NCBI GenBank assembly: GCA_019894975.1
Contig: JAGXNO010000011.1
Location: forward strand, 16,480-80,479
Direction: 5' to 3'
Length of the DNA stretch: 64,000 nt
From: Promethearchaeota archaeon
GTDB lineage: Archaea > Asgardarchaeota > Lokiarchaeia > Sigyniarchaeales > SOKP01
Shown here: positions 1 to 64,000 of the stretch, one piece after another
How the letters are laid out: each line of letters opens with the position of its first letter
Numbering within the stretch: the stretch's first letter is position 1
Position numbers and translations under genes: made by a program
The notes under the pieces: generated by a model
What the model saw: only the letters and a program-made list of their open reading frames with translations
Told to the model about the DNA's origin: nothing
Databases searched by the model: none

Positions 1-171
1 ATCTTGGGATTTTCCTGATTCTATAGTTTCCTTGAGAGATCTTGCTCGCTTTGTATTCCTTTTCCTCTTGAGTTTAGCAACATCATAAAATATAGTCAGA
101 ACCTTACGATATTGGGAATGCAAAACTGCATCTACAGAGATTTTACCCTCAACTACAATAGAAGTTGGCAT
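1..171 (-). CDS. 5' part of a CDS running off the window start; possibly a TrmH/SpoU-family RNA methyltransferase N-terminal domain
   Basis: Manual translation from ATG at 171 gives MPTSIVVEGKISVDAVLHSQYRKVLTIFYD..., open to position 1. AGGT SD-like motif upstream. Resembles the TrmH N-terminal 'xEGxxxVxxxL' pattern (recognition only). Confidence 0.4.
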   Translation of the reverse strand, partial: MPTSIVVEGKISVDAVLHSQYRKVLTIFYDVAKLKRKRNTKRARSLKETIESGKSQD

Positions 172-363
172 TTTCTTTTACCTTTAATTACAAGGATTAT
201 AAAATAGGTTTATATCGTTTTGATAAATTATTTTGTAAGTTCTTCCTATATTATCTTACTTTTATATACCTTACTATTTAAACCTACTCGGACTGCTCTT
301 TTGCCCTCTCACCCTACAAAAAAAAGATATTAAAATAGAAAAAGTTAGATTTAAGAATATGTT

Positions 364-2076
364 TCATTTTTTCGCAAATGGTTCTAGGTCTAATGCTGCA
401 AATAAATCATCATTTGCTTCAATAGAACCCAAGAAGTGCCACTCCCCTTCATCTATATTCTGTCCCGTGCCATATCTTGAGGCCATGTCGTATAGCCGAT
501 TGAAGTTTTCGTAGTGTAGGGCTATTCTGTTTTCCGCATAATCACGTGCTGACCATGTTGTGATTAAGAATGGCCAATCGGAGCTTTGTAAGAGGAGAAG
601 TTCTCTTGCCATTTGTTTTAAAATCTTTATGAGGTTTGGATCATGTGAGTCCTTATATTTCGCAATGATAACTTCACTTTTAGCTTCGCATTCGTAGATA
701 GCGCGCCAAGTGTCGGTCGTCCATTCATTCAACCAGACCCAATGGGATGATGCTTGACCCCAAGATCCCTCTATTATGCTTACTACCTTATTTGGGGGAT
801 TCTCTTCAAGATATAACCTTGTATTCGTTAGACTTATTTCAGGATCATCTTCTATCCATCGAAGAACACGTGCAATCCACCAATTTCCCTCAAACCACCA
901 GTGTCCGAAAAGTTCTGCATCATAAGGTGCTACAACAATGCCCGGCTTTCCATTCTTATTCTTATAATCCGTTAAAATATCTTTAACTAAGTTGACATAA
1001 TGCCCCGCATTTTCATCCAGTTTTCCAGGAATATCTTCTGGCCAATATAGCATTTTCTTCCCTAAATCTAACTTAGCTTCAGTCACCTTCCAGTAACGAA
1101 GACCTCCCGGGTAGTGTTTCTTATGAAAATCAAGATATTCCGCACATCCCGGATAGCCATGCTCTCCAGACCATACTACGATACCCGTCTTTTCATCTCT
1201 TGTGAAGAATCCTACTGGTGCAGGAGTGGAGGGATCGGTTGAAACCAAATATGGCTCATATTGCGATTTTTCAAAAGAAGTGGGAATTTCTTCATACTGA
1301 GAAGCAAACTGTTTCCATAATTCAGCAAGTAAAGGAAATCGAGCGGCGTACACACCTTGTGATTTTCCACCAAGAAGTAATGCTGTATCAATAAAGAAAT
1401 ATTTCAATCCATTTTTAGCAAGATAATATTCAACTCCAGGACGATCAAATTCCTCACCAGTAATAGGGTTTTTCCATCGATATCCAGGACGGTAAGCACA
1501 TTCAGGTAGCCATGCACCTGTAGGAGCTCTCCCAAAATGCCTTTTATAACTATCAACAGCTGTTTTAAACTGGGCATCAATAGAAGTTTCTTTAGAAAGT
1601 AGGGGTGCATATCCGTGAGTTGCTCCACATGTTATTATATCTAAAAATCCCATATCCTGTAGATTTTTATACGCACCTACAATATCCTTATTATATCTGT
1701 GAACAAAATCTTCCTTTACATGAGAATAGAATTCTTGCCACCATTTAGTTAATTTAATTCTACTATCTTCGTATTTATTTTCGGTAAAATCTTTCTCATC
1801 GTGGTCAGCAGCATCTATTTTTTCATCGATATAACCAATAAACCCTTCTACAAAAGAAGGATGGCGAAGCATTTCACATAAAACAGGTGTAATCCCAAGA
1901 GTCATTTTTGGATGGTATCCGTCGTCAACTAATTTATAGAGTTCCATTAGTAAAGGTATATAAGTTTCTGATGCCGCTTCATTCACCCATGAGGTCCCAT
2001 GAGGCCATATACCATGGTTTAGAACCCAAGGTAAATGAGCATGAAGAGTTAAGCAATAGCTACCAATTTCAGTCAT
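364..2076 (-). CDS. GH57 family 1,4-alpha-glucan branching enzyme (DUF1957-type)
   Basis: HAHLPWV, ETYIPL, THGY, WLPECAY (nucleophile Glu), PYDAELFGHWWFEG (acid/base Asp) and QSSDWPF motifs. Confidence 0.92.
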   Translation of the reverse strand: MTEIGSYCLTLHAHLPWVLNHGIWPHGTSWVNEAASETYIPLLMELYKLVDDGYHPKMTLGITPVLCEMLRHPSFVEGFIGYIDEKIDAADHDEKDFTENKYEDSRIKLTKWWQEFYSHVKEDFVHRYNKDIVGAYKNLQDMGFLDIITCGATHGYAPLLSKETSIDAQFKTAVDSYKRHFGRAPTGAWLPECAYRPGYRWKNPITGEEFDRPGVEYYLAKNGLKYFFIDTALLLGGKSQGVYAARFPLLAELWKQFASQYEEIPTSFEKSQYEPYLVSTDPSTPAPVGFFTRDEKTGIVVWSGEHGYPGCAEYLDFHKKHYPGGLRYWKVTEAKLDLGKKMLYWPEDIPGKLDENAGHYVNLVKDILTDYKNKNGKPGIVVAPYDAELFGHWWFEGNWWIARVLRWIEDDPEISLTNTRLYLEENPPNKVVSIIEGSWGQASSHWVWLNEWTTDTWRAIYECEAKSEVIIAKYKDSHDPNLIKILKQMARELLLLQSSDWPFLITTWSARDYAENRIALHYENFNRLYDMASRYGTGQNIDEGEWHFLGSIEANDDLFAALDLEPFAKK

Positions 2077-2260
2077 AATTTATCAATAAGTAAATTTAAT
2101 TCATAGATTTTGAATGTAATATATAATTTTACATATCTTAAATACTAAAAAGGAAGCGATAATTTTTAAAAATCGGTAAAGTTTTATATTGTCATTTAGT
2201 TAGGTATACTATATATTTTCCAATCAAAAATTAAATGTAAATTCACAGATGCAATTATAA

Positions 2261-3649
2261 ATGTCTCGTACTCCGATAAAGAACCTCAGTGAATTAAACA
2301 AGAACGGGAGAATTATTGGTAGAGCAAACTATATTTTCACACCAGAAATATCAAGCTCTATTGGGTCAATTCATGGAAGCATTTTTAATCAAAATGAATC
2401 CATTGTTATGGGGAGAGATTATCATAATGACAGTCGTATGTTGAAAAGAGCATATACTTCAGGTCTAATGTCTACAGGAATTAATCTCCTTAATTTATCA
2501 GATTGTACATTTCCTCTACTACAATTTACAATTAGACGATTTGGTGCTAGCGGTGGTGTATATATTTCTGGAGAGCATTTATATAGTGAAGATGTTGGAA
2601 TTAGATTTCTAGATGCGGGAGGAATTGAGGTTTCACGAAATGAAATTCAACGGATAATTGATTCGTTTAATACTTATCCTAAACCAGTAAGAAGAGTCGA
2701 TCCTAACGAAATTGGGCAAATCACAGCAATTCCTCAGACTGCGGATATATACGTCAAATCATTACAGCAATTTGTTGATAAAAAGAAAATAAAAAAGGCA
2801 GATCTAAAAATAGTTGTAGACTGTTCATATGGACCTACAGGTAAACTTACACCACTTTTAATAAATGATATAGGAGTTGAGGTAATTGCCCTAAATACTC
2901 ATTATCGTGAACGATCCTCAAGTCCCGTTCCAAGTATCAACACAATAAGAAATACTGCTAATATTGTTAAGGCTTCAAATAGTCATCTGGGAGTGCTTTT
3001 TGACGTCGATGGTTCAAGAATATTAGTTCTTGATGAAAATGGAACAGAGATATGCTATGAAGATTTGCTCATGCTATTTGTATCTTATGATAAACGAATA
3101 CAAAACTCAAAATCAAATACTATTATAACAACGCCTTCAATCCCTCCTGTCGTAAAGAAGTTTATAGAAGACGCGGGATTTCCTATTAAGCAAGTTGAAA
3201 ATTATCCTGGAGAAATTTCTAGACAGATTAGGGAAGAAAGAGCTTGTTTTGCTGCAGCCGATACGTTAAAGTTTTCCTTCCCAGAATTTGCTCCCTTTTC
3301 CGATGGTAACTTTATTCTACTCAAAATCCTTGAGATCATGACGAATCAAGATGATCTTCTGAGTTCCTTAACCAAAGGATTCCCCAAAGGAACTAAAATA
3401 ACTAGGACAGTACCAATCTCACCAGATCTCCTTGATAACATACATAATCGTTTGAGGGAAGTCGCAGAGGAAACGGGATACCAATATCATGATATAATAA
3501 ATGAACTGAAAGTCGTAGATAACAACTGTTATGCATTGATTAAAGTAGCTTTACATAGGAATGCAATTATTTTATCTGCGGAATCCGAGCATAAAGAAGA
3601 TGCTCAAAAAATGATTGATAAGTTAGAAAAAATTATTTCAAGACTATGA
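2261..3649 (+). CDS. Phosphohexomutase (PMM/PGM)-like protein with degenerate active site
   Basis: Fold motifs GRDY, VVDCSYG and FDVDGSR are present. The TASHN motif is replaced by SGEHL. Confidence 0.8.
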   Translation: MSRTPIKNLSELNKNGRIIGRANYIFTPEISSSIGSIHGSIFNQNESIVMGRDYHNDSRMLKRAYTSGLMSTGINLLNLSDCTFPLLQFTIRRFGASGGVYISGEHLYSEDVGIRFLDAGGIEVSRNEIQRIIDSFNTYPKPVRRVDPNEIGQITAIPQTADIYVKSLQQFVDKKKIKKADLKIVVDCSYGPTGKLTPLLINDIGVEVIALNTHYRERSSSPVPSINTIRNTANIVKASNSHLGVLFDVDGSRILVLDENGTEICYEDLLMLFVSYDKRIQNSKSNTIITTPSIPPVVKKFIEDAGFPIKQVENYPGEISRQIREERACFAAADTLKFSFPEFAPFSDGNFILLKILEIMTNQDDLLSSLTKGFPKGTKITRTVPISPDLLDNIHNRLREVAEETGYQYHDIINELKVVDNNCYALIKVALHRNAIILSAESEHKEDAQKMIDKLEKIISRL

Positions 3650-3785
3650 CCATTAAGCAAGAATTCTAAACTCTGATTCAAATTCATAAAATATAATTAA
3701 TACATATAGGATTAAAAATTTAAAAAAAAAGGAACTAATTATATAATAATAAAAAATAAGTATTGAACTAGAAAAAGATGATTTT

Positions 3786-4439
3786 ATGCCCGATGCCAGT
3801 GCAATTATAGTTATAATCACGTTTTTTGTGATTTATGGGATATTTTTGTGTTTTGATCTATTTAAAAGAAATGAGAAGTACGCATATTTAAGCTATGTCG
3901 TAGCGGTTCTTCCTGCCAATTTTTATTGGGGCTTGGGTTATGATGTTCTTGTTGCTTACATTATTCTCTTTATTTTGTGGATTCTTAGTTTATTGCGCGA
4001 TACTTTAGGTGTCTATCTTAAAAAAAATAAAGAGATTAATGAGATTCTCTTGTACCTCACTCTTGCTATCATTATTCAGTTGATTGTTAGTGCAATATTA
4101 CCGGAAGCAAATTCTGATTTAGAGAATTATACAGAACAAATCTTATACTTTTGGTTACCCAACGTTCATTCAGCTATTTTTCGACCAAGTACAGTGGGTG
4201 CATTTAAAGTTGCTGCAACTTTGTTGATACTACTAGTTATTGTTCCCCTTATCCTTGACATAAGAGATGAAGAAGCAACACTACCAATCCTAATTGTGTT
4301 TGTTGTAATATTTATATTGCCTTTCCTATATTTAAGCTATATATGGCTTCCGGAGGCAATGGGAGTTATGACATTCCTATTTTCAGTGATTCTCTTTATC
4401 GTGCTTTTGCTGATTACTAAATCAGGAAAGGAGAATTAG
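3786..4439 (+). CDS. Multi-pass membrane protein, unknown function
   Basis: 217-aa ORF with about 6-7 hydrophobic segments. Confidence 0.75.
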   Translation: MPDASAIIVIITFFVIYGIFLCFDLFKRNEKYAYLSYVVAVLPANFYWGLGYDVLVAYIILFILWILSLLRDTLGVYLKKNKEINEILLYLTLAIIIQLIVSAILPEANSDLENYTEQILYFWLPNVHSAIFRPSTVGAFKVAATLLILLVIVPLILDIRDEEATLPILIVFVVIFILPFLYLSYIWLPEAMGVMTFLFSVILFIVLLLITKSGKEN

Positions 4440-4629
4440 CGTAAACAAGTTTTAAGCAAATATCCCAATGAAAACAAAGAATCTTTTTTTTCTTTTTAAT
4501 TCTTTTTAAAAATTAACTCTATTACAATAAGAACTTTTTTCATCTTTTTATTATTATTTTTATATTTATTTCATGATTAACTAGTATTTTATGAGGAATT
4601 CAAATAGTAATATTTCTTTATATTCAATA

Positions 4630-5628
4630 ATGGCAAAAAAAAAAGTTACAGCAGATACTGAAAGTGAGGAGGTAGAGCCCTTATCCAAATCTTCTTATAG
4701 TTTAAAGGATCTGCCAGGTGTTGGGGATGCAACTTTAAAAAAATTGGAGGATGCAGGAATTTTATCAGTTAGGACTCTGGCAATGTATCCCTTAATTAAA
4801 CTAACTGATGAAGTGGGTTTAGGTGATAAAACAGCTGAGAAGCTAGTTAAGACTGCTCAAGACATAGAGAAAATGGGATTCGAATCTGCTGATCTAATAT
4901 GGGAAAAACGTAAATTATTGAACAGACTCACTACAGGAAGTCAAAATTTTGATGATTTACTAGTAGGAGGTATCGAACCAGGAGCAGTCACTGAAGTTTT
5001 TGGTGAGTATCGTACAGGAAAAACCCAATTAGCTCATCAATTATGTGTAAATGTGCAATTACAATACGAAAGTGGAGGTCTTGAAGGAAATGCTCTATAT
5101 ATTGACACTGAAGGTACATTTAGACCAGAAAGAATAATACAAATGGCTGCAGGTTTGGATTTAGATCCTAATGAGGTAATGAAAAACATAACCGTAGGAA
5201 GAGCTTATAATAGTGATCATCAAATTTTATTGATTAGAGAAGCTTCAAGAATAATTGAAGATAAAAACATCAAATTAGTTATTGTAGATTCCTTAATAGG
5301 ACATTTTCGGAGTGAATATGTTGGGAGAGGGACTTTAGCATCTCGTCAACAGACGATAAATTCTCATTTACATGATCTTTTAAGATTATCTGAAGTTTAT
5401 GACGAGTTGGCAGTTCTTTTTACCAATCAAGTCTCATCTAGACCTGATGTGTTTTATGGAAACCCAATAATACATACTGGAGGTCATATTGTTGCCCATG
5501 GAGCAACTATAAGAATCTTCTTAAGAAAAGGGAAAGGAGAACAAAGGGTTGCTAAAGTCGTTGATGCTCCAAATATTCCTGAAAGTGATACTGTCTTTAG
5601 TATTACTGAAGATGGGATAAAAGATTAG
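4630..5628 (+). CDS. radA: DNA repair and recombination protein RadA
   Basis: N-terminal HhH (LPGVG), Walker A GEYRTGKT, YIDTEGTFRPER, Walker B VIVDS and GGHIVAH. The ATG at 4630 (MAKKK) is preferred over 4591. Confidence 0.96.
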   Translation: MAKKKVTADTESEEVEPLSKSSYSLKDLPGVGDATLKKLEDAGILSVRTLAMYPLIKLTDEVGLGDKTAEKLVKTAQDIEKMGFESADLIWEKRKLLNRLTTGSQNFDDLLVGGIEPGAVTEVFGEYRTGKTQLAHQLCVNVQLQYESGGLEGNALYIDTEGTFRPERIIQMAAGLDLDPNEVMKNITVGRAYNSDHQILLIREASRIIEDKNIKLVIVDSLIGHFRSEYVGRGTLASRQQTINSHLHDLLRLSEVYDELAVLFTNQVSSRPDVFYGNPIIHTGGHIVAHGATIRIFLRKGKGEQRVAKVVDAPNIPESDTVFSITEDGIKD

Positions 5629-5656
5629 TGGTATTACAATAAAACGCTTCTCACCA

Positions 5657-6094
5657 TTAATACTTTAGATTCACATTTACTTTGAATCCATTTCTCAACG
5701 ATTCTGCAACAATACAATATTGTTCAAAGAATTTTATACATTGATCTGCGCTCTTACGCATTTCTGGAGTATCGATTTTCGGGATTATCTCAACATCAAT
5801 TTTTTTAATCCTCCAAAATCCTTTTTCATTCCGGGATATTGTAACTCCAGCTTTTCCTTCTAAATCCGATAAAGTAAAGTTTTTTTTTTGAAGACAAAAT
5901 GAAAAACTTGCTGCTAAGCATCCTAGAACTGATAATGCTAACAGTTTTGTTGGAGAGGTGCCAATTTTTTCTGTTTTTTCTACATTCCTTTCGTCTATAT
6001 AGAGATTATCTATCTTAAAACTTCCAAGGTCACCTTTAAAAACCATTTCTTCTACTTGTTTTAAACCAGCTTTAGTATTTAATTCAGTTGTCAT
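5657..6094 (-). CDS. OsmC/Ohr-like protein
   Basis: G.SP..LL..S..GC and EQYC.V..SL Cys pair. Tandem paralog of the upstream gene. Confidence 0.8.
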   Translation of the reverse strand: MTTELNTKAGLKQVEEMVFKGDLGSFKIDNLYIDERNVEKTEKIGTSPTKLLALSVLGCLAASFSFCLQKKNFTLSDLEGKAGVTISRNEKGFWRIKKIDVEIIPKIDTPEMRKSADQCIKFFEQYCIVAESLRNGFKVNVNLKY

Positions 6095-6137
6095 ATATAA
6101 TCATCATAGTTTGGATATTTTTTATATTTGATCTAAA

Positions 6138-6614
6138 TTATAAATCTATATTTACATTCACATCAATACCAGATCTTATAGATTGTGTAACAGTACAATA
6201 TTGTTCGAAGAAGCTTACCCCATCTTTTGCAGATTTTAAGCATTGTTTTGCTCTTTTAAGAGCATCAGGATCGGTTATATTTGGCTTAATATTAACATCA
6301 ATGTTTTTAACTCTCAAAAACTCCTTCTCGTTTCGTGAAATAATGACTTCTGCTTCAGCTGAAAAATCATCAACCTTAAATTTTCTTTTTTTCAAACAAA
6401 AAATAAAGCTCGCACTTAAGCACCCTAAAATAGCTAATCCCAGCAACCTTGAGGGATTAGGTCCTAACATATCAACTTCTTGAGGATGTTCTTCATCTAT
6501 ATAGCAATCCTTAACCTTCATATTCCCTAAATCACATTTAAAAACCATTTGGGATTCAGATTCATCTAGAATGATCCCAACTGTTGTTTTCATTTCTTCT
6601 GAAATTCTAATCAC
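6138..6614 (-). CDS. OsmC/Ohr-like protein (start GTG 6614 or ATT 6605)
   Basis: GPNPSRLLGLAILGC and FEQYCTVTQSI motifs. Confidence 0.8.
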   Translation of the reverse strand: MIRISEEMKTTVGIILDESESQMVFKCDLGNMKVKDCYIDEEHPQEVDMLGPNPSRLLGLAILGCLSASFIFCLKKRKFKVDDFSAEAEVIISRNEKEFLRVKNIDVNIKPNITDPDALKRAKQCLKSAKDGVSFFEQYCTVTQSIRSGIDVNVNIDL

Positions 6615-6714
6615 CTATGAGTAATTAAGTTCTAATTATTTTCCTTATCTGTTATTGAATAGAAATAATTATTGGTTATTTTTTATTATTTAAAAAGAAT
6701 GAAATACATTTCCA

Positions 6715-7305
6715 TTAGCTTGATTCAATTCTCTTCAAATTAAAATGGCGTTGTAGGTGGAATCCTAGAAAGATAAAGTAAATGATGATAATGAAGAAAT
6801 AATTGAGAGCAAATATAGATATAAAAAAAATCATGGAAATGAAAATCAAGACTTCAATTAGTATAACCCTTGTATTTCCATAATATTTTTTATCAAAGAA
6901 GGATCCAGGTCTTTTATATTGAGATAGATGTGTCGAAATATTTGCAAACTCGTCTTTTGTAATTAGTAATTTAAGACCTACTTGTTTTTTTGGAAAGTAA
7001 AAGAAATTAGTTCCCCAATCAAATGTATCAATAATAACATGAAGGGAGTAACTGAGACCACTTAGTATCAATACAATCCAATTAAATATTACTCCTAAAA
7101 CAGTGACAATAATACCAGGAAGAATCGAATGGGTGATCAACATTCGATGATTATTATCTAGCGCATATTTTGAGAAAAAAATATCAAAATCACATACAAA
7201 TGAAAAGATAAGTACTAGGAAAAACTCTAAAAAGTTTAATTCTAAAAAGTAGTTGGAAATAGACGTTATGATAATGCCTATACCAAAATGTATATTTATA
7301 TGTAT
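6715..7305 (-). CDS. YdjM-like membrane-bound metal-dependent hydrolase (probable ATA start)
   Basis: The frame is open 54 codons upstream of the ORF-track start: IHINIHFGIG...FVCDFD...NNHRMLITHS...LHVIID, which carries the H / DxD / HR-THS / HxxxD metal motifs. SD AGGTGA lies 6 nt before the ATA. Confidence 0.7.
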   Translation of the reverse strand: MHINIHFGIGIIITSISNYFLELNFLEFFLVLIFSFVCDFDIFFSKYALDNNHRMLITHSILPGIIVTVLGVIFNWIVLILSGLSYSLHVIIDTFDWGTNFFYFPKKQVGLKLLITKDEFANISTHLSQYKRPGSFFDKKYYGNTRVILIEVLIFISMIFFISIFALNYFFIIIIYFIFLGFHLQRHFNLKRIESS

Positions 7306-7320
7306 GAATACTCACCTAGT

Positions 7321-8295
7321 TTATTCAATGTATTCTTTTCTGCTTGCTCTTTTTAAAACGTTCATTTTTGTTCCAAATCCTGAAGGACCTTTTTTTTCCA
7401 CCAAAAACGAAGCGGCTGCTGAAGCTAAAAATGCACAACTTCTAATCTCATCCCAAGATTTATCCGAATGGAGAAATTCATATAAAAATATTGAGAAATA
7501 TACGTCCCCGGCGCCAGTTTCATCACTAACTTTTTTTGGTTTAAAAGCGGGAATTTCTACTATTGGGTATCCTTTTTTATAAATCAAAGAACCCTTTTCT
7601 CCTAATGTCATAATGAACAACCCGTTTGTGTTGTATTTTTCAAAATAATTCATCACTCTGTAAGAATCCTTATATTCATTTGTAAAGAGTTTTATTTCTT
7701 CTTCTGATCCTTTAAGGATTAAGTTATCTCCAATCAAATATATTATCTTTTCGATATTTGAGATAATATTTTCATTATAATGATAAGAAACTTTTCCTTG
7801 GTTATCGATATTTCTAATAAAACCTTGTAAATCGATCCCTATACAGACATTGGGAACTTTCCTCGAAATTTGTGAAACATATTCAAAAGAGATTTCATTA
7901 CACAAAGGAACTAATACAATAACATCAGGGGGATTGATTAGATATTCTTGGGGTATGTCTTCAAACTTAAGATCTGGGCTTCTTGATTTTAGTGTTAGAG
8001 TCCTAGTATGATCAAAATAATCTAACACGAAATTAGTATTTTCTACATTTGAATGTTTTACTCCTTGTAAATCAACATTCTTTTTTTTTACAGAGTCCAA
8101 TAAAGATATATTGAAATTTTTTTCACCAATATGAGAAATAATGCCAATTTTAACATCTTGAGTATAATTTCTTAGAGCTAATGAACAATAAGAAACACTA
8201 CCTCCAAGAGTAGCCTTACTTAGATGTTTAAATCTAATAATATTATCTATAGCAAAATGTCCCGCAAAAATTATGTTCTTAATTTGATTACTCAT
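7321..8295 (-). CDS. PfkB-family carbohydrate kinase
   Basis: GGS, DLQG, TLGEKGS and DETGAGD motifs. Confidence 0.9.
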   Translation of the reverse strand: MSNQIKNIIFAGHFAIDNIIRFKHLSKATLGGSVSYCSLALRNYTQDVKIGIISHIGEKNFNISLLDSVKKKNVDLQGVKHSNVENTNFVLDYFDHTRTLTLKSRSPDLKFEDIPQEYLINPPDVIVLVPLCNEISFEYVSQISRKVPNVCIGIDLQGFIRNIDNQGKVSYHYNENIISNIEKIIYLIGDNLILKGSEEEIKLFTNEYKDSYRVMNYFEKYNTNGLFIMTLGEKGSLIYKKGYPIVEIPAFKPKKVSDETGAGDVYFSIFLYEFLHSDKSWDEIRSCAFLASAAASFLVEKKGPSGFGTKMNVLKRASRKEYIE

Positions 8296-9423
8296 TTATG
8301 ATGATTTTAATTCATCAATAATTTTATTCTTTTCTTCTATGGTTATTTTTAGTCTATTTATTGTTTTCTGCAAATCTTCCACTAAACTAGCTATGGGTCT
8401 TTCTGGGGCTATCATTTGAGGTTGACGGGATTCTTTAATTTCTGCTATAATTTGATCTTTTGCTTTTAGTTGTTTTTGTAGGTCCTCTACTAATCTCTCA
8501 GATTCGGCAAGCGAGAGAGTTTCTATGGAAATTTTTGATTTTTCTTTTAGAGTTTCTTGTATTTGGGAAAGATCAGATTTCAGCTGGTCATTTTCTTTCT
8601 TTAACTCTTTTATCTCTTCGGGTTCAATCTGGACTCCGCCTTGATCAATCGCACTTTGGAGCTCAGAGTTGTCTTGGTTTAACCTATCTATTACTTTCTT
8701 GTACTTGTTTAAATCTGCTTGAAGATCTTGGCATAAAATTTCTAAAGTTGCAGAAGAAGTTTGAGCAGGTTGAGGTCTTATTATTTTTGATTCGGGAGTT
8801 TCAACAGGTATAACATATTCTACTTGTGATTTTGTTTCCTTTTCAATTAATTGTTCATTCAGACTAGAAATTTCTTTACTTAGTTCTAGGTTTTTCTGCT
8901 CCAATTCAGATACTTGAGACTTTTTCTTTGATAATTCTGATTTTAGATCTTCTATTAATTCTTGGGAGATATCAGGCCCAGTTTCAGAAGCTGTATCTGC
9001 CATAAATTGGACTGCGGATGTGGCTTCATCTAATTTCAATTTTAATTCATTTATTTCATTTTCTTTGAAGTTTATAGCGTTATCTTTTTCCGTTAAGCTT
9101 AAAGTTAATGAGCTAATTTTATTACTAAGGTCAAGATTTTCTTGATGAATTTTCTCTACATTCCCTCTATCAAAAGATCCAGTATTTTTTAATTCCTCTT
9201 TCAGCCTTTCATTTTCGTCAATTGTTTTTCGGATAACTTCTTCTGTTCTACTAATTAAATCTATATTAGCTTGAATTTTAGTTCTTAATTGCTCATTTTC
9301 TTGTTCAACTTCTTGAATACGTTTTAAAGTATCGCCAATAGCACTGGGTTTGTCTGACTCGGTGTCCATTTTCTTACGCCACAAACTAATAAAATCCTCA
9401 ACTTTTTCCTTATCTTCGGGCAT
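8296..9423 (-). CDS. Long coiled-coil protein, unknown function
   Basis: E/K/L/Q-rich heptad pattern over 375 aa. Abuts the pfkB gene. Confidence 0.7.
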   Translation of the reverse strand: MPEDKEKVEDFISLWRKKMDTESDKPSAIGDTLKRIQEVEQENEQLRTKIQANIDLISRTEEVIRKTIDENERLKEELKNTGSFDRGNVEKIHQENLDLSNKISSLTLSLTEKDNAINFKENEINELKLKLDEATSAVQFMADTASETGPDISQELIEDLKSELSKKKSQVSELEQKNLELSKEISSLNEQLIEKETKSQVEYVIPVETPESKIIRPQPAQTSSATLEILCQDLQADLNKYKKVIDRLNQDNSELQSAIDQGGVQIEPEEIKELKKENDQLKSDLSQIQETLKEKSKISIETLSLAESERLVEDLQKQLKAKDQIIAEIKESRQPQMIAPERPIASLVEDLQKTINRLKITIEEKNKIIDELKSS

Positions 9424-9455
9424 AATATTGTTTTATTTTGTTTTTTTAACTAAAT

Positions 9456-10376
9456 TTATTTTATTAAGATCCCTGAAAAATATCCAACTGTCCAAGGATG
9501 TCTTCCAGGAGATATATCTTTGCTATTATAAGATTTTAAGCACTTACCTTTATTTATATTTAATTTTTGACCAATAGCGAGTAATGTAGCAATTGCGTGT
9601 CGACCACACACAGAAGGTCTTCTTTCTCCCATTTCGAATTTATCATATAATTCTTGATTTACATAGTTTTCAGGTTTAAGGAATTGTTCGGGATCAAGTT
9701 TCAAAAATTGGTCGATTTCGATTTGATCAATTTCTCTAAGAGTTTTCAATTGCTCATCGTTATATACATTGTAATGCGACATATCTGAGGAAACCACTAC
9801 TACAATATCTTTAGAAGAGCTATTTATCAATTCTACAATATCGTCAGCAATTTGTTCCAAATCTTTAAATTTATGAGAAAATATTTTAATTGGTAATATC
9901 TTAACATCTTTATCTTCTGCGCAATATTTGATGAATGGTATTAAAAGTTCAAGACTATTTTCTTTGATTCCTAAGAATACAGACTCGTTAGAAACAATTA
10001 TTTTGCTTATTGCTAATAATTTCTCAGCTAATTCATTATCAATTTTTACGTTTCCTAGTGGTGTTTCCCATTCTCCTTCTTTTAATATCGAGTTGGGGCC
10101 AATTCCTCCATGATAAAATCCAATTACAATTAGTACATCGGGGATTTTTTCCTTAAACAAATTTAAAAAAGTAAAAGCGGCACATGATCCAGAAATTTCT
10201 ATTCCTGCGTGAGGTGAAACACCACCTATAATAGTTCTTTTATTTAAATTTAAAGATTTTGGCTTTTCTCCCGGTCCAAATTCTTTGTTAGTAAAACAAC
10301 GGTCTAATAAATTAGTTAATCCTTCGTGACTATGAGGATACCAAGAGCCTGCAAAGAAAGATTTTCTAATTACCAT
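9456..10376 (-). CDS. MEMO1 family / AmmeMemoRadiSam system protein B
   Basis: R...AGSWYP, VSPHAG, WETPLG, ENSLE, SSDMSHY, SVCG and VGY motifs. Confidence 0.9.
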   Translation of the reverse strand: MVIRKSFFAGSWYPHSHEGLTNLLDRCFTNKEFGPGEKPKSLNLNKRTIIGGVSPHAGIEISGSCAAFTFLNLFKEKIPDVLIVIGFYHGGIGPNSILKEGEWETPLGNVKIDNELAEKLLAISKIIVSNESVFLGIKENSLELLIPFIKYCAEDKDVKILPIKIFSHKFKDLEQIADDIVELINSSSKDIVVVVSSDMSHYNVYNDEQLKTLREIDQIEIDQFLKLDPEQFLKPENYVNQELYDKFEMGERRPSVCGRHAIATLLAIGQKLNINKGKCLKSYNSKDISPGRHPWTVGYFSGILIK

Positions 10377-10649
10377 ATTATTCTCACAATCTTATCTTAA
10401 TTAAATACTATTTATATAGCTTCATATATATTATTTTAGAATATCCCTAAGGTGAATTAAGATAATGGCATCTCAGTTGTATAGAATTTGAGATTAAGAA
10501 TAAATATATTCTTATTAAAGCAGAATTCATTATTAAGACAACCTATAAATCTTATATTGAGAGGATTATAGATAGATTTATTCGATATAATGCAAAATTT
10601 AAATTTCCTAATTTAGTAGTATTCTTAAGCTATATTAAATAATTCTATA

Positions 10650-11258
10650 ATGATGAATGACGTTAAAGACGGTAAAATATCTCTTGATGATATAGAATTA
10701 CCCGAAAAGATTCCAGCAAAATTCATTAATTCAAGAGTGATAATCTTTAATCCCCTTTTTGCTTCTTATCTTTATGTAAAGGGCATCAATGGTCAACGTT
10801 TTTTTGGATCACCATTAGGCATAAATAAGCCACGATTAGAATATTTTTCAAAACCCTCAGAATTATCACTAATAGAAGCGTACTATTTATTGGAAAAAGA
10901 ATATATATCGATTTTTGACGTCATAGAAAACAAAGAATTAGAAGCTAAAGACTTTTATGAAATAGCATTAAAAATCCATCATAAATTTGAAGAAAAATAT
11001 AAAATCTATAAAGACTTACGAAATAAGAATTACGTACCTAGACCTGGATTAAAATTTGGGGCAGATTTTGTCGTATATCGTCTCGGACCGGGTCTTGAAC
11101 ATTCACTTTTCATGGTGCATGTTTTACCCCATGATTCTGAAATTACCGCAGTAGATATGGTACGAGCGGGAAGATTAGCAACATCAGTAAGAAAGAAATT
11201 TGTAATCGCCAATCCTATGACAAATTCTTATTATTTCTTTGAATGGTTTAAACCCTAA
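10650..11258 (+). CDS. endA: tRNA-splicing endonuclease, catalytic subunit
   Basis: LSLIEAYYL, YKDLR, GLKFGADFVVY (Tyr), GPGLEHS (His) and RLATSVRKK (Lys): the catalytic triad is intact. Confidence 0.95.
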   Translation: MMNDVKDGKISLDDIELPEKIPAKFINSRVIIFNPLFASYLYVKGINGQRFFGSPLGINKPRLEYFSKPSELSLIEAYYLLEKEYISIFDVIENKELEAKDFYEIALKIHHKFEEKYKIYKDLRNKNYVPRPGLKFGADFVVYRLGPGLEHSLFMVHVLPHDSEITAVDMVRAGRLATSVRKKFVIANPMTNSYYFFEWFKP

Positions 11259-11277
11259 TAAAATCTTATAATTTTTC

Positions 11278-13083
11278 TCAGGCAACTTGAACATTTAATT
11301 GTCGGGTGAGTTTTTTCCTTATGGATTCTATTTTCAGGAAATCGTCATTATCAACAGTTTTACTGATTCTTAATATGGCATTAACCAGATCAGGATCAAT
11401 TAAATTTTCAATTAAGACTCCCTGATCTACAAGGTCTTTACCCTGGTTGTAAATAAGTAATATGAGTTTTATCATCCCTAATAATTTTTTAACGTTGGTA
11501 TAGCTATCAATTTCATCAAAAGCACTTTGGATGAGAAATCCATTTTTAATTAGTCTAGATATAAATAAGATTAGCTGCTGAGATTCTGGTAAATTTTTCT
11601 CACCAACTAATTGAATAACGTACTTAAGCTCTTGTTCTTGAGATAAAATCTCATTTACTTGCTTCCGGCATTCTACCCAATCAATATCTATTTCCTTCCA
11701 ATCAATATCTCTCTCATACCACCAATCCGCTAAGTACGCAGCATAGTTTGAATAGGAACTTGCCCAGTCTATTGCGGGATAATGTTTCAGATATGCCAAT
11801 TTTGGATCCAAAGCCCAAAAAACCTGGACAAGTCTTTTTGAAGTGGCTGTAACCGGTTCACTAAAATCTCCAGCAGGTGGAGAGATTGTGCCCAAAATCG
11901 TCAGAGATCCATTTCTTTCTCCACCTAAATGATCTTTTCCTATATTTTTAACCACACCTGCGCGTTCATAAAAGCTAGATAGTTTTGATGGTAAATAAGC
12001 AGGATACCCTTCTTCAGCAGGCATTTCTTCTAAAAGTCCAGAAATTTCTCTCAAAGATTCCGCCCATCGCGATGTACTGTCAGCTAATACAACAACATCA
12101 TATCCCATATCTCGATAGTATTCAGCTATGGTAACTCCTGAAAATAAACTAGCCTCGCGCGCTGAAACAGGCATGTTTGAGGTATTTGCAATAAGAACGA
12201 TATGATCTATTAAGGGGGCTCCAGTTGTTCTATCCTTAGTTTCTGAAAATTGCTTTAAAATATTTGCTATCTCGTTCCCCGGCTCCCCGCAACCAATGAA
12301 AATGATCACATCAGCATTACACCACTTTGCAAGGGATTGTTGGATAATAGTCTTCCCCGTTCCGAATCCTCCTGGAATCGCAGTAGTACCGCCCTTTGCT
12401 AATGGAAATAATAAATCTATAACACGCATTCCAGTAATTAAAGGTTCGTTTGGATCTTCTTTCTTTTTATAAGGTCTACTCTTGGTAACTGGCCATTTTT
12501 GTAACATCGGAAAAGAAGTTTCAACTCCATCAATCTTTAATCGATATATTTCATCAACGATAATATAATCTCCCTCAGGAGCAATATGAGTTAGATTACC
12601 TTTAATATTAGGAGGCACCATGATTTTGTGTTCTATTATAGGTGTTTCTTGCACAGTCCCGATAATATCCCCGCCATCAACTTCCTTGTTTATTTCCATT
12701 TGTGGTGTAAAGTGCCATTTTTTGTCCCGAGAAAGAGGCGGGTATTTTATTCCCCGATCCAGTTTACCAGAAGTGTCACTATTAAAAACTCTTTCTAAGG
12801 GTCTCTGGATTCCATCAAAAACACTTGATAATAAGCCAGGACCCAATTCCATAGAAAGAGGAACCTCTAAACTAATTACATCCTCATTTAATTTTACTTT
12901 CATAGTATTATCGAAACATTGGACAATAATATGATCTGAATAGATTTGAATTATTTCCCCTAAAATATTATGTTTAAGTATTTTAACGATATCATGTAGA
13001 CGTGACACCTCTTCAAGTCCTTTTACTTTTATTAAGGATCCTATAATTTCTGCTATATATCCTGTTTTCTGTTCTGTCATCAT
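11278..13083 (-). CDS. atpA: A/V-type ATPase subunit A paralog (second copy, GEPGNE variant)
   Basis: P-loop [28 protein letters not shown] and [19 protein letters not shown] is changed to GEPGNE. Confidence 0.9.
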   Translation of the reverse strand: MMTEQKTGYIAEIIGSLIKVKGLEEVSRLHDIVKILKHNILGEIIQIYSDHIIVQCFDNTMKVKLNEDVISLEVPLSMELGPGLLSSVFDGIQRPLERVFNSDTSGKLDRGIKYPPLSRDKKWHFTPQMEINKEVDGGDIIGTVQETPIIEHKIMVPPNIKGNLTHIAPEGDYIIVDEIYRLKIDGVETSFPMLQKWPVTKSRPYKKKEDPNEPLITGMRVIDLLFPLAKGGTTAIPGGFGTGKTIIQQSLAKWCNADVIIFIGCGEPGNEIANILKQFSETKDRTTGAPLIDHIVLIANTSNMPVSAREASLFSGVTIAEYYRDMGYDVVVLADSTSRWAESLREISGLLEEMPAEEGYPAYLPSKLSSFYERAGVVKNIGKDHLGGERNGSLTILGTISPPAGDFSEPVTATSKRLVQVFWALDPKLAYLKHYPAIDWASSYSNYAAYLADWWYERDIDWKEIDIDWVECRKQVNEILSQEQELKYVIQLVGEKNLPESQQLILFISRLIKNGFLIQSAFDEIDSYTNVKKLLGMIKLILLIYNQGKDLVDQGVLIENLIDPDLVNAILRISKTVDNDDFLKIESIRKKLTRQLNVQVA

Positions 13084-13089
13084 AATTTC

Positions 13090-13551
13090 CTAATATTTCA
13101 CATTTTTATTACAAAAGGGACATTGCTTTACAAAGTTTGGTATGATATTGCCACAATTTCTGCATTTTAGTACAATAGGTTTATAATATTTTGTACTTAA
13201 CCTAATGGGTCTACGAATCCTGCGTTGTGTTTGTTCAATTTCCTTCTTTTGTGATATCGAACTACTTGTCTCAATAGGGGGCTCTCTCCTTTTGTCTGGG
13301 AACATCTTTGAATATAAAGATTTACCTTTTTTCCGAAATAACAACCCAATCGTCATTAAAAGTATAAATATGATAATTAAAATTGTTATTACTGGATCGC
13401 TTCCAGATTCTACAAGAATATAATATAAATAACCAAGAATAAGTAAATAGATTACTAAAAAAACTATACGAATAACAAACCGTTTTCGAGGATATCTATT
13501 AACATTATTTTCAGTTGCCATAAAATATTTACTCAGATACTGAATTTTCAT
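13090..13551 (-). CDS. Two-TM membrane protein with C-terminal zinc ribbon
   Basis: Two hydrophobic helices followed by CRNC...CPFC. Lies inside the ATPase operon. Confidence 0.7.
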   Translation of the reverse strand: MKIQYLSKYFMATENNVNRYPRKRFVIRIVFLVIYLLILGYLYYILVESGSDPVITILIIIFILLMTIGLLFRKKGKSLYSKMFPDKRREPPIETSSSISQKKEIEQTQRRIRRPIRLSTKYYKPIVLKCRNCGNIIPNFVKQCPFCNKNVKY

Positions 13552-15894
13552 CTATTCATATTTTTTTGAAATATAACTTATAGCTTTATCAATTTCTTCT
13601 TTAACTGATACAGTATCAATTTCCTTCTCAATTTCTTCAGAAATTATATCTTTTCCAATTTCCGCTTGAAATGTCATGATAGAATAATCGCTATCTAAAT
13701 AAAATGGAAAATATTCAATTCCAGAGCCTCTGTAGAATTTGAAAAAGAACTCGTAATAATGCAATCGCATAGTATTAATGAAAACAAGAAGACCTTCGAT
13801 TATGATAACGACTAGGTTCCCAAAAATTGCCCCCACAAACTTCAGTAACTCAATCAAGAATCCTTCACCTTCGATTAAATTTCCCATTTCATTAAAGGAG
13901 AATATTAAAGCAATATGAGCTAATGCTAAAGCTAATAACCTAATATAAGATAATACATTACTCATAACAGACAATATTGTTTCAAATGTTTCAATAGTAC
14001 CTTCTCCGATTAAACTTCCAACAGATTCCTCTTGAAGATATGAAATCCCAATAATCTTACCGAGAGGTTTTAAAATCAATAATAATATACCGGGAATCAG
14101 TGTTAATAAAATAGGGTAAGGAGGGGCCGTCCAAGCGTAAATATCAAAACCATTGTTGAAAATAAGAGTATAACCACCTATTAGTAAAAGAATCTTGATA
14201 AGAGAATCACTTAATGCTAGATACTTCCTGTTTTGTTTCCAGTAATTTAAGAATTGTATAAACCATCCTAAAATAATATGGAAAACTCCAATTATAATAG
14301 TAAAATAAAACACAGAAAGAATATTGTTCAATGGATTGTATAATGTAAAATTAAAGAATGGGATCCATTCTGGTTTAATAATTCCGAAACTAATAAATGA
14401 GATTATTTCAGAGAGTTTAAAGCTTTTTAACTCAAAGTAAACTTTTCCAAATATTTCGATCTCTTCTTTACCAAAAAATTCTCCATATAAAAATCCTACA
14501 AAGAAAGAAGCAATTCCACAAAAAAAGATAATCCAACTAAAACTCGCAATCCCCTTACTCCGGTTCCTTAAAAACCACGCACCTAATAATCCAGAAATCA
14601 TCAATGTTAATCCATGACCTATATCTCCAAACATTAAACCAAATAATATTGGAAAAGTAATAGCAATAAAAGGAGTAGGATCTATTTCTGAATAAGTGGG
14701 TGTGCCATACATTTTAGTGATCATTTCAAAGGGCCTAAAGAGAAAGAAGTTCTTCATTACTGTTGGAGCAGTATCTCGTAAATCTTCTAATTTTTTCCCT
14801 GATTCGGTTATCTCTTTTTCAATATCACCCACATCAGGTTTTGGTTCTCCTTTTGGTTCTTTAATTCTTTTCTTCTTTCCTTTAAACGATTCAAATATTG
14901 GACGTTTCTTAGATATTTTTATTGATTCAATCGTAATATTATCTTTAAACATTGTGAATAGGTCTTGAATTACTTTGTTTCTGAGTCTTGAAGGAATAAA
15001 AAATTTTAAAGATAACCGATTTGGTCCCGCCATTTCAAACTGTTCTTCTGCCCAATTGTATTCCTCTATATTTTGAACAATTTCATTTATACTAGCAAAT
15101 ATAAGTAAATTATCTTGAGCAATACGAGTCTGTTCTTTTTGATACCGAGAAACCAAATTTTCGATGAAATGTAATTCTTTATCAATTCTTTTAAAATTTA
15201 TTCCCTCTTTTGTTAAGTATTTTTTGAGAATTTGTACTTCTTCTGAATGGATAAGACGAATTCTCCCATTAAATTCATTTTCCCGATCTTTCGGATATAT
15301 GATATAAAATCCAATTCGATCTTCACTTAATTCAAACGTCTCATAATAATTAGGAAATTCAGATGAATCGAACAAATTTTTTAAATTAGCTAAATTTTTG
15401 GAAAATGTAGTAAAAACACGAAAACTAAAATATTTTAAATTCTCAATAACGTCTGTATTCAGATTTATCCGTTCCAAGTTTTCATAACTAGATTTAATAA
15501 TCTTTATACTCTCTAATTCAATAATTCCTGTTGAAATATAACTTTTTAATTCACTCACTCTATTTGAATAAAAATCAATTTCTTCTGTAACATGGTCAAT
15601 CAATTCAGAGAAGTCATTCGCAACAAATTCCATTCTCTCACTTCTTTCAATTTTTAAATCCAGGACATCCTGTACCCCAGTATCAAGTCTTTTAAATAAA
15701 GTATTCAAACTTTTTCTTAAATCTTTGATATTTTGTTTAGTGGAATCCTTAAAGTCTCCACTTCCTTTGATTTTAGGTTTTTTTCTTGACTTGATATGCA
15801 CAGCATTTATGTTAGAAAGTTCCATAAGAAATTGATCTTTATAATTTTGATTGATTTCCGCTCTAATTAAACTAAACTCTTCTTTCTTTACCAT
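13552..15894 (-). CDS. atpI: A/V-type ATPase subunit I (a)
   Basis: YGTPTYSEIDPTP, FGLMFGDIGHG, SYIRLLAL (essential Arg) and RLHYYEFF. Confidence 0.93.
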   Translation of the reverse strand: MVKKEEFSLIRAEINQNYKDQFLMELSNINAVHIKSRKKPKIKGSGDFKDSTKQNIKDLRKSLNTLFKRLDTGVQDVLDLKIERSERMEFVANDFSELIDHVTEEIDFYSNRVSELKSYISTGIIELESIKIIKSSYENLERINLNTDVIENLKYFSFRVFTTFSKNLANLKNLFDSSEFPNYYETFELSEDRIGFYIIYPKDRENEFNGRIRLIHSEEVQILKKYLTKEGINFKRIDKELHFIENLVSRYQKEQTRIAQDNLLIFASINEIVQNIEEYNWAEEQFEMAGPNRLSLKFFIPSRLRNKVIQDLFTMFKDNITIESIKISKKRPIFESFKGKKKRIKEPKGEPKPDVGDIEKEITESGKKLEDLRDTAPTVMKNFFLFRPFEMITKMYGTPTYSEIDPTPFIAITFPILFGLMFGDIGHGLTLMISGLLGAWFLRNRSKGIASFSWIIFFCGIASFFVGFLYGEFFGKEEIEIFGKVYFELKSFKLSEIISFISFGIIKPEWIPFFNFTLYNPLNNILSVFYFTIIIGVFHIILGWFIQFLNYWKQNRKYLALSDSLIKILLLIGGYTLIFNNGFDIYAWTAPPYPILLTLIPGILLLILKPLGKIIGISYLQEESVGSLIGEGTIETFETILSVMSNVLSYIRLLALALAHIALIFSFNEMGNLIEGEGFLIELLKFVGAIFGNLVVIIIEGLLVFINTMRLHYYEFFFKFYRGSGIEYFPFYLDSDYSIMTFQAEIGKDIISEEIEKEIDTVSVKEEIDKAISYISKKYE

Positions 15895-15905
15895 CTACAT
15901 CATGC

Positions 15906-16553
15906 TTATATATTTTTTTGCTGATTTATAATCAAATCTTTCGTTTTTTTTAATCGTATATAACCTTCTCTCTCAATTTCTTCTAAAACATCCTTTATCT
16001 TTTTAATATCCTCTTTTAACCTTGGTATTATGATATTTTTAAGCCCGTTTATCCTACGGTTAACCTTTTTGAAATTAAGAGAATATTTTAATAATAAATC
16101 CTCTATTTCAGAAAATTTAATTAAAGCGTCAAAAAATTGATTTAAGACAATTATTAAATCATCAAGATAATGACTAGTGTTTTCAAACGTATAAGCGGGA
16201 AGAACTTCCTCTCGTGATAATTTATAGTCTACATGAGATACAAGGATTCCTGCTTTTTTTTTATATCGAATGGCTATAACCGGTTTATGTTGTATTTTAC
16301 TCAATCTACTAATTAAATTCAGACCGTACTTACCCATTTCCTCATAAGTGTGATTCAATTTTAAAAGTGATTGTTTAAACAGAGAAATAAATTCAATTCT
16401 TAGTTTATTATATTCTTTCCATATCAGCTTAATTGTGAACATTAATTGTTCTCGTTTAAATTCTAAATATGTTTCTCCTTTGGTAGCAAAGTTAAGCCGT
16501 TTAGCTAATACCATTAAATTTGATTTTGTTGGTTTAAGTTCTCTAAAGCTGAT
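15906..16553 (-). CDS. atpD: A/V-type ATPase subunit D (probable ATC start)
   Basis: NRRINGLKNIIIPRL and LEEIERE..RLKK motifs. The in-frame upstream SFRELKPTKSNL matches the conserved N-terminal PT(R/K)xxL of subunit D. Confidence 0.88.
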   Translation of the reverse strand: MSFRELKPTKSNLMVLAKRLNFATKGETYLEFKREQLMFTIKLIWKEYNKLRIEFISLFKQSLLKLNHTYEEMGKYGLNLISRLSKIQHKPVIAIRYKKKAGILVSHVDYKLSREEVLPAYTFENTSHYLDDLIIVLNQFFDALIKFSEIEDLLLKYSLNFKKVNRRINGLKNIIIPRLKEDIKKIKDVLEEIEREGYIRLKKTKDLIINQQKNI

Positions 16554-16556
16554 CTC

Positions 16557-17948
16557 TTACACCTTTGATTGATAAAAATCGTCTATAAATTTTTGACGAA
16601 TCCTAAATAATTGATTTGGAGTCAAATTTGAAAGTACATCCCATGATAAATTCATTGTATCTTCAAAACTTCGTTCCTCGTCTGATTTTTGATTTAATAA
16701 CGTTTGTTCAAAATCATTTCCAAATGCTAAAATATTTTTTTGATCATGAGTTAATCCATCTTCTCCTACAACTGAGATAAGATCCTTAACTTCTAAGTAA
16801 TTTGAGTATGAAGCTAGTAATTGTGAATTAACATCGGCATGATCTTCTCTGGTTCTCTCTTTACCAATTGCATCTTTCATTAATCTGGAAATTGATGATA
16901 ACACATCAAAAGGAGGATAAATTCCTTTTTTATGTAGACTTCGACTGAGGACCAACTGTCCTTCAGTAATATAACCGGTAGTATCTGGTATAGGATGGGA
17001 AATATCATCGTTTGGCATTGTTAAAATTGGTATTTGGGTTATTGAACCTTTTTTTCCTTTAATTTTACCTGTTCTCTCATATAATGAAGCGAGATCAGAA
17101 TATATGTAGCCAGGATATCCTTTCCTACTGGGGATTTCTTCCTTCGCCGAGCTCAGTTCTCTTAAAGCTTCACAATAGTTTGTCATGTCAATTAAAATGA
17201 CGAGAATATGCATATCTTTTTCGAATGCGAAATATTCTGCTGTAGTTAAGGCTACTCTTGGGATGATCAATCTTTCAATTATTGGATCATCTGCAAAATT
17301 TATAAATGAGATAATATTCTGGATGGTTCCACTTTCTTGAAATTTCTTTAAAAAGTAAATAGCTTCATCCTGAATTATACCTATCCCGCAAAAGATTATA
17401 GCAAAAGGCTCTTCTGATGTAACTTTAGCTTGTGTGGCGATTTGAGCAGCTAGTTTATTATGTGGCATGCCTTGTCCACTGAAAATAGGAAGTTTTTGAC
17501 CTCTAATTAATGTAAACAACCCATCTATTACAGATATTCCGGTTTGGACAACATCTACAGGATATTCCCTTGCAAAAGGATTGATGGGAACGCCATTTAT
17601 ATCCCTTTGAACATCTGTTAATAAATCTGAATCTAGCACTTCTTTAGTTTTAATATCAATAGGTCTGCCCAATGAATTAAAAGTTTGACCAAACATATCC
17701 TTTGAGATTTTCACATTAAAGATGTCTTCTGTAAAAACAATTTCAGCATTTTCTGTAGATAATCCTGTTGTATCTTCAAAAACTTCAATGACAATTATTT
17801 CTTCACTCATCTTTATTACTCGTCCTGTCCTTACCATACCGTCGACAGTTCTTATTTTTACAATTTCACCATATTGAGCATCGTGCTCATTTTTTAGAAA
17901 AAGAAGGGGTCCAATGATTCGTTCAATTTTTCTATAAATTACACTCAT
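16557..17948 (-). CDS. atpB: A/V-type ATPase subunit B
   Basis: RGQKLPIFSG, DMTNYCEALRE, GYPGYIYSDL and PDTTGYITEGQ. Confidence 0.95.
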   Translation of the reverse strand: MSVIYRKIERIIGPLLFLKNEHDAQYGEIVKIRTVDGMVRTGRVIKMSEEIIVIEVFEDTTGLSTENAEIVFTEDIFNVKISKDMFGQTFNSLGRPIDIKTKEVLDSDLLTDVQRDINGVPINPFAREYPVDVVQTGISVIDGLFTLIRGQKLPIFSGQGMPHNKLAAQIATQAKVTSEEPFAIIFCGIGIIQDEAIYFLKKFQESGTIQNIISFINFADDPIIERLIIPRVALTTAEYFAFEKDMHILVILIDMTNYCEALRELSSAKEEIPSRKGYPGYIYSDLASLYERTGKIKGKKGSITQIPILTMPNDDISHPIPDTTGYITEGQLVLSRSLHKKGIYPPFDVLSSISRLMKDAIGKERTREDHADVNSQLLASYSNYLEVKDLISVVGEDGLTHDQKNILAFGNDFEQTLLNQKSDEERSFEDTMNLSWDVLSNLTPNQLFRIRQKFIDDFYQSKV

Positions 17949-19789
17949 TATTTTTTAATTACTCCATGTGTTAATTTCAAAAATTCAATTTCATTAAGCA
18001 ATTTCATTTTAATCTCTTCAATTTTTTCTATATTATCATTTGGGATAGTACGGTTTATTCTTAAAATATCATTAATAGATTTAAGTGATTTTATATCTTC
18101 CATATATAATCCCTGTTTCAATAATTCCTTACTTTCTTTAAAGAGTAAAAGAATAATTTTTATCATAGCTAAGAGTTTGCCAATATTTGTAAAATTATCA
18201 ATTTCATCAAAAGCGTTTTGAATTAAAAACGAATTTGTTAACAATCGCGCCATATAAACATCTAACTGTTGATTGTCAGATAAATTTTCTTCACCAATTA
18301 ATTGAGTTATATATTTTAGTTCATTATCTTTTGATAAAATCTCGTTAACTTGGTTTCGACAATCAAGCCAGTCAATATCAATCTCAACCCAGTCAATATC
18401 CCTTTCAAACCACCAATCTGATATATAATCCGGATAATTCGAATATGAATTTAACCAATTTATGGCAGGATAGTGTTTTGAATATGCCAATTGTGCATCT
18501 AAAGCCCAGATTCCTTGTACAAAATTTTTTGTGGTAGCGGTTACGGGCTCACTAAAATCTCCTGCTGGAGGGCTCACTGAACCGATGATCGTCAAAGATC
18601 CCCGAGTTTCGTTTCCAGATTCATCTTTCCCATGAAGCTTAACAATTCCTGCTCTTTCATAGAAACTAGAAAGCTTTGATGGTAAATATGCAGGATATCC
18701 TTCCTCTGCAGGCATTTCTTCCAAAAGACCAGATATTTCTCTTAAAGATTCCGCCCACCTTGAAGTGCTATCAGCAAGAACAGCAACGTCAAATCCCATA
18801 TCTCTATAATATTCCGCGATGGTTACTCCTGAAAAAATACTTGCTTCTCTAGCGGAAACAGGCATATTTGAAGTATTTGCAATAAGTACGATTCGATTCA
18901 ATAAAGGTTGATTGCTCTTTGGATCAATTAAAGCTGAAAATTGCTTCAATACATCAGCTATCTCGTTCCCTCGTTCCCCGCAACCTACAAATATAACAAC
19001 ATCCGCATTACACCATTTAGCTAAAGATTGTTGAATAACAGTTTTTCCTGTTCCGAAACCGCCAGGAACACCAATAGTTCCTCCTTTCGTTATAGGAAAT
19101 AGCAAATCTATTACACGCATTCCTGTAATTAATGGTTCTTCAGGAGAGAGTCTCTCCTTGAATGGTCTTGGTTTTGTTATTGGCCACTTTTGGAGCATCG
19201 CAAAAGACCTTTCATCTTTGTTAACTTTTAATCGAAAAATCTCATCTTCAATGGTATAATCTCCCTCAGGAGCAATATAAGTTAGTTTACCTTTTATTTT
19301 AGGAGGTACCATGATTTTATGTTCTATTGCGGGTGTTTCCTGAACAGTTCCCACTATATCTCCCCCTCTCATTTCCTTTGAAGTTATCTTTCGAGGTTTA
19401 AAGTGCCACATTTTCTCCCTTGATAATGAGGGTATTTCTAATCCTCTACGCAACCCCCCATTCTTAATTTGATCAAATGCTTTTTGTAAAGGCCTTTGAA
19501 TTCCATCAAAAATATGTCCTAACAATCCTGGTGCTAATTCCATTGAAAGTGGTTCATCTAAATTAAGAATTTCATCATTTATCCTTAGATTCATAGTGTT
19601 CTCAAAACACTGGGCCACAACATGATCTGAATAGATTTGAATAACCTCCCCTAAGATATTATGTTTTGTGACTTTAATCAAATCGTGGAGTTTGATCACT
19701 CTCTCTAATCCTTTTACTTTAATTAAAGAGCCTATAATTGCTGAAATCTTTCCATATTGAGATTCATTTTTAGATTTGGATTTGATCAT
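17948..19789 (-). CDS. atpA: A/V-type ATPase subunit A (catalytic)
   Basis: [16 protein letters not shown] and DSTSRWAE are intact. The ATG at 19789 is preferred over TTG 19798. Confidence 0.95.
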
Positions 19790-20498
19790 ATTGAACAAGA
19801 TATTCTGTAATTTTTTTCTTTTGTTCTTCTACAAATTCTTCATATTCCTTCTCGGTTTCTTTAATTTCGGTGTCATTTAATATTTTAGCTATTTCCATTT
19901 GAATAAATGATGAATTCTTATCAATTAAGTTATCTATAGTATAATCGTAAGATATTACCCCTCCAACTAATGAAATTTTAAATCCACCTATAAAATCGTA
20001 TCTATCTTCATTAATTTCTACTGGATTCTTAAAAATATCCAAAATTTTATCAAAATTCTCTATAAAATAATTATAATCTTTATGATTGAAAATAAGTTCA
20101 ATCTCTTGAGGCTTATCTATTATTTTTGTAATTTTTGTAATTGAATTTAAAAGATATTTAATGTATGCAGAATGGTTTTTCTCTAATTCTACTTTAATAT
20201 GGTTAATTAAGGTTGTTTTTAGAGAAGAAATCAAATTATTTTTTAAATAAAGAAACTTCTCTTTTCCTTTTAAAAGAGTTGTTGATAACGATTGGTTTAG
20301 AAATTGTTCATAATTTTCATTAAAATGGTTTTTAAGTCGTAAGGATCTCTCATTACTTCTTTCTAAAAACCTCTTTTTTATTTCTGCTTTTTGAAATAGT
20401 GTTTTTTGGTTTAGTTCTTTTATTTCATTTGCTGCTTTATCGATTAAATAAAGCCCTATATTACTAAAACGGTCTTTTATTTCATTTTCTTCTGAAAT
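19770..20498 (-). CDS. atpE: A/V-type ATPase subunit E (probable ATT start)
   Basis: C-terminal IGGF...YDYTIDNL motif. An in-frame helical N-terminus extends 88 codons upstream of the TTG at 20234, to an ATT behind GAGGT. Confidence 0.8.
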   Translation of the reverse strand: MSEENEIKDRFSNIGLYLIDKAANEIKELNQKTLFQKAEIKKRFLERSNERSLRLKNHFNENYEQFLNQSLSTTLLKGKEKFLYLKNNLISSLKTTLINHIKVELEKNHSAYIKYLLNSITKITKIIDKPQEIELIFNHKDYNYFIENFDKILDIFKNPVEINEDRYDFIGGFKISLVGGVISYDYTIDNLIDKNSSFIQMEIAKILNDTEIKETEKEYEEFVEEQKKKITEYLVQYDQIQI

Positions 20499-20519
20499 CT
20501 TAACTCTACCTCACATTAT

Positions 20520-20837
20520 TTATATTATATCACTAATCGCATCAGATATTTTTTTTAATATATGATCATCTATTTCAACATTAGGTCGGAATACATCCGG
20601 GAGAATAAATATAAATGGTGACTTATTATTTAACTTGAAGTCTAATAAATAATCAACTAATTCCGTAGATAAGGGTAATGCTATAATAATCATTCCTATA
20701 CGTGGGCGTTTTATCAACTTATTAAAACTTTTTAAAAATTCATCTTGTTGTTCAACCACAATACCATCTAATCCCAAGAGTCCAAACATTAACACAATGT
20801 CTTCATCCCCTATTATATATACTTCTTGATCAACCAT
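20520..20837 (-). CDS. atpF: A/V-type ATPase subunit F
   Basis: VYIIGDEDIVLMFGLLG and IGMIII..P motifs; 105 aa. Confidence 0.88.
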   Translation of the reverse strand: MVDQEVYIIGDEDIVLMFGLLGLDGIVVEQQDEFLKSFNKLIKRPRIGMIIIALPLSTELVDYLLDFKLNNKSPFIFILPDVFRPNVEIDDHILKKISDAISDII

Positions 20838-21148
20838 TAAAAATCAAGTTCTATTTTTTCTAAAATTAATTTCTGCAAGTTTCCTATTTTCTTTTGGAAC
20901 AAAGTTTCTATTTTATCTATTGCCTTTTGTAGCTGTTCCTCAAATTCTTTGGTTTTATCATTAACCTTTTTAGAAAGGTTACTCAATACCTCATTTACAA
21001 GTTCATTTTTATTATTAATTAGTTTCTCAAAGTTCTTTTGTTGGTCATCTCTGAGCTTCTCAATGTCTTTAATATTGCGATTTTTAGCATTGTCTATTAA
21101 ATCTTCATAAATTTTTTCAATATCTTCTATTTCTTTAAATATATCCAT
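20837..21148 (-). CDS. Probable A/V-type ATPase subunit H/G (peripheral stalk)
   Basis: 103-aa charged helical protein translationally coupled within the operon. Confidence 0.65.
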   Translation of the reverse strand: MDIFKEIEDIEKIYEDLIDNAKNRNIKDIEKLRDDQQKNFEKLINNKNELVNEVLSNLSKKVNDKTKEFEEQLQKAIDKIETLFQKKIGNLQKLILEKIELDF

Positions 21149-22206
21149 TATTTCAACACTTTGTATTTATCATGGAGGATTTTTACTACTCTAGGTAATA
21201 TATTAAGTCTAATTTCCTTATCTTTCTTTATTAAAACTTCTATTATCCTGAAAACAGTTTTATATTCAATATCATCAACTTTAATTTCAAAACTTTTGAA
21301 GAAGTAATCTAAATATAATTTTTCAATTTCCCATATTAAATGTTTTTGTTTAATGGGAGAACGTAGGAGAGGAAATTTCATTTCTTTTGTAGAACTTAAA
21401 TGTTGGGTCAGTCGAATAACAAAATTATCAACATTTTTAAGATGTAACAATTCATTCATTATCTTTTCATCTAAGAATAGATAGTTAGTAACAAGGAATT
21501 GTGATAATAAATTTCTATCAATATTATTCTTAATACCCCTATATAACATATTTAGATTATAAATTTCAGTTATGCATTTCACATATAAAGAAATCATATC
21601 TTTCTCTTTTGGTCTTAAAGATTTTAACTCATCATGTAAATTTTCATAATATAAGCGATCTAAAAAAGCTTCTAAGACAAAAGTTTCATTAGTTCTTTTG
21701 AAGTATAAAATTCCTTCTCTTATCGATTCATAATATTTTGAATTTCTCATAAACAATTGAATTTCATCAAGGGAAGAAATTTCTAAAAGGTCGTTAATGA
21801 AACCTGTATTTTCTAAATAAGTTTCAACAAGTTTATTGACTAGAGATGACTTATCACTTGTACTCATCCCTAAAATTGTTCCTAAGATGATACGTTTAAC
21901 GTTCATTATTTCATATTTCAATAAAAAATTTTTTAAAAAAGTACGCATACTCAATGGAGAATAAGAGATTATCCTTCCAATTATTTTTATATAGGTATGA
22001 AATAATGCTCTTTCGATTTCTTCAATAGTATAAGCTCGAATAGACATTTCGGGGTAATAGAATCCAATATATTCTACAAATTCCTGAATATGTTTGATTT
22101 CTTTTAGTTTTATTAGTGTTATTTCATCCATTATTAATTGTTTCAAAAAATCGATTTTAATAAGTGTAAAACTGTAGGCTGGAACAATAACACTCGTTTT
22201 TCTCAC
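21148..22206 (-). CDS. atpC: A/V-type ATPase subunit C (d)
   Basis: KYEIMNVKRII, LEAFLDRLYY and EIYNL..LYRG motifs; size and operon position fit. Confidence 0.8.
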   Translation of the reverse strand: MRKTSVIVPAYSFTLIKIDFLKQLIMDEITLIKLKEIKHIQEFVEYIGFYYPEMSIRAYTIEEIERALFHTYIKIIGRIISYSPLSMRTFLKNFLLKYEIMNVKRIILGTILGMSTSDKSSLVNKLVETYLENTGFINDLLEISSLDEIQLFMRNSKYYESIREGILYFKRTNETFVLEAFLDRLYYENLHDELKSLRPKEKDMISLYVKCITEIYNLNMLYRGIKNNIDRNLLSQFLVTNYLFLDEKIMNELLHLKNVDNFVIRLTQHLSSTKEMKFPLLRSPIKQKHLIWEIEKLYLDYFFKSFEIKVDDIEYKTVFRIIEVLIKKDKEIRLNILPRVVKILHDKYKVLK

Positions 22207-22238
22207 CAGATATAAATTCTTTAAAAAATAAACTTAAT

Positions 22239-22604
22239 TTATGCTGGAGGTGATGGAATCTGAAAAACTAACAATATTGCGATAATTAACCCATATATTG
22301 CTATAGCTTCACCTAATGCGACAATAACTACTAATTTTCCAAAAGCCTCTTCCCTTTCTGAAAGGGCTGAGATTGCCGCAGTACCAACTGTCCTTATAAC
22401 ATGTGCTGCAGCAAGTCCTGAAATAGAGATTGCTAGAGCTGCAGAAATTGCCAAAACTGCAGTAGTAGGAGAATTATAATAATCGAAATTGTCAGCTTGA
22501 GCTCTGACAACCCGTACTAATCCATTCATTGAGAAAATTAATACTACCACTAGAAATACCTGAACTACAGCAAGTGTCATATAGAATTTTTGTTTCCCAT
22601 TCAT
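22239..22604 (-). CDS. atpK: A/V-type ATPase subunit K (c, proteolipid)
   Basis: Hairpin with ALGEAIAIYGLIIA (ion-carrying Glu) plus an extra N-terminal hydrophobic helix. Confidence 0.88.
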   Translation of the reverse strand: MNGKQKFYMTLAVVQVFLVVVLIFSMNGLVRVVRAQADNFDYYNSPTTAVLAISAALAISISGLAAAHVIRTVGTAAISALSEREEAFGKLVVIVALGEAIAIYGLIIAILLVFQIPSPPA

Positions 22605-22759
22605 TTACCTTACATCTTCCTTTTTGCTTAAAAAAGTTATTAATTTTAAAAGTGAATAATAAAGATAAGCGTATAAATTTTATTATTTCAGATAATAAAC
22701 TACTATTATTATTATTCACTTACTTTTTATTAGAAACCAGTAATGATATAATAAAAAAC

Positions 22760-23398
22760 TTATTGATAGAGAAGGATTCTTATTTGATCGGCAATATTAT
22801 GTATTCTATCACAAAGTTGCTCCAATAAGACTATGCTGTCTCTAATTCTAAGAAGTTTCCTCATATCTAATTGATCATTGGAATAAAGATATTCTAAAAA
22901 TTGGCGATATATTGTATCTACTTCATTTTCAATTTCATGTATAGCAGTAGTGTTTTTAAAAACGATATCAGGATTATCTCTAAGGCTTTTTATTGTAGAT
23001 TTTAAGACATCTGCCATATTGATTGTTTTATTAATCAATTTTTCATATCTTTTTATTATTTCCTTATCTTTTCCGCTGTCTAATTTAATTTTAGGCAGCA
23101 TATCAACAAATTCCAAAGGATAATTTATTACGTTGTCCATTTGGAGACTCAAAGCCACATAGTTCCCTAGCCCCTGTGCTCCTGCTTCAGCATAATTTTG
23201 TATTAATTGAATTTTAATATCATCAGCATCCTCTTCGCGGAGTTGCATTTTACTCTTTTTCTTGTCTAAGGCGTCCTTATTTGATTCATAATCTGTAGCC
23301 CACGTTGAGTAGTATACCCCCATATCCGAAATCACAGAATAAATGATCCTTGAATGTTCAATTAACATCGAAATAATTTCATCTTTAGTCTTATTCAT
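22760..23398 (-). CDS. DUF47/PhoU-like phosphate transport regulator
   Basis: Repeated E..AD / ENEVD and EQLCDR..NIAD helical motifs. Confidence 0.75.
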   Translation of the reverse strand: MNKTKDEIISMLIEHSRIIYSVISDMGVYYSTWATDYESNKDALDKKKSKMQLREEDADDIKIQLIQNYAEAGAQGLGNYVALSLQMDNVINYPLEFVDMLPKIKLDSGKDKEIIKRYEKLINKTINMADVLKSTIKSLRDNPDIVFKNTTAIHEIENEVDTIYRQFLEYLYSNDQLDMRKLLRIRDSIVLLEQLCDRIHNIADQIRILLYQ

Positions 23399-23605
23399 AA
23401 TAATTCTGTCTCAATATTTTTTCTACTGATATAATTATCAATAATTAGATTATTAAAAATTTAGTATTTGTAGATTATAAGTTAGAAAGAGTATATATTT
23501 GTTATACATGCAATTTTCTAATGATTATTTCAAGGATAATTGATTTTAAGATCTAAATATGCTTTAATTTGGAGAATTAAGTTACATAATTTAAAGTGGG
23601 TAAAT

Positions 23606-24391
23606 ATGGAATATAAAGATTTAATTATTGAGAAACGCGATGATCAGATTGCTATTGTGACTTTTAATCGCCCAGAACAACTAAATACTCTCACTACTAA
23701 TTTAATGACTGAAATCGAACAGCTAACTGAGGACTTTCAAAAGGATACAGAGACTCGTGTTGTGATTTTTACTGGGGCAGGAAGATTTTTTTCTGGGGGG
23801 AGAGATCTGACGGAACAAGGAGGTCCAGCTACGGTTCTAGGAAGACAAAGAGCAATTCAAAACGGTCCAAGAATGATATACAAACTTTATAATATGGATC
23901 AAATAACTATTGCAGCAATTAATGGTGGGGCATTTGGAGGGGGTTGTTGTATTGCTAGTGCTCTTGATTTTCGCATTGGAGATGATAAATGTAGAGCGGG
24001 ATTTCCTGAAAGTCGTTTAGGGATGAGTTTAAGTTGGAGAATACTCCCAATTGTGGTCCATCTAATTGGTCCTACATTTGCAAAAGAAATGACAATATTA
24101 GGGAAAAATAACGAAGCCCAAACATTATTAAAATGGGGATTCTTAAATGAAGTAGTGCCAAAGGAAGACTTATTGGCACGAGCAATTGAAATAGCTAAGG
24201 ATTATGCTGCAATGCCGCCCATTCCAGCCCAAATGATTAAGAAAACGATTAACCACATTACTGGTGCTCTAGATCAAGCTATAATGCATATGGATATGGA
24301 TCAACTTATGTTAACTCTTCAAACAGATGATTTGAAAGAAGGAGTTGCAGCATTTTTCGGGAAACGAGATGGAAAATTTAAAGGAAACTAA
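23606..24391 (+). CDS. Enoyl-CoA hydratase/isomerase (crotonase) family
   Basis: TFNRPEQLN, FSGGRDL, AAINGGAFGGG, FPESRLG and EGVAAFFGKR. The ATG at 23606 is preferred. Confidence 0.9.
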   Translation: MEYKDLIIEKRDDQIAIVTFNRPEQLNTLTTNLMTEIEQLTEDFQKDTETRVVIFTGAGRFFSGGRDLTEQGGPATVLGRQRAIQNGPRMIYKLYNMDQITIAAINGGAFGGGCCIASALDFRIGDDKCRAGFPESRLGMSLSWRILPIVVHLIGPTFAKEMTILGKNNEAQTLLKWGFLNEVVPKEDLLARAIEIAKDYAAMPPIPAQMIKKTINHITGALDQAIMHMDMDQLMLTLQTDDLKEGVAAFFGKRDGKFKGN

Positions 24392-24566
24392 TTTGCATCA
24401 TATGATGGGGGAATAACTTTTTAAAATTACTCTCTATTTATTTTTACAAGAAGAATAAAAGACAATATATAGATCATTCTCAATAAAAAATATAATAAAG
24501 ATAAAAGATAATTGTAAATAAGTAGTTCACTGTAATATAATTTAAACACAGTTTTGGCGTATAATA

Positions 24567-25244
24567 TTGGGAAAAATTCGTAAAAAATTAAAAGATTGGA
24601 AGCAATACTCAAAAATGGCTGATTTGGGCATAATTGCCCGTCGAAAATTTTTTAACAATGCTTTTGATGGAGCTCTAACTTGTTCGGGAATTGTGAGTGG
24701 GATATTTATCATTTTTCTGAACAACCCAAATCAATTCACCCCCCAAAATGTTATTGTCACTGGTTTTGCCACGGCTTTAGCTATAGGTATAAGTGGTCTT
24801 TGGGGTGCTTTTCTTTCTGAAGAGGCTGAACGAAAAAAGAAAGTTTCCGACCTGAAAAAGGAAATGGCGATAATAGAAGAAAATGAAGAAAGAGATGATG
24901 ATTCACTCGAGGAGAAGAAAATCAATAACAAGAAAAAAAGAAAGAAAAATAAAAAGAAAAAGACAGTATTGGAAAAAGCTGAAGACTTTGCAACAATTGT
25001 AGCGTCCTTAGTAGATGGGGGTGCACCAGTGTTAGGATCATCTTTACCTTTAATTCCATTTTTCTTTGGTATAGATTTAACTATTGGGCATTTTATCAGT
25101 TCCTACCTCATACTTGTAGGCTTACTTGTATATTTAGGTATCTATTTAGGAAAAATTTCAGGAGGGGGACGTATAAGGTATGCGTTGCACTTGGTTACAG
25201 CTGGGGTTGTGACTCTCCTGGTTTCAATACTACTTGGGATCTAA
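24567..25244 (+). CDS. VIT1/CCC1-like membrane protein
   Basis: RR.FFNNAFDG, ISGLWGAFLSEEAER and PLIPF motifs. Confidence 0.75.
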   Translation: MGKIRKKLKDWKQYSKMADLGIIARRKFFNNAFDGALTCSGIVSGIFIIFLNNPNQFTPQNVIVTGFATALAIGISGLWGAFLSEEAERKKKVSDLKKEMAIIEENEERDDDSLEEKKINNKKKRKKNKKKKTVLEKAEDFATIVASLVDGGAPVLGSSLPLIPFFFGIDLTIGHFISSYLILVGLLVYLGIYLGKISGGGRIRYALHLVTAGVVTLLVSILLGI

Positions 25245-25416
25245 AATGCCAAAATTATAGTACAAAATATTTAGAAAGAATGTTCGAAAAATTCAAGACT
25301 TACTCGAAAATAACAAATCTCTAGGGATAAGTTAAATTATTCATTGACATGTAATCACAAATTTTATTTTCTGCTTTTCATTTACCATTGTAACAATATT
25401 AAGGAGTAGTGATTTA

Positions 25417-26226
25417 TTGAAATCTTTTATAGGAATTGACATAGGGTCGCTTGCAAGCAAGGTTGTGTTATTAAGTGAGGGAAAAATGATCGATTATCGA
25501 GTAGAAAGGTCTACATTCGATTTTAAAAGAGTTGGTAATAATCTTTTTAATGACATCATAGAAAAAAATAATTTAAGTAAAGATGATGTATTCATTATGT
25601 CTACGGGTTATGGACGTAATACTATTGATATAGCTGATGATAGAATCACAGAAATTACAGCCCATGCTCGTGGGGTACAATACTTTTTCCCAGAAGCTCA
25701 TAGCGTCATAGATATTGGAGGTCAAGATTCCAAAGCAATACTTATCTCTAAAAAAACAGGAAGTGTTATGGACTTCCAGATGAATGATAACGATAATTTT
25801 AATTAAAAATTATTGTCAATATGTGCTGCCGGTACCGGTAGGTTTCTGGAAGTTATGGCTCATGCACTTGAAGTTCCAATTGAAGAAATTGGAGGACTTG
25901 CATTAAATTCAAATAAACCATCAGCAATAAGTTCCACATGTACGGTATTTGCTGAGAGCGAGGTAATATCATTATTTGCTAGAGGTACCTCAAAACATGA
26001 TATAGCTGCGGGGATCCATAAATCCATTGCGAGGAGAGTTGCAGGTATGGCTAAACGGATAGGAGTAGCTCCTTTATTGGTTTTTTGTGGGGGTGTAGCT
26101 AAAAATATAGCAGTTAAAAAGTTTTTAGAAGAAGAATTAGGATATGAAATTGTAATCCCAGATCATCCTCAACTTACTGGAGCAATAGGCGCTGCTCTAA
26201 TTGCTCAAGAACATAATGGTAACTAA
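25417..26226 (+). CDS. 2-hydroxyacyl-CoA dehydratase activator ATPase (HgdC/BcrD-type ASKHA, [4Fe-4S]); predicted spliced CDS join(25417..25790,25821..26226), 259 aa
   Basis: GIDIGS, STGYGR and DIGGQDSK lie in the first half; [21 protein letters not shown] and GGVAKN lie in the second. Both halves are in the same frame. Removing 25791-25820 yields MNDKCAAGTG. Confidence 0.88.
25791..25820 (+). other. Putative bulge-helix-bulge (BHB) mRNA intron, 30 nt
   Basis: 4-bp helix UGAU (25785-88)/GUCA (25815-18), bulges AA^C (25789-91) and AU^A (25819-21), a 9-bp intron stem (25792-800/25806-14) and an in-frame UAA. Cleavage after the second bulge nucleotide on each strand restores the Lys codon AAA. 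Confidence 0.8.
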
Positions 26227-26318
26227 TGGGATTTCTATTTAATTTTTATATCAATAAATTTTATGAGTAATTGACTCTTTTTTGATTAATAATTAAAATC
26301 TATTAATTTAACTTAAAA

Positions 26319-27449
26319 ATGGAAAATTTAGAGTTTTTATCAGAATATTACACATTACTAAAAGAAAAAAAAGAAGAAGGTAAAAAAGTCATAGCCTTCA
26401 TATCTCATGATAATATTCCGGAGGAATTAATTGACGCTGCGGGGTTTATTCCTTTAAGATTGATCTTTGCGGGAAATGATGAATTAATGGATGCTAGTCA
26501 TGATTTTTTGCCTCCATCAACTTGCTCATTTGCTCAATCATGTATTGGAGCTTTTTCTATAAAACCCGACAACTTAAAGGTTTTAGATTTAATCGATTAT
26601 ATTATAATTTCAAATCATTGTGTTTCAGACATCTGTGCATCAGAAATAATTTCAAAATATTATGATATTCCTCAATTGAAATTTTATGTCTCATACACTA
26701 AAACGGAAAATAGTTTAAAATATTTTAAATTAGAATTAAATGATTTAAGGGAAAAGCTTGAAGAACTTAAAGGTTCTGTAATAGAAACTCAGGATTTAAT
26801 GAATAGTATTGTAAAATATAATAATTTTAAGAAAAAAATATCAGATTTAAGTAAATTAGCGATCCCAGGGGCTCAAAAATTAAAACATTTTCAAAGAGCG
26901 CTTTTAATTGGTCCTTATTATCTTCCAGAATTAGAGAGTTTTCTCCAAACTCAAGAAGAGACTCAAATTAATGAAAAGTCAAAGCCTATTTTTTTAACTG
27001 GTTGCTCTATTTTCATCAATGATTACTTGAATGATTTAATTGAGGGTGGTGGGGGAAATATAGTGTTCTTTGATACTTGGGTTGGATTTAATTATTACTC
27101 ACAAATTTTTGATGGGGACTCAATAAATTCCTCGATTGATCCGATTGATCTATTAGTAGAGCGTTTTAAAAAGAATATATTTGGTGATCACTCTGTACCA
27201 AATTTCTTAGAAACTAAAATCTCGCAAATAGAAGAGTTTTATAAGAATTATAAAAACACTTCAGGGAAAAAAGTAGGAGTGATTAATCATATCATAAAAT
27301 TTTGTGACCACATGTCAATTATGTCCTCACATCTGAAGAAACAACTACAAGAGAAAGGAATTCAGGTGTTAAATTTAGAAAGAGATTATTCAAGGGCTAA
27401 CAAGGGCCAATTAAGTACTAGGATTGAAGCATTCCTGGAGATGATGTAA
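26319..27449 (+). CDS. 2-hydroxyacyl-CoA dehydratase (HgdA/B, FldB/C family) subunit
   Basis: IPEELIDAAG.IP, TCSF, NHC, KFCD and GQLSTRIEAFLEM motifs. Confidence 0.85.
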   Translation: MENLEFLSEYYTLLKEKKEEGKKVIAFISHDNIPEELIDAAGFIPLRLIFAGNDELMDASHDFLPPSTCSFAQSCIGAFSIKPDNLKVLDLIDYIIISNHCVSDICASEIISKYYDIPQLKFYVSYTKTENSLKYFKLELNDLREKLEELKGSVIETQDLMNSIVKYNNFKKKISDLSKLAIPGAQKLKHFQRALLIGPYYLPELESFLQTQEETQINEKSKPIFLTGCSIFINDYLNDLIEGGGGNIVFFDTWVGFNYYSQIFDGDSINSSIDPIDLLVERFKKNIFGDHSVPNFLETKISQIEEFYKNYKNTSGKKVGVINHIIKFCDHMSIMSSHLKKQLQEKGIQVLNLERDYSRANKGQLSTRIEAFLEMM

Positions 27450-27452
27450 TAA

Positions 27453-28814
27453 ATGAGTTTAGTCGCAGATGAATTAATTAGGTTTTCTTCGGTGTTAAGG
27501 ATCGCTTATAACTTTTTAACAGGTAGGGATTATCTAAAGAGAAAGAAGTTTAGAGAGAAAAAGAAATTGATTTCTATCGGTTTGCCTTTTTCAGATCTTG
27601 TGTATGGGTTTCCAGATTTAATTCCAGTCTTTCCCATAAGAATGCACGAATTTAAAATTCATAAATATCTCACCTATTTAGGGTCAGCATCAAATATTTT
27701 TGGGTGGAACAGTGTTACAAACTTCTTAGGTTTTGTAAAAGACCTTGGTATTAAAGATGTAAGTCAAACAGTTGATAATATTATCGAAGATGTAATTGAT
27801 ACTATAAATTACAAATATAATGAAATGTATGATTTTGGTGAGGAATGTGGGATTCCGACTGATTTTTGTTATGGTGTTAAATCACTCTATGGGATGAATG
27901 TATCAAAAGGGAAGAATTGTGATGCGAACTTGAATTATACGATTCGATGTAGTGCTTGGAATAAGTATTTAGAATCAATAAAAGCAATAGGGAATCCATC
28001 CAAACAAATATGGATCGAAATACCTCCCAGAAATATAGGAAATTCATTAGAACTTTTTATGGATAATATTGTTAAAGGAATAGAAGAATTAGAAGAAATT
28101 AGTAGTTATAATTATAGCAATAATGGATTAAGAGATCATTTTCGAACTGCTAATCAAATTCACCAATCTTATAAAAAAATCATATATGAAATAGGCACTG
28201 CTGATTTTTATCCGTGTAATCCTGCTACTTTTAGTGAAATTCTTGCATTATTAAACATTAGTTTTCATGATTATAATTCAAATGCTACTCGATATAGAGA
28301 CAACATCACTTCTTTATTAGATGAAATGAAAGGGAGAGTAAATAAAGGAATTGGAATGGATGTATCCAAAAGACCTAAAATTCTTATAACGCCTATGTTT
28401 GGTGGTTGGGAACCAAAAACTCATGATATTATATATGAATTAGGAGGGAGGGCGTTATATGGAGATTGGGACCTTTTAGGGTTTTTAGATGATATACCTA
28501 TTTCAACTAGATCTGATCCAATTGAAGCCTATGCTCAATTCTTAATGGATGTAACTTCAGATGGTATAGGGTGCGATAACGATATATTAACAGATTCTTA
28601 TGTCAGGTTAGCTAAAAATCTAAAGGCTGATGGGCTAGTTTTTGTTCAAGTGTTTGGTTGTCATTCTGTTTCAAATTGTTATACGATGCTAAAAGAAAAA
28701 CTCCGTAGAGAGTTAGAAATCCCGAGTATCGCATTGAATTTTAATAAAATGGGGGAAAATATCGAACAAATTAAAACTCGTTTAGGAGCCTTCATGGAAA
28801 TGTTTTCCTTGTGA
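27453..28814 (+). CDS. 2-hydroxyacyl-CoA dehydratase family subunit
   Basis: DFCY, RCS, GCHS and EQIKTRLGAFMEM motifs. Confidence 0.8.
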   Translation: MSLVADELIRFSSVLRIAYNFLTGRDYLKRKKFREKKKLISIGLPFSDLVYGFPDLIPVFPIRMHEFKIHKYLTYLGSASNIFGWNSVTNFLGFVKDLGIKDVSQTVDNIIEDVIDTINYKYNEMYDFGEECGIPTDFCYGVKSLYGMNVSKGKNCDANLNYTIRCSAWNKYLESIKAIGNPSKQIWIEIPPRNIGNSLELFMDNIVKGIEELEEISSYNYSNNGLRDHFRTANQIHQSYKKIIYEIGTADFYPCNPATFSEILALLNISFHDYNSNATRYRDNITSLLDEMKGRVNKGIGMDVSKRPKILITPMFGGWEPKTHDIIYELGGRALYGDWDLLGFLDDIPISTRSDPIEAYAQFLMDVTSDGIGCDNDILTDSYVRLAKNLKADGLVFVQVFGCHSVSNCYTMLKEKLRRELEIPSIALNFNKMGENIEQIKTRLGAFMEMFSL

Positions 28815-28846
28815 TATAAAATGATGATACCGTTTGAATCATAAAA

Positions 28847-29212
28847 ATGGGATTAAAAAATTCTAAAAAAGAAAATCTTAACAAGCTTTTTGTTTATGGT
28901 ACATTACAAACAGGTCAAAGTCGAAACTCTATCCTTAAAGGGTTGAAGTGTGAAAAAGCTACTCTATTCAATTTTAGAAAAGTAGAACCTTCTTCTTTAG
29001 GGTTTCCATTGATTATTCGAGATAATTCTTCAAATGTTCAAGGAGAAATATATTATGATTTGGACCATTCCCTTATTGATCAAATCGATATGATTGAGGG
29101 AGAAGGAGAGCTTTATCATAGAATTATAGTCAAAGTAGTATTGGATGACAGAAAGAAAGTAGAAGCTTTTACTTATTATCCTTCTGAAAGTTTAATTACA
29201 AAATATACTTGA
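28847..29212 (+). CDS. Gamma-glutamylcyclotransferase (AIG2-like)
   Basis: LFVYGTL, VQGEIY and D.IEG...Y.R motifs. Confidence 0.88.
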   Translation: MGLKNSKKENLNKLFVYGTLQTGQSRNSILKGLKCEKATLFNFRKVEPSSLGFPLIIRDNSSNVQGEIYYDLDHSLIDQIDMIEGEGELYHRIIVKVVLDDRKKVEAFTYYPSESLITKYT

Positions 29213-29221
29213 AATAAAATA

Positions 29222-29950
29222 ATGAATGAAGATAATTCACCTAGAAATGAGAAAGCGAATAAATTCCTGCTTATAGATAATTATTCTCAAAGTTCTCAAA
29301 CGGATCGTATAGATAGAATAGAAGAAATTATTAAAGATTGCGAGGTAAAGGGGGAAGTAAAATCGATTCATTTTACTCAACTAAAACCAGAATTGGTAAA
29401 GGGGTGCGCGGGTATAATTTTATCGGGCTCTGAGTTGAATGTTTCTGAATTTTACTTTAATGAGAAATTAAAAAGGAAGTTTAAAACTCAATTAGATTTA
29501 ATAAATAATAATTATCAGATCCCTATCTTAGCAATATGCTTCGGATTTCATTTAGTAGCTTATGCTCATGGTGCTCAAGTATCTAGAATGAGGATTCCGG
29601 AATTAGGAGGAAGAATCATCTTCATCTTAATTAAAAAAACAGACGAGTTAATAAATCAAAAAAATATTCCCGTAAATGCTCATCATTTAGATTATGTTTT
29701 ACCCAATGATTCTAATATTCAAAGAAATTTTGAAATCCTCTGTGTTTCTAGAACATTTGGATATAACATCGTGCAATATATGAAACATATTGATAAACCT
29801 ATTTATGCACTTCAGTTTCACCCCGAAACCCACTATCTTCAAAATTTCCCTCCAATCTCCACTGATGAAAGAATCACTAATAAAACTAGGATGATCGGGC
29901 AAGAAATTATTGAAAATTTTATTCGGGTATGTTCATACAATAAGAAATAA
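29222..29950 (+). CDS. Class I glutamine amidotransferase (GMP synthase-like)
   Basis: IILSGS, PILAICFG (Cys) and QFHPE (His/Glu). Confidence 0.85.
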   Translation: MNEDNSPRNEKANKFLLIDNYSQSSQTDRIDRIEEIIKDCEVKGEVKSIHFTQLKPELVKGCAGIILSGSELNVSEFYFNEKLKRKFKTQLDLINNNYQIPILAICFGFHLVAYAHGAQVSRMRIPELGGRIIFILIKKTDELINQKNIPVNAHHLDYVLPNDSNIQRNFEILCVSRTFGYNIVQYMKHIDKPIYALQFHPETHYLQNFPPISTDERITNKTRMIGQEIIENFIRVCSYNKK

Positions 29951-29988
29951 TAAAAAAAAATTAAATACAAGGTTCTTTTATAGTTCAC

Positions 29989-30957
29989 ATGGATACTAGA
30001 AATTATGCAATATTTTATATTAGCGGGTTAGTCATTACTACTGTTTTAATGTTTTTTATTCTCTTCAGTGTAAATATCCTGTCGATTAGCTTTCTGTTGT
30101 TTTTCTGGATCATTAAATTTCTTTCGGGATTTGGATTGATTTTGAGCATAGCAAATGGATTTCTTATCATTCTTGATAAGACAAAAGAAAAGATTGCTAA
30201 AAACAAAAAAATTGTAAACTACATCATTATATTCCAAATTGTAATTCCTCTTATATTAGTTGGATACGCCATCTATGCCATATTTTCGAGCTATTACGAT
30301 TGGGGAACAACCCAAGAAGGGATTGGACTATGGCTCGATTTGATTTTGTATATTTACGGGATTGCATCATTACTGTTGACTTTGTATGTTATACCAATCA
30401 TAAGAGAGGAATTCCAAGATGCAGCAGATCAAGGATTCTTTAAAAGATTTAAAAAAGGAGCTAAACAGGCGGGGAGAGGCATAAAAAAGAAATATTATGG
30501 CTTTAAAAAGGAGTATGCCAAAAAACAAATACAAGACCAAAAAACATTGAAAGATTTATTGGGTGTTTGGCGACATAAGTTTGCTATTTATCTTTTAGTT
30601 CCCTTCGCAATTGGTACTCTAATATTCACACCAATAGCTTTTGTATGCTTAGCATTCTGGATAAAGATCTTCATAATTGATAAAGATCCGGAGATATATG
30701 AAAGATATGCTTTACTCGTATCAATTATTTGCTGTGGTGTAATTGCTATATTATCTCCGATTTTAAGATTTAATCTTTATATTGAAATTGAAAATTATCT
30801 CTGGACAATTAATATATTTTATCTCCTCGGGATTGTAATTGCTTCAATAATTTTTGTAAGCAAACTTATGAAATTACAAGGGATAATGATTGAAGATATT
30901 AAAGATAAAATAAAAGAGAAATTCTCTAAAGAAGAGAATGATAGAGAAGAGATATAA
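29989..30957 (+). CDS. Multi-pass membrane protein, unknown function
   Basis: About 7 hydrophobic segments with a Lys-rich central loop. Confidence 0.7.
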   Translation: MDTRNYAIFYISGLVITTVLMFFILFSVNILSISFLLFFWIIKFLSGFGLILSIANGFLIILDKTKEKIAKNKKIVNYIIIFQIVIPLILVGYAIYAIFSSYYDWGTTQEGIGLWLDLILYIYGIASLLLTLYVIPIIREEFQDAADQGFFKRFKKGAKQAGRGIKKKYYGFKKEYAKKQIQDQKTLKDLLGVWRHKFAIYLLVPFAIGTLIFTPIAFVCLAFWIKIFIIDKDPEIYERYALLVSIICCGVIAILSPILRFNLYIEIENYLWTINIFYLLGIVIASIIFVSKLMKLQGIMIEDIKDKIKEKFSKEENDREEI

Positions 30958-31156
30958 TATTAAGCAGAGAAACTAAAATTTTAATTCTATTTTCTTTTTT
31001 AATTTTTTGATATTTTCATAAAGAAAATTCTATTTGAATACAATTAGAAAAAGTTTCACTATTTCTATCAATGCTAATAAATTTTAATACACTATTATGA
31101 TTAATTTTAAAATGTAGATTCTAAAGTAATGTGAAATTATTGCGGTAACTAATAAA

Positions 31157-32515
31157 ATGAGTGTATATGCTGATGATGTAGTAAGTTTTACCTCAGTGTT
31201 GAAAATAGCCTATAATTTTCTAACAGGGAGAGATTATTTATTAAAGAAAAAAACTAAAGAAAAAAAGAAACTCATTTCTGTAGCTTTAGGATTTCCAGAC
31301 TTAGTTTATGCCGCTGACTCTATTCCTGTATTTCCTATAAGGATGGAGAAATTTAAAATTAATCTTTATCTCCTGGCGCTAAATACAGCAAAGAGTTTAT
31401 TTGGTTGGAATATTACAACGAATCTTTTAGGAATAGCACGTCAATTGGATTTTTTAAAAATTGTAGACTCAATAATAAATGATGTGTTGGGTACGATAAA
31501 TCAAAAATACAACGAAATGTATGATTTAGGAGTAGTAGATGAAAAACCTATGGATTTGTGCTATGGTGTAAATGCTATTTATGGCATGCATAAATCTCAA
31601 TATGAAAATATAGATGCTAACTTAAAGTTCCCAATTAGGTGTAGTGAATGGAATAGCTACTCAGAATCTCTAAAAACAATAATACCAAATCAAATTAGAG
31701 TAGATATCCCAACTTTTGAAAAAGACAACCAAGAAAAGTCTTTAGAAATCATGAGGGGAAACATTGATAAAGCAATTGTTGAGCTCGAAAATATTACAGG
31801 TAATATTGTCACAGACAATAGTTTAAAAAAACAATTCCGCATTGGAAATCAAGTTAAAAGATACTATAAAACAATTTTACATGAAATCGCTACATCTGAT
31901 TTCTATCCATGTAATCCTGCAACATTTGCAGAAATTTTAGGACTTCTTACAATTTCCTTCCAAGATTATAATTCTAATGCCCAAAGATACTTAGAGAATA
32001 TGAGCCAGCTTGTAAAGGAAATGAGAGAACGAATCAAAAAAGGCATAGGAATGGATGTATCAACAGCACCTCGTCTATTAATATCACCAATATTTAATGG
32101 CTGGGAACCCGAAACTCATGAAATTATCTATAAGTCTGGAGGGAGAGTGACTTATGCAGATTGGGATATTCTAGGACTACTAGAGGAAATCTCTGTTTCT
32201 AAAGACTCAGATCCCATTATGGACTATGCTCATTTCCTTTTAAATGCTTCAAATAAAGGAATTCACTGTTTAAAGAATTGTGATGCATTAGTTAATTCCT
32301 ATTTAGAATATACTAAAAAATGGGGTTTTAATGGTGTCATTTTTAACCAAGTTCTTGATTGTCATACAAATTATTCAAATTGTTATGAACTAATGAAAAA
32401 CAAAATTAGAAACGAACTTAAAAAACCTACAGCAATTATTGAATTTAGAAAAATTGGAGAAAATATTGAAGATGTTAAAATGAAATTAACACCTTTTATG
32501 AATCTACTCCGTTAA
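31157..32515 (+). CDS. 2-hydroxyacyl-CoA dehydratase family subunit, paralog of 27453..28814
   Basis: Shares IAYNFLTGRDYL, PVFPIRM, DFYPCNPATF and DYNSNA.RY with the paralog; Cys motifs retained. Confidence 0.8.
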   Translation: MSVYADDVVSFTSVLKIAYNFLTGRDYLLKKKTKEKKKLISVALGFPDLVYAADSIPVFPIRMEKFKINLYLLALNTAKSLFGWNITTNLLGIARQLDFLKIVDSIINDVLGTINQKYNEMYDLGVVDEKPMDLCYGVNAIYGMHKSQYENIDANLKFPIRCSEWNSYSESLKTIIPNQIRVDIPTFEKDNQEKSLEIMRGNIDKAIVELENITGNIVTDNSLKKQFRIGNQVKRYYKTILHEIATSDFYPCNPATFAEILGLLTISFQDYNSNAQRYLENMSQLVKEMRERIKKGIGMDVSTAPRLLISPIFNGWEPETHEIIYKSGGRVTYADWDILGLLEEISVSKDSDPIMDYAHFLLNASNKGIHCLKNCDALVNSYLEYTKKWGFNGVIFNQVLDCHTNYSNCYELMKNKIRNELKKPTAIIEFRKIGENIEDVKMKLTPFMNLLR

Positions 32516-32534
32516 AAATGGATAGTATCTTCAT

Positions 32535-33104
32535 TTACATGCCAAAGAAATCTGAAGGTTTGAGTAAGTGCTGATCTTCTTCTTCCTTCTTTGCCTTTTC
32601 GTGGGGATCTACCCATCCTGAATCTTCTTTTGCTTTAGCGGTCGTACCTGGTTCCTTGAGGCTTGTGGGTTGCACATTAATGCCCGTAGATGCAGAAATC
32701 TGTTCTGGTTGTTGTCCTACTGCTACGGGTTGGGCGGGTACATAAGTGACACCCCCAGATTTCAAAACCTTTAGTTCACTCATGACTTTCTCTAAATTCA
32801 TAGTCTGTACGCTCTTATTCATGGTATCCATTATTTCTTTTAACGATTTTGAGGTTTCTCGTAATCCTTTTGGATTAATTCCTGTAAGTAATGAATCTAA
32901 ATTAGCACTTATACTTTCATTTAGTTCCTCTAGAGATTCTAATACCGTACTCCAATGTTTATTCATTTGAGATTCAATCGCACCAATCATTTTGATGGTT
33001 TCATTCATGAAATTAACATGAGCTTCGTAACGTTCCTCATCTTTAGCCCGAAGGTCAGATATGAGCATTATTAGCTTCCGTAAGGCTTCTTTCTCTTCAC
33101 TCAT
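32535..33104 (-). CDS. Hypothetical protein (helical N-terminus, low-complexity linker, conserved-looking C-terminal LLKPSDFF)
   Basis: 189-aa ORF with normal composition. Confidence 0.65.
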   Translation of the reverse strand: MSEEKEALRKLIMLISDLRAKDEERYEAHVNFMNETIKMIGAIESQMNKHWSTVLESLEELNESISANLDSLLTGINPKGLRETSKSLKEIMDTMNKSVQTMNLEKVMSELKVLKSGGVTYVPAQPVAVGQQPEQISASTGINVQPTSLKEPGTTAKAKEDSGWVDPHEKAKKEEEDQHLLKPSDFFGM

Positions 33105-33225
33105 TTTTTACCAAAATATTTATTATTTTTTCTATAATAATTATGATTACAAAGAAATTTATATGTATTTATTTAGGAAATTAACGAATCCATAATAAAA
33201 CTAATTTAACGAAGTTAGATTAAAT

Positions 33226-34728
33226 ATGAAAATACTAAGTGAACAGTCGGAATGGATTAAAAATCCAAAAATTTATGAAATAAATACACTTCCATGGTTG
33301 AGATCATTATCAGATATTTGTAATGCCTCTATAACTTTAGGTAACATTCCAGAAAGAATATTAAATCAGGAAATAAAACATTTTGATGCTGTTTGGCTTA
33401 TGGGGGTCTGGGAAAGAAGTCCTGCAAGTAAAAGGATCGCTTCAGAACATCCTGATTTATTACGAGAATATCATAAGGCGTTAGATGATTTCAGAGAAGA
33501 AGATGTAATTGGCTCGCCTTATGCAGTATATTACTATCATATAAATAAGGATATTGGGGGGGTAGAAGGATTAATTAAAATCCGTAACCAGCTAAAGGAT
33601 AAAGGGATTCAATTAATTTTAGATTATGTTCCTAACCATGTTTCTATCGATTCTCTGTGGACTTTTGAGCCTGATCTATTTGTTCACGGTACGTTAGAAG
33701 ACCTAATAAGTCAACCTAATGAGTATTTCAGTTTAGGGGACAATGTCTTTGCTCATGGAAAGGATCCAATGATGCAAGCCCCGTGGTCCGATACTATTCA
33801 AATTAACGCTTTTTCAGAAGATGCACGCCAAAAAACGATCCATACCTTGCTCAACATAGCTGAACTCTGTGATGGAGTTCGTTGTGATATGGCGATGTTA
33901 ATGACAAGTAGAATATTTAGCAAAACATGGAGTAAAAAAGCGGGAAGTCCTCCGAATAAGGATTTTTGGGAAGAAATTATCCCTGCTGTGAAATCAAAAT
34001 ATCCCAATTTTCTTTTTATAGCAGAGGTGTATTGGGATATGGAATTGGAACTTCAACAACAAGGATTTGACTTCTGTTATGATAAAAAATTATACGAAAA
34101 ATTATTCCGTGAGGATGCAAATTCAATTAGGGATCATTTAAAAGCTGATTGGGCTTATCAGAGTAAATTGATTAGATTCATTGAAAATCACGATGAATTG
34201 AGAGCTATAGAAAAGTTTGGAAAAGAGAAGTCAAAAGCTGCAGCTCTTATAACATTAACCTTGCCTGGAGGATATCTTATATATGAAGGACAAAACAAGG
34301 GTCATCGAATAAAATTACCTGTTCAATTAGGAAGAAATCCACTCGAAGAAACTGACAAAGATATATCTAGTTATTATCAAAATTTGATGAAAAATATCCC
34401 TGGAAGAGATTATGGGAATGGAAGTTGGTCACTTTGTGAAACCAAATCGGTAGATCCTAATGATCCTTCATATTCAAACATAATTTCTTATTTATGGTGG
34501 ATTAATGATAGTTATCGACTTATTGTGGTCAATTACAGTCCCTCTTTTTCAAAGGCTCATATAAAAATAAGTCCTTTCCATTTTGATACTTACAAGTGGA
34601 CATTTACTGATTTACTCTATCAGAAATCATATAGTTATACCGGTGATAACCTATACAAGCATGGGTTATACGTTGAATTAGATGCGTGGAAGGGACATAT
34701 TTTTAACATAAGAAAAGAAAGTAACTAA
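33226..34728 (+). CDS. GH13 alpha-amylase family glycosidase
   Basis: LDYVPNH, DGVRCDMA (Asp), FIAEVYW (Glu) and FIENHDE (Asp). Confidence 0.9.
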   Translation: MKILSEQSEWIKNPKIYEINTLPWLRSLSDICNASITLGNIPERILNQEIKHFDAVWLMGVWERSPASKRIASEHPDLLREYHKALDDFREEDVIGSPYAVYYYHINKDIGGVEGLIKIRNQLKDKGIQLILDYVPNHVSIDSLWTFEPDLFVHGTLEDLISQPNEYFSLGDNVFAHGKDPMMQAPWSDTIQINAFSEDARQKTIHTLLNIAELCDGVRCDMAMLMTSRIFSKTWSKKAGSPPNKDFWEEIIPAVKSKYPNFLFIAEVYWDMELELQQQGFDFCYDKKLYEKLFREDANSIRDHLKADWAYQSKLIRFIENHDELRAIEKFGKEKSKAAALITLTLPGGYLIYEGQNKGHRIKLPVQLGRNPLEETDKDISSYYQNLMKNIPGRDYGNGSWSLCETKSVDPNDPSYSNIISYLWWINDSYRLIVVNYSPSFSKAHIKISPFHFDTYKWTFTDLLYQKSYSYTGDNLYKHGLYVELDAWKGHIFNIRKESN

Positions 34729-34778
34729 TGGATGAAAGAGAAAATAATATTATTAATGAGAACAAAAAGGTAACGTAA

Positions 34779-35462
34779 ATGATGGATCTTCTTAACATAC
34801 TAAAAATTATTGCCGCAATTGTTTCAGTTATAATAGCCATTACTGTTGGAATAATTGAGCTACGTTTGAAACCGGATAACATGCTAAATAGATGGTTTTT
34901 CTTGTTTTTTATTTCAATATCTCTAGGTTTTCTTGCGTATACTACATATCATATAATTTTGTTTAATTCTGATATTATTATTCCTATTATGATAACAGGC
35001 CAAATATTCTTCAATTTTATCCCTATTTCCTTGGTAATGACTGTTTTTATCATAGAAAAATATGAGAAGATCGCGATGAGTTTTAGATATCTTGGAATAA
35101 TGATGATCTTGTTTGGTATTATGAGTTTCGGTTATTTTATTTGGGTTCCCACATTGGATATGACAGACTATTCAAACGGAATTGTTGATACTTCTACTCC
35201 TGACGAATGGTTTATTTTTGTAAATCTTATTAGAATCTTATTATTCGCGTTTGTCGTTTATAAATACGCTAAAATCACAAGAAGTATTGAGGAAGACACT
35301 AAGAAAAGAATACAGTGGTTCTTTGTGGGAATTATTGTTGCTATTATTGGGCTCCTTATTAATTTAGTGGGAGGAATGCTCAAATGGATACCAATGGAGA
35401 TTATTGCTCTAATTGCGGTTGATATTGGAATAGTGTTGGTATTTAAAGGTTTTTTAATGTAA
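34779..35462 (+). CDS. Stand-alone multi-TM membrane protein (histidine-kinase N-terminal 7TM-like)
   Basis: 6-7 TM segments, 'P.N.LNRWF.LF' pattern and no cytoplasmic signalling domain. Confidence 0.6.
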   Translation: MMDLLNILKIIAAIVSVIIAITVGIIELRLKPDNMLNRWFFLFFISISLGFLAYTTYHIILFNSDIIIPIMITGQIFFNFIPISLVMTVFIIEKYEKIAMSFRYLGIMMILFGIMSFGYFIWVPTLDMTDYSNGIVDTSTPDEWFIFVNLIRILLFAFVVYKYAKITRSIEEDTKKRIQWFFVGIIVAIIGLLINLVGGMLKWIPMEIIALIAVDIGIVLVFKGFLM

Positions 35463-35591
35463 TTGGTTTTTTTAATATTCCTTATTTCTTCTAAATAACA
35501 TATAAATTACGAAATAAAGCTTTATTAATTGTCAGAAATTATTTTTACTAAAGTAATTAAGAAATATGAGTCAGAAAAGAGATATAATAAT

Positions 35592-36833
35592 ATGGTATAT
35601 AGAAAAAACTCATTAATTAACGATTTAATAGAAAAAGGAGTTAAAATACCGAATCCTTCTTCAGTTGAGATAGGCGAGGGAGTCGATATTAATCTGATAT
35701 CCTCTGAGGATGTCACGATACACTCGGGTTGTAAAATATTTGGTAAAAGGACACTTATTATGTCAGGAGTTAAATTAGGTAGAAGGTCTCCGGTTACTAT
35801 TAATAATTGTCAATTAGGGAGAAATGTTGAATTAAGAGGAGGATATTTTGAAGAATCAACATTTCTGGATTCTGTGATTATGGGTGATGGTGCCGAAGTT
35901 CGAGAAGGATGTCTTCTGGAGGAAGAAGCAAATGGTGCCCATACAGTAGGGCTTAAACAAACTATTCTTTTTCCTTTTGTTACATTAGGAAGCATTATAA
36001 ATTTTTGTGACATTTTAATGGCAGGTGGGACAAGTAGAACGAATCATAGTGAAGTAGGTAGTTCATATATTCATTTTAATTACACACCTAATCAGGATAA
36101 AGCAATTGCATCTTTGGTTGGAGATGTAGCATATGGTGTTATGCTTAATCAACCTCCTATCTTCTTAGGAGGGCAAGGTGGAATAGTAGGACCAAGTCAG
36201 ATTGGATATAATACAGTAATTGCAGCAGGAGTTATTTACCGAGGAGATTGTCCCCAAGGGAATAAACTTTTAATGAGTAAAGAACCTCAAAAGGAAGACA
36301 TGGATTTCTATCCTGGTCTATATTCAGGTATTAAAAGAAGAGTCATAAATTGTATTGAATATATCGCGAATATAATCGCTCTCAGACAATGGTACTTAAT
36401 TGTACGTTCTAAGTTCTATCAAGCAAATAATATGGAGAAATTGCTTTATGAGGGTGCACTTGAAAAACTTGAGATTATTTTCAATGAGAGAATTAAAAGG
36501 TTCAAACAACTAGCTAATAAGATGGAAACATCAATAGAATTATATGAATCGATTATGGGTAATAAAGCTTCAAGAGAGTTGATAAAACAAAAAAGAGAAT
36601 TATTTGAGAATATACAAAAAATAGAGAATGGTTTTAAGGAATGTCTATCATTTTCTGGGGACAAGAAAAGAAGAGATGAGTTTTTAGAGGACATAAAAAC
36701 AACTAATAAGGAGTACATCACGGTTATAAAGAATTTAAATAGGGATAGTATAAAAGCTGGAACTTTATGGCTTCTAAGTATAGTTGAAGAAACACGAAAT
36801 ACTGTCTTGAAGCATCTCCCATCTTTTAATTAA
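35592..36833 (+). CDS. GlmU-like left-handed beta-helix (hexapeptide) protein, putative sugar-phosphate acetyltransferase
   Basis: GV.IPNP, hexapeptide repeats and HSEVGSSYIHFNYTP. Adjacent to glmS. The ATG at 35592 is preferred. Confidence 0.7.
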   Translation: MVYRKNSLINDLIEKGVKIPNPSSVEIGEGVDINLISSEDVTIHSGCKIFGKRTLIMSGVKLGRRSPVTINNCQLGRNVELRGGYFEESTFLDSVIMGDGAEVREGCLLEEEANGAHTVGLKQTILFPFVTLGSIINFCDILMAGGTSRTNHSEVGSSYIHFNYTPNQDKAIASLVGDVAYGVMLNQPPIFLGGQGGIVGPSQIGYNTVIAAGVIYRGDCPQGNKLLMSKEPQKEDMDFYPGLYSGIKRRVINCIEYIANIIALRQWYLIVRSKFYQANNMEKLLYEGALEKLEIIFNERIKRFKQLANKMETSIELYESIMGNKASRELIKQKRELFENIQKIENGFKECLSFSGDKKRRDEFLEDIKTTNKEYITVIKNLNRDSIKAGTLWLLSIVEETRNTVLKHLPSFN

Positions 36834-36882
36834 AAATCATTTTTTCACTTAATATCACTGTTTTTGATTAAAATAGATAATA

Positions 36883-38733
36883 TCAATGAACAGTAACCGT
36901 TTTAGATAGATTAAGCGGTTTATCTGGGTCTAATCCATGAAGTAAAGCGGCATAGTATGCTAATAATTGTAAAGCAGGAGTAAATGTTATTGGGCTGAAG
37001 ATATTGTAGTATTTATTTCCAGGTTGGGGTATCCGAATTGATATATTACTTAAATCGGAAATATATTTATCATTCTCTACAACAAGAGAAATTATTTTGC
37101 CCCCTCGCGCTTTGAATTCCATTACATTTCCAATTAACCGTTGGTATGTCTCATCTGGAGGAGCAATAAATATTATAGGGAATCCTTCTCTAACTAGAGA
37201 TATTGGTCCGTGTTTGGCATGAGCAGCCGAGTATCCTTCTATAAAACGGCAAGCGACTTCCTTTAATTTTAATCCCCCTTCTTTAGCAGTGGCAATTGAT
37301 ATACCCCTTGCCAAAATGAAAAAATTTACGCTTTTTTCTAAAGTATTTACAACATCTTTAATTGAATCTACATTATTCTTTAAAAAATTTTCAATAATTT
37401 GTGGAGTTTCTTCTAAAGCTTTTTCATATTTTTCAATTTCTGATTCTAATTCAATTTTTCTTAGTTTTGCTATTTCTATTGCTATCAAGGCTAAAGTTAG
37501 TACTTGAGTATTATAAGTTTTAGTTGCTGCAACACCAATTTCTGGTCCTGCTTGAGTCACAATCACATGATCGGAATATCTGGTAAGAGAAGACCCCACT
37601 ACATTTGTAATTGTTAAGATTTTTACATTTCTTTTGCTTTTTGCCCATCTAATTGCTTCAATTGTGTCTATTGTTTCACCTGATTGCGAAACCGCAATTA
37701 TGACAGATTCATTTTTTAATGAATTGAACAGTTGCGTTTGAAATTCAGAACATTCAATAGCTTGAATATACTTACCTAGAAATCTTGAAATTATAAATTT
37801 TCCAGCTAAAGAAGCATAAAAAGATGTACCAGCTGCAGTTATATAAATATTTTCTGCTGACCATAATATATTTGCAAAAATTCTTAAAAGATCTTTAGAG
37901 ATTTTCATTGTACGCTTCATCGCAGTTGGTTCTTCGTAAATTTCTTTTAACATAAAGTGTTCATATCCCCCTTTTTCTGCTGCATCAATACTCCAATCAA
38001 TTGTTTTTAATTCTTTTTCAATTTTTTCATTGGTTTTGAGATTAATGAATTCAACTTCCCCTGCTTTTAAGATAGCCAGTTCATCGTCATCCATTATATA
38101 ACATTTCCGTGTTAACGGTAAAAAAGCAGGGATATCTGAAGCACAGTAAGTTGTTTTACCTTCAATTATACCAATAACTAGAGGGGATTCCTTCCTAGCC
38201 ACAATAATTGAATCGGGGTAATCAACATGACAAACTGCCAACGCATATGCCCCAGTTAATAATTTAAGTGTTTCAACTACGGATTCTTTGAAATCTAATC
38301 CTTCTTTCATTTTAATTTCAATTAGATGTGGAATAACCTCGGTATCTGTATCTGATTTAAAAATATGACCTCTTTCAGATAGAGCTTTCCTTAATTCTAT
38401 AAAATTCTCAATTATACCATTATGAACAACCGCAATTTTATTAGAGCAATCTGAATGAGGATGGCTATTAATCCTAGTGGGTTTTCCATGGGTCGCCCAC
38501 CGAGTGTGGGCAAGGGCAAGTTTAGAGTTATTTGGTATTTCTGCTAAATCTATTCTTTTTTGGATTTCCTCGATTTTTCCTGAATCCTTTTTGATGTACA
38601 ATTTAGAATTAGAGAGAGAGACTACTCCACATGAATCATATCCTCGATATTCTAAACGCTTAATCCCTTCAAGAACAACATTTCCAAGGGAGATATTATC
38701 TTGGTTAGTTATAACACCGAATATACCACACAT
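36883..38733 (-). CDS. glmS: Glutamine--fructose-6-phosphate transaminase (isomerizing)
   Basis: MCGIFG, LEYRGYDS, HTRWATHG, SQSGET, KHGP and PLNLSKTVTV. Confidence 0.96.
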   Translation of the reverse strand: MCGIFGVITNQDNISLGNVVLEGIKRLEYRGYDSCGVVSLSNSKLYIKKDSGKIEEIQKRIDLAEIPNNSKLALAHTRWATHGKPTRINSHPHSDCSNKIAVVHNGIIENFIELRKALSERGHIFKSDTDTEVIPHLIEIKMKEGLDFKESVVETLKLLTGAYALAVCHVDYPDSIIVARKESPLVIGIIEGKTTYCASDIPAFLPLTRKCYIMDDDELAILKAGEVEFINLKTNEKIEKELKTIDWSIDAAEKGGYEHFMLKEIYEEPTAMKRTMKISKDLLRIFANILWSAENIYITAAGTSFYASLAGKFIISRFLGKYIQAIECSEFQTQLFNSLKNESVIIAVSQSGETIDTIEAIRWAKSKRNVKILTITNVVGSSLTRYSDHVIVTQAGPEIGVAATKTYNTQVLTLALIAIEIAKLRKIELESEIEKYEKALEETPQIIENFLKNNVDSIKDVVNTLEKSVNFFILARGISIATAKEGGLKLKEVACRFIEGYSAAHAKHGPISLVREGFPIIFIAPPDETYQRLIGNVMEFKARGGKIISLVVENDKYISDLSNISIRIPQPGNKYYNIFSPITFTPALQLLAYYAALLHGLDPDKPLNLSKTVTVH

Positions 38734-38994
38734 TTAGATACTTAATTATGGAAAATATATTAATATTTCATTTATTATTTGTTAGTTCATCGTATAGTCG
38801 ATTTAAAGAACAAATTTGGTAACTATCAAAAGCGTATATTGTGTTTTATTTTTTTAAGTGAGAGGAATTCACAAGTAAGATATTTGGTATAATAAATCTT
38901 TAAATGAGTTGATATAAATTGATAAATACATTAATTTTTATATTGAAGTAGTATTTTTTTTAGTTAAAATTTAATTTCTTAAGGATAAACTATT

Positions 38995-39951
38995 ATGACT
39001 ATTAGTGTTATTATAACAAGAAACTTTGATCATATGAGTAAAGCAGCTGCTGAAATAGTGAAAAAGATTATTATACAATCATTAAAAGAAAAAAATGAAT
39101 TCGTTATTGGGTTAGCCACAGGGAATTCACCTAGCGGAATGTATAAAAACTTAGCGCGGATGGCTAATTCTGGTGAATTTGACAGTTCTCGGATTCGTAG
39201 TTTTAACCTTGATGAATATGTAGGACTCCCTGGTGAAAATCCTCAACAACGAATGCTACACCCAGAGAGTTATTGTTATTTTATGATTCAAGAATTTTTT
39301 GGTCTTCTTGATAAAAAATTCATCGAAACCTCGGTTCCTTATGGTTGTTTGATTGATCAACAACAATTAATAAATGAACTTGATGCACATCCAGAAGACT
39401 GGAGTGAATTGGGTACAGATGCAGGTAAATCGATATCAATTAAAGAAAATTCAGCCTCAGATTATTTAAGGTGGATTCAAGAATCAATATTAGAAGGATA
39501 TGCTCAAAAAATTGCAGATGTGGGTGGCATTGATCTACATATAATAGGCGTTGGAGGTCGTGGTCATGTTGCTTTCCATGAATCAGGAATACCTTTTGAA
39601 GGGAGTAACGTTTTATTAGTAAAACTTGACGATAATACAGTAGAAAATGCTGTGACAGATGGTCACTTCGCAACCAAAGATAATTCCCCCAAGTATGCCA
39701 TCAGTATGGGAGCTGAACTAGTATATAAAGCAAAGGAAATTTTATTGTTAGCTAATGGGGAACGTAAGGTTGAATCAGTCACTAAATCGTTGTTAAATGA
39801 TCCAACTCCAGATATTCCAATTTCTTATGGTCAGATTTATTCTAATAATGGGGGTAACTTAACTTATGTATTAGACAAAATCGCTGGTCGAGAACTCCTT
39901 GATAATAAAGAAGTACTTACAAAAAAAGGCATAAAAATTAAAGAAGTATAG
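38995..39951 (+). CDS. nagB: Glucosamine-6-phosphate deaminase family
   Basis: GLATGNSP, FNLDEYVGL, GGIDL.IIGVG..GHVAFHE and AISMG. Confidence 0.85.
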   Translation: MTISVIITRNFDHMSKAAAEIVKKIIIQSLKEKNEFVIGLATGNSPSGMYKNLARMANSGEFDSSRIRSFNLDEYVGLPGENPQQRMLHPESYCYFMIQEFFGLLDKKFIETSVPYGCLIDQQQLINELDAHPEDWSELGTDAGKSISIKENSASDYLRWIQESILEGYAQKIADVGGIDLHIIGVGGRGHVAFHESGIPFEGSNVLLVKLDDNTVENAVTDGHFATKDNSPKYAISMGAELVYKAKEILLLANGERKVESVTKSLLNDPTPDIPISYGQIYSNNGGNLTYVLDKIAGRELLDNKEVLTKKGIKIKEV

Positions 39952-39999
39952 TGAAATATTTTAATATCCTTTCTTATTGATTATTTAACTTTTTTTCAA

Positions 40000-41427
40000 C
40001 TAGATTAAGTTAAGTTTCTCCATTTTTATCTTCGCTTGATCATTTACCAGTTTTGAAGATTCTAGATTAACACTTGATTCCCCAGTAAGTCTTAAATAAG
40101 GACTCGTTCCTGAACGCCTAATAAGAATCCAACCATCGTTGTAAGCAAGTCTAACTCCGTCCATTTTGTTAATATTCGTTATTTTCTTTCCTAGAGAATC
40201 TAACGTCTCCGTCATTTCTTCAATGATTTTTTTGTTTATATCCTCTGTAAATGGAATATCAACTTTTAATGGAAACTTAGTTTCGTAAAATGGGTATTCT
40301 GGAATTTTTTTTAATATTTCTTTTAAGGGTTTTCCCGATTCCACAATCATTCTTAAGATTTTAGCGATAGTGACTATCGAATCGGGTCCAAGATGGGTAC
40401 TAGGCCATATATATGTACCTGAAGTTTCTCCACCTAAGAATCCACCATGTTCTTTTATAGCAATAGCCACTTTAATATCCCCGACTTCAGTTCTCAATAC
40501 TTCACATCCAAGAGGATTTAAGACATCTTCCATTAAGCTCGATGAATTAATTGCGGTGGATACCTTCATTTTCTCCTTAGGGATTTTATCTCTATATCGC
40601 TCTAAGTAATCAATTGCCATTAATGTCAAGAGACGTATTGGATCAACAATTTCTCCATTTTCATCTAAAAAAATAACTCTATCGGCATCACCATCAAGAG
40701 CAATTCCGATATCACTTTTATCTGAAGATTTCAAAAATTTAGAAAGTTGAATTAAATTTTCTTTACTTGGTTCTGAATTGCGTCCAGGGAATTTACCATC
40801 CATTTGTGCATTAATAGTCATAATTTTTACATTATAGGTGCTTAATAATTTGGGGACTATATCACATCCCGCTCCATTTCCTGGATCCAGTATAACATTT
40901 AATGAACTTCCATCAAACTTGATCCTGTTGGTTACGTCTTGAATATGTATATCATTAATATCTTCGACATTAGTTACTTTTCCTACCTCATCCCAATTGA
41001 TATCCACAAATTTTTTATCGTTATAGATCCTTTCAATTTCTTCTTCTTGTTCAGGTATATATCCCATTCCAGAAGGATTCCAGATTTTTAGACCGATATA
41101 TTCTGGTGTATTATGTGATGCCGTAATCATAACACCACAATCTGCTTTTAAATATTTTAGCGACATTGCTAAAGTAGGAGTTGTTACTATCCCTAGAGTT
41201 TTTACATTACATCCAGTACTTACAAGTCCAGAAATTAAAGCATATTCTATTGGTAACGCAGAAGTTCTAATGTCTTTTCCAATGACAACTGTACTTTTAC
41301 TTTTTAGATATGTTCCTAATGCAAGGCCCACATCTAAAGCCATTTGAGGAGTAAACATAACGTCTGATTCACTATAATTTTGAAACACTCGACGAATACC
41401 AGAAGTGCCAAAAATAATACCTGCCAT
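40000..41427 (-). CDS. glmM: Phosphoglucosamine mutase / phosphohexomutase
   Basis: FGTSGIR, ITASHN (phospho-Ser), DGDADR, GGETSG and RRSGT intact. Located in the hexosamine cluster. Confidence 0.85.
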   Translation of the reverse strand: MAGIIFGTSGIRRVFQNYSESDVMFTPQMALDVGLALGTYLKSKSTVVIGKDIRTSALPIEYALISGLVSTGCNVKTLGIVTTPTLAMSLKYLKADCGVMITASHNTPEYIGLKIWNPSGMGYIPEQEEEIERIYNDKKFVDINWDEVGKVTNVEDINDIHIQDVTNRIKFDGSSLNVILDPGNGAGCDIVPKLLSTYNVKIMTINAQMDGKFPGRNSEPSKENLIQLSKFLKSSDKSDIGIALDGDADRVIFLDENGEIVDPIRLLTLMAIDYLERYRDKIPKEKMKVSTAINSSSLMEDVLNPLGCEVLRTEVGDIKVAIAIKEHGGFLGGETSGTYIWPSTHLGPDSIVTIAKILRMIVESGKPLKEILKKIPEYPFYETKFPLKVDIPFTEDINKKIIEEMTETLDSLGKKITNINKMDGVRLAYNDGWILIRRSGTSPYLRLTGESSVNLESSKLVNDQAKIKMEKLNLI

Positions 41428-41538
41428 TATATTATCACTCTTAGGTAAATTTTATTATAAAATATTCTTAATGTAAGATAGAATAGTATAATAAAGATCT
41501 CTAATAATCTTTTCTGAATCTACTGAGTATCTTATTAG

Positions 41539-41640
41539 GATAAGAATTATGATCGTAGTGACAAACACAACCTTATTGAAGGATTAAAAATCGCATCCCA
41601 TCCTGGTTGCCATTATAACAAACCAAGTGAATTTTTTTAG
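41539..41640 (+). pseudogene. Short remnant resembling a heterodisulfide reductase subunit B / CCG-domain segment
   Basis: Translation ...EGLKIASHPGCHYNKPSEFF* matches the HdrB 'L.GLKVA.H.GCH..RPS' pattern. Bounded by stops, with no start codon. Confidence 0.5.
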
Positions 41641-41936
41641 GTTTTGATTCTTATATTTTAAGATCGAAATTGATCTGCGAGTTTCAAAGATCTCTAAGAA
41701 TAATAAAGTTACTATTGCAATGGATGGGGCTGATAAGGAATGACCGATAATATCACAATAAGAAGTTTGGTTGAGATTTTGTCCTCTGAACTAGTATTTT
41801 TTTCAGTAATTTTTGTTTTCACCTTTTAAACTAAAATTTTATTTAAATTTTTTAAAGAATAGTTTATTTCATTGAAATTTAAAACTAGTCTTAAATTGTT
41901 ATAAGACAATTTTTTATATTAATATAAAAAAACAAT

Positions 41937-43127
41937 TCAATTTCTCTTTCTATGAATACCAAATAGAATTATTGCTGCAAATAATGGGACTATTATTCCC
42001 AAAATTATCATTGCCTGGGAGCCCCAAAAGTCAAAAATTAATCCTGAGATCGGCGCACCGATCGCTATCCCCGCAACAACTAACGCATAGAAAGTTCCTG
42101 TTGCCACCCCACGATTAGATTCACTAGTATTATTTCTAATGATTCCCGCGGATGTGGGGAATATCATTCCATGTCCAATTCCAAAAATGATCATACCTAG
42201 TATGGGAATTGGTAACGATGTAGAGAAAATTAATACAAAAAAACTAAATGAGACAAAAATTAAGCCGTAGGTCATTATTCTCGACTTTCCTGTTCTGTCA
42301 CTTAAAATACCAGAAGGATAATGAACTATAATCGATAATAACACTAAAATGCTGAATATCATCCCAATTTGACCATCGGTATAACTTGAATCTTTTAAAA
42401 GGATGGAATAAGTAGCGGTTATAATTCCCAAATTAAAATTTAAGGCCAAAATACTCAAATAAGGAGCAAACATCTTCTTTGAGAAAATTGTGTGCTTAAA
42501 AATTGCAATTTCTTCCTTAAGGTTTAATTTTTCTTTAACGGGTTGATAAATTTTAGGCAGTAAAAGAGAGGTAATAGCCATTACAAACAAGATCATAGCA
42601 ATTATAAAGAACAGATTTTTATATCCTAATCCTTGTGCACCCATTCCCCCAATCATAAATCCAAATAAAAGAGCTATACCAAAGGAGATTCCGTATAAAG
42701 CCATCCCTCTTCCACTTTTTTCTTTTGGTGTCGCATCAGATAAATATGCCATGGTTCCTGGACCACCAAAACCACCTCCTAGGCCATGGATAATTCTTGC
42801 AAAGAGTAAGAAATAGGGATCCTGAGCGAGGGAATATAATAGTATTGAAAATCCATCTAAAACAATACCAACAGCTATTAGAACTTTTCTTCCGATTTTA
42901 TCAACAAATCTACCCGCTATTATATTTGCGGGAATATGAGTCATTGAATATGCACCAACAATAATTGAGGCAAGAATTACCGAAGCACCTAAATCAACTG
43001 CATAATTAGAGATTATAGGGATTGCAACAGTACTATCAAAATTTACTATAAATGTTAAAGCCAATACTAAAAAATAGGACCGTTTCCCAATCTTAGTTGA
43101 TATTTTTTCTTGTGAATTCTTATTCAT
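41937..43127 (-). CDS. MFS transporter
   Basis: GRFVDKIGRK (motif A), ARIIHGLG and about 12 TM segments. Confidence 0.92.
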   Translation of the reverse strand: MNKNSQEKISTKIGKRSYFLVLALTFIVNFDSTVAIPIISNYAVDLGASVILASIIVGAYSMTHIPANIIAGRFVDKIGRKVLIAVGIVLDGFSILLYSLAQDPYFLLFARIIHGLGGGFGGPGTMAYLSDATPKEKSGRGMALYGISFGIALLFGFMIGGMGAQGLGYKNLFFIIAMILFVMAITSLLLPKIYQPVKEKLNLKEEIAIFKHTIFSKKMFAPYLSILALNFNLGIITATYSILLKDSSYTDGQIGMIFSILVLLSIIVHYPSGILSDRTGKSRIMTYGLIFVSFSFFVLIFSTSLPIPILGMIIFGIGHGMIFPTSAGIIRNNTSESNRGVATGTFYALVVAGIAIGAPISGLIFDFWGSQAMIILGIIVPLFAAIILFGIHRKRN

Positions 43128-43255
43128 GCGTTTTAACTATTGATGATGAATTCTAAAAACTTTATGAATTATAAAGATTAAATCCGTTTAAAATCATTTT
43201 ATATCTATCATAAGTCCAATTCAATTATTATTCAAATTAATCTGAAATTGTTAAT

Positions 43256-43591
43256 ATGAGTTTTCCTAAAGAAAATTTAGAAAGAGAGAAAATAACATTA
43301 CATACAATGATAAACATGTATTGTAAGAAATCTCACGACTCGACCAATCAGTCGTGTTCAGAATGTATGGAATTATTCAAATATGCTGAAGAGCGTCTTA
43401 AGCTTTGTCGTTTTGGGGAAGATAAACCAACATGCGAAAAATGTCCAATTCACTGTTATAAACCTGAAATGAGAGAGAAAGTCCGAAATGTAATGAGATA
43501 TTCTGGACCACGAATGATATATTCTCACCCAATAATGGGATTTCGACATCTCTTTAAGCAATTGAAGAAAACTAAGAATTTTGAGTTATAA
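43256..43591 (+). CDS. YgbA / nitrous-oxide-stimulated-promoter family protein
   Basis: REK.T...MI.MYC, C..C, KPTC.KCPIHCYKP and MRYSGPRM..HP motifs. Confidence 0.85.
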   Translation: MSFPKENLEREKITLHTMINMYCKKSHDSTNQSCSECMELFKYAEERLKLCRFGEDKPTCEKCPIHCYKPEMREKVRNVMRYSGPRMIYSHPIMGFRHLFKQLKKTKNFEL

Positions 43592-43704
43592 GCTTAAAAT
43601 GACATCAAATATTCATGAAAATTTATTAGGAATAAAGAAAAAGTATTAATTGACTTTATACCATAATTTAGATAACCAACTAATAGTCTTATCTCTCTCT
43701 GATA

Positions 43705-45183
43705 ATGATTTTTCAAGGATTATTTAATATCTTAGATTTGTATTTTGATGATGTCGATCTTTTTTACAACAATATTGACCATTATTTTCAAGATAAAATC
43801 ATTGCTACTTTCGGAAATAATCCAATCAAGGAAGAGGTTTTATGCCAACAGCTTGTAGAAATTATATCATATTTTTCTGATGCTTTCATTGAATTAGGCT
43901 TTGAATTAGATGAAGTTGAGAGAACTTTTTCAGATCCCCATTTAGGAATTGAAGAAAAGGATAGGGAAATGATTTATTCACCCCTAGAGCTATATGAGAG
44001 AAAACTGGCACCATTTATTTACGAATTCTTTTTTGAAAAGATTGTAGATTACCTAGTTGATGATGAAATTGCACCATTAATGTTAAAGTTAAAATCTGAA
44101 GGTTTTTTGCCAATAGAATTTATAATGGAATTAAGAATTCTGAAGGATATGCTTGGACGTTATCCAAAGAAACGAGAAAATTTACGAAAATACACTCAAA
44201 TTCAAAAACGAATTATTAGGAAATTTCAAGAAAACAGAGCAAAAATTGAAAGTTTAGAAGAAATAAAAGAACCAGAATATAAACTACAAGTTATCTATCT
44301 AATATATCGGATAATCCATTTTTTTGAGCTTCAGAATGAATTTGATTTTTCTTCTATAAAAGCTTATATTAGAGACAATGTAGATGAATGGCTTATTGAT
44401 GTCCCATTAGTAACTTTAAAGAATCCAGATATCTATTTCTGCGGTATCTATTTAGCAATGAATTTAGGAATAGAGCTTGATAATGATAAAATTAATGATT
44501 TTCTTTTAGATTTAAGTATTGAAGCAGGTGATAGATACGAATCTCCAATTATTGAAGCAACAGATGGAGTTTATTATTTTACTAAAGCAACTGAAATGAT
44601 GGGACTGTTTTTAAGCATAGATCAATTAAAGGGAATAATAAGGATCAAGCCAGAGTATTTAGATTCAAATCATCTGAAAAATCTTGAAACATCTCAATTA
44701 GTAGTTATTCTAAAATTATTTCTTCAGTTAGGACTAAAAAAAATTGAAACCGAAAATAATGCAATTACTGAAGAAATAGAAAGACGGATTAGTCCTGAAG
44801 GAATTAAACAATTCAGAGACGGTTTTGTCTCATCAGAGGCTACATATTATGTCCTGTTTAACCATTATATGAACAACACTCTAGAGAAGTTAAAAGAACT
44901 TGATATTTTAGGCAATGTAGTTTCGAGGATTTACCGTAACCTGGAACTACTAGATTTTTCAATAGATACGAATTTTGATCTAATTAGTGAATTATTTTAT
45001 TCACTGGAAAGTTTAAAGTTGTTTAATTGTATCGAAACTAAAGAAATGATAATTCATTTGGCTAAATATTTATTTCCGCCAGAACTTGTAAAGAGAATTT
45101 TAGATAGTAAAGAATTAATCAGATATAAAGCTAAATTTCGGCATTTAAAGGTAAATAGAATTACCGGGGAGACAATCTACTAA
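43705..45183 (+). CDS. Hypothetical helical protein (C-terminal part may be a prenyltransferase-like alpha barrel)
   Basis: 492-aa ORF with repeated 'EATxY(Y/V)' and 'IYFC..LA..LG' patterns. Confidence 0.6.
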   Translation: MIFQGLFNILDLYFDDVDLFYNNIDHYFQDKIIATFGNNPIKEEVLCQQLVEIISYFSDAFIELGFELDEVERTFSDPHLGIEEKDREMIYSPLELYERKLAPFIYEFFFEKIVDYLVDDEIAPLMLKLKSEGFLPIEFIMELRILKDMLGRYPKKRENLRKYTQIQKRIIRKFQENRAKIESLEEIKEPEYKLQVIYLIYRIIHFFELQNEFDFSSIKAYIRDNVDEWLIDVPLVTLKNPDIYFCGIYLAMNLGIELDNDKINDFLLDLSIEAGDRYESPIIEATDGVYYFTKATEMMGLFLSIDQLKGIIRIKPEYLDSNHLKNLETSQLVVILKLFLQLGLKKIETENNAITEEIERRISPEGIKQFRDGFVSSEATYYVLFNHYMNNTLEKLKELDILGNVVSRIYRNLELLDFSIDTNFDLISELFYSLESLKLFNCIETKEMIIHLAKYLFPPELVKRILDSKELIRYKAKFRHLKVNRITGETIY

Positions 45184-45298
45184 GCTTGAATATATAATAT
45201 TGTTTTTCTTCCCCATTATTAATAGAAAATGAGATAAATAATAATTTTTAATTGATTTAAACATTTAACTAAAATAATAAAATTTTCTTCTGATATTA

Positions 45299-46777
45299 AT
45301 GGATTTAAAAGAATTTGAACTGATTTATAAAGAAAATCGAGTAATCATTAAAGATAAACCAGAAATTGAATCTAAATTAAAGAAGATTGTTGGATTGAAT
45401 AATATTTCCACTAAAGAGGTAGATCTCTTAGCATATACAAAAGATTCAACATTATTAGCATTCAATTGGGAAATAGAAGGAAAAATTGCCGGTCTTCCTG
45501 ATTATATTACATGGCCTGAAACAACAGAACAAATTAGCGAAATCTTGAAATTAGCTAATCGAGAAAAAATTCCGGTGATTCCCTATGGAGAAGGATCTGG
45601 GGTGGTTGGAGGTGCAATACCACTCTATGGGGGGATTATTATCGATATGAAGAAATTTAATAGAGTACTAGAAATTAATGATAAAAATCTAACCGTTACT
45701 GCGGAAGCTGGTATTAATGGTATGAATTTAGAACGACATTTAAATGCTAAAGGATATACTTCAGGTCATATACCTCAATCGTTATATATTTCCTCATTAG
45801 GTGGCTGGATTGCTCATCGTGCGGCTGGTCAATTTAGTACCAAATATGGCAAAATTGAAGATATTGTAATGGGGATGGAAATTATATTACCACAGGGTGA
45901 ATTAATTAAGTTTAAAACAATTCCAAGGGCTTCAACAGGACCACAGCTTGATAAATTATTCATAGGAGGAGAAGGAACATTAGGTATTGTAACTAAAGCT
46001 ACATTAAAAATTTGGCCTTATCCAGAAAAAAGATCTTTAATTTCTTATGCTTTTTCTACTATAGAAAAATCGTTTGATGCAGTAAGAGAGATTCTGCGGG
46101 AACAAATTTATCCTGCAGTGGTTAGAATATATGATAAGTTTGAAACCGCTCGACATTTTCCTGATAACATTAAAGCAAAAGATAAGGTAATGACTATTTT
46201 TGTCTGTGAAGGAAATTCAAAATTAGTTGATCTAGAAGAATCTATAACAAGAGAAAAATGTGAGTTAAATTCAGGAATAGATTGTGGAGACACTCCGGTA
46301 GAACATTGGATTGAAAGTAGATTTCGTGTTACTGAAACATCATCAATGCCTCCTTATAAAATTGTATTCGACACTCTTGAAGTGGCTTCTTTATGGGATA
46401 ATGCTGCTGAAATATATCATCATGTTTTAGAATCTATGAACAAATTCAAGGGAGTGTTAATGATTACTGCGCATGTTTCTCATTTTTACCCAAATGGAGT
46501 CGGAATCTACTTCTCATTTGGGGGTGTGCCGCCAAGAGGAATTTCCGATTTAAAATTCTATCAAGATTGTTGGGATACTATAATCAAAGGTGTATTAGAT
46601 GCAGGTGGCTCAATTGCACACCATCATGGGATTGGGATCAATAGATCTCATTGGATGGATAGAGAATGGGGGAATGCGATGAGTACCCTAAGACAGATTA
46701 AAAATATGCTTGATCCAAACAATATATTGAATCCCGGTAAAATTTATACGGAGACTTGGAAAAGAGGTGAAGATTAA
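45299..46777 (+). CDS. FAD-linked oxidoreductase, alkyl-DHAP synthase (ADPS/YgcU)-like
   Basis: VIPYGEGSGVVGG, GHIPQS, STKYGKIED, GGEGTLGIVT, HVSHFY...IYF, HHHGIG and LDPNNILNPGK. Confidence 0.85.
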   Translation: MDLKEFELIYKENRVIIKDKPEIESKLKKIVGLNNISTKEVDLLAYTKDSTLLAFNWEIEGKIAGLPDYITWPETTEQISEILKLANREKIPVIPYGEGSGVVGGAIPLYGGIIIDMKKFNRVLEINDKNLTVTAEAGINGMNLERHLNAKGYTSGHIPQSLYISSLGGWIAHRAAGQFSTKYGKIEDIVMGMEIILPQGELIKFKTIPRASTGPQLDKLFIGGEGTLGIVTKATLKIWPYPEKRSLISYAFSTIEKSFDAVREILREQIYPAVVRIYDKFETARHFPDNIKAKDKVMTIFVCEGNSKLVDLEESITREKCELNSGIDCGDTPVEHWIESRFRVTETSSMPPYKIVFDTLEVASLWDNAAEIYHHVLESMNKFKGVLMITAHVSHFYPNGVGIYFSFGGVPPRGISDLKFYQDCWDTIIKGVLDAGGSIAHHHGIGINRSHWMDREWGNAMSTLRQIKNMLDPNNILNPGKIYTETWKRGED

Positions 46778-48052
46778 ATGGGAGTCGAAGAGACATTAAA
46801 AAAATATTCATGGATGGTGCCTCTCCTTCAGAAAGCTGATAGAGAAACCAGAGCGATACTAATGAAAAACTTTAGGCAAAGAAAGAAAAATTTCTTTCCT
46901 AAAGGTGATTTCAAGGCTGATGTAGATAATCTGATAAAATGTATGCTTTGCCCAAACATGTGCCGCTTTGATTGTGGTAGTCTCCAAGCCACAAACACAG
47001 AATCTATGAGCCCCGCTTATAAGGCAAGAATAGGTTATTATCTTTCTATAGGGAAAATAGATCCAAGTGATCCTGCAAATAAAGATTTTATTGATTTAAT
47101 GTACAAGTGTACAAATGAAGAAACATGTAAAATATGGTGCCCTTTTGATTTTTCAGTAGTTTCTCTCCTAGAATCTGTGAGGGATGATTTAACAGATAAA
47201 GGATTAATGCCCGATTATCTTAAACCACGAATTCAAAACTTAAAGAACACGAAGACTATCGAAGATTACGACATATATAAAACATATAAGGAAAAAGGAA
47301 TTGAAGATATTGAAACTGATGGAAAAGACGAGGTTTATTATTATATTGGATGTGAAATGATGAAATTTCCAGAGGTAGTTAAAGCTAATATTGAAATATT
47401 AAAAAAGGCAGGAATAAAATTCTCAACTAACCTAGAAAAAAAGATGTGTTGTGGTGGTCCAATGTTTAATATTAGAGATCTGAATACTGCTAAAGAGTTT
47501 GCAGAGAAAAATAAAGTACTTATTGAAGGTACTGGAGCAAATTTAGTAGTTTCGGATTGCCCAGGATGTGTTCTAGCATTGACAAAACGATATGAAAGCA
47601 TAGGGATTAAAATTAATACAAAAATTATTCATATTTCAGAGTTCATTGCACAATTACTTGACGAGGGAAAAATTACCCCTAAAAAAACTATTCCTGATGG
47701 GTTTAAAGAAGTTGTACTTCATGATCCATGTCTTATGGCAAGAAACCTCAAGGATGTGACTTCTTTGAGAGAAATTCTTAGTAAAATTCCTGGAGTAAAA
47801 TTAAAGGAGCCAAGCTACAACAAAGAACTAACCCATTGCTGTGGTTGGAGCGGTACACTCCATTGGGCAGATAGAGATGTAGCGATTAATGAAGCACGGA
47901 ATAGAGTTGATGAATTGAAAGATTCTGGTGCGAAAATATTTCTATCTGCATGCCCTCTCTGTGAATTAGGTTTGGCTTATGGAATTGATGAATCAGAAAA
48001 AGAAAAATATAAAGTATTTGATATATCTGAATTATTGATAAAAGTAATATAA
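46778..48052 (+). CDS. Fe-S oxidoreductase with ferredoxin-like and two CCG domains (GlpC/HdrD-like)
   Basis: CMLCPNMCRFDC, CCG, DCPGC, HDPC, HCCG and ACPLC. Confidence 0.85.
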   Translation: MGVEETLKKYSWMVPLLQKADRETRAILMKNFRQRKKNFFPKGDFKADVDNLIKCMLCPNMCRFDCGSLQATNTESMSPAYKARIGYYLSIGKIDPSDPANKDFIDLMYKCTNEETCKIWCPFDFSVVSLLESVRDDLTDKGLMPDYLKPRIQNLKNTKTIEDYDIYKTYKEKGIEDIETDGKDEVYYYIGCEMMKFPEVVKANIEILKKAGIKFSTNLEKKMCCGGPMFNIRDLNTAKEFAEKNKVLIEGTGANLVVSDCPGCVLALTKRYESIGIKINTKIIHISEFIAQLLDEGKITPKKTIPDGFKEVVLHDPCLMARNLKDVTSLREILSKIPGVKLKEPSYNKELTHCCGWSGTLHWADRDVAINEARNRVDELKDSGAKIFLSACPLCELGLAYGIDESEKEKYKVFDISELLIKVI

Positions 48053-48074
48053 TTAAAAAATTAAATGTGATTAC

Positions 48075-49535
48075 ATGAGCGATCTTATTTGTGTTTTTGA
48101 TGTTGGGACGACTGGAGCTAGAACTATTGTATTTGATATTAATGGGAAAGAAATGGCAAGAGATTATGAAGAATACAAAATCCCCAAACAACCAGTAGGC
48201 ATTTCAGAACAAGATCCAATAATCTGGTGGAATGCAATTAAAAAAACATGTAATAGTATCACCCGAAAGGTAAATGTCAAAGATATTGTTGGTATTTCTG
48301 CGGCATTTCTTCGACAAACCGTGACATTTCTAGACGATAAAGGTATTCCATTACATCCTGCTTTAACATGGATGGATGAAAGAGAAGAATCAAGTGCCAA
48401 AAACTGGGTTGATGAGGAAGGTGCTTTTAGAAGAGCGATGCCAAAAATATTATGGATGAAAAATAACAAACCAGAAGTTTTCGAAAAGATTTCAAAAATT
48501 GCCTTTGTTGATACTTACATCATGAATAAATTATGCAACTCATTAATAACTGATCCAACGAATGGTTATTGGGGGATTCTCAATTTAGAAACACTAAAAT
48601 GGGATGAAAAATTAGCTGAAGCCTATGAGGTTCCAATAAACTTATGGCCTGAAATACGTTATCCCGGAGAAATAATTGGGGATCTCAGTAGTGATGTTGC
48701 GAAAGAATTAGGGTTACCTAATAATATTCCGGTAATAATGGGAAGCGGAGATCAACAATGTGCGGCATTAGGATTGGGGGTAATTCAAACAGGTCAAGCA
48801 AAAATCACTATAGGTACTGGAACATTTATTGATTATGTTGTAGATAAACCAATTCTACCCACTGAAGATATTCCTATATTTTCTATACCAACACCAATCA
48901 AAGGAAAATGGAATCTTGAAGCTTCAATGCCGGGCACTGGGACTGCTATGAAATGGTTTAAAGACAATTTTTCTCAATTACAAATTAAAGAGAGTATTGA
49001 GAAAAACCTAAATGTCTACAACATGTTAGCGGAAGAAGCTTCGAGTGTAAAACCGGGAAGTGAAGGATTACTTTTTCTCCCTCTCTATATGTTTAGAAAG
49101 GGAACAATTCATGGTCTTGGATGGAATCATACAAGAGCGCACATGATTCGAGCAATAATGGAGTCTGCTGCATTAAGTGCTCACATGTATCTCCAAATGT
49201 TAGAGGCAATGGGGGGCGCAAAAGTCTCCGAAGTTAAAGCAGATGGGGGGGGCATGAATAGTCCGTTGTGGGCACAAATCTTAGCGGACACGACAGCTAA
49301 AAACATAATTTTACCTGAAGAAAAAGATGGTGCCGCAATGGGTGCTGCGATCTTAGGATTCTACGGGACTGGGAAGTACGAAAGTCTAGAAAAAGCTGTT
49401 GATAATATGGTCAGATTTATTGACACTAAGGAACCTATTACAAAAAATGTTAAGATCTATAAGAAATTAAATAGGATTTTTATGCCAAACGTACTAGATC
49501 TTTATCGTAAAAAAAGAGTCACAAAAGATTTATAA
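48075..49535 (+). CDS. FGGY-family carbohydrate kinase
   Basis: FDVGTTG, EQDP..WW, GSGDQ, GTGT, DGGG..S.LWAQI.AD and GAA. Confidence 0.9.
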   Translation: MSDLICVFDVGTTGARTIVFDINGKEMARDYEEYKIPKQPVGISEQDPIIWWNAIKKTCNSITRKVNVKDIVGISAAFLRQTVTFLDDKGIPLHPALTWMDEREESSAKNWVDEEGAFRRAMPKILWMKNNKPEVFEKISKIAFVDTYIMNKLCNSLITDPTNGYWGILNLETLKWDEKLAEAYEVPINLWPEIRYPGEIIGDLSSDVAKELGLPNNIPVIMGSGDQQCAALGLGVIQTGQAKITIGTGTFIDYVVDKPILPTEDIPIFSIPTPIKGKWNLEASMPGTGTAMKWFKDNFSQLQIKESIEKNLNVYNMLAEEASSVKPGSEGLLFLPLYMFRKGTIHGLGWNHTRAHMIRAIMESAALSAHMYLQMLEAMGGAKVSEVKADGGGMNSPLWAQILADTTAKNIILPEEKDGAAMGAAILGFYGTGKYESLEKAVDNMVRFIDTKEPITKNVKIYKKLNRIFMPNVLDLYRKKRVTKDL

Positions 49536-49646
49536 TTTTTTTTTTAATGTTTATTCTCACTTTTGTTAACTTTCTTCTCATTTTAGAAAAGTATTTTTTG
49601 AATCTAGTATTTCAAAAATTATAAAACATAATATTATCTCAGATCC

Positions 49647-50471
49647 ATGCCATACTTCAAGAACCATGAGGGTTATAATCTCTATTACGAGAATATTAAT
49701 CCAGATTCTGATTTAAGCATAATTTTATTGCATGGATTTGCCTCATCTGCCTCATTCTTTAAAGCACAAATAAAAATGTTAAAAGAAGATTACCATGTGA
49801 TAGCTTTTGATGCATTGGGGCATGGAAGGAGTGATCATCCAGAAGAATTGGATCTTTCAAAAAATCTAAGGTATGATATTATTCGAGATTTAGAAGATCT
49901 CATAAATTATTTAGAGGTAAATAAAAAATTTGGAATAATCGGGCATTCTCTTGTTGGGGGTATGATAGGACAATTATTCACAATGAAACATCCTGAGAAG
50001 ATTAGATTCCTTATTTTGTTGAATTCTGGATATATAATTATAGACAATGTTATTAGAAATATATTCTATAATCTACTTCCTTATTTTATTCGTATGAACT
50101 TTTTAGATATTGTAGCAAATTCGATTGAAAAGATCTTAGATAAAACAATTCCCTATATAATCACTGCATTATCAGATTCTTTAGCAGGGATTGATCTAAC
50201 CAAGGATCAATTATACATGCAAATTGAAGAACAGATTTTTAATATGATAAATGAAATAAACGAATATGACCCTTCACATATCAGTTGTCCAACCCTAATA
50301 ATTGGAGGAAGGTTAGATAATTTTGCGCCTGAGCAAATGTCTGAAGAACTCCATAAGAAAATTCCTCAATCTACTCTAAAAATTATTGATATGGCAGGTC
50401 ATTTTGCTCCTGCTCAAAGAAAAGATGTTATTAATGAATTAATATGTCAGTTTATTAACAATCTTAAGTGA
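49647..50471 (+). CDS. Alpha/beta hydrolase
   Basis: LLHG, D.LGHGRS, GHSL.GG, GRLD and AGH. Confidence 0.85.
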   Translation: MPYFKNHEGYNLYYENINPDSDLSIILLHGFASSASFFKAQIKMLKEDYHVIAFDALGHGRSDHPEELDLSKNLRYDIIRDLEDLINYLEVNKKFGIIGHSLVGGMIGQLFTMKHPEKIRFLILLNSGYIIIDNVIRNIFYNLLPYFIRMNFLDIVANSIEKILDKTIPYIITALSDSLAGIDLTKDQLYMQIEEQIFNMINEINEYDPSHISCPTLIIGGRLDNFAPEQMSEELHKKIPQSTLKIIDMAGHFAPAQRKDVINELICQFINNLK

Positions 50472-50514
50472 GTAAAACATATAGATTTATTTAATCGCAT
50501 ATAATTTGAGAATT

Positions 50515-50889
50515 ATGAAAGATGTTATTAATCTGAATGATTCCGATACCTCAATTTCGGTTTTTAAAGACATTGTAAGAAAATTTGTAGAAAAACGTAA
50601 TTGGACTAAATATCACACAGCTAAAAACCTAGTGCAGGCCATAAATTGTGAAGCCGGTGAGCTTTCCCATTTATTGCTATTTAAAGAATATAGTAAGGAA
50701 GCTATTTGGAACGATGAAGCACTTCTTACAAATTTAACTGATGAAATAGCAGATGTTTTCATTTATTTGATCAGCCTCATTAATTCATTGAATTTAGATT
50801 TAAGTCAGATTTTTGCAAAAAAAATGGAAAAGAATAAAGAAAAATATAACCTTAAGGAATATAATAACGGTTTATATGATAAAAAGTAA
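50515..50889 (+). CDS. MazG-like nucleotide pyrophosphohydrolase (dCTPase-like)
   Basis: R.W..YHTAKNL...EAGEL and DEIADV..Y motifs. Confidence 0.85.
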   Translation: MKDVINLNDSDTSISVFKDIVRKFVEKRNWTKYHTAKNLVQAINCEAGELSHLLLFKEYSKEAIWNDEALLTNLTDEIADVFIYLISLINSLNLDLSQIFAKKMEKNKEKYNLKEYNNGLYDKK

Positions 50890-50901
50890 AATTGTAAAGA
50901 A

Positions 50902-51372
50902 GTGGTTACTATTAAAAAAGAACTCATAGCTCCATGTGGATTATATTGTGGTGTCTGTGCTATTCATATTGCAGATAGAGATAATAATCTGAAATTTAAA
51001 GAACGACTTGTGGATGTTTACAAACCCTTTTCAAAAACTATTGAGGATATTAAATGTAACGGGTGTCTTTCGGAAAAAAAAGAGGATATTTTTGGATATT
51101 GTCAATTATGTCCTATAAGAGATTGCATAAAAAATAAAGGAATTGAAGGATGTTATCAATGTGATGATTTTCCTTGTAAATTTATAGAAAATTTTCCAAT
51201 ACCTGTTGGAAAAAAGGTAATCTTTAGAGCTATTCCAAGATGGAGAGAAATAGGAACAGAAAAATGGGTTGAAGAAGAGGAAAAGAGGTATCTCTGCCCT
51301 GAATGTAATAATCCATTGTTTCGGGGCACAAAAAGATGTAACGAATGCGGAGTTTCCGTCGATGTTGATTAA
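50902..51372 (+). CDS. DUF3795 Cys-rich protein
   Basis: APCGLYCGVC, C.GC, C.IR.C, C.QC.DFPC and a C-terminal CPEC/CNEC. Confidence 0.82.
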   Translation: MVTIKKELIAPCGLYCGVCAIHIADRDNNLKFKERLVDVYKPFSKTIEDIKCNGCLSEKKEDIFGYCQLCPIRDCIKNKGIEGCYQCDDFPCKFIENFPIPVGKKVIFRAIPRWREIGTEKWVEEEEKRYLCPECNNPLFRGTKRCNECGVSVDVD

Positions 51373-51434
51373 ATTATAATTATTCCTTAATTAATAATAA
51401 GTTTTTTTATGTTTTCTTCAACTAGACTAAGATC

Positions 51435-52412
51435 ATGGTAAGAAAAAATATTGAATATATCATTAAGGACCAATTAAATAATACTCTAAGCGAAACAAAT
51501 TTCAACAAGTTAGGGAAATTATATCGGGGGAAGGTTCGTGATAATTATACTAAAGGAAATCAAAGGATAATCATCGCAACTGACAGGCTTTCAGCGTTTG
51601 ATCGTGTAATCACCACTATTCCTTTCAAGGGTCAAATGTTAAACCAAGTATCCTCTTTTTGGTTTGAAAAAACCAAGAAATTAGTAAAAAACCATTTAAT
51701 TGAGGTGCCAGATCCCAATGTCTCGGTTGTTCATCAATGCCAAACGCTTCCAATTGAGATTATCGTGAGAGGATATATCACCGGTACTGCATGGCGTAGC
51801 TATTTGAAAGGTGAGCCTACTTCAGGAATAATATTACCAAAAGGATTAAAGAAAAATCAACAGTTGGATGAAATCCTGGTCACCCCCTCAACCAAAGCTG
51901 AATCTGGACACGACATTTACATCTCAAAAGAGCAGATTATTCAAGAAAAAATGGTTGATAAGGAAATCTATGAAGATATGGAGCAAGCCGCTTTAAAGTT
52001 ATTCAAATATGGACAGGACTACTGCAAGAAAAATGGTCTTATTATGGTTGATACAAAATATGAATTTGGGCTTAAAGATGGAGAGTTAATGGTTATTGAT
52101 GAAATTCATACTCAAGACTCCTCAAGGTTTTGGATTTTGGATTCTTATGAAAAACTTTTTGAAAAAGAGGAGGAACCAGAAATTTTAGATAAAGAAATCT
52201 TCAGAGGATGGCTAATGGAGACTTATCCAAAAACCTTTCCGGATATTAAACCCGATGAGGATATCCCACTTATATCAGAGGATATTAAAATAGAATTAGC
52301 AACGAGGTATATGAGAAGTTATAAAAAGATTACGGGTTTGGATTTTAAAGCAGAAGTAGAAGATGTAAACCAAAGAATTCTAAAAAATTTAAAGGATACC
52401 AATTATTTATAG
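51435..52412 (+). CDS. purC: SAICAR synthetase
   Basis: GKVRD, TDRLSAFD, RGYITG, TPSTKA, VDTKYEFG and DSSRFW. Confidence 0.95.
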   Translation: MVRKNIEYIIKDQLNNTLSETNFNKLGKLYRGKVRDNYTKGNQRIIIATDRLSAFDRVITTIPFKGQMLNQVSSFWFEKTKKLVKNHLIEVPDPNVSVVHQCQTLPIEIIVRGYITGTAWRSYLKGEPTSGIILPKGLKKNQQLDEILVTPSTKAESGHDIYISKEQIIQEKMVDKEIYEDMEQAALKLFKYGQDYCKKNGLIMVDTKYEFGLKDGELMVIDEIHTQDSSRFWILDSYEKLFEKEEEPEILDKEIFRGWLMETYPKTFPDIKPDEDIPLISEDIKIELATRYMRSYKKITGLDFKAEVEDVNQRILKNLKDTNYL

Positions 52413-52458
52413 AAATTAAGAAAATTTTAAATAATAATCAACAGTATTTTATTTTATT

Positions 52459-52662
52459 ATGTTTGTTTTAATTCTTCTAGTTCTTGAAGCTTTACTATTT
52501 GTTTTAAGTTTCGTCTTTATAATCCTTGATATTAAAAATTATAAAGAGAATCAGTATGAAGATTTAAAAAGTAATGAATTACCTAAACGTAGTTCACAAA
52601 GTTTACTGTTTAGTCTTTTAGCAATTGTAGTTGCTATAATTGCTAGCTTAGCATATTATTAA
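52459..52662 (+). CDS. Small two-TM membrane protein
   Basis: 67 aa with hydrophobic ends, between purC and purS. Confidence 0.5.
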   Translation: MFVLILLVLEALLFVLSFVFIILDIKNYKENQYEDLKSNELPKRSSQSLLFSLLAIVVAIIASLAYY

Positions 52663-52819
52663 TTGAAAATAAACGAGGTCTCGTCGTTTTTGTCTAAGGG
52701 AATTATTTTTAAGTTAATAAGAACTAATAATAATATATACACCCTCTCTTTTCATAAATGGAACGCCTAAAAATAAATTCAGCTAAAATGAAAAAAAATT
52801 TATTAATTTCTTCTTGAGA

Positions 52820-53089
52820 ATGATGCAAACTAATTTTATAGTCGAAATCATCATGACCAACAAGGAAATGGCGCGAGATCCTGTGGGAGCAACTATTAAA
52901 CGAGATCTCCTCGCCAAAAAAGGTTATGATATGATTTCAAATGTCCGTAGTGGTCAATATCTTCGTATTCATATTTCTGCTGAAAATGAAACAAAAGCAA
53001 AGGAAATTATAGAAGATATGTGTAATAGGTTAAGAATATTCAACCCGGTAACTCAAAATTTAACTATTTTAAGAGTATCCAAATCATGA
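52820..53089 (+). CDS. purS: FGAM synthase subunit PurS
   Basis: RDPVG.TI, VRSG and MCNRL..NPV motifs; overlaps the purQ start (ATGA). Confidence 0.88.
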   Translation: MMQTNFIVEIIMTNKEMARDPVGATIKRDLLAKKGYDMISNVRSGQYLRIHISAENETKAKEIIEDMCNRLRIFNPVTQNLTILRVSKS

Positions 53090-53796
53090 ATATTAAAATT
53101 GCTGTAATCCAATTCCCCGCAAGTAATTGTGACCTAGATGCCATGCATGTTCTAAATAATGTAATCAAAGTTGAAGCCGATTTAGTATGGCATAATTATT
53201 TTAAAGAGCCTAATTATGATGCTGTTATTTTACCTGGGGGATTTGCATTCGGAGATTACTTAAGAGCAGGAATAATTGCTGCTCATAGTCCCGCAATTGA
53301 TGAGGCAAGGATAATGTTAAAGGATGGACGACCTGTAATAGGGATTTGTAATGGTTTCCAGATTTTGACCGAAGCCCAATTTCTTCCCGGGGCGTTATTA
53401 AGAAATGAATCTCTTAAATTTAGCTGTAAATGGGTGAATCTGAAAGTTGAAAATAATAAAACCGCATGCACGAATAAAATGAACATAGGAGATGTACTTG
53501 CTTTCCCTATAGCTCATGGTGAAGGACGTTACTATACAGATAAAGTGAAAGAGTTAGAAGAAAATAATCAAATTGTATTTAAGTATTCTACGGAAAAAGG
53601 AGAACAAACGAAAGATGCAAACCCCAATGGTTCCTTAGAAAATATAGCAGGAATTTGTAATTTAGAACAAAATTGTATCGGATTAATGCCTCACCCAGAA
53701 CGAGCTTCAGAAGCAATTCTGAGTCCAAAAAAGACAGAACATGGAAAATTATTCTTTGAATCTATAGTAGAATTCATTAAACGGAGGGTATCTTAA
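53086..53796 (+). CDS. purQ: FGAM synthase glutaminase subunit PurQ
   Basis: FPASNCD, PGGFAFGDYLR, GICNGFQ and MPHPER. Confidence 0.95.
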   Translation: MNIKIAVIQFPASNCDLDAMHVLNNVIKVEADLVWHNYFKEPNYDAVILPGGFAFGDYLRAGIIAAHSPAIDEARIMLKDGRPVIGICNGFQILTEAQFLPGALLRNESLKFSCKWVNLKVENNKTACTNKMNIGDVLAFPIAHGEGRYYTDKVKELEENNQIVFKYSTEKGEQTKDANPNGSLENIAGICNLEQNCIGLMPHPERASEAILSPKKTEHGKLFFESIVEFIKRRVS

Positions 53797-56033
53797 TGAC
53801 TAAAGTAAGTCTTAATGGGGAAGAAGTAGAAATTGAAATGACTGAATGGGAATATGAAAAAGTAAAAGATTTACTGAAAAGAGAGCCTAATCTTACAGAG
53901 TTAAATATGTTTAGTGTAATGTGGTCTGAGCATTGCTCTTATAAGTCTTCCCGTCCAAAATTGAAATTTTTTGAGGATGCAGAAGCAGAATATGAATATG
54001 TATTGGCTGGTCCTGGCCAAGATGCTGGTGTAATTGATATCGGAGATGGCTATTGTTTAGCTTTTAGAATTGAATCACACAATCACCCTTCAGCAATCGA
54101 ACCATATCACGGAGCTGCTACAGGGATCGGCGGTATCATCAGGGACGTACTCTGTATGGGTGTACGGCCAATTGCTTTATTAGACCCTCTAAGGTTTGGT
54201 TCTTTAAAAGATAATCCACACTCACAATGGTTATTCAAATACGTAGTGAAAGGAATCGCAGATTATGGCAATTGTACGGGAATTCCTACTATTGGAGGGG
54301 AGGTTGAATTTGATGATAGCTTTGAAAGCAACTGCCTTGTAAACGTAGCTTGCATAGGTTTAGGGACAATAGAAGATTTTAAGCACGCTCCAAGTAGAGC
54401 TTATAACCCAGGAGATTACGTAATATTAATGGGGGGTTCAACAGGGAGAGATGGAATCCATGGGGTAACTTTTGCATCACGTACTCTGACAGAGATGTCT
54501 GAGGCTGATCGCCCCGCTGTTCAAATTGGGGATCCTTTTACAAAGAAGATGATTATTGAAGCGACTTTAGAAGTTATAAAGACTGGATTTGTGAGAGGCT
54601 TAAAAGATCTTGGCGGCGGTGGTTTAACATGCGCAGCAAGTGAACTAACTGGTGATGGTAATACAGGTGCTAAGGTTGATTTAAGAAAAGTCTTTGCAAG
54701 AGAACCAGACATGAACTCTTACGAAATTATGGTCTCCGAATCACAGGAACGAATGGCATTTATTGTTAAACCTGAAGGATTAGATACTGTTCTTGACATA
54801 TTTAAAAAATATGAGATGAGTTTTGCAGTAATTGGGAGAACTGATGATTCTAAAGTTCTAAAAGTTTTCGATGAAGAAGAATTGGTTGTAAATATCCCCG
54901 CAAAAGCTTTATCAGAATCCCCAACTTTTAAACGGGAGGAGAAAAAACCAAGTTACTTAGATAATCTATTATCGCAGAAAACACCGAAACCTTCTTTAAG
55001 TTTAGAGGAAATCATTTATAAATTAATTGCTTCAGAAAATATCTGTAGCAAAGAATGGATTTACCGTCAATACGATCATGAAGTTGGCGTTCGATCGGTC
55101 GTAAAGTGTGGCGAAGGAGATTCAGGTGTTTTACGAATTATTGGTACTGACAAATTTATAGCCGCCAATGTAGGCGTGAACTCAAAACATTGCTTTTTAG
55201 ATCCTTACGAAGGTGCTAAAGGAGGTTTAGTTGAAGTTTGTGGAAACATAATAGCTAATGGGGCAAAACCAATGGCAATGGTAAATTGTTGTAATTTTGG
55301 AAATCCTGAAATCCCCGAATCATTTTGGTATTTTTCAAGAGCTGTTGATGGGATGAATGACTTTTGCAGGAGCTTGAAGATACCAATTGTGGGGGGTAAT
55401 GTATCATTTTACAATGAAGATGAGGTAACAAAGACAGCAATTAAAGCCACACCAGAAATTATGATCGTGGGTATTATTGAGGGGGAAGAAAACATAATTA
55501 CCCTTCCTTTTAAAGAAATTGGTAATGATATTTTATTAATAGGTGAAACTAAAGCAGAACTTGGTGGTTCTGAATATCATTCTGTTATTCACAAATTAGA
55601 AGGTGGTATTCCCCCAAAAGTAAATGAAGAAAAAGCAAAGGCTACTTGGAATTTTCTTTTTGAACTTTATAACCAGCATCTTGTTAAAGCCAATCATGAT
55701 GTAAATAAAGGCGGTCTCGTAATTACAATTGCGGAAATGTGTTTCAAAAATAACTTAGGGGCAAAAGTTGATTTTACTGATACAAAATTGCGTGATGATG
55801 AATTTCTGTTTAGTGAATCAGTTGGTAGATTTGTTATCGAAATCAACCCTAAAAATTATAACCAAATCATTAACATTGCGAAACAGTTCGAAGTAGAAAT
55901 TAAAAAGATAGGTACGATAACATCAACCCCAGAAATCATTATCAGCATGCCTGAATCCAAACCGGTGAATTTAGACTTGATTAAAATGAAAAATTTATTC
56001 GATTCTACAATACCTAACTTAATGGATGTTTAA
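53796..56033 (+). CDS. purL: FGAM synthase subunit PurL
   Basis: WSEHCSYKSS, ESHNHPS, DLGGGG, SESQERM and GGNVSFYNE. Confidence 0.96.
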   Translation: MTKVSLNGEEVEIEMTEWEYEKVKDLLKREPNLTELNMFSVMWSEHCSYKSSRPKLKFFEDAEAEYEYVLAGPGQDAGVIDIGDGYCLAFRIESHNHPSAIEPYHGAATGIGGIIRDVLCMGVRPIALLDPLRFGSLKDNPHSQWLFKYVVKGIADYGNCTGIPTIGGEVEFDDSFESNCLVNVACIGLGTIEDFKHAPSRAYNPGDYVILMGGSTGRDGIHGVTFASRTLTEMSEADRPAVQIGDPFTKKMIIEATLEVIKTGFVRGLKDLGGGGLTCAASELTGDGNTGAKVDLRKVFAREPDMNSYEIMVSESQERMAFIVKPEGLDTVLDIFKKYEMSFAVIGRTDDSKVLKVFDEEELVVNIPAKALSESPTFKREEKKPSYLDNLLSQKTPKPSLSLEEIIYKLIASENICSKEWIYRQYDHEVGVRSVVKCGEGDSGVLRIIGTDKFIAANVGVNSKHCFLDPYEGAKGGLVEVCGNIIANGAKPMAMVNCCNFGNPEIPESFWYFSRAVDGMNDFCRSLKIPIVGGNVSFYNEDEVTKTAIKATPEIMIVGIIEGEENIITLPFKEIGNDILLIGETKAELGGSEYHSVIHKLEGGIPPKVNEEKAKATWNFLFELYNQHLVKANHDVNKGGLVITIAEMCFKNNLGAKVDFTDTKLRDDEFLFSESVGRFVIEINPKNYNQIINIAKQFEVEIKKIGTITSTPEIIISMPESKPVNLDLIKMKNLFDSTIPNLMDV

Positions 56034-56205
56034 CTTCCCGTAATTTTTTAATTCATGTAATTAAATCACATTGATCATAAAGAAAAATTCAGACAAACAT
56101 AATATTCCGTCTTGTTTGTTCTTCAAGAACATTTTTAGATTAAAACCAAAAATTTGAAATATATATGTAATTTAACTACTTTGTCAGATTATAGGTGATT
56201 TTTAG

Positions 56206-56412
56206 TTGAGTCTTAGAGTTAGAGCGTGTATTAAATGCCGACAATACATGGTAATTCATCCAGATAATCCCGTGAATCAAGTAGATATTAAAAAGTTCGA
56301 AAGAAAACATACTGGTCATACTATTATGACTTCAGATATTAATGAAGTCAAGGGAGTTTATACTCCTTTTACGAATAATGGGAATGGTCACTCATCTGAT
56401 GAAAATGTCTAA
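56206..56412 (+). CDS. Small putative zinc-binding protein
   Basis: CxxC...HxxH pattern; SD AGGTGA 7 nt before TTG. Confidence 0.65.
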   Translation: MSLRVRACIKCRQYMVIHPDNPVNQVDIKKFERKHTGHTIMTSDINEVKGVYTPFTNNGNGHSSDENV

Positions 56413-56472
56413 TAAATTTTAGATGTAGTTTTCGAAATAGATTCTTATAAAAAAAGAAAAAAAAATTATTTC

Positions 56473-57963
56473 TTAAAGCTTATTTTCTATTTTGGTACCG
56501 CACCATTTACAAAAATTTTCAGAGCTTGAAAGTTTACTACCACAGAGAGCGCAGTTTTTGGCTTTTGCAGGAGTGATTACTGAAGAACTCTCGGTTTTCC
56601 GGCCTTCCACCTTTCCACCACACTGAATACAGAATTTTGCAGATGGCTTAAGAGGAGCATCGCATCGAATACATTTAGATGTTTCTTTTACTTCATCTGG
56701 CTGTTTATCAACTTTTTTATACGGGGAAACTCCGGGAGTGGTACTCTCTGTTGGTGATTTTAATTTCAACTTCTTTTGACCTCTCCTTGCTATTAAAGCC
56801 GCAACAAGGAGGATGACAACGACTACTAAGACAATAATTAAAATCCATTGAACATCTAACCATCTATCGGCAGATGTCTTTCCTGTATCATAGGTTACAT
56901 CAAAAGTAATTAAGGTTGATTCATCCGGAGAATTCATTGGATCAAAATACACAAAGAAATACCAATTTCCTGAAGTAGGTACATTAAATGTATCAAGGGG
57001 TATGGTGTTTGTTTGATTGATATAAAAATCAGCGTAAGTAAAGTCTACAACACCAGTGGCAGTAAAATCTATAGTAAAATCAACATCTTCATTTGATACC
57101 CCATCGTTATACCACACTACGTAGTAATCTTTAGCTTGTGAAATTTGTAGTGTTCCAGTTTCTGCAACCGTATTCGGTTCATCCACATAAAACGAGGGTG
57201 AACCTCCTTGATCCCAAATATATACATCATTTGCATCCCCGATGAAGAAATCAACTGGTCCCGATGTATTAAAATCATAATGAATTACTGACTCTGGCCT
57301 TAAAAACATCCAAACATATTGATATTCATCACTCTGGAGTGTAATTGGCCCTACTTCCGAAATATTTAGCATCATAGTAGGCAAAGACTCAAAAGGGCTA
57401 TCAGAGATAGCGAAATTTATAAGACTCGGAGATGATTGAATGGAATATGTAATATCATTCCCTTGTTCAATATACTCATATTCATACCAAAATTCGTTAA
57501 AATATAATGTTTCAGTTGAGCGGTAGTTTACAAAACCATTAGTATCAGCTTCACTAAAAGGGAATAATAGGGCAACACCAAACACTGGAAGGAGAATTAA
57601 AGCAGATACAATAAGGAATAATATTCCCCCACCAACATACATGGGGGAATAATACCAGGGACGATAATAATGTCCCGACCACCATGGGGAATACCACCCC
57701 CTATAATACCAAGGTCGGTGATACCACCAATAAGGTCGATAATATCTTCTATGTGGTCTATACATGGTATGTCGGTAAGGACCACTTGGGGAACGAGATA
57801 CTATGCGATTAGCTCCGGTTCTCCCGAATGGTCTTCCACTTGGTCTACCACCTCCCATTCGACCACCAAATCCGCCTCCTCTAAATCCTCCTCCACTGAA
57901 TCCGCCACCAAAACCTCCACCTCTAAAGCCGCCACCACGAAATCCACCACCACCACGAGGCAT
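56473..57963 (-). CDS. Two-TM membrane protein with Gly/Arg/Phe-rich N-terminus, extracellular beta domain and C-terminal double zinc ribbon
   Basis: FRGGG repeats, an R/P/Y/W-rich tract, two TM helices and four CxxC pairs. SD GGAGGTG upstream. Confidence 0.8.
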   Translation of the reverse strand: MPRGGGGFRGGGFRGGGFGGGFSGGGFRGGGFGGRMGGGRPSGRPFGRTGANRIVSRSPSGPYRHTMYRPHRRYYRPYWWYHRPWYYRGWYSPWWSGHYYRPWYYSPMYVGGGILFLIVSALILLPVFGVALLFPFSEADTNGFVNYRSTETLYFNEFWYEYEYIEQGNDITYSIQSSPSLINFAISDSPFESLPTMMLNISEVGPITLQSDEYQYVWMFLRPESVIHYDFNTSGPVDFFIGDANDVYIWDQGGSPSFYVDEPNTVAETGTLQISQAKDYYVVWYNDGVSNEDVDFTIDFTATGVVDFTYADFYINQTNTIPLDTFNVPTSGNWYFFVYFDPMNSPDESTLITFDVTYDTGKTSADRWLDVQWILIIVLVVVVILLVAALIARRGQKKLKLKSPTESTTPGVSPYKKVDKQPDEVKETSKCIRCDAPLKPSAKFCIQCGGKVEGRKTESSSVITPAKAKNCALCGSKLSSSENFCKWCGTKIENKL

Positions 57964-57965
57964 GT

Positions 57966-58976
57966 CTATACACCTCCCAAGCTTTCATTAGAATCAGGAA
58001 ATTCTTTTGCCTTGAAAATATAGTCTCGATTAATTGCCAGTAAAATCAATATCATTGAAAAAACTGACATTATCAAACCAACAGGGTCGATTAAAATTTC
58101 TGGGGAGGGAGTAGCAATTGCAAATGCGATTCCAAACAATATCCATTGAAAAGCCATGAAAAAAACAGTCATTCCCGGAAAAACCATCCTTACAATCCAA
58201 CCTGTCTGTAAATTTCGGGTATCAGAAAAACTAGTATATACAATAGAAAATAGTCCTATCATTCCAAATATTAATAAAAGGACACTAAATATTTCTATCG
58301 TTAACCATATCGGTCCATTCCTCGTGAATAGATCAAGGAAAGATACAAGAATACCTGCGCCTCTCACCTCAAATAAATGGAAGGTTACTTCTCCACCAAC
58401 AGGGCCCATTCCAAGTAGACTCAAAAGGTCTATTTGGTTTCCAGTAAAATAACCAAAAACCCCTGCAAGAGGTAGAATGATCCCTAATGTGAAAGCTAAT
58501 ATTACACACACACTAGCAAACCAAAATTCAGCAACCCTCGTATTTCTCACAGGAATAAGACCAATTTCATCTACTACTTTATCAGGGATATAACTCCAAC
58601 AATCCTGAATAGTGCATACGCCGATTAGTTTTCCATTTTCAACTACGGGGACTACATTTACATTTAAATCACGCATTCTTATGAAAACTTCATTCACAGA
58701 TGTATTTAATTCTACGGGTGTAATTTTATACATTGTAGAAATTACAGTTTCAGATTTACAGTCATTTCCTTCTGCTACAGCATTTTGAACTATATCAAAA
58801 TCAGCGATAACTCCAAGTACTTTTTGTGTCTCTCCTTCGACCACTACTAAATCTGGAACACCCAATTCTTTCATCTTTTTAGCTGCTTCTTGAATTGTCG
58901 CCTTTGAGTCGATAACTCCGTATTCATCATCAATTACAAGATCTTTTACAAAAAATTCATTTTTTGTTAATGCCAT
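57966..58976 (-). CDS. CBS-pair domain protein fused to a 4-TM membrane domain
   Basis: Tandem CBS motifs (LVVVE...LGVI..DI; VPVVENGKLIGV.T..D) followed by hydrophobic helices. Confidence 0.8.
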   Translation of the reverse strand: MALTKNEFFVKDLVIDDEYGVIDSKATIQEAAKKMKELGVPDLVVVEGETQKVLGVIADFDIVQNAVAEGNDCKSETVISTMYKITPVELNTSVNEVFIRMRDLNVNVVPVVENGKLIGVCTIQDCWSYIPDKVVDEIGLIPVRNTRVAEFWFASVCVILAFTLGIILPLAGVFGYFTGNQIDLLSLLGMGPVGGEVTFHLFEVRGAGILVSFLDLFTRNGPIWLTIEIFSVLLLIFGMIGLFSIVYTSFSDTRNLQTGWIVRMVFPGMTVFFMAFQWILFGIAFAIATPSPEILIDPVGLIMSVFSMILILLAINRDYIFKAKEFPDSNESLGGV

Positions 58977-59172
58977 TTATTGTGCATCCTTTTTTTCTGT
59001 TAAATTAAGTTTCTACGATCCATACACGATATAGAATATATAAATGTTTTTGTTAAATGGAATTACCCTAGTTCAAAAAAGGTTTATTAAAAATTGGACT
59101 ATACATCCTTTAAATTAGCTAGTTGATAATTAAAGAATTCCCCCTAATTATTCCGAAATTTATGATTTTACT

Positions 59173-59964
59173 TTAAAAAAATTCAATTAAAGAAGTGAAA
59201 GAATCAATTACTTTAGATGGTTTAATAACTGAAGTATTCGGATTATAAAATTGTCCTTTCCCTGTTTTTACCAAAATTCCTTTAATGCCCGTATTTATTG
59301 CCCCTTGAATATCAGATTCTATATCATCCCCAACAACAAGTACATCTTTTGATTTTAGTTTTATTTTTTCTAATGCTTGAATAAAATATTCTTTTGAGGG
59401 CTTTCCAAAAATTTTTGACTCCGAATTTGCAGCTTTAGCAATCATATAAACAAAAGAGCCAGTATCAATGACGGGTTCTCCGGTACGGTCGAGATAATAC
59501 CAATTACCTTGAGTCCCAAGGAGTTGGGCACCTTTTAATACATATTGAAAAGCCTTATTCAAGCGATTCACATCCCAATTATCATGAAAATCTCCAATAA
59601 TTACATACTCGGGGATTTCAGAACCTTCAACTTTAGGAAAATCTTGAAATTCTTTCTCAACTTCTGCTGTAGTGACAAAGAAAGACTTTTTGTTAGGATA
59701 TTCAAGTAAAAATTCTTTTAAAGCTATAATTGGGGTGAAGATTTCCTGCTCATTAATAGCAAATCCATAATTTTGCATATTTCTTAATATAGTTTTAGGG
59801 GTTTTACTATCTGTATTTGTGAAGAAAAGAAGTTTCAGTCCGATCTCGCGGAGTTTTGAAACGGATTCGATGGCTCCAGGAATTGGAGATCCTTTAAAAT
59901 AAAGCGTTCCATCAATATCTGCTAAAATTCCTTTTATATCCCCAAATTTTCTATTGGTTTTCAT
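59173..59964 (-). CDS. HAD-superfamily IIA hydrolase (LHPP/HDHD2-like)
   Basis: DIDGT, TNT, GKPS, VGDDIESDI.GA and KTGK. Confidence 0.88.
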   Translation of the reverse strand: MKTNRKFGDIKGILADIDGTLYFKGSPIPGAIESVSKLREIGLKLLFFTNTDSKTPKTILRNMQNYGFAINEQEIFTPIIALKEFLLEYPNKKSFFVTTAEVEKEFQDFPKVEGSEIPEYVIIGDFHDNWDVNRLNKAFQYVLKGAQLLGTQGNWYYLDRTGEPVIDTGSFVYMIAKAANSESKIFGKPSKEYFIQALEKIKLKSKDVLVVGDDIESDIQGAINTGIKGILVKTGKGQFYNPNTSVIKPSKVIDSFTSLIEFF

Positions 59965-59989
59965 TATTTACAATATGTTTTAATATTTT

Positions 59990-60538
59990 TTAATCATCAG
60001 AAGGGAGTATATCTTTTATATTTATGAGACAATGAACCTTAATTAAGTGTTTTTTCTCAAAATCTGTAATATCCTCTGAAGTTCTGCAAATAAAAACAAA
60101 TAAGTCTGCTACAGTTGCTCCTTCATCTCTTAAAGTATTAATCGCAAAGAGTTTGCTAAAACCACTCGATATTAAATCATCAACCAACAAAATTTTTTGT
60201 CCTTTCTTGATTTCCCCTTCAATCATTTTTTTTAGTCCATATTTCTTTGGTTCTTTTCTTAAAATGTAAAAGGGTTTGCTGAGCTTATTAGCAATCATAG
60301 TACCAAATGGAATCCCCGCAAGTGGGATGGCAACAACACCTTCAATTTCAGGAACATTCTTATTCAAATACTTAATAGCAAAATTAGTCAATTTTTCAAA
60401 GGCTTTTGGATAATTTGGAATGATTCTTAAGTCAATATAGTATTTTGATTTTGCACCAGATGCTAAAATGAATTCGCCGTATTTTAAAGCACCAGTTTGT
60501 TCTAAAATCTGTAGTATTTCTTCTTTTATTTTATCCAT
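59990..60538 (-). CDS. pyrE: Orotate phosphoribosyltransferase
   Basis: GEFILASG.KS.YYIDLR, RKEPK.YG and LVDDLISSG. Confidence 0.92.
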   Translation of the reverse strand: MDKIKEEILQILEQTGALKYGEFILASGAKSKYYIDLRIIPNYPKAFEKLTNFAIKYLNKNVPEIEGVVAIPLAGIPFGTMIANKLSKPFYILRKEPKKYGLKKMIEGEIKKGQKILLVDDLISSGFSKLFAINTLRDEGATVADLFVFICRTSEDITDFEKKHLIKVHCLINIKDILPSDD

Positions 60539-60669
60539 AATTTATGACAATTATCTTTTATAGGTATTTAGCATCATTTCCTTTTAAAACTTATATCAGG
60601 ATTAGATAAATTCAATTTCTATATGAAATATAATGCTATGTTATGGAGTTATGTAATTTCTTTCTACTA

Positions 60670-61464
60670 CTACTTATGTCGTTTTAGAAAATCTAATATG
60701 ATATTTGATAAGGCGTCTGACTCTGATAATATTGTCATATGATTAGCATTTGGGATAATCGATAATTCTGCGTTTGGAATCAACCGGTAAATCCGTAGTG
60801 GATCCTCAAGAGGAATGCTACCATCACGATCTCCATGAAAAATAAGTGTTGGTACTGAAATCTTGGCTAATCTTTCACCTGGAAATTCATCAGGATTAGT
60901 CCACATCTTTGATATATTGACTAATAGTTCCTTCCAATAATTTGGTCCATAGACTGATGAATGTAGTACGCTCAAGAGTGGGGGGAATTGAGGCCATTTC
61001 TCTTCAAATTTTTCAAAATCAACATCTCCAGGGCTATTAAATCCCATCTCCTTATTACTATTTGTATAAAGTTCTGATATCTCGCATAGAACCCCTCCAG
61101 CAACAAGAGCTCTAGATGCGTCGGGATAATTGATACCAATTTCTAACGCAATCTGTCCACCATCACTATAGCCGACAACAAATGGATGATCAAGATCTAA
61201 TTCCTTGATTAGGGCAATGATATCATCACACATCAGTTTATAACTAAGCTTACCAGTAGGATTGTTAGATTTCCCGTGACCCCTGGAATCAGGAGCAATA
61301 ACTCTGAACTTTGAACTAAGAATTGGAAGATAGGAGCCCCAATTTAACTGTGCGTTAACAAGTCCTCCATGAAGTAAAATTATGGGTATTCCTCTTCCAT
61401 AGTCCTCATAATACATTTGTATTCCATTGATTTCCGCATACTTACCTTCATTGTCTTTACTCAA
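60670..61464 (-). CDS. Alpha/beta hydrolase
   Basis: LLHGG, DSRGHGKS, GYSDGG, GDRD and ANH. Confidence 0.88.
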   Translation of the reverse strand: MSKDNEGKYAEINGIQMYYEDYGRGIPIILLHGGLVNAQLNWGSYLPILSSKFRVIAPDSRGHGKSNNPTGKLSYKLMCDDIIALIKELDLDHPFVVGYSDGGQIALEIGINYPDASRALVAGGVLCEISELYTNSNKEMGFNSPGDVDFEKFEEKWPQFPPLLSVLHSSVYGPNYWKELLVNISKMWTNPDEFPGERLAKISVPTLIFHGDRDGSIPLEDPLRIYRLIPNAELSIIPNANHMTILSESDALSNIILDFLKRHK

Positions 61465-61788
61465 TACAATTACCCTCAGAATTAGTTTCTATATGATCCT
61501 CAGATCTAATAAATATAATTACCATTTAATATTGCTCTTTTTTCTTGTTTTATGGTATACATCTTTATAATATATTTTAATATCATATTTAATTAAAGTG
61601 GGCAAAATCATCGTGAAATTATTTCTTTTTTAATATCTACATTACCTAAACGATGAATTATTTACAAATAAATAACAACTATATGATTAATTTTCTACGT
61701 AAACCTTAAATTTTTTCTATATTAGTTTTAACATAATTGTAAAAGCAATTTAATTGCATAAACTTAAATTATTGAGGAGGAAATCACG

Positions 61789-62244
61789 ATGGAAGGTAAA
61801 GCATTTCAAGATACATGGCCGGAATGGGGTTCTAACTGTTGGGGTTGTGGACGAAATAATGAACACGGTTTGCAGATTAAAAGCTATTGGGAAGGCGACG
61901 AGGCTGTATGCACATGGCAACCGAAAAAATATCATGAAGCGTACATGGGGGCTTTATGTGGTGGGATTATTGCCACAATTATTGATTGCCATTGTACAAA
62001 TACAGCAATAGCAGCAGCGTATAAAGCAGCGGGGAGAGAGTTAGGTACTGAACCCATTCTTAAGTACGCTACAGGCTCTATCTATATTAAACTTCTACGT
62101 CCAGCACGAATAAGAAAACCTATCACTTTACGAGCAAGTATTAAAGAAATGAAAAAATCGAAAATTACTGTCTCTTGTTCTCTATACTATCAAAAGAAAT
62201 TATGTGCTTCTGGTGAGATTGTTGTGATAAATTTAGATCGGTGA
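61789..62244 (+). CDS. PaaI/hotdog-fold thioesterase
   Basis: CWGCG..N.HGL, GG.IAT.IDCH and YATGS..IKLL.P. SD GAGGAGG upstream. Confidence 0.85.
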   Translation: MEGKAFQDTWPEWGSNCWGCGRNNEHGLQIKSYWEGDEAVCTWQPKKYHEAYMGALCGGIIATIIDCHCTNTAIAAAYKAAGRELGTEPILKYATGSIYIKLLRPARIRKPITLRASIKEMKKSKITVSCSLYYQKKLCASGEIVVINLDR

Positions 62245-62288
62245 ACTTCTAGAATCTTCGTGAAAGCTGAGTTTCACGATCTGTTCAC
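62241..62288 (+). terminator. Stem-loop immediately 3' of the thioesterase gene (possible terminator or stability hairpin)
   Basis: TCGTGAAA (62258-65)/TTTCACGA (62272-79) plus outer GTGAAC/GTTCAC pairing. Confidence 0.35.
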
Positions 62289-62413
62289 AATATCTCTGAA
62301 TTACCCCAGTATTATGTTAATAATATTGATTTAATATTTCATAATTTATTGAAATCACTTTGAATCTGGTAGAAATAATTATAAATGTATAAATAATACT
62401 TTTAAACGACCTC

Positions 62414-63142
62414 ATGTATGAAATTTCTAATATGAAAATAAGAGAAGCTTATTCTAATATTGCGAAATCTTCAATAAAGCCTATTTTAGTAAGATTATCT
62501 GAACATCTTGTGTTTCTGCCTAGTTTTTTGATTTTTATTCAAACTGTAACTTTAGTTATAATTCTTAATTCTGTCCCAGATTATCCAAGGTTAGCAATTT
62601 GGGGAAATCCTGATTTACTAATAGAACACCATCGACTTAAGATTCAGAATTTTATTATTCAAATTTATTTGCCAATTGTAGTAATAAGCATAATTCTAAT
62701 ATCAATTGGACTTTTCCTCAATATGTATAAGAGATTTATCAAATTAGGACAGTCAAGACAAATATCTGATAATGAAATAAGCAAACGAAAAATTATAATA
62801 AAGCAAAGAGGAGTAAAATATTTAATTCAAAATGATTTAACGACTGTCCCCTATAAACCTCGCTTTAGATTGATACATTTCCCCATTATTGTTTTTATTA
62901 TTTTTACTGGTATTCTAGCTTCTATAAGTAATGAATCAGGTTTTAATTCGAATAAAACATTTAATTTCATTATTCAAAATTATATACCAGTTGTTATTCT
63001 ATGCTGGATTGCATTTTCTGTTCTTTTCTTAATCACTAATTTAAGAAAAAAGCTAAGCAATGTTAACATTAAGAGATTAAAAAAAAGAAATTATTATATG
63101 AAAATATCCTTGATAAATTTAGGTAAGGTAAATCCGATATAG
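62414..63142 (+). CDS. Hypothetical 4-TM membrane protein
   Basis: 242-aa ORF with an internally duplicated 'NFIIQ.Y.P.V' segment; overlaps the convergent gene by 49 nt. Confidence 0.5.
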   Translation: MYEISNMKIREAYSNIAKSSIKPILVRLSEHLVFLPSFLIFIQTVTLVIILNSVPDYPRLAIWGNPDLLIEHHRLKIQNFIIQIYLPIVVISIILISIGLFLNMYKRFIKLGQSRQISDNEISKRKIIIKQRGVKYLIQNDLTTVPYKPRFRLIHFPIIVFIIFTGILASISNESGFNSNKTFNFIIQNYIPVVILCWIAFSVLFLITNLRKKLSNVNIKRLKKRNYYMKISLINLGKVNPI

Positions 63143-63822
63143 AAACACACCGAACTGACAATTACAAATATTCTTGCTAACAGGATTGATATTTCAGTGG
63201 GGCTCTCAGCAGCAATTACATCGATAATAGTCCCAATTGTAAATGTAAGAAAGGCTATTATCAAGAATTTTCCTTTTAATTTAATTTCCTCTTCACTTGA
63301 TTTAATACTTGCTCTTGCAAATAGAAATCCTGTAATAAGGAATAATGCGATCGAAAAGAGCAGATAAATCTGTACCCAAATTGCCCATTCCACTACGAAT
63401 GCACTTTGTTGAGTACCAATCAAATCTGGATCGATGAAAAAAACTATTAAGAAAGCAATTTCAAACATCACAGATTCAACGATAAAAAAAATCAATAACT
63501 CCTTCTTGAATTGTTTGAAAAGAAGATTTGTGAAACAGTAAGCCCAAGTAATGTGAATCGGTGCGATAAAGGCGTTAGCTAGAAAGAAGTAAAGAGGTGT
63601 ATTTAATTCCACATCCGCGATGGTTACCAGAAGAAATTGTAGTGCATCTGACCAATAAGGACTTGCTAAGAAAATCCATGTAATTCCAACTAACAGAAGT
63701 TCTATCTTTTTATGTTCTCTGTATTTTAGTGCGATAAATAGACCTAAAATTGTAGATATTACTACTGAAGCGAACGTAAAACTTCCATAAAAGATTTCAA
63801 ATGGAGATAATTGTGCTAGCAT
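63094..63822 (-). CDS. 7-TM-like membrane protein, unknown function
   Basis: About 7 hydrophobic helices, ending Y.GF..P..IK. Confidence 0.72.
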   Translation of the reverse strand: MLAQLSPFEIFYGSFTFASVVISTILGLFIALKYREHKKIELLLVGITWIFLASPYWSDALQFLLVTIADVELNTPLYFFLANAFIAPIHITWAYCFTNLLFKQFKKELLIFFIVESVMFEIAFLIVFFIDPDLIGTQQSAFVVEWAIWVQIYLLFSIALFLITGFLFARASIKSSEEEIKLKGKFLIIAFLTFTIGTIIDVIAAESPTEISILLARIFVIVSSVCFYIGFTLPKFIKDIFI

Positions 63823-63920
63823 GATAATCCAAAATAATTAAAATCTAAAAAATACACCTATTTTTCACATTTTACGTGTTAGTATAAAGAATTTTTATTC
63901 GGATCTTTTCTTTCCCTTTT

Positions 63921-64000
63921 CTAATTTTTTTTTACTTTTAAGGATGATCGAGGTGGTGCTCTATAAAATTTAGCAGCGGGATATCCAAGAATCATAATTC
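63921..64000 (-). CDS. C-terminal end of a probable nitroreductase-family protein (runs off the window)
   Basis: Manual translation ...IMILGYPAAKFYRAPPRSSLKVKKN* matches the nitroreductase C-terminal LGYP....R.PPR pattern. Confidence 0.55.
   Translation of the reverse strand, partial: IMILGYPAAKFYRAPPRSSLKVKKN

Follow-up and report, generated by a model that had tools for sequence, protein, structure and literature searches.

The split activase gene and its surroundings

The window considered here is a stretch of 64,000 nucleotides from an archaeal genome for which the initial annotation had suggested an Asgard host, in agreement with the finding that its relatives are deposited as Promethearchaeota (Loki-type). 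On the forward strand, a gene matching the Pfam family BcrAD_BadFG (PF01869) is present in two pieces separated by 30 nucleotides. Exon 1 (25417 to 25790) has a TTG start, at the same place as in the orthologues, and provides 124 codons followed by the AA of a Lys codon. Exon 2 (25821 to 26226), which is also recognized by Pfam, supplies the final base of that codon, 134 further codons and the stop at 26224-26226. As they stand in the DNA, the two halves appear in the ORF list as an ORF of 129 amino acids (25417-25806), ending with ...MNDNDNFN before a TAA stop at 25804-25806, and as a second frame that restarts at 25822 and reaches the stop at 26224-26226. The first half covers profile positions 1-135 and the second half 137-271, which leaves out a single position, that of the Lys. 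Excision of nucleotides 25791-25820 yields AAU GAU AA/A UGU, i.e. N-D-K-C, in the context ...MNDKCAAGTG... of a 259-residue protein, which is also the size of the uninterrupted activase orthologues. The coordinates and sequences of the initial annotation were all correct on rechecking, including the placement of the insert inside the Lys codon, one residue ahead of a Cys, and the restoration of NDKC and of 259 amino acids by its removal.

The first full codon of exon 2 encodes a Cys residue that aligns with Cys125 of 4EHT (E 1e-39) and with Cys127 of 1HUX (E 1e-37), the 2-hydroxyisocaproyl-CoA dehydratase activator and HgdC, respectively, in which this Cys coordinates the bridging [4Fe-4S] cluster. 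On the basis of its sequence, the split gene is assigned to a HgdC/HadI-type [4Fe-4S] ATPase, the activator (activase) of a 2-hydroxyacyl-CoA-dehydratase-like enzyme. Directly 3' on the same strand lie two intact HGD-D genes (2-hydroxyacyl-CoA dehydratase component D family, PF06050; 26319 to 28814; E 1e-52 and 3.5e-34), which the activase presumably serves, while genes for an enoyl-CoA hydratase and a VIT1-like protein lie on the 5' side; this gene order is kept around the closest intronless orthologue. The genome encodes four more distant BcrAD-family matches, the nearest being 49% identical to the activase.

The insert and its predicted fold

In canonical archaeal pre-tRNAs, a motif known as bulge-helix-bulge (BHB) is cut 3' of the second nucleotide in each bulge, and the intron lies at position 37/38. 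The fold proposed for the activase transcript, namely a UGAU/GUCA helix, AAC and AUA bulges, a 9-bp stem and a 5-nt loop, was found with all of its elements as described. The 5' strand of the central helix H, UGAU (25785 to 25788), belongs to the exon, where it forms part of the AAU GAU codons, and pairs with the intronic GUCA at 25815 to 25818 through 4 bp, one of which is G-U. Bulge 1 (AAC, 25789 to 25791) follows the exon strand and bulge 2 (AUA, 25819 to 25821) the intron strand, so that either strand bears one 3-nt bulge, placed 3' of the part that it contributes to the 4-bp helix, as is expected of a BHB. Between them, the hairpin h' (25792 to 25814) consists of a 9-bp stem (25792-25800 with 25806-25814), flush both with the bulge and with the 3' strand of helix H, and of a 5-nt loop (25801-25805). 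Application of the second-base rule places the predicted cuts at 25790/25791 and at 25820/25821, the third base of bulge 2 finishing the Lys codon and the predicted joined-exon junction 25790/25821 reading ...GATGAATGATAA followed by ATGTGCTGCC... (or, in the other way of writing it, ...CAGATGAATGATAA followed by ATGTGCTGCCGG...). The predicted intron therefore spans the 30 nt from 25791 to 25820, contains the in-frame TAA at 25804-25806 and is unique in the genome. A mobile repeat was set aside, since the 27-nt core of the insert occurs at this one place only in the 3.9 Mb genome, with up to 3 mismatches allowed.

The outer helix adjoining the BHB is weak, being made of one A-U pair, an A.G mismatch and two wobbles, so that the motif fits the relaxed class rather than the strict hBHBh' one. 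A 10-bp exon-exon helix is formed at 4 and 23 nt from the BHB by a 5' arm, GACUUCCAGA (25771 to 25780), and a 3' arm, UCUGGAAGUU (25845 to 25854), both seen paired in the minimum free energy (MFE) fold. In the unconstrained MFE structure of this copy, 2 bp are added to the hairpin in place of H, with the BHB conformer lying 1.8 kcal/mol higher. For the 96-nt region, folding gives z = -5.2 with respect to shuffled sequences. For comparison, a structural rule that asks for a 4-bp helix containing no more than one G-U pair, together with a flush inner helix of 5 bp or more, is satisfied at 38,600 of approximately 2.2e8 (position, length) pairs in the whole genome, that is, about 1.8e-4 per fixed site and length.

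Same-site inserts in related species

The comparison with orthologues was carried out on Promethearchaeota/Promethearchaeia metagenome-assembled genomes (MAGs), i.e. Loki-type Asgard. An insert at this very codon was found in 11 of the 154 species genomes of the order, distributed over two genera; pattern searches identified seven carriers among 54 genomes of the host genus and four among 42 of the second genus, and none in three further families of the order, represented by 19 genomes. When 30 orthologues from the genus were examined without any search pattern, 27 had their halves 3 nt apart and three had 30, 32 or 35 extra bases at precisely this site; a similar check of 80 further loci revealed no insert of another kind. 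The empty site of the uninterrupted homologues coincides exactly with 25790/25821.

The eleven inserts are 27, 30, 30, 30, 32, 32, 32, 32, 33, 35 and 35 nt long, six of them causing a frameshift and five introducing an in-frame stop. All share the upstream flank ATGAATGAYAA and an insert 3' end GTCAA(A/T), and in every one the BHB cut rule restores D-K-C with Lys encoded by AAA or AAG, the completing base being A here and G in two other species. Helix H is fully paired (4/4) in all eleven, with an exon strand that is either UGAU or UGAC, an invariant GUCA and A-rich bulges. What varies is the hairpin, with 6-10 bp and z values from -2 to -9.5 with respect to shuffles. Three to five pair types were counted at each of stem positions 1-5 and two at position 6, in our own parses and with no correction for phylogeny. 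The stems can be compared in the present copy (GAUAAUUUU/AAAAUUAUU) and in genomes G012 (UUCAAUUAG/CUAAUUGAA), G004 (ACUUAAGAA/UUCUUAAGU) and G145 (UCUGCUUAAA/UUUGAGCAGA), and double, i.e. compensatory, changes distinguish the hairpins of G012 and G069. An insert at the same site, which the initial annotation proposed to look for in orthologues, was thus found in eleven species that have the same motif and differing stems. Four of the eleven adopt the full BHB as their unconstrained MFE fold, and in the others it lies within 0.2-3.9 kcal/mol of that fold; in G120, seven unpaired bases separate bulge 1 from the stem.

The AAC codon for Asn, which would break pair 1 of helix H, occurs in 21 of 78 intronless copies versus none of the 11 intron-bearing ones, a count uncorrected for kinship and a weak indication in favour of H. 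The exon-exon helix, which had been proposed to clamp the junction, is present in the MFE fold of this copy but is perfect (10/10 paired) in only five of the 11 intron-bearing species, so that the idea of a general requirement for it was abandoned. It is found perfect in three of 80 intronless loci, and one G-C to A-U change was observed. The helix is therefore frequent but not obligatory, and its enrichment in intron-bearing copies is no more than suggestive.

Selection on the exons and occurrence of the insert in independent DNA

No stop codon was found inside either exon of the eleven intron-bearing copies. Comparison with the closest intronless orthologue, itself encoded by ordinary DNA contigs, gives 71 differences over 780 exon bases, 59 of them at third codon positions, with six amino acid changes. 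G004 and G062, which share a homologous intron, differ at 114 nucleotides, of which 92 are at third positions, with 18 amino acid changes, a bias which indicates that, with the intron in place, selection acted on both exons as read in their joined frame. A 97%-identical strain from a marine-sediment run has the insert unchanged, and among the differences listed for it, nine out of ten are third-position changes. The relaxed selection that would mark a pseudogene was not seen, and the third-position values (59/71 and 92/114) are those of strong purifying selection.

Contigs from a permafrost run and from a soil run, obtained in other studies, contain the insert with no differences, and the contigs of other homologues from these runs are joined exactly at 25790/25821. 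As the intron-bearing MAGs also come from many assemblies, the insert is held by independent metagenome contigs and MAGs, and an assembly artefact is ruled out.

Splicing machinery and proposed mechanism

A gene for the catalytic (alpha) subunit of the tRNA splicing endonuclease EndA (202 amino acids, forward strand, 10650 to 11258, an ORF with a PF01974 match) is found in the same window, 14.5 kb upstream of the activase gene. The Tyr, His and Lys catalytic motifs are present, and, among solved structures, the closest is 3P1Z_B, the catalytic subunit of the heterotetramer from Aeropyrum pernix (E 1e-34). A second PF01974 paralogue of 200 amino acids, on contig C55, is beta-like in that it lacks the Tyr and His motifs. 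From the primary structures, the EndA of this genome is assigned to the (alpha-beta)2 type. RtcB is encoded in the genome as well. Asgard EndA has been described as an (alpha-beta)2 enzyme with a loop tied to broad substrate specificity (Kaneta et al., PMC5829648), and two EndA paralogues have been reported in 44 of 60 Asgard genomes, in which the tRNA genes are heavily interrupted (bioRxiv 10.64898/2026.10.13.758758). In the present genome, rated 95% complete, only 16 tRNA genes were identified by ARAGORN, six of which have introns.

A hairpin of BHB shape at the same codon of an otherwise intact gene in eleven species indicates that the element is very probably spliced out. The reading of the insert as an endonuclease-spliced mRNA intron, put forward in the initial annotation, is supported by the same-site inserts, the empty site, the selection on the exons, the independent DNA and the presence of EndA and RtcB, and we regard it as highly likely that nucleotides 25791-25820 are a BHB intron spliced from the activase mRNA. 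In the proposed mechanism, the exon UGAU of the transcript would pair with the intron GUCA, and the 9-bp intron hairpin would leave two opposite 3-nt bulges; the (alpha-beta)2 EndA heterotetramer would cleave each bulge between its second and third bases, and the exons would be ligated by RtcB, generating the AAA (Lys) codon and an open frame of 259 codons. RNA escaping this path would direct the synthesis of only a 129-residue fragment devoid of the cluster-binding half. It may be speculated that splicing gates activase expression.

Searches for RNA and for the joined form of the gene gave the following picture. The sole RNA contig with part of the stretch is 218 nt long, corresponds to 25481-25698 with complete identity and ends short of the junction. 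The exact spliced junction of this genome had no match among metagenome contigs, and a degenerate version of the junction, searched for four intron-bearing species, returned one match, which is an unrelated intronless orthologue at 75-78% identity. None of the 120 best longer homologues is identical with a spliced product, the top one being 97% identical and located on ordinary DNA contigs. As RNA across the junction was not found, we infer, rather than observe, that cleavage and ligation of the activase mRNA take place.

Alternative explanations

The same facts may be read as the decay of the gene, with a dead insert and a pseudogene in each carrier lineage. The unspliced frame does stop at the TAA at 25804-06, most congeners, the closest ones included, have an uninterrupted gene, and the genome has the four more distant BcrAD-family matches. 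However, the break at the identical codon in eleven species with no other defect, the strong third-position bias, also between copies that share a homologous insert (92/114, beside 59/71), the retention of the BHB shape while the stem sequence changes, the integrity of the adjoining dehydratase genes and the low identity of the nearest paralogue (just 49%) make this explanation very improbable. Another possibility is that EndA cuts the mRNA and the ends stay unjoined, the element acting as a switch for decay or down-regulation, as yeast TSEN is known to cleave some mRNAs without ligation (PMC10485636) and ligation of the activase mRNA was not seen. Such a switch would leave unexplained why the downstream exons are under the same purifying selection as the upstream ones, in a frame that only joining can give, and why the invariant Lys codon is restored in all eleven species; with RtcB also present, cutting alone is considered to be extremely improbable.

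Two further proposals were considered. The size of 27-35 nt, the hairpin and the nearby stop recall the elements that allow ribosomes to hop over a segment of mRNA, as in T4 gene 60 or in yeast mitochondrial byp, and in several relatives AAA is found on both sides of the insert. Here, the take-off codon would be AAC, but the sole nearby Asn codon, the AAU of 25818-20, does not share the reading frame of UGU GCU GCC and so does not serve as a landing codon, and a hop would yield neither Lys nor the correct frame. As the invariant pairing of GUCA with the exon UGAU has no role in bypass, and the EndA rule is satisfied by the element in 11 of 11 species, translational bypass is scarcely credible. 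The halves might instead be produced as separate polypeptides that assemble, given that a TTG at 25813, within the insert, opens a frame of 137 amino acids. A truly split gene is, however, hard to reconcile with the six inserts that shift the frame with no start context being created, with the only ATG near the 3' junction of G012 (the one relative checked by eye) being out of frame, and with a break that falls in the middle of a Pfam domain, between Lys and the cluster-ligand Cys; it would also leave the conservation of the BHB unexplained, and is hardly to be credited either.

Other split genes in the genome and evolutionary history of the probable intron

The activase locus came first among the hairpin-type hits of a genome-wide scan combining structure and ORFs. 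Sixteen high-ranking candidates had an inner stem of 7 bp or more; for three of them, a check of the Pfam coordinates confirmed the split, and about five others look like adjacent genes by eye. A single-domain gene for an AMP-binding enzyme on contig C101 is split between residues matching Pfam at 25-194 and at 207-384 by a 31-nt BHB-like insert, an interruption that this species alone has among 54 congeners. Similarly, another single-domain gene, that of a UXS-like epimerase on contig C164 (Pfam 1-143 and 146-332), contains a 31-nt BHB-like insert. Taken as a whole, the scan gave 6830 hits under lax settings versus 6360 expected, and a stricter version with shifted-cut controls gave 210 frame-restoring BHB hits against a background of 212-254, i.e. 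no excess. The enrichment tests are uninformative because joinable neighbouring genes swamp the few true cases, so that the support for the intron comes from the homology checks made locus by locus.

In a tree of 33 orthologues, the intron-bearing copies are scattered over both main clades, and the well-supported branches force at least three changes. The closest relatives are without the intron. Such a patchy spread on the gene tree requires repeated exact loss, repeated gain or transfer. Some of the introns are related: those of G004 and G062 are homologous, G012, G069 and G000 have an AUAAUU/AAUUAU stem core in common, and G064 and G120, which belong to different genera, share 15 nt, UUUAGCAUAGUCAAA. 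The existence of related introns, also across genera, is in favour of an old intron that was lost exactly on many occasions, although gain or transfer may have taken place instead. A broader proposal, which we advance only tentatively and consider somewhat doubtful at present, is that the activase intron belongs to a population of BHB mini-introns of approximately 30 nt whose members come and go repeatedly, by gain (or exchange) and by loss, in the protein-coding genes of Loki-type Asgard archaea.

Should such a population exist, mRNAs would be routine substrates of the tRNA-splicing machinery in the prokaryotes most closely related to eukaryotes. In the activase gene, an intron located immediately ahead of the Fe-S ligand would render the synthesis of an ATP-consuming radical-enzyme activator dependent on splicing. 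The patchy tree, the private insert of the AMP-binding gene and the other split genes are compatible with a mini-intron population and do not prove it.

Relation to known BHB introns

In the papers searched, the splicing of protein-coding transcripts by EndA is reported for the cbf5 of some Crenarchaeota and for a single mRNA of Haloferax. A review of 2023 counted two archaeal mRNAs handled by the endonuclease, with more expected (PMC10485636), and the recent preprint on Asgard tRNA introns (bioRxiv 10.64898/2026.10.13.758758) does not mention mRNAs. The pre-mRNA of the pseudouridine synthase cbf5 has a BHB intron in the Desulfurococcales and Sulfolobales among the Crenarchaeota (PMC2738675; PMC10485636). 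As in cbf5, the activase intron is short, lies within the coding sequence and at a fixed position of the gene, has a relaxed BHB, is found alongside an EndA of the heteromeric (alpha-beta)2 type and in some lineages only, and must be removed for the full-length protein to be made. The mechanism is no different from that of the cbf5 intron, the splicing of which has been shown experimentally, while that of activase is predicted. The differences concern the host and the gene, which here are a Loki-type Asgard archaeon and a metabolic iron-sulfur ATPase instead of a crenarchaeon and its RNA-modification enzyme, the much patchier distribution (11 of 154 species, with the closest relatives lacking the intron) and the fact that, in activase, the place of the weak outer helix next to the BHB is often taken by the 10-bp exon-exon helix further away.

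The similarity extends to the BHB introns of archaeal pre-tRNAs, including the non-canonical ones that are cut by (alpha-beta)2 EndA (PMC5829648) and those of the heavily interrupted Asgard tRNA genes (bioRxiv 10.64898/2026.10.13.758758), with which the activase intron shares the 4-bp helix, the two 3-nt bulges, the cut rule, the size range, the AU-rich hairpin interior, the enzymes and an apparent repeated gain or loss. Unlike them, the activase mRNA has no tRNA body that could assist recognition, and the exact boundaries are defined by the reading frame rather than by the cloverleaf. The HVO_1309 mRNA of Haloferax volcanii is likewise an mRNA with a BHB cut by EndA, and spliced reads have been reported for it (PMC7714728; PMC10485636); its host, however, is a euryarchaeon with a homodimeric EndA. 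The activase intron lies inside a conserved codon of a coding sequence.

If the interpretation of the activase insert as a spliced intron is correct, mRNA splicing by EndA and RtcB would be more than a crenarchaeal curiosity. In Asgard MAGs, such genes would be fragmented or wrongly labelled by gene callers in a systematic way, with distorted metabolic reconstructions as a consequence. The lineage nearest to eukaryotes would also be seen to tolerate introns in coding sequences, which bears on the separation of splicing from translation. Finally, the eleven inserts are natural variant substrates that could be used to define what Asgard EndA recognizes outside tRNA.

BHB-like inserts in other protein-coding genes

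The structure-plus-ORF scan of the source genome, G000, detected a 31-nt BHB-like insert (contig C164, positions 24143-24173; locus L042:744-774) in a gene for a UXS-like NAD epimerase/dehydratase, with a predicted ACGU/GCGU helix and a 7-bp hairpin. The gene is interrupted within ...GHV-N-PVGPRSCYDESKR, and the Pfam GDP_Man_Dehyd domain is split across the two halves (1-143 and 146-332). An insert of the same length and type, predicted to form a UGGG/CUCA helix and a 7-bp hairpin, is found in an AMP-binding gene of the acyl-CoA-synthetase type (C101:40055-40085; L041:1056-1086), which is thereby divided into frames of 267 and 352 aa that cover Pfam positions 25-194 and 207-384, respectively. 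All of the 45-odd full-length orthologues found among the 54 congener genomes consist of a single open frame of approximately 620 aa, so that the insert is private to the G000 species. The orthologue match of congener G017 (C6:13001-14083) contains a single in-frame TAG; a sequencing error could account for it, as could a further insert or decay of the gene into a pseudogene.

A BHB candidate of the hairpin type, 29 nt in length (C84:40624-40652; L043), lies shortly upstream of the conserved part of a DEAD-box helicase frame that reads ...RGLDVxxxxxVIxxDLP...HRIGRTARAG. The upstream frame chosen by the scan does not resemble a helicase in sequence, which makes the boundary, or the reading itself, doubtful.

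With respect to the activase itself, congener G012 contains two copies (C56:55459-55513 and C40:1424-1816), one of which carries a 32-nt intron, while the other is uninterrupted and 85% identical to the G000 query.

Splicing enzymes and tRNA genes

The gene of the catalytic (alpha) EndA subunit is found on the forward strand of the window (10650-11258), 14.5 kb upstream of the activase intron, with a beta-like paralogue on contig C55 (L003:1210-1812). A full-length gene for the RtcB ligase is present on contig C90. A second, partial RtcB match (C48:320-1171; L050), located terminally on a contig of 1.2 kb, may correspond to a paralogue or to contamination, which is rated 8.6% for this assembly.

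ARAGORN identified only 16 tRNA genes in the whole genome, rated 95% complete, 6 of the 16 with introns. Asgard tRNA genes with non-canonical or multiple introns have been described in a 2026 preprint (bioRxiv 10.64898/2026.10.13.758758), and introns of these kinds probably mask many of the tRNA genes of G000.
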